Position numbers and translations under genes: made by a program
Shown here: piece after piece, positions 1 through 9,098 of the stretch
Position numbering within the stretch: position 1 is the stretch's first letter
How the letters are laid out: each line of letters begins with the position of its first letter
Notes under the pieces: model-generated
Told to the model about the DNA's origin: nothing
What the model saw: only the letters and a program-made list of their open reading frames with translations
The model's database searches: none
NCBI GenBank assembly: GCA_048886185.1
Contig: JBHLKY010000052.1
Span: 1-9,098, forward strand
Direction: 5' to 3'
DNA length: 9,098 nt
Source: Candidatus Hermodarchaeota archaeon
GTDB taxonomy: Archaea > Asgardarchaeota > Heimdallarchaeia > Hodarchaeales > Hodarchaeaceae

Positions 1-76
1 AAAACCATTTCCAAATTATTAAAATTATTGTTAGTCCTATTATTCGTATTATAGACGAAAGAGTAACATTTTTCAT
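1..76 (-). CDS. Possible 5' end of a divergent gene running off the window edge (hydrophobic N-terminus; membrane or secreted protein)
   Basis: My translation of the reverse complement from ATG at 76 gives MKNVTLSSIIRIIGLTIILIIWKWF..., open to the edge, with a signal/TM-like stretch. Only 25 codons are visible, and AT-rich DNA can give Ile-rich peptides by chance. Confidence 0.3.
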   Translation of the reverse strand, partial: MKNVTLSSIIRIIGLTIILIIWKWF

Positions 77-418
77 TGTTATATTCACATTCTGAAGTTA
101 ATAATTAAGGTTAAGAAGACTTTCATTGATCTATACTTAGTTTTATTCTTTTTTTAGTGAATAAATTTTTAGAAAAATGAATCTTTTTTGAAATGAATGG
201 AGGTTGTCTTCTCACCTAATTTTTCAAGAAAAAAATGTCCCAGAGAAAATACTTTTCTTAACCTTACCATCATGTAATGTAAAATTTACTTACTATCAAG
301 AAAGAAAGGATCTACTAAGTATATATGTACTCCCTGTAAGGCTAAGGGGGCGGATCTAAAAAAGAGATAAATAGGTTTTTTAAACATATTTTTAATGATT
401 TAAGCGATAGTTTTTCTC

Positions 419-1291
419 ATGAATACGACAAAAAAAGATCCTGCAGTCTGGGTTAAAACAATAATAGAGAAATTTCTTAATGATCCTGCTGAGAATACTT
501 TACAAGATAAAACAAATCAGAGAGCGTGGGCGGAACCACTTATTGGTTTCTCTAATGGCGCTGATCCTCTCTTTCAGTTTTATAAGCAGGATATTGGTGA
601 GTTTTATCTACTCCCAGAAGAATTATTTGTCTATACTTATCCTAAGATCACCTTCACCCCCGAACAGTTAACCGTCATAAGTTGGATTTTACCTCACACC
701 GATGTCACAAAGGCTGAACATCGTGATCAGACCAAATTTCCTACAGAGCGATGGGCGAGAGCACGGATATATGGCGAAGAGGTAAATGACAACCTCCGCT
801 CGTATTTGGTGAAGAAGCTAACTAAAGAAGGGTTCCCTGCCTCAGCACCAATTTTATCGCCTCTATGGCATAGGACGATTTCAGATAAGTATTTCATCGC
901 CTCAACCTGGTCTGAGCGACACGCAGCTTATACTGCAGGTCTTGGTACCTTTGGTCTGTGTGATGGTTTGATTACACCGAAAGGAAAGGCAATGCGCTGT
1001 GGGTCAGTTATTGCGAAAATCAACATCAAACCCTCGGAGAGGGTTTACGACGATCCTTACGCATATTGTTTATTTTATATGAAGGGAACATGTGGTGACT
1101 GTATAAACCGCTGCCCCTGTGGAGCGATCTCTGAAAAGGGACATGACAAGGAAAAATGCCGCAAATACCTTAGGAAAACCACACAGTACTATGTACAAAA
1201 GTATTTTAATTTCAAAGGGTATGGATGCGGGTTATGTCAGACGGGAGTTCCTTGTGAATCAGGTATCCCACCAGAATTATTATTAAAATGA
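419..1291 (+). CDS. Epoxyqueuosine reductase (QueG)/reductive dehalogenase-like cobalamin- and 2x[4Fe-4S]-binding protein
   Basis: 290 aa. SERHAAYTAGLGTFGLCDGLITPKG..R.GSV matches the AGLG..G motif region of the QueG/RdhA superfamily. The C-terminal Cys set C-x7-CGDC-x3-CP ... C ... CGLC-x5-C (nt 1067-1255) fits two 4Fe-4S clusters. No TAT/signal peptide. True substrate unknown. Confidence 0.85.
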   Translation: MNTTKKDPAVWVKTIIEKFLNDPAENTLQDKTNQRAWAEPLIGFSNGADPLFQFYKQDIGEFYLLPEELFVYTYPKITFTPEQLTVISWILPHTDVTKAEHRDQTKFPTERWARARIYGEEVNDNLRSYLVKKLTKEGFPASAPILSPLWHRTISDKYFIASTWSERHAAYTAGLGTFGLCDGLITPKGKAMRCGSVIAKINIKPSERVYDDPYAYCLFYMKGTCGDCINRCPCGAISEKGHDKEKCRKYLRKTTQYYVQKYFNFKGYGCGLCQTGVPCESGIPPELLLK

Positions 1292-1384
1292 TCTGATTTT
1301 TAGAACAATATTGTAAATCCAGCCTTTGGCGGAGTCTAGAGAATTATCAAGTTGATTGTAAATACCTCAGTATAATAATTTTCT

Positions 1385-1401
1385 TAACCTAACCAACGTT
1401 A
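1385..1401 (+). repeat. 17-bp intergenic motif, copy 1 (TAACCTAACCAACGTTA)
   Basis: 16/17 identical to 8517-8533 and 15/17 to 8412-8428, all in direct orientation. Ends TAAC/GTTA are self-complementary. Confidence 0.8.
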
Positions 1402-1594
1402 AATGGAAATTTTTTGCGTATTATTATAAAAAGAGTCCTAGTTAAGTGATTTGAATAAACCACAGTACACACAGTAGAAGGAGGTGGGAATCTATTGTAA
1501 TTAACTGATGGGAACCAATTCGCTGGGGAAAAATTCATATTGAATGATGAAAACGATGAAATAAAGTGCCCTTTAGAAATCACACACCAAAGGC

Positions 1595-1625
1595 TAGTTT
1601 CTTGAAAGGAATTCGAGAGAAACTA
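1595..1625. promoter_or_regulatory. Inverted repeat TAGTTTCT-N15-AGAAACTA upstream of the membrane regulator gene
   Basis: Perfect 8-bp arms at 1595-1602 and 1618-1625. Function (operator or hairpin) is inferred. Confidence 0.3.
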
Positions 1626-1674
1626 TTAAGATTCATCTGAAGAAGATCAAAAGCAATTTTTTAACTTCATTAAT

Positions 1675-1684
1675 CTTAAATATA
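1675..1684 (+). promoter_or_regulatory. Candidate archaeal TATA box for the 1715 gene
   Basis: CTTAAATATA resembles TTTAWATA and ends about 30 nt before ATG 1715. The background is AT-rich, so this is weak. Confidence 0.35.
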
Positions 1685-1686
1685 AA

Positions 1687-1713
1687 ATGAATCAAATACT
1701 GAAATTACGGTAA
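1687..1713 (+). other. Mini upstream ORF MNQILKLR* created by a 13-bp direct repeat of the start region
   Basis: TAAAATGAATCAA occurs at 1683-1695 and 1711-1723. The uORF stop TAA (1711-1713) is 1 nt before ATG 1715. Confidence 0.3.
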
Positions 1714-1714
1714 A

Positions 1715-3403
1715 ATGAATCAATTTAACATTGTTATTCTTAGTATTCTTCTGTTAGGGTTTACTAGCTGGACAGTAAATTTTAATATTAAGTCCACTAC
1801 AGTTGCTTTCATTCCAAATGAACTGACAAAGGGACATACAACACTGGTATCAAAAAGCGCATATAGCCAAACGTATACTCCCCATTCATCTATTGTAATT
1901 ACAGATAATGCCTATTTCGCCACGCAAGGTTTTTCGGGGAGTGGGACTCTTGATGACCCGTACCAGATTGAGTACCTTAATATTACAGCCCCCAGTGGTG
2001 ATTTGATTAGTATCAGTGACACGACCGTTAATTTCTGTATTAATAACAATTTTCTAAATGGCCTGACAACAGCGTCATCTGGAATTTCTCTCACAAATGT
2101 TCACAATGCCGTTATCAAAAACAACACAGTCTTAAATGCCAGATTTGGGGTATTTCTCTTGAACATCACTAATTGCACGCTCCTGGAAAATCTGGTTCAT
2201 GATAATATGCTCAATGGGGTGCATCTCAAGGAAGCTAGCAATACAACCATTACTAACAATACCATCTATAACCATAATTATGGTGAGTACCCCTACAGCA
2301 GTATTCTTCTCGACAATTCTTCGCATTCATCTATTACTCATAATTCACTATCCAATAGCTATATTGGCATAAACCTCCTTCATTCGGCTCACACTAACTT
2401 CATTAGAAACAATACCGTGTTTAACAATCTACAACATGGTATTCGCCTTGAATATGCTTCTAAAAACTTGATTACCCACAATATTATTCATGACAATCAA
2501 TACTATGGGATTCTCTTTACATTAGGCGCGAACAATAACACGATTAGCTACAACAATTTCACTCGTAATCATGCTGGTGATTGCCAAGGTACGGATGATG
2601 GGGTCAAAAATGTGTTTACTTACAACTATTGGGATGACTGGCCCATTCTGGACGCTGATGATGATCTCATTATCGATACTCCTTATCTCCTTGATGGTAC
2701 TGCCAATAATTCCGATCCATATCCTCTGGTATCGGTTAAGGCATATTTATTCAACAAAAGTCAGGGGAGTGGTTTGGAAAACGATTTAATCCAATTATTT
2801 GTATTGTTCATTGCTCTCATATTAGTTCCGAGTCTCACTTTGGGTTATTTTCTGTATATGAGAAAGGTAAAACAACAGGAACTTTCTCCTGAACCTGATG
2901 ACCAGATACCATTTGAAGAAGTCTTTCCATCAGACCAGATTGAGCGTTTGAAACCCCTCTATCACAAACTCATTGTGGGATTAGAGAACACCCAGACTAC
3001 ATCACTCCCTGAACCCGTAACTATTACTCTCCTAGAACCTCCAGACTCCGTAGAATTAGTGGAATACTTCCCTTCTGAGATCAAAGACGATTTAGTCTCA
3101 GGTCTCAAAGGTCGCACCATTTTAACTTTGATTGAGATTGCTTATCAGGATCCCAGTGAAACTAATTTGGTAAAATTAGCACAAAGTCTCGATGTCCCCT
3201 TATCCACTCTTTCCAAAGAAATAAAACGCCTGAATGACTTAAAGTATGTCGAAACGTTTGTTTCCCCTAAAGTGCTCTATGATGCTCGTTTTAAAAACTA
3301 TATTATCACCCCCAAAGGGTTTAAATTTCTATTCATTCTGAAAGAAGCATTACGCATTACAATTTCTCGTCTAAAAGAGACCAGGGGGGATATCTATATC
3401 TGA
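1715..3403 (+). CDS. Membrane-anchored transcription regulator: N-terminal signal/anchor, extracellular parallel beta-helix (NosD-like), single TM helix, cytoplasmic MarR-like winged HTH
   Basis: 562 aa. Hydrophobic N-terminus (IVILSILLLGF), GSGTLDDPYQIE N-cap, about 22-aa GI.L...NN.I..N coils, YNYWDDW...DTPY...DPYPL C-cap, TM at aa 358-382 followed by RKVK, then a wHTH with LAQSLDVPLSTLSKEIKRL and DARFKNYIITPKG. Confidence 0.85.
   Translation: MNQFNIVILSILLLGFTSWTVNFNIKSTTVAFIPNELTKGHTTLVSKSAYSQTYTPHSSIVITDNAYFATQGFSGSGTLDDPYQIEYLNITAPSGDLISISDTTVNFCINNNFLNGLTTASSGISLTNVHNAVIKNNTVLNARFGVFLLNITNCTLLENLVHDNMLNGVHLKEASNTTITNNTIYNHNYGEYPYSSILLDNSSHSSITHNSLSNSYIGINLLHSAHTNFIRNNTVFNNLQHGIRLEYASKNLITHNIIHDNQYYGILFTLGANNNTISYNNFTRNHAGDCQGTDDGVKNVFTYNYWDDWPILDADDDLIIDTPYLLDGTANNSDPYPLVSVKAYLFNKSQGSGLENDLIQLFVLFIALILVPSLTLGYFLYMRKVKQQELSPEPDDQIPFEEVFPSDQIERLKPLYHKLIVGLENTQTTSLPEPVTITLLEPPDSVELVEYFPSEIKDDLVSGLKGRTILTLIEIAYQDPSETNLVKLAQSLDVPLSTLSKEIKRLNDLKYVETFVSPKVLYDARFKNYIITPKGFKFLFILKEALRITISRLKETRGDIYI
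2786..2860 (+). other. Transmembrane helix of the 1715 protein
   Basis: LIQLFVLFIALILVPSLTLGYFLYM followed by basic RKVK. The positive-inside rule puts the C-terminus in the cytoplasm. Confidence 0.85.
3110..3331 (+). other. MarR-type winged helix-turn-helix domain
   Basis: HTH NLVKLAQSLDVPLSTLSKEIKRLNDLKYV. The wing D-x-R-x6-T-x-x-G (DARFKNYIITPKG) has the same spacing as the MarR DxR...LTxxG signature. Confidence 0.8.
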
Positions 3404-3464
3404 GTTTGTGCAATTAACAGTATTTACGAAGATAGAGGATCCATCAGAGTCTTTTGAACAAGAT

Positions 3465-3533
3465 AAAACTATTTCCCAAATGGAGAATATCATTTCATTA
3501 TTTGAACATGTTTTCTGGGAAAGAATTAGTTTT
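3465..3533. promoter_or_regulatory. Imperfect inverted repeat upstream of the surface-protein gene pair
   Basis: AAAACTATTTCCCA (3465-3478) pairs with TGGGAAA-gaat-TAGTTTT (3516-3533), with a 4-nt bulge. TGAACA occurs at 3455, 3503 and 3545. Confidence 0.3.
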
Positions 3534-3540
3534 CATATTT

Positions 3541-3547
3541 AAGGTGA
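3541..3547 (+). promoter_or_regulatory. Shine-Dalgarno (archaeal-type AAGGTGA)
   Basis: GGTGA core; the motif ends 9 nt before ATG 3557. Confidence 0.6.
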
Positions 3548-3556
3548 ACAAACACT

Positions 3557-5719
3557 ATGATTCGAAATAAACTTGTTTTTATTACATTAATCCTTGTTCT
3601 TTTGTTTGGAATGAGTTATTCTACTGCTTTCTTCGAGTTTCAACCGAGCTCTAAAGAAAAAACGGTGAATGAGACCACGCTACGTCCTCAAAATCCCCTC
3701 CTGAAAGTATCCAATATTCAAACGTATATCGAACATGGGCCTATTACCATCACCTCAGATTTTCAATTGAATAATTCGGGATTTCCTGGTAATGGCACCA
3801 TTGACGATCCCATTCGGATTGAAGGGCTTAATATCACTGATACGAGTGGGACTTTAATCTATATCAGCGGAACAACATTCTATTTCTGTATCAAAAATAA
3901 TCTCCTGAACTGTCTATCAAGTGCAGGCACGGGAATCGTTTTGGATAATGTTATTCATGGTAATATATCAAATAACATCATACATGACATTAATGGGGCT
4001 GGGATTTTTATTACCGGAAATTCAAATAATAATATTATTAACAAAAACTTCATCTATAATGCTCAAAATAGCATTTCTCTTTCTTTTGCAATAAATAACA
4101 CTATTTACAACAATACCTGTTATTCAAATAGTGAGGATGGTATTCGTGTTGACTCCTCGGACAATAATACTATTGCAATGAATTTTATTTACGATAATAC
4201 AGCGTGTGGTGTGTGGCTATGGACTTCAAATAATAATACACTAATTCATAATATTCTTTATAATAATTCATTTGGTTTATTTTTTGAATTATCCAATAAT
4301 AATACAATTTCAAATAATAAAGTATATGAAAACAAGAATGCTGGTATTTCTCCGTACAATTCGTCATTATATAATGTAATTACTAATAACACTGTATATA
4401 ATAATGCTCACAGTGGTATTACCGTCTCTAGATATTCCCATTATTGTGTTATCTCAAACAACACAATCTATAACAACAACCAAAGTGGGATCGTTAACTA
4501 TGAATCTGAATATTCACAAATTATCAATAACACTATTTTTAATAATATGTGGAGTGGTACTCACATCTCATCAAGATCCCATCATTGTTTGTTTTCTAAC
4601 AATATAGTTTATGGAAACAAGAAATATTCTGGAATCAGTGTTGGTAATTCTACATTTGTAAGAATAACCAAGAATTCTATTTATAATAATATTGAAAAGG
4701 GTATATTTGTCGTAATCGGTGCAAATAATACTGAAATATTCGCGAATATTATTTTTGATAATATAAAGCAAGGGATTTTCATTGAAACAGATTGTAATAA
4801 TAACACAATAATCAATAATGATCTTTCTAGCAATAATCCAAGCGGATTACAAACATTAGATGATGGTTCAGCTAATAATTTTACTAGCAACCATTGGAGC
4901 GATTGGACAGGAACGGGGTCATATACCATTGATGGTTCTGCAGGGAATCAAGATTTCTCTCCCTTACTGAATCCATATCATATAACACCGCCTATCATCA
5001 CAGCACCAACCTATGAAAATATAACATTAGTAGGGAAGGTACTTATACGATGGAATGCTTCAAGTGATACTTTTGGGCATTCTCTTACCTACTCTGTTCT
5101 TTATTCGACCAACGATGGAACTAGTTGGACAACATTTGCTTCAGGCTTGACCAGTACCAATTACACCTTAGATACCCTACTGCTCGCTGATGAGCCCATT
5201 ATTTTCAAAGTTCAAGCTATTGATTCAATAGGATTTATTGCTAAGGCTACCACAGAAGAGACATTTCTGATAGAAAATGATCAACTTTCTATTCTTATAG
5301 TACTATCCCCGAATGGGGGAGAAACACTGAATGAAACTGTCACCATCGAATGGTCTGCTTCTCTGGATTCTCTCAATCATTCTATAACTTATGCGATTTA
5401 TTATTCTGGTGATGGCGGGGCAACCTGGAATCTAATAGTTACTGATCTCACATCTACCACTTATGCATGGGATACCACTACTGTCTCAAATGGCTTTAGT
5501 TACTTGATCAAAGTGGTTTCCACCTGTTCTGGGGGTAAAGTAGCTGAAGATCTCTCTGACGAGCTGTTTACTATCCAGAATGAAATACCTACTTCAACTG
5601 AACCCTCATCTAAGTCAACTTCTACTACTCCTAGTCCGATCCCAGGAATCACGGGGATTGAACTGCTCATAGCATTGTTAATTCTGATGATGGGGAAGAA
5701 TTGGAAGAAAAGAAGGTAA
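3557..5719 (+). CDS. Cell-surface parallel beta-helix (NosD/pectin-lyase-like) protein with two Fn3/Ig-like stalk domains and a PG-x C-terminal sorting/anchor tail
   Basis: 720 aa. Signal peptide (MIRNKLVFITLILVLLFG), GNGTIDDPIRIE cap, long Asn-ladder coil array, NHWSDW cap, two ~97-aa beta domains with YSxDGGxTW-like motifs and SPNGGE, S/T/P linker, and IPGITGIELLIALLILMMGKNWKKRR tail. Confidence 0.85.
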   Translation: MIRNKLVFITLILVLLFGMSYSTAFFEFQPSSKEKTVNETTLRPQNPLLKVSNIQTYIEHGPITITSDFQLNNSGFPGNGTIDDPIRIEGLNITDTSGTLIYISGTTFYFCIKNNLLNCLSSAGTGIVLDNVIHGNISNNIIHDINGAGIFITGNSNNNIINKNFIYNAQNSISLSFAINNTIYNNTCYSNSEDGIRVDSSDNNTIAMNFIYDNTACGVWLWTSNNNTLIHNILYNNSFGLFFELSNNNTISNNKVYENKNAGISPYNSSLYNVITNNTVYNNAHSGITVSRYSHYCVISNNTIYNNNQSGIVNYESEYSQIINNTIFNNMWSGTHISSRSHHCLFSNNIVYGNKKYSGISVGNSTFVRITKNSIYNNIEKGIFVVIGANNTEIFANIIFDNIKQGIFIETDCNNNTIINNDLSSNNPSGLQTLDDGSANNFTSNHWSDWTGTGSYTIDGSAGNQDFSPLLNPYHITPPIITAPTYENITLVGKVLIRWNASSDTFGHSLTYSVLYSTNDGTSWTTFASGLTSTNYTLDTLLLADEPIIFKVQAIDSIGFIAKATTEETFLIENDQLSILIVLSPNGGETLNETVTIEWSASLDSLNHSITYAIYYSGDGGATWNLIVTDLTSTTYAWDTTTVSNGFSYLIKVVSTCSGGKVAEDLSDELFTIQNEIPTSTEPSSKSTSTTPSPIPGITGIELLIALLILMMGKNWKKRR
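4988..5581 (+). repeat. Two tandem Fn3/Ig-like domains (about 4988-5278 and 5288-5581)
   Basis: Shared pattern W.AS.D...HS.TY...YS..[DG]G..W......LTST.Y..DT.......KV...........E.F.I.N. Confidence 0.75.
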
Positions 5720-5720
5720 A

Positions 5721-8315
5721 ATGAAATTGAAACGATCGAAATTGTTTATGATTACAAGTTTAATAATGCTATCTGCAGTGAATAGTTGTGTGGTAGGACA
5801 AGAGTTTCAATTCACTACAGAAAAAGAATTATTGAATACAAAGGCACTCCAACCTAGATCATGTATACAAAAAGTGACTGGTACCCAATCGTATATTGAA
5901 CGTGGTCCTATCACCATTACCTCTGATTTTCAATTAAACAATTCAGGGTTTCCAGGGAATGGCACCATTGATGATCCCATTCGGATTGAAGGCTATAATT
6001 TCACTGATTCGAGTGGAACGTTAATCTATATTCGGGATACAACCTTCTACTTCGAGATTACGAATAATTATCTTAATGGGTTGTCAAGTGCTTCGAGGGG
6101 TATCCATTTTTACAATGTTATCCATGGAACCATTAGAAATAACACTATTTCTTCTTGTGGGCAAGGGATTGAGTTTTGGTACTCTAATGACAACACAATT
6201 ATCAATAATACCGCATTCAACAATAACTATAACGGAGTCAAGTTTCATTTCACTTCTAATAATAATAAAATCATAAACAATACTATATACAATAATATCC
6301 AAGAAAATGGGATTTGGCTCGAACACTCAAAATATAATACAATTGCAAACAATACTGTGTTTAGTAACGATGACGGAATTAGATTACTCGACTCTAGTAG
6401 TAATAATACGGTGACAAACAACATTGCATTCGATAATAGATGGAATGGAATAGCTGTCCAATGGGATTCTAATAACAACATCATTAGTAAAAATTTTGTG
6501 AATAACAACTTAAAAGATGGAATTAATATTGCTGGGGCTAATAATAACTCTGTTATACAGAATATTGTGAAGAGTAGCAATTGGAGAGGAATAGCAATTG
6601 AAAAAAATTTTGCTGATAATATTGGTTCCGAAAACAATAATATCGATTTTAATATAGTCTATAACAATAGCCAGCAAGGGATTCTCCTTAATGTGGTTAA
6701 TAATAATACTGTTACCAATAATACAGTTTATCTCAACTCCCAGAATGGGATTTGTCTCGAGGAGTCAAATGATAACACTATTGCAGATAATAATATTCAT
6801 GATAATTATTTCACTGGAATTTATCTTCATAACTCAGTCAATAATACGCTGTCCAACAATACTCTGACGAATAACTATTTTAATTTGATTAAATCAGAAA
6901 CATTGTTAACACCGGTCCAAGAGGGGATTTATGATTTCACTGTAACTATCCAGAACATAAGCACTCCAGTTTCAGCTAATTCTGTACCAATCTCATGGGA
7001 AAATGTCTATTATGAATTACCACTTGATAATGGTTATGGAATTCTGGATGAGAACGTTGTTGATCTAGATCTGAACGGGGATAATGATAAAATAGACTTA
7101 TTTGATGTAACATGGTTCCATAATGAAACTCGCTCATGGGATGCTATAATCAACGATGGTTTTCAAGACATTCACGCTTACTCCATCTACGAGGGACTAC
7201 CTGAAGATCCAGGAAGGTATCGAACATATTACATAGACGGAGAATCAAAGCTATTCCAGCTAGGGACTAAAATGCATTCGCTTTATATGGTAAATAAAGA
7301 TCTTGCTGTTTTCGGATTAGAGGACGTGATTATTCTTAACCACCCAAGCCCAAACTTCCTGTTTGTTGTATACTCTCCAATTATCGATGTAACAGACTTT
7401 TACATTAATAATGCACTTATTGAAGTGAACTACACTCATACATTAGCAGCACCACAATTTGGGTTGGACTTGACATTCTATATTATCTCAGCTCAAACAA
7501 TCGGGTCAGCTGAGGTAATAACATTTTCCTGTACAATATTAACCCGCGAAACCATGATTAGTAATGTGGCCTTCCGTATGAACTGGTCACCAGATGGTAA
7601 TACTAGGTCCCAATGGGACTTTTTTACTCAAGAAATCTCGCTCATTGGTGATAACACTCCACCAACGGTGATAATAAATAAACCTCTCGCGCAAACATAT
7701 GTGACTGATACAATCACTATAGCATTGTCAGGCGATGCAACTCATTATTGGTACTATATTGAGTCAGTAGACATACAAAATCAAACCTGGACTAGTAATG
7801 TGACTCGACCATTAAGTGATGGTACCTATACCCTCCATGTGTATGGGGAGGACTCTGTGGGGAATATTGTTCGTAAGTCTGTTACGTTCACAATTGATAA
7901 TACTCCTCCATTGGTAATGATTGATTCCCCCCTCACCCAGATATACACGACTGATACAATCACTATCACATTATCAAGTGATGATGCAGTTAATTACTGG
8001 TACTACATTGAATCAGTAGATACACAAAATCAAACCTGGACTAGTGAAGTGACTCGATCATTAACTGATGGTACCTACACCCTCCACGCGTATGGGGAGG
8101 ACTTTGTGGGGAACATTGGTCACATCTACGTTACATTTACAATTGAAACCGCAGTTCCTACGACAACAACAACGACGATGATACCTAGTTCTACAACCCC
8201 TACCTCAGCAACAACTACTCCTACAAAAACTGTTACTCCTGGCTGGAATGTTCTGCTTTTACTTCTTACTTTATTTCTTATGTTACCACTAAGACAGCGT
8301 AAGAAGAAATCTTAA
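5721..8315 (+). CDS. Cell-surface parallel beta-helix protein with a ~256-aa unrecognised central domain, two Ig-like repeats, a Thr-rich linker and a PGW C-terminal sorting/anchor tail
   Basis: 864 aa. Starts 1 nt after the previous stop (TAA-A-ATG), consistent with translational coupling. Signal peptide, N-cap nearly identical to the 3557 protein, DNTPP...DG.YTLH.YGED.VGN Ig-like repeats, TTTTTT linker, and TPGWNVLLLLLTLFLMLPLRQRKKKS tail. Confidence 0.85.
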   Translation: MKLKRSKLFMITSLIMLSAVNSCVVGQEFQFTTEKELLNTKALQPRSCIQKVTGTQSYIERGPITITSDFQLNNSGFPGNGTIDDPIRIEGYNFTDSSGTLIYIRDTTFYFEITNNYLNGLSSASRGIHFYNVIHGTIRNNTISSCGQGIEFWYSNDNTIINNTAFNNNYNGVKFHFTSNNNKIINNTIYNNIQENGIWLEHSKYNTIANNTVFSNDDGIRLLDSSSNNTVTNNIAFDNRWNGIAVQWDSNNNIISKNFVNNNLKDGINIAGANNNSVIQNIVKSSNWRGIAIEKNFADNIGSENNNIDFNIVYNNSQQGILLNVVNNNTVTNNTVYLNSQNGICLEESNDNTIADNNIHDNYFTGIYLHNSVNNTLSNNTLTNNYFNLIKSETLLTPVQEGIYDFTVTIQNISTPVSANSVPISWENVYYELPLDNGYGILDENVVDLDLNGDNDKIDLFDVTWFHNETRSWDAIINDGFQDIHAYSIYEGLPEDPGRYRTYYIDGESKLFQLGTKMHSLYMVNKDLAVFGLEDVIILNHPSPNFLFVVYSPIIDVTDFYINNALIEVNYTHTLAAPQFGLDLTFYIISAQTIGSAEVITFSCTILTRETMISNVAFRMNWSPDGNTRSQWDFFTQEISLIGDNTPPTVIINKPLAQTYVTDTITIALSGDATHYWYYIESVDIQNQTWTSNVTRPLSDGTYTLHVYGEDSVGNIVRKSVTFTIDNTPPLVMIDSPLTQIYTTDTITITLSSDDAVNYWYYIESVDTQNQTWTSEVTRSLTDGTYTLHAYGEDFVGNIGHIYVTFTIETAVPTTTTTTMIPSSTTPTSATTTPTKTVTPGWNVLLLLLTLFLMLPLRQRKKKS
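7650..8144 (+). repeat. Tandem duplication of an 82/83-aa bacterial-Ig-like domain (7650-7895, 7896-8144)
   Basis: DNTPPTVIINKPLAQTYVTDTITI...YWYYIESVDIQNQTWTS...DGTYTLHVYGEDSVGN versus DNTPPLVMIDSPLTQIYTTDTITI...YWYYIESVDTQNQTWTS...DGTYTLHAYGEDFVGN. The similarity is also visible at DNA level. Confidence 0.9.
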
Positions 8316-8350
8316 ACTTTCTCATACTCCCCTTTACTCCTTTTTTTTCT
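8316..8350 (+). terminator. Pyrimidine/oligo-T tract, candidate archaeal intrinsic terminator for the surface-protein genes
   Basis: ACTTTCTCATACTCCCCTTTACTCC followed by T8 (8341-8348), directly after the stop at 8315. Confidence 0.5.
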
Positions 8351-8385
8351 AAAAGTCTGTAAGTTAACCAAAGTTATAATACATT

Positions 8386-8428
8386 ATACGTATCAACATA
8401 CGTATTTTTGATAACCTATCCAACGCTA
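8386..8428 (+). repeat. Composite unit A: ATACGTAT-N4-ATACGTAT-N6-TAACCTATCCAACGCTA
   Basis: Palindromes at 8386-8393 and 8398-8405; 17-mer copy 2 at 8412-8428. Confidence 0.7.
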
Positions 8429-8490
8429 TTTTCAGTGCGACCCCGTGATATCAGAAGATATTATTTGTCTAATTAATGTTAGATTAGTAA

Positions 8491-8533
8491 TTATATAATT
8501 TTTTATATAAAAACTTTAACCTACCCAACGTTA
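8491..8533 (+). repeat. Composite unit B: TTATATAA-N4-TTATATAA-N6-TAACCTACCCAACGTTA
   Basis: Palindromes at 8491-8498 and 8503-8510; 17-mer copy 3 at 8517-8533. Same spacing as unit A, offset by 105 bp. Confidence 0.7.
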
Positions 8534-8562
8534 TACCACATTAAAAATCCTCATACTTAATT

Positions 8563-8576
8563 GAAAGAAAAAAGGG
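8563..8576 (-). terminator. Possible oligo-T terminator for the 9062 gene
   Basis: The minus strand reads CCC-TTTTTT-C-TTT-C about 110 nt after the stop at 8688. Weak. Confidence 0.25.
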
Positions 8577-8687
8577 AGACCTCCATCCTCGTTGCTTGAA
8601 GTGTGACTATTTACTGTTTATTGATAATCATGATATCTTCAGAGTGAAACTTAAATAATCCAATGACTGAATTAGGAGGAATCCAAA

Positions 8688-9062
8688 TTAATGAAAGCAT
8701 TCTAGAATTTTGGTGTTCCATATTTCTTCAAGAATAAGAGCTAGCCAGCCTACTCTATGAATGAGGACATTAATATCTTTCCAATCAACATCAGCTAGTA
8801 GTTCTAGCAGTTGGTCTCCAGTAGTTTCTAGAAGCTCCTCTGTTAAGGAAATACGTCTGTTCTCGATTTCTTCAATAAAGTTCAAGATCGAATCTTCTGA
8901 AGCTTTTTTATTCTTAATCATTTGTCCTAAGATAAGTCCTGTTGCTTTTACAATCAAATCAGCTTTATCATGTTTCGCAAGATTGGGGAAATCGCCTTTG
9001 AAAAATAGTTTTGCCGTTCTCACATAGAGAGTTTGACTTTTTAATTGATTTTTTTCATTCAT
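8688..9062 (-). CDS. Hypothetical small, mostly helical protein
   Basis: 124 aa, ATG start, GGTGG 13 nt upstream, amphipathic helical pattern with an acidic middle (EEIENRRISLTEELLE). No family recognised. Confidence 0.65.
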   Translation of the reverse strand: MNEKNQLKSQTLYVRTAKLFFKGDFPNLAKHDKADLIVKATGLILGQMIKNKKASEDSILNFIEEIENRRISLTEELLETTGDQLLELLADVDWKDINVLIHRVGWLALILEEIWNTKILECFH

Positions 9063-9098
9063 TGAAACTCTTTTTCCACCAGGAACTACTAATTTTAA

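Follow-up and report, generated by a model that had tools for sequence, protein, structure and literature searches.

A membrane-spanning protein family of Hodarchaeales with a predicted MarR-like DNA-binding module and a candidate operator beside surface-protein genes

Results

A receptor gene followed by two surface-protein genes

The locus comprises a receptor gene (1715..3403, + strand) and two putative target genes on the same strand. The receptor has 562 aa, consisting of a signal peptide or anchor, a beta-helix ectodomain, a TM helix and a cytoplasmic MarR-fold module, and this ORF is the only long frame at 1715..3403. The product of putative target 1 (3557..5719) is a secreted protein of 720 aa that combines a beta-helix with two Ig-like modules and carries a C-terminal hydrophobic anchor and a basic tail. 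That of putative target 2 (5721..8315) has 864 aa and is likewise a secreted beta-helix protein with a C-terminal anchor, its Ig-like repeats being of the Big_13 type. Only a 1-nt gap separates the two genes, which are probably co-transcribed. Rfam and tRNA scans of the window, meaning the whole 9.1-kb stretch of DNA analysed, returned no matches. The domain layout of the receptor recurs in its orthologs (88–91% identity) and paralogs (63–65% identity). Public annotation gives such proteins no name beyond “right-handed parallel beta-helix repeat-containing” or “NosD domain-containing”, as the sequence-only reading had predicted.

A beta-helix ectodomain and a type-I topology

A Kyte-Doolittle scan detected an N-terminal hydrophobic segment at aa 3–25 (1721..1789, + strand), predicted to be either a signal peptide or an uncleaved anchor, which agrees with the signal/anchor proposed earlier; this N-terminus is alike in the orthologs and paralogs. 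It is followed by a right-handed parallel beta-helix at aa ~55–340 (1877..2734, + strand). Pfam searches matched Beta_helix (PF13229; E 2.9e-25, 89.2 bits against a threshold of 25.9) and NosD (E 2.3e-21, likewise above threshold), and AlphaFold2 modelled aa 26–357 as a right-handed parallel beta-helix with a pLDDT of 87.6, bearing out the ~300-aa beta-helix that had been read from the sequence. The top Foldseek matches of this model were tailspikes, alginate epimerases, the adhesin PfbA and NosD. In BLASTP comparisons, the ectodomain proved paralogous to the N-terminal beta-helices of the two downstream proteins (E 2e-28 for P0003 and 2e-30 for P0004). Its ligand is probably a glycan, a surface polymer or the homologous surface proteins from the adjacent genes. 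Although the receptor shares the NosD/Beta_helix Pfam repeats and the fold with NosD, which acts in nitrous-oxide reductase maturation, we rejected an identity as NosD orthologue: its TIGR04247 score was 64.8 against a cut-off of 300, nosZ/F/Y were absent from the window, and the neighbouring genes encode surface proteins instead.

A single TM helix (aa 358–381; 2786..2857, + strand) ends on the cytoplasmic side in a G-Y motif (LGYFLY), which is kept across the family, and is followed by basic MRKVK, matching the one TM helix with a basic stop-transfer motif noted from the sequence. Lysine plus arginine was richer after the TM helix than before it in 108 of 118 family members and poorer in none. 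The hydropathy scan and the positive-inside rule thus place the ectodomain outside and the MarR-fold module inside, as had been claimed, and the predicted topology is type-I single-pass with a C-terminal, cytoplasmic DNA-binding module. N-glycosylation sequons (12 outside, none inside) are uninformative on topology, since the Asn-rich composition would by itself yield 9.1. The receptor combines the two parts by which transmembrane transcription regulators (TTRs) are defined, a DNA-binding domain and at least one TM region (PMC10269533), and its predicted DNA-binding domain is cytoplasmic.

The cytoplasmic module is a complete MarR-like protomer

The conserved cytoplasmic module (aa 385–562; 2867..3400, + strand) was delimited by AlphaFold2, Foldseek and alignment. 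Its parts are helix alpha-1 (aa 409–426), a Pro-rich loop (aa 427–447), a wHTH (aa 448–531) with the recognition helix at aa 496–508, a wing with the pattern D523-x-R525-x5-I-T532-x-x-G535, and a long C-terminal helix (aa 533–560). The AlphaFold2 model of aa 385–562 reached a pLDDT of 77 and a pTM of 0.78. Its best 50 Foldseek rows were exclusively MarR-family regulators, and a search independent of Foldseek (VIA) gave Z 10.3 to FabT and 10.1 to TM0816, spanning model residues 15–178; TubR and the Rio2 N-domain were also among the fold matches. Together with the MarR_2 (PF12802) matches found in all five paralogs (best E 8e-7; MarR matches in four of the five), these results uphold the C-terminal MarR-type wHTH that had been recognised in the sequence. 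The receptor itself (P0001) scored 16.3–18.4 bits with MarR_2, below the Pfam threshold of 27, which counts against the regulator reading, and a distant relative, P0175, passes PF01047 (25.2 against 24.6).

The wing at aa 523–535 reads DARFKNYIITPKG in the receptor, fitting D-x-R-x5-(I/L)-T-x-x-G, which we take to be the MarR-family wing signature. Among 50 family members, the wing D, R and G are invariant and the T nearly so, and the recognition helix is likewise invariant or nearly so; the wing residues align with the same positions of HsmR 8za5. The module (aa 385–562) is predicted to bind DNA. The ~80-aa linker assumed in the earlier reading did not hold up: the protein is conserved from the membrane onward, the helix at aa 409–426 aligns with MarR alpha-1, and a conserved Pro-rich loop follows. 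In the model, the stretch between TM helix and wHTH is therefore part of the MarR-like fold. The Pro-rich loop (LPEP..PLLEP) has no MarR counterpart.

Two features of the model count against a regulator, namely the one long C-terminal helix in place of the canonical two of MarR and the 20-aa loop insertion, which was modelled with low confidence. A two-copy prediction of the module scored 0.36 against a mark of 0.42. ESM Atlas neighbours of the module were all wHTH regulators, one cluster being labelled “ArnR1-like”, with scores below the level that counts. By analogy with known MarR structures, the N-terminus of the dimer would lie opposite the DNA-binding lobes, so that tethering through helix alpha-1 would be compatible with DNA binding.

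One module with interchangeable ectodomains

A profile search of 1.84 billion representatives with the module retrieved only 130 proteins, and in full-length members the module is C-terminal and begins a few residues after the TM helix. In about 106 protein clusters the parts follow one another in this order. The source genome (4.84 Mb, 96% complete) carries five paralogs and the closed chromosome CP070695.1 (4.94 Mb) five copies, and the family, where found, is almost confined to one genus-level clade of Hodarchaeales. The fusion of beta-helix, TM helix and MarR-type wHTH is accordingly real and conserved. Short ORFs with the wHTH part alone also exist in databases, mostly on contigs of 1–2 kb.

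The ectodomains vary: Beta_helix/NosD was found in 34 of 71 members, WD40 in 5 and ANF_receptor/Peripla_BP_6 in 3, and Bmp/PnrA, NHL/SBBP and small Ig-like domains also precede the module. The combination of one cytoplasmic module with interchangeable ectodomains, including ANF_receptor and Bmp/PnrA solute-binding domains, points to a receptor logic of sensor, TM helix and output. A literature search recovered a general TTR census and ArnR and no description of this family, and both the family and its candidate operator appear to be undescribed. As TTRs are already known to be widespread as a class (PMC10269533), the novelty lies in the family and not in the principle.

Synteny with surface-protein genes and a conserved palindrome

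In approximately 19 of 24 loci, a co-directional gene for a surface protein with a signal peptide and a C-terminal anchor lies directly 3′ of the receptor gene. Homology between ectodomain and target was observed in the beta-helix and NHL subfamilies only. It is missing in the small Ig-like subfamily, which counts against the regulator reading, and the idea that the sensor is a paralog of its target was dropped as a family-wide rule. A PGF-CTERM/archaeosortase reading of the target anchors was also rejected, as NCBIfam gave no PGF-CTERM match and PF09721 was not found in the 96%-complete genome; for this reason the target ends are described only as a C-terminal hydrophobic anchor with a basic tail.

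Between the receptor and putative target 1 lies an imperfect palindrome (3468..3491), a candidate operator following the family consensus (A/T)AGTTTC-N6-GAAA(A/C). Six nucleotides 3′ of it, a TATA-like box, TTATTTGA (3498..3505, + strand), was read from the sequence, and an A/T-rich octamer occurs at an equal offset from the palindrome in other loci. At least 16 loci carry the palindrome between the receptor gene and its putative target. Within 5.6 kb of these spacers, 11 copies of the exact core TTTC-N6-GAAA were counted where chance predicts 0.40 (Poisson 8e-13), and none of 2000 shuffles reached this number, although many of the loci are related by descent and these statistics partly amount to phylogenetic footprinting. 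With a matrix trained only on other genomes, the site at 3468..3491 ranks 9–10 among all positions of the 4.84-Mb genome, and the spacers of three of the five source-genome paralogs rank 1, 6 and 9 genome-wide, with orthologous spacers included in the training set. The second-ranked match precedes a further gene for a surface-anchored protein by 96 nt. Regions upstream of receptor genes, which served as an internal control, generally lack the palindrome; receptor autoregulation was accordingly rejected, the half-like site at 1594–1611, ahead of the receptor gene, scoring only 7.9 bits (approximately rank 2400).

In the p2/L016/L018 subgroup, the recognition helix differs (PTTVSYEINRL) and the orthologous target bears a different motif, GATACTRCAAAAATYTG. 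In near-exact form, with up to 3 mismatches allowed to the 20-mer that includes its G-rich flank, GATACTRCAAAAATYTG is found just once in the source genome, upstream of that target. This covariation of recognition helix and motif represents one event. A peptide resembling the module, located on C2 ahead of the variant motif, was considered and discarded, as it is not an ORF. Adjacency and the covariation event tie the palindrome to this wHTH circumstantially, and another regulator could bind it.

Discussion

A predicted membrane-bound regulator and its alternatives

We consider the receptor to be a transmembrane one-component transcription regulator, with a probability of roughly 70%, and the family probably controls the neighbouring surface-protein genes directly from the membrane. 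All parts of the receptor interpretation that can be checked computationally held. On the outside, the beta-helix ectodomain would catch a glycan, a surface polymer or the surface proteins encoded by the neighbouring genes, and the single TM helix with its G-Y motif would couple it to the complete MarR-like protomer. Ligand binding may change how two receptor chains pair or are oriented and thereby set the spacing of their two wHTH lobes. Still tethered to the membrane, these lobes would bind GTTTC-N6-GAAA immediately 5′ of the BRE/TATA that serves the surface-protein operon (3557–8315). Given this position of the palindrome, activation would be the most likely effect.

The signal could instead pass by regulated proteolysis, following the logic of Notch, SREBP and RsgI, in which ligand or contact leads to cleavage in or near the TM helix and a soluble MarR-like dimer then binds the palindrome. 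The TM helix, with its helix-weakening P, G and S and its conserved G-Y motif, is more conserved than a plain anchor needs, the Pro-rich loop without MarR counterpart could serve docking or cleavage, and the wHTH-only ORFs suggest that the domain may work alone. However, most of those ORFs come from short contigs and may be fragments, no protease gene is conserved in the receptor neighbourhoods, and the module, with its putative dimerisation helix, begins right at the membrane. Regulators that act membrane-tethered without release are moreover well documented (ToxR, and ArnR in Sulfolobus; PMC10269533, PMC6396743), and we regard proteolytic release as rather unlikely. Lower still do we rate the idea that the family is a lineage-specific set of contact or self-recognition receptors, which bind the organism’s own surface proteins through their ectodomains, whether on the same cell or on a neighbour, and signal through Notch-like release of the module or through clustering in the membrane. 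If it were true, the cell would gauge and adjust its own surface coat or sense partners.

It is very improbable that the protein works at the cell surface as a beta-helix enzyme or adhesin, with a tail that regulates no genes but serves as a protein-binding domain or a nucleoid/DNA tether, and with the palindrome belonging to another factor. Winged helices do serve protein contacts and non-regulatory DNA binding, as illustrated by TubR and the Rio2 N-domain among the matches, and the ectodomain resembles polysaccharide-active enzymes. Against this, the DNA-contacting wing residues of MarR are invariant, MarR regulators are the best fold matches over the whole module and not merely its three-helix core, the module is also fused to solute-binding sensor domains with no structural or enzymatic role, and palindrome and family co-occur tightly. 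An artefact, either a chimeric assembly or a mis-joined ORF combining a beta-helix gene with a separate MarR gene, might be suspected in a short (9.1-kb) metagenomic contig from a genome with many similar beta-helix repeats. We give it hardly any credence: Logan contigs of four separately assembled runs, all from one study and possibly from the source samples, cross 2700–3100, where the earlier reading had placed a possible chimera, at 100% identity without joints, and the same order of parts recurs in the paralogs, the closed chromosome and the other clusters.

Relation to known systems

ToxR, TcpP and CadC are bacterial TTRs in which, as in the receptor, a single polypeptide links a sensor outside the cytoplasm through a TM helix to a winged helix inside; like them, the receptor presumably acts on promoters from the membrane. 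ToxR and CadC carry an N-terminal OmpR-type wHTH in type-II topology and a small C-terminal periplasmic domain, whereas the receptor’s module is C-terminal (type-I), has a MarR fold and is combined with large, interchangeable ectodomains; a Pfam search of the receptor found no Trans_reg_C, the OmpR/PhoB-type wHTH of ToxR/CadC. The TTR census assigns 0.54% of TTRs to MarR_2 and none to PF01047 MarR, and it makes no mention of Asgard archaea (PMC10269533). The whole-module fold (Z 8–10) and the wing signature are shared with MarR, MexR, MepR, FabT, HsmR, BldR and ST1710, and the palindromic candidate site fits a dimer such as MarR proteins form. MarR proteins are soluble, have 140–170 aa and respond to small ligands bound in a cytoplasmic cleft. 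The receptor module, in contrast, is TM-anchored at its N-terminus, contains 20 additional Pro-rich aa behind alpha-1 and ends in one long helix.

ArnR, a regulator of archaellum and pili genes, consists of an N-terminal HTH, a HAMP-like region and C-terminal TM helices and is not known to carry a large ectodomain. Like the receptor, ArnR and ArnR1 of Sulfolobus acidocaldarius are archaeal membrane-bound one-component wHTH regulators linked to genes for cell-surface structures (PMC6396743). No sequence relationship between ArnR and the receptor was detected, the “ArnR1-like” cluster appearing only among weak language-model neighbours. In RsgI-type anti-sigma factors of cellulolytic clostridia and in Notch/SREBP, one TM helix likewise connects an ectodomain that binds carbohydrate or senses contact with a cytoplasmic domain for transcription control, and these systems act via sigma-factor release or proteolysis. 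As is predicted for the receptor, the genes under their control code for extracellular proteins connected with the signal. Their folds are unrelated to those of the receptor.

Significance

Hodarchaeales rank with the closest relatives of eukaryotes known so far and are essentially uncultured, and to our knowledge almost nothing is known of how they sense their surroundings. The family offers a concrete signalling module in which a sensor is joined by an operator and a surface-protein regulon, both predicted, and its ectodomains span polysaccharide-type beta-helices to ANF-receptor and nucleoside-binding domains. Domain-based censuses and annotation miss such regulators, because the wHTH falls below the Pfam threshold and the names are derived from the beta-helix only. 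If the operator prediction is true, the surface-protein repertoire of these archaea could be linked to specific external cues.

Receptor architecture and topology

The window constitutes an entire contig (C52) of a 96%-complete, 4.84 Mb genome, and gene calls and family scans identified four genes on it, all co-directional: a gene for a QueG/RDH-like Fe-S protein (419-1291), the receptor gene (P0001; 1715-3403, forward strand, 562 aa), and two forward-strand genes for secreted beta-helix proteins with C-terminal hydrophobic anchors (3557-5719 and 5721-8315). The Fe-S protein (290 aa) carries a 4Fe-4S double-cluster motif, and its matches to epoxyqueuosine reductase QueG and to reductive dehalogenases stay below threshold. 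A minus-strand ORF of at least 124-136 aa (8688-9098) extends past the contig end and matched no family in the family scans.

P0001 is best interpreted as a transmembrane one-component regulator. The sequence-only reading had proposed a signal or anchor, a beta-helix ectodomain and one TM helix with a basic stop-transfer motif; these correspond to an N-terminal hydrophobic stretch (aa 3-25), Beta_helix and NosD repeats exceeding the Pfam cut-offs, and a single strong TM helix (aa 358-381) followed by MRKVK. In the AlphaFold2 model, aa 26-357 form a right-handed parallel beta-helix (pLDDT 87.6), and the best solved relatives found by Foldseek were phage tailspikes, alginate C-5 epimerases, polysaccharide lyases, the adhesin PfbA and NosD; the ectodomain is thus predicted to be a carbohydrate-type beta-helix. 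P0001 as a NosD orthologue was ruled out (TIGR04247 score 64.8, cut-off 300). Across 118 non-identical family members, the 12 residues flanking the TM helix contain a mean of 3.0 K+R after the helix versus 0.7 before it, with more after it in 108 members, equal numbers in 10 and fewer in none. Together with the N-terminal signal or anchor, this bias predicts an extracellular ectodomain and a cytoplasmic MarR module, the orientation originally proposed. A conserved G-Y motif at the inner end of the TM helix suggests a role for the helix beyond anchoring.

The proposed C-terminal MarR-type wHTH has its weak point at the sequence level, where the P0001 domain scored only 16-18 bits against MarR_2; MarR_2 and other wHTH families were matched by all five paralogs in the genome, and a profile of the module (aa 385-562) retrieved MarR regulators from the PDB. 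The assignment is supported by the AlphaFold2 model built with 50 homologs as input (pLDDT 77, pTM 0.78), whose best 50 Foldseek rows were exclusively MarR-family regulators, by a Foldseek-independent fold search that aligned model residues 15-178 (Z 10.3 to FabT, 9-10 to many MarR proteins), and by the MarR wing signature D-x-R-x5-(I/L)-T-x-x-G at aa 523-535, which is kept family-wide. Mean column identity of the module is 54%, with the recognition helix and wing almost invariant. The ~80 aa between the TM helix and the wHTH, previously described as a linker, are instead conserved from the membrane onward and part of the module: a helix superposing on MarR alpha-1 is followed by a Pro-rich loop of ~20 aa that is absent from MarR.

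A lineage-specific family with exchangeable ectodomains

The fusion is not an artefact. A chimeric assembly between 2700 and 3100 had been considered; contigs from separate assemblies of four sediment runs span this region with full identity and no joints. The four runs come from a single study and are possibly the source samples. The modules of the five paralogs in this genome are 63-65% identical, and the closed 4.94 Mb chromosome CP070695.1 also encodes five receptor copies. Searching 1.84 billion representative proteins with the module profile gave 130 matches (106 below 1e-10), and in the full-length matches the module is C-terminal and starts a few residues from a TM helix. In a sample of 301 genomes from across the phylum, the module occurred in 17 of the 21 genomes of the window's own genus-level clade (1-6 copies each) and in 1 of 11 genomes of one other family, and was found in none of the remaining ~270 genomes from the other 28 families. 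All named matches come from Hodarchaeales-type MAGs ('Hodarchaeales', 'Hodarchaeota', 'Heimdallarchaeota'), which marks the organism of the window as an Asgard archaeon of this order. This distribution points to a young, lineage-specific expansion.

The family shows receptor-like behaviour, with a constant cytoplasmic module and a swapped ectodomain. Among 71 representatives, 34 carry Beta_helix/NosD, 5 WD40 propellers and 3 ANF_receptor/Peripla_BP_6; other ectodomains are NHL/SBBP propellers, small Ig-like domains (120-200 aa) and a Bmp/PnrA domain of the nucleoside-binding type. Both ANF_receptor and Bmp are domains specialised in ligand binding, and that a single TM helix joins them to this one module would be hard to explain unless the module is a signalling output.

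Linked surface-protein genes

The genomic neighbourhood proved recurrent. Of 24 loci whose flanks could be read, ~19 have a co-directional gene within 100-650 nt downstream of the receptor gene; its product combines a signal peptide with a hydrophobic, basic-tailed anchor at the C-terminus. At one locus (L021) the surface-protein gene instead lies divergently upstream. Receptors of the beta-helix subfamily have an ectodomain paralogous to the downstream proteins (31-36% identity, E 1e-20 to 1e-33), and at the NHL-type locus L010 the two are 63% identical over 416 aa; such paralogy is absent from the small Ig-like subfamily. On another contig of this genome, C31:1516-8298 (locus L002 and flanks) holds a paralogous copy of all three genes, those for the receptor and for the two beta-helix surface proteins, which indicates that sensor and targets were duplicated as one segment; the C-terminal anchor of its last gene product is nearly identical to that in the window.

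Both downstream proteins in the window (3557-8315) have a PGF-CTERM-like C-terminus, in which a Pro-Gly-x motif precedes a hydrophobic helix with a basic tail; neither matched NCBIfam PGF-CTERM, and exosortase/archaeosortase PF09721 was not found in the 96%-complete genome. The 864-aa protein contains an internal tandem duplication (7649-8146) of two Big_13-type Ig-like units of ~83 aa each, with 73-84% DNA identity.

A candidate operator in receptor-target spacers

The receptor-target spacers share a palindrome with the consensus (A/T)AGTTTC-N6-GAAA(A/C), visible in at least 16 loci. A few bases downstream of it comes an A/T-rich TATA-like octamer; in the window, the palindrome lies at 3468-3491 and the octamer TTATTTGA at 3498-3505. 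These spacers, from loci related by descent, contain 11 exact copies of the core TTTC-N6-GAAA in 5.6 kb, versus 0.40 expected from the genome-wide density (Poisson 8e-13), a count reached by 0 of 2000 shuffles. A half-site matrix trained solely on sites of other genomes, orthologous spacers among them, was run over the entire 4.84 Mb genome; ranks 1, 6 and 9 fell in spacers belonging to three of its five paralogs. Rank 2 (C38:17023-17046) lies 96 nt upstream of a gene for a 563-aa surface-anchored protein and may mark an unlinked regulon member; at a distance of 281 nt there is also a divergent gene, the start of whose product resembles, by eye, an Lrp/AsnC-type HTH regulator. Except at L021 with its divergent target, the palindrome is absent from the 400 nt upstream of receptor genes, and it thus marks the target promoter; autoregulation of the receptors is not claimed.

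A subgroup (paralog p2 and loci L016 and L018) has the recognition helix PTTVSYEINRL versus STLSKEIKKL elsewhere, and its orthologous targets carry a different conserved motif, GATACTRCAAAAATYTG. The near-exact form of this motif (three or fewer mismatches to the 20-mer with G-rich flank) has a single copy in this genome, upstream of the subgroup's target, with the gene for receptor p2 lying 8 kb away. This one covariation event, in which recognition helix and motif changed together, supports a link between the candidate operator and the wHTH.

Further repeats were noted. The 18-mer TTAACCTAnCCAACGTTA, an inverted repeat (TTAAC-N9-GTTAA) that usually follows an A/T-rich, TATA-like stretch, flanks the receptor and its two targets on both sides (1384-1401, 8411-8428 and 8516-8533, with a weaker copy within 248-287). 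It occurs 13 times in the genome at three or fewer mismatches (roughly 3 expected), four of these copies being on C31 near the paralogous module, and may mark the edge of a cassette or be bound by a different regulator. The 5' leaders of SBBP-type targets (on C8 downstream of paralog p8, and at L019, L023 and L024) share a conserved inverted repeat, ATCGAGCA ... TGCTCGAT, immediately before the ribosome-binding site, possibly a leader hairpin. At L010, a ~100 nt element containing AAGGAGGAGGGAAC occurs twice (7340-8000 and 10808-11440), upstream of the NHL-type receptor gene and of its 63%-identical downstream paralog; a related string, AAGGAGGTGGGAA, lies upstream of the window's receptor (~1478-1490).

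Proposed mechanism and relation to known regulators

In the proposed mechanism, an extracellular cue would alter the pairing of two receptor chains, and the MarR-like dimer would bind the candidate palindrome beside the BRE/TATA that serves the surface-protein operon. Because the palindrome sits just upstream of TATA, the usual position of archaeal activator sites, the regulator more probably activates than represses. Since the N-termini of MarR dimers are opposite the DNA-binding lobes, tethering the module to the membrane through alpha-1 is plausible on steric grounds. The main alternative is that the module is freed by proteolysis instead of acting tethered. Hints in this direction come from the conserved motif in the TM helix, from the Pro-rich loop and from the existence of short wHTH-only ORFs; however, these short forms may be fragments, and no protease gene is conserved near the receptor loci. 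A transmembrane one-component regulator remains the best-supported reading.

Membrane-bound transcription regulators are an established class that includes bacterial ToxR, CadC and TcpP (PMC10269533) and ArnR/ArnR1 of Sulfolobus (PMC6396743). A census of transmembrane regulators counted an average of four per archaeal genome; it lists MarR_2 as a rare DNA-binding domain (0.54%) and PF01047 MarR as absent, and there is no mention of Asgard, Beta_helix or NosD in its text or in the searched portions of its supplements (PMC10269533). As anticipated, public names reflect the beta-helix only, and some small or WD40 members bear the JGI label 'DNA-binding MarR family transcriptional regulator'. The regulator class is thus known, whereas our literature search found no paper describing the P0001 family, its modular ectodomains or the candidate operator. 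Its Hodarchaeales lineage, its receptor-like modularity and the directly testable predictions that follow raise the interest of this family.

What the first reader, a model, noticed from the sequence alone, without database searches (positions are those of the whole stretch)
1715..8315. Sensor built from the same fold as its putative targets: regulator plus two surface proteins as one module
Seen: all three genes share the H..I.IT....GF.G.GT.DDP..IE..N.T..SG.LI.I..TT..F.I.NN.LN cap, so they are paralogues. They differ in their C-termini: TM-wHTH in the first, stalk plus anchor in the other two. The last two appear translationally coupled and have their own SD. Inference: one paralogue became a sensor that controls display of adhesin- or glycan-binding paralogues with related ligand specificity, conceptually like the carbohydrate-sensing RsgI anti-sigma factors of Clostridium thermocellum but without a sigma factor.
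Basis: inference. Interest (0 to 1): 0.75.

Follow-up and report, generated by a model that had tools for sequence, protein, structure and literature searches.

The report
Membrane-tethered regulator with surface-protein genes
An Asgard archaeon carries a membrane-spanning protein with a sugar-binding-type outer domain and a DNA-binding inner domain, and this protein most likely controls the fast-evolving surface-protein genes that lie right behind it, which would be a kinase-free way of passing outside signals to genes.

Summary
The three co-oriented genes (1715-3403, 3557-5719, 5721-8315) share an N-terminal beta-helix cap. The first ends in a TM helix plus a MarR-like winged helix, which the fold search confirms. 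The other two end in Ig-like stalks and C-terminal anchors.

The linkage recurs. The TM-wHTH module is about 50% identical in 52 proteins. It was found in 16 of 20 genomes of one Hodarchaeales/Heimdall-type family and 1 of 11 of another. In 22 of 26 informative loci the next gene encodes a beta-helix or beta-propeller surface protein.

In a cap tree, regulators and neighbours form separate supported clades, so this is an old module that was duplicated whole. An operator-like palindrome (TTTC-N6/7-GAAAATAC) sits just upstream of a TATA-like box in 16 of 21 regulator-neighbour spacers. In the window it lies at 3472-3491.

The "same fold, related specificity" idea is only partly supported. Cross-fold pairs exist. 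The regulator ectodomain is conserved (85%), while the neighbour's beta-helix body diverges (30-46%).

My best reading is a one-component transmembrane transcription regulator of a new, lineage-specific family. DNA binding and the signal are untested. The scan had already noted sister modules elsewhere in this genome.

The parts
1715..3403 (+). Regulator gene (562 aa): signal/anchor helix, beta-helix ectodomain, TM helix, MarR-like wHTH
   Evidence: ORF; Pfam Beta_helix/NosD; full-length AF2 model with pLDDT 76; 52 homologues carry the same C-terminal module.
1721..1792 (+). N-terminal hydrophobic helix (aa 3-26), a signal peptide or signal anchor
   Evidence: Helix 3-26 in the model; hydrophobic run at aa 6-21.
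1886..2719 (+). Right-handed parallel beta-helix ectodomain (aa 58-335). The shared N-cap is at 1883-2059.
   Evidence: pLDDT is 85-97. The best Foldseek matches are tailspike depolymerases, the alginate epimerases AlgG/AlgE4, pectate lyases and NosD. There are 11 N-x-S/T sequons here and none in the cytoplasmic part.
2780..2869 (+). Single transmembrane helix (aa 356-385), followed by MRKVK (positive inside)
2933..2992 (+). Conserved juxtamembrane cytoplasmic helix (aa 407-426, QIE.LKP.YHK.IVGLEN)
   Evidence: Alignment A2; models.
3056..3394 (+). MarR-like winged helix-turn-helix plus a long C-terminal helix (aa 448-560). The wing carries D-x-R-x5-I-T-x-K-G.
   Evidence: The Foldseek top 50 are all MarR/MepR/SlyA/ArsR-type. 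The profile search of PDB sequences puts MarR first at E 0.013. Invariant columns D179, R181, T188, K190, G191 of A2. Pfam MarR_2 scores only 18.4 bits, below the cut-off.
3472..3491 (+). Operator-like imperfect palindrome, TTTCCCAAATGGAGAATATC. It is the local form of the family motif TTTC-N6/7-GAAAATAC.
   Evidence: It is found in the corresponding spacer of 16 of 21 loci, including two out-of-sample loci. The strict form occurs in 6/18 spacers against 4/1280 background upstream regions.
3496..3507 (+). TATA-like box (CATTATTTGAAC), 5 nt downstream of the palindrome
   Evidence: AT-rich TATA-like boxes follow the palindrome at 6-10 nt in the other loci too. The assignment is an inference from sequence.
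3541..3547 (+). SD-like AAGGTGA, 9 nt before the ATG of gene 2
3557..5719 (+). Surface protein NB1 (720 aa): signal peptide, beta-helix, 2 Ig/FN3-like domains with Asp-boxes, S/T/P linker, C-terminal TM anchor
   Evidence: It belongs to the regulator-adjacent clade (99/98 support). It carries 25 sequons.
5721..8315 (+). Surface protein NB2 (864 aa): signal peptide, beta-helix, middle domain, 2 x Big_13, T-rich linker, PGW-TM-basic anchor
   Evidence: Its cap is 94% identical to the third gene of the C31 module. It is absent from the orthologous locus L006. Its C-terminal part is homologous to the neighbours of the 735-aa regulator class (E 2e-72).
8341..8348 (+). T8 run 26 nt after the stop of gene 3, a plausible archaeal terminator
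   Evidence: Sequence. The terminator function is an inference.
1592..1614 (+). Operator-like element, GGCTAGTTTCTTGAAAGGAATTC, 101 nt upstream of the regulator's ATG. It lies inside a conserved leader.
   Evidence: The same element sits in the homologous leader at C40, which has no such regulator behind it, so its link to this regulator is doubtful.

Best explanation
Gene 1 encodes a one-component transmembrane transcription regulator.

Architecture and proposed action:
- An N-glycosylated beta-helix ectodomain of the polysaccharide-binding/processing type faces outward.
- A single TM helix and a conserved juxtamembrane helix connect it to a cytoplasmic MarR-type winged helix.
- I infer that this winged helix acts as a dimer on the palindrome TTTC-N6/7-GAAAATAC (3472-3491 here). 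The palindrome abuts a TATA-like box in the spacer before gene 2.
- The regulator would thereby set transcription of the two anchored surface proteins, NB1 and NB2, which are read as one unit ending at the T8 run after 8315.

Shown:
- The architecture, topology cues and folds.
- The conservation of the module in one Hodarchaeales/Heimdall-type family.
- The recurrent gene linkage.
- The separate clades of regulators and neighbours.
- The conserved spacer motif.

Inferred:
- DNA binding to that motif.
- The direction of control. The site lies where BRE would lie, so activation or repression are both possible.
- The nature of the outside signal, with a glycan or surface polymer the most likely.
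- Whether the protein acts while tethered.
For: - Fold: the C-terminal model has pLDDT 86-94 over the wHTH, and all 50 best PDB matches are MarR/MepR/SlyA/ArsR-type regulators.
- Wing signature: D-x-R-x5-(I/L)-T-x-K-G is invariant across 38 homologues.
- Topology: an N-terminal hydrophobic helix, one TM helix, positive charges after the TM, and 11 sequons outside against 0 inside.
- Ectodomain: a parallel beta-helix like the tailspike, alginate-epimerase and pectate-lyase folds.
- Recurrence in this genome: there are 5 copies. C31 has the same three-gene layout, C14 is followed by a cap-bearing ORF cut by the contig end, and C8 is followed by an anchored SBBP propeller.
- Recurrence across genomes: in 22 of 26 informative loci the next same-strand gene is a beta-helix or beta-propeller surface protein, 56-630 nt away, in three loci behind a short ORF.
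- Beta-helix regulator class: 8 of 9 regulators of ~560-610 aa have a beta-helix neighbour, although such genes make up only ~29 of ~5300 ORFs.
- Tree: neighbours form a clade at 99/98 and regulators at 94/93. All 14 other beta-helix proteins of the genome fall outside both.
- Closed related genome: the two best of 29 cap matches are exactly the two genes behind the two beta-helix regulators.
- Motif: it occurs in 16 of 21 spacers at 54-143 nt from the next start (farther where a short ORF intervenes), always followed by a TATA-like box. Two loci fetched after the motif was defined carry it.
- Motif background: the loose form occurs in 10/18 spacers against 6.4% of 1280 real upstream regions. 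The strict form occurs in 6/18 against 0.3%.
- Precedent: DNA-binding regulators that act from the membrane are known in bacteria and archaea (PMC10269533; ArnR/ArnR1, PMC6396743).
Against: - There is no experimental or expression evidence.
- Pfam MarR_2 is below its cut-off for this protein (18.4 against 27 bits), and the sequence-profile match to MarR structures is marginal (E 0.013).
- The window's own palindrome is a degenerate form. Its right half is GGAGAA rather than GAAAAT.
- The motif is short and AT-rich. There are 48 exact genome-wide matches, most of them inside genes, so it could be a promoter element read by another factor.
- The loci are related by descent, so the enrichment statistics overstate independence.
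- Four loci lack a surface-gene neighbour (C2, L012, L017, L018).
- Nothing shows how ligand binding outside would change DNA binding inside.
Confidence: 0.6

Rival explanations
1. The parts are the same, but the signal passes by regulated proteolysis. Ligand binding or ectodomain shedding triggers cleavage in or near the membrane, and a soluble wHTH fragment then acts on the operator. The logic would be like RsgI, RseA, Notch or SREBP.
For: Two low-confidence, probably flexible stretches flank the juxtamembrane helix (aa 384-405 and 428-445, pLDDT below 50). These could be cleavage-accessible. A peptidase gene lies near some family members: C25 behind the L015 neighbour and S41 upstream of L027.
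Against: No protease gene is conserved next to the module, and there is none in this window. The TM helix and the juxtamembrane helix are themselves strongly conserved, which fits a signalling role of the intact protein. Archaea have no nuclear barrier that would demand release.
Confidence: 0.15
2. The ectodomain senses the cell's own coat rather than an outside ligand. It would contact the paralogous neighbour proteins, or the structure they build, through the shared cap, and feed their abundance or integrity back to their promoter.
For: Regulator and neighbours share a cap that is the best-conserved part between them. Regulators and neighbours have stayed together as two separate clades through repeated module duplications. 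The neighbours' beta-helix bodies diverge fast while the caps and stalks stay conserved.
Against: The regulator ectodomain does not co-vary with the neighbour's variable body. Family members with ~60-aa or ~170-aa ectodomains show no detectable similarity to their propeller neighbours. Cross-fold pairs exist (L026, L027).
Confidence: 0.12
3. Gene 1 is not a transcription factor. It is a structural or anchoring subunit of a surface complex formed with NB1/NB2. Its cytoplasmic winged helix binds protein or tethers DNA or cytoskeleton, and the spacer motif belongs to a promoter read by another factor.
For: Winged helices serve protein-protein contacts in many archaeal and eukaryotic systems (general knowledge). 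The motif also occurs upstream of surface-protein genes with no adjacent regulator, at C12:73401 and C56. An operator-like element sits in a leader at C40 that is unrelated to the family.
Against: The DNA-contacting features of MarR proteins, namely the recognition helix and the D-x-R wing, are the most conserved residues of the module. The structural matches are DNA-binding regulators, several solved with DNA. Unlinked motif copies fit a small regulon equally well.
Confidence: 0.1

Closest known systems
Transmembrane transcription regulators (TTRs) as surveyed by Demey et al. 2023 (PMC10269533), including ToxR, CadC and TcpP
   Same: One polypeptide joins an extracytoplasmic domain, a TM helix and a DNA-binding domain. 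Single-pass forms predominate. The targets are often adjacent genes. TTRs occur in archaea at about 4 per genome.
   Different: ToxR/CadC have an N-terminal OmpR-type wHTH and a C-terminal periplasmic sensor. Here the order is inverted: the ectodomain is N-terminal and needs a signal sequence, the DNA-binding domain is C-terminal, and it is MarR-like. The paper's text does not mention Asgard, MarR or beta-helix.
ArnR/ArnR1 of Sulfolobus acidocaldarius (PMC6396743)
   Same: They are archaeal membrane-bound one-component regulators of surface-structure genes. They bind inverted repeats (TCGAC-N5-GTCGA) in the target promoter.
   Different: ArnR has an N-terminal HTH, a HAMP-like and a sensor domain in the cytoplasm, two C-terminal TM helices and no large ectodomain. 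It is not homologous to this module by any search here.
RsgI anti-sigma factors of Clostridium thermocellum
   Same: A membrane protein's outside domain belongs to the same carbohydrate-active families as the products of the genes it controls.
   Different: RsgI works by sequestering the sigma factor SigI through an N-terminal anti-sigma domain. No such domain and no sigma factor exist here. The protein itself carries the DNA-binding domain.
Soluble MarR-family regulators (MepR, MarR, SlyA, HsmR)
   Same: The wHTH fold is the same, with helices before and after it, a D-x-R wing motif and a palindromic target of about 16-20 bp.
   Different: MarR proteins are cytoplasmic, ~140-150 aa long, and bind small ligands between the dimer interface and the DNA-binding lobes. 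This one is the tail of a 562-aa membrane glycoprotein and scores below Pfam's cut-off.
Co-component systems VtrA/VtrC and ToxR/ToxS (PMC9214523), and the SBP + membrane-wHTH cassettes noted earlier in this genome (e1-5455475)
   Same: They are fast-evolving cassettes that pair a membrane-tethered DNA-binding protein with an extracytoplasmic partner encoded next to it.
   Different: In those systems the partner forms the sensor together with the regulator. Here the regulator has its own large ectodomain, and the neighbour looks like an output (anchored surface protein) rather than a co-sensor.

Membership tests
Transmembrane transcription regulator (TTR; defined as a DNA-binding domain plus at least one TM region, PMC10269533) | Predicted DNA-binding domain | tested here: met
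   MarR-type wHTH by fold; weak sequence support.
Transmembrane transcription regulator (TTR) | At least one transmembrane region between the sensor and the DNA-binding domain | tested here: met
   Helix aa 356-385 with positive-inside residues.
Transmembrane transcription regulator (TTR) | Binds DNA and regulates transcription | not testable with these tools
   There is only indirect support: a conserved palindrome next to a TATA-like box in the spacers.
MarR family (Pfam PF01047/PF12802) | Score above the Pfam gathering threshold | tested here: not met
   MarR_2 scores 18.4 bits against a cut-off of 27 for aa 385-562. The precomputed annotation lists PF12802 for homologue P0014 and PF13601 for P0020 and P0028.
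MarR family | wHTH fold with flanking helices and the wing motif D-x-R-x5-L/I-T-x-x-G | tested here: met
   Foldseek top hits; invariant D179, R181, T188, K190, G191. That this motif defines MarR is from general knowledge.
MarR family | Homodimer that binds a (pseudo)palindrome | not testable with these tools
   The oligomeric state is not established. A palindromic candidate site exists.
RsgI-type anti-sigma factor | N-terminal cytoplasmic anti-sigma domain and an adjacent sigI gene | tested here: not met
   No such Pfam or NCBIfam domain was found in any of the proteins. There is no sigma gene in the window.
ToxR/CadC-like receptors | N-terminal OmpR-type wHTH (Trans_reg_C), TM helix, C-terminal periplasmic sensor | tested here: not met
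   The domain order is inverted, and no Trans_reg_C hit was found.
NosD (TIGR04247, nitrous-oxide reductase maturation) | Score above the curated cut-off (300 bits) | tested here: not met
   The three proteins score 45-65 bits. The similarity is beta-helix repeat similarity only.
PGF-CTERM / archaeosortase A substrates (genes 2 and 3) | C-terminal PGF motif + TM + basic tail, and an archaeosortase A in the genome | tested here: inconclusive
   The tails read PGI.../PGW... + TM + basic residues. There is no NCBIfam hit to a PGF-CTERM model at E<=0.01. TIGR04125 gives only two sub-threshold matches in the genome, at 30 and 24 bits against a cut-off of 75.

The most novel reading that the evidence does not exclude
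The closest archaeal relatives of eukaryotes may own a modular, kinase-free receptor system. One conserved TM + MarR-like signalling cassette would be grafted onto interchangeable ectodomains (beta-helix, beta-propeller, short stubs). Each copy would control, through a shared operator, a neighbouring surface protein that diversifies rapidly. In the beta-helix branch the sensor is a paralogue of its target, so the cell may be measuring its own coat, or attack on it by viruses or glycan-degrading neighbours, and renewing or switching the exposed protein in response.
Probability: 0.2. Interest if true: 0.8.

Novelty: new variant of a known kind. Interest (0 to 1): 0.6.

Why it matters
Signal transduction in Asgard archaea is almost unexplored experimentally. 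This family gives a concrete, testable circuit: a defined receptor, a defined candidate operator of about 20 bp, and defined output genes. The family is confined to the Hodarchaeales/Heimdall-type lineage, which the paper searches here did not link to any such regulator. It would extend membrane-bound transcription regulators to an inverted topology, with a glycosylated beta-helix outside and a MarR-type domain inside. It also shows surface proteins whose exposed beta-helix bodies turn over much faster than their regulator. That points to strong outside pressure on the cell surface of these organisms, for example from viruses, grazers or neighbours.

Tried and rejected
- Homodimer prediction for the cytoplasmic part (complex prediction, 2 copies of aa 399-562 with alignment A2): no verdict, score 0.24 against a mark of 0.42. 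This is not evidence either way.
- Expression: no RNA holder was listed for the stretch. Only four sediment DNA runs of one study, probably the source, and two small-share mangrove runs were found.
- Laying the DNA contigs showed only assembly-graph breaks at repeats and short-sided joints between copies of an intergenic repeat. No structural variant could be trusted.
- Rfam found no RNA family in the window at E<=0.1.
- BLAST between the regulator ectodomains of the ~370-aa and ~260-aa classes and their propeller neighbours gave no significant similarity. The 'same fold' idea therefore could not be extended to them by sequence. Their ectodomains were not folded.
- Regulon search: exact matches to TTTC-N6/7-GAAAATA number 48 genome-wide, and most are inside genes. 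Only C12:73401 and C56:2552 lie before other surface-protein genes. The motif is too weak on its own to define a regulon.
- Cassette mobility: I considered that direct repeats bracketing the modules mark mobile cassettes. A 28-nt repeat does bracket the L022 cassette. However, it belongs to an interspersed intergenic repeat with many copies in these genomes, so bracketing is not specific.
- Filing the proteins under NosD was rejected, because the scores are far below the cut-off.

Full report
**What is in the window.**
The 9098-base window is a whole contig (C52) of a 4.84-Mb, 96%-complete assembly. The names attached to its closest protein relatives place it among Hodarchaeales/Heimdall-type Asgard archaea. 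Three co-oriented ORFs fill 1715-8315.
- All three carry Beta_helix/NosD repeats above Pfam thresholds.
- The 90-residue cap alone retrieves genes 2 and 3 from the whole genome at E about 1e-19.
Gene 1 continues into one TM helix and a cytoplasmic domain. Genes 2 and 3 continue into Ig-like stalks, S/T-rich linkers and TM-plus-basic anchors.
- The stop of gene 2 and the start of gene 3 are one base apart.

**The cytoplasmic tail is a MarR-type winged helix.**
- Pfam gives only a sub-threshold MarR_2 hit, 18.4 against 27 bits.
- The last ~200 residues are about 50% identical in 52 proteins from public data.
- With that alignment AlphaFold2 gives a confident wHTH, pLDDT 86-94.
- The 50 best matches among solved structures are all MarR/MepR/SlyA/ArsR-type regulators, several of them solved with DNA.
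- A profile search of PDB sequences also puts MarR first, though weakly, at E 0.013.
- The most conserved residues are the recognition helix and a wing with D-x-R-x5-I-T-x-K-G. From general knowledge this is the MarR wing signature.
- The full-length model shows an N-terminal helix, a beta-helix (aa 58-335, pLDDT 85-97), a TM helix (356-385), a conserved juxtamembrane helix and the wHTH.
- Positive residues follow the TM helix. Eleven N-glycosylation sequons lie in the ectodomain and none in the tail, which fits an outside-in topology.
- The ectodomain resembles polysaccharide-active beta-helices: tailspike depolymerases, AlgG/AlgE4 epimerases, pectate lyases and NosD.

**The gene linkage recurs.**
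The genome has five copies of the TM-wHTH module.
- C31 repeats the same three-gene layout.
- C14 is followed by a cap-bearing ORF cut by the contig end.
- C8 has a ~177-aa ectodomain that is not a beta-helix, and is followed by an anchored SBBP propeller.
- C2 has no such neighbour directly behind it, but a homologue of the usual neighbour of its class lies about 6 kb away.

I then examined nineteen loci from species-representative genomes and three loci from metagenome contigs.
- In 22 of 26 informative loci overall, the next same-strand gene encodes a beta-helix or beta-propeller surface protein.
- Of nine regulators of the ~560-610-aa beta-helix class, eight have a beta-helix neighbour with BLAST E 1e-23 to 1e-37 to the regulator's own ectodomain. 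Such proteins are only ~29 of ~5300 ORFs in this genome.
- The module was found in 16 of 20 genomes of the window's own GTDB family and in 1 of 11 of a second family. It was found in none of about 270 other genomes of the phylum that were sampled.

**Regulators and neighbours are two old clades.**
- A maximum-likelihood tree of the caps puts the eight neighbours in one clade (99/98) and the seven ~570-aa regulators in another (94/93). A longer regulator class forms a third clade (100/98).
- All 14 other cap-bearing beta-helix proteins of the genome fall outside these clades.
- The pair therefore arose once and was then duplicated as a unit. The regulator was not repeatedly copied from its neighbour.
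- In a closed related genome, the two best of 29 cap matches are exactly the two genes behind the two beta-helix regulators. Three further good matches there have no regulator beside them.

**A candidate operator.**
The spacers between regulator and neighbour are not alignable across classes. Even so, 16 of 21 carry (A/T)TA(G/C)-TTTC-N6/7-GAAAATAC, followed after 6-10 nt by a TATA-like box. The motif lies 54-143 nt before the next start, and farther where a short ORF intervenes.
- Two loci fetched after the motif was defined, L025 and L026, carry it.
- Against 1280 real upstream regions of the same genome, the loose form occurs in 6.4% of regions but in 10 of 18 spacers.
- The strict form with ATA occurs in 0.3% of those regions but in 6 of 18 spacers. 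The loci are kin, so these figures overstate independence.
- In the window the site is TTTCCCAAATGGAGAATATC at 3472-3491. A TATA-like box lies at 3496-3507 and an SD-like AAGGTGA at 3541-3547.
- A palindrome abutting the TATA box, with a conserved recognition helix in the adjacent gene's product, is what a dimeric wHTH regulator acting on the neighbour's promoter would predict. The position fits either recruitment or exclusion of TFB.
- This is inference. No binding has been shown.

- 'Sensor of the same fold as its targets' is true of one branch, not of the family. The same signalling module sits on propeller, ~170-aa and ~60-aa ectodomains.
- The beta-helix regulator in L026 precedes SBBP propellers.
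- The propeller regulator in L027 precedes a beta-helix/NHL protein.
- 'Related ligand specificity' is not indicated. Between this genome and its close relative L006 the regulator is 85% identical along its whole length.
- Over the same comparison NB1 is 57% identical, with its beta-helix body at 30-46% and its stalk and anchor at 70-85%.
- NB2 is 79% identical to its C31 copy but has an internal patch at 21-52%.
- NB2 is missing from L006. Its C-terminal part is homologous to the neighbours of another regulator class, so it is a recent, mosaic addition.
- The outputs are therefore fast-evolving surface proteins, while the sensor is stable.

**Comparison with known systems.**
- The protein meets the loose definition of a transmembrane transcription regulator (PMC10269533). 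Such regulators are reported to be widespread, including in archaea.
- It differs from ToxR/CadC in domain order and in DNA-binding family.
- It differs from the archaeal ArnR/ArnR1 (PMC6396743), which has a cytoplasmic sensor and C-terminal TM helices.
- It differs from RsgI, having no anti-sigma domain and no sigma factor.
- It is not NosD, scoring 45-65 bits against a cut-off of 300.
- Three literature searches found no description of this family. A fourth turned up only the general TTR survey (PMC10269533), whose text does not mention Asgard, MarR or beta-helix.
- Earlier first-stage notes of this scan had flagged sister modules on other contigs of the same genome. I checked C31 and C14 directly.

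**Verdict.**
This is a real, recurrent module. It is most likely a lineage-specific one-component membrane regulator of adjacent surface-protein genes, which makes it a new variant of a known kind. The mechanistic core, meaning DNA binding, the signal and the sign of regulation, is untested. The homodimer prediction gave no verdict and no RNA data were available, as listed under Tried and rejected.

Noticed in passing
window 1384-1402, 8411-8429, 8516-8534: The motif AACCTAnCCAACG occurs three times, where 0.02 copies are expected, and brackets the three-gene block. About ten good copies exist genome-wide, often right after a TATA-like TATAAAAAC and 24-100 nt behind a gene's stop, for example C31:8395, 9539 and 12837, C39:22893 and C40:22802. 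It may be a promoter-proximal element of unannotated small transcripts. The copy at 8516 has no + strand gene behind it.
   Followed up: partly
window 1440-1620; L006:6600-6740; C31:1230-1370; C40:22450-22700 (-): A leader upstream of the regulator is far more conserved than the coding sequence, with about 85 nt nearly identical between C52 and L006. In L006, C31 and C40 it carries an SD and a 24-27-aa ORF (MLELTDGDQFGKE...). In the window the start of that ORF is lost and a stop follows. The C40 copy precedes an unrelated 88-aa gene. It may be a regulatory uORF or leader peptide.
   Followed up: partly
window 1316-1340; L022:1382-1409 and 4035-4062; many other places: There is an interspersed intergenic repeat, (G)GTGYTAATCCAGCCTTTTACGAC. 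About 20 good copies lie in this genome (five on C47 alone) and more in related genomes. In L022 two copies bracket the TM-wHTH + LVIVD pair. A degenerate copy lies just after the stop of the 419-1291 gene. Its function is unknown; it could be a terminator or a REP-like element.
   Followed up: partly
window 5721-8315 vs G000:C31:5854-8298: NB2 and its C31 copy are 90-100% identical over most of their length, including the 3' flank. A ~160-column patch in the beta-helix is only 21-52% identical. This is a mosaic that suggests recombination or diversifying selection in an exposed patch.
   Followed up: partly
G000:C12:73401-73428, upstream of C12:71435-73300 (-): An operator-like palindrome (TTTC-N7-GAAAATA) lies about 100 nt before a PGF-CTERM-type surface-protein gene. 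That gene is homologous to the neighbours of the 735-aa regulator class, but no regulator lies beside it. It may be an unlinked member of the regulon.
   Followed up: partly
window 419-1291 (+): A 290-aa protein shows weak, sub-threshold similarity to epoxyqueuosine reductase QueG and to the Fer4_16 4Fe-4S domain. It is not conserved next to the module in C31 or L006.
   Followed up: no
window 8688-9098 (-): A 124-136-aa ORF runs off the contig end and matches no Pfam or NCBIfam family.
   Followed up: no
L015:11928-13658: In one relative the anchored LVIVD neighbour is followed directly by a Peptidase_C25 (gingipain-type) surface protease gene. An S41 peptidase lies upstream of the propeller-type regulator in L027.
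   Followed up: no
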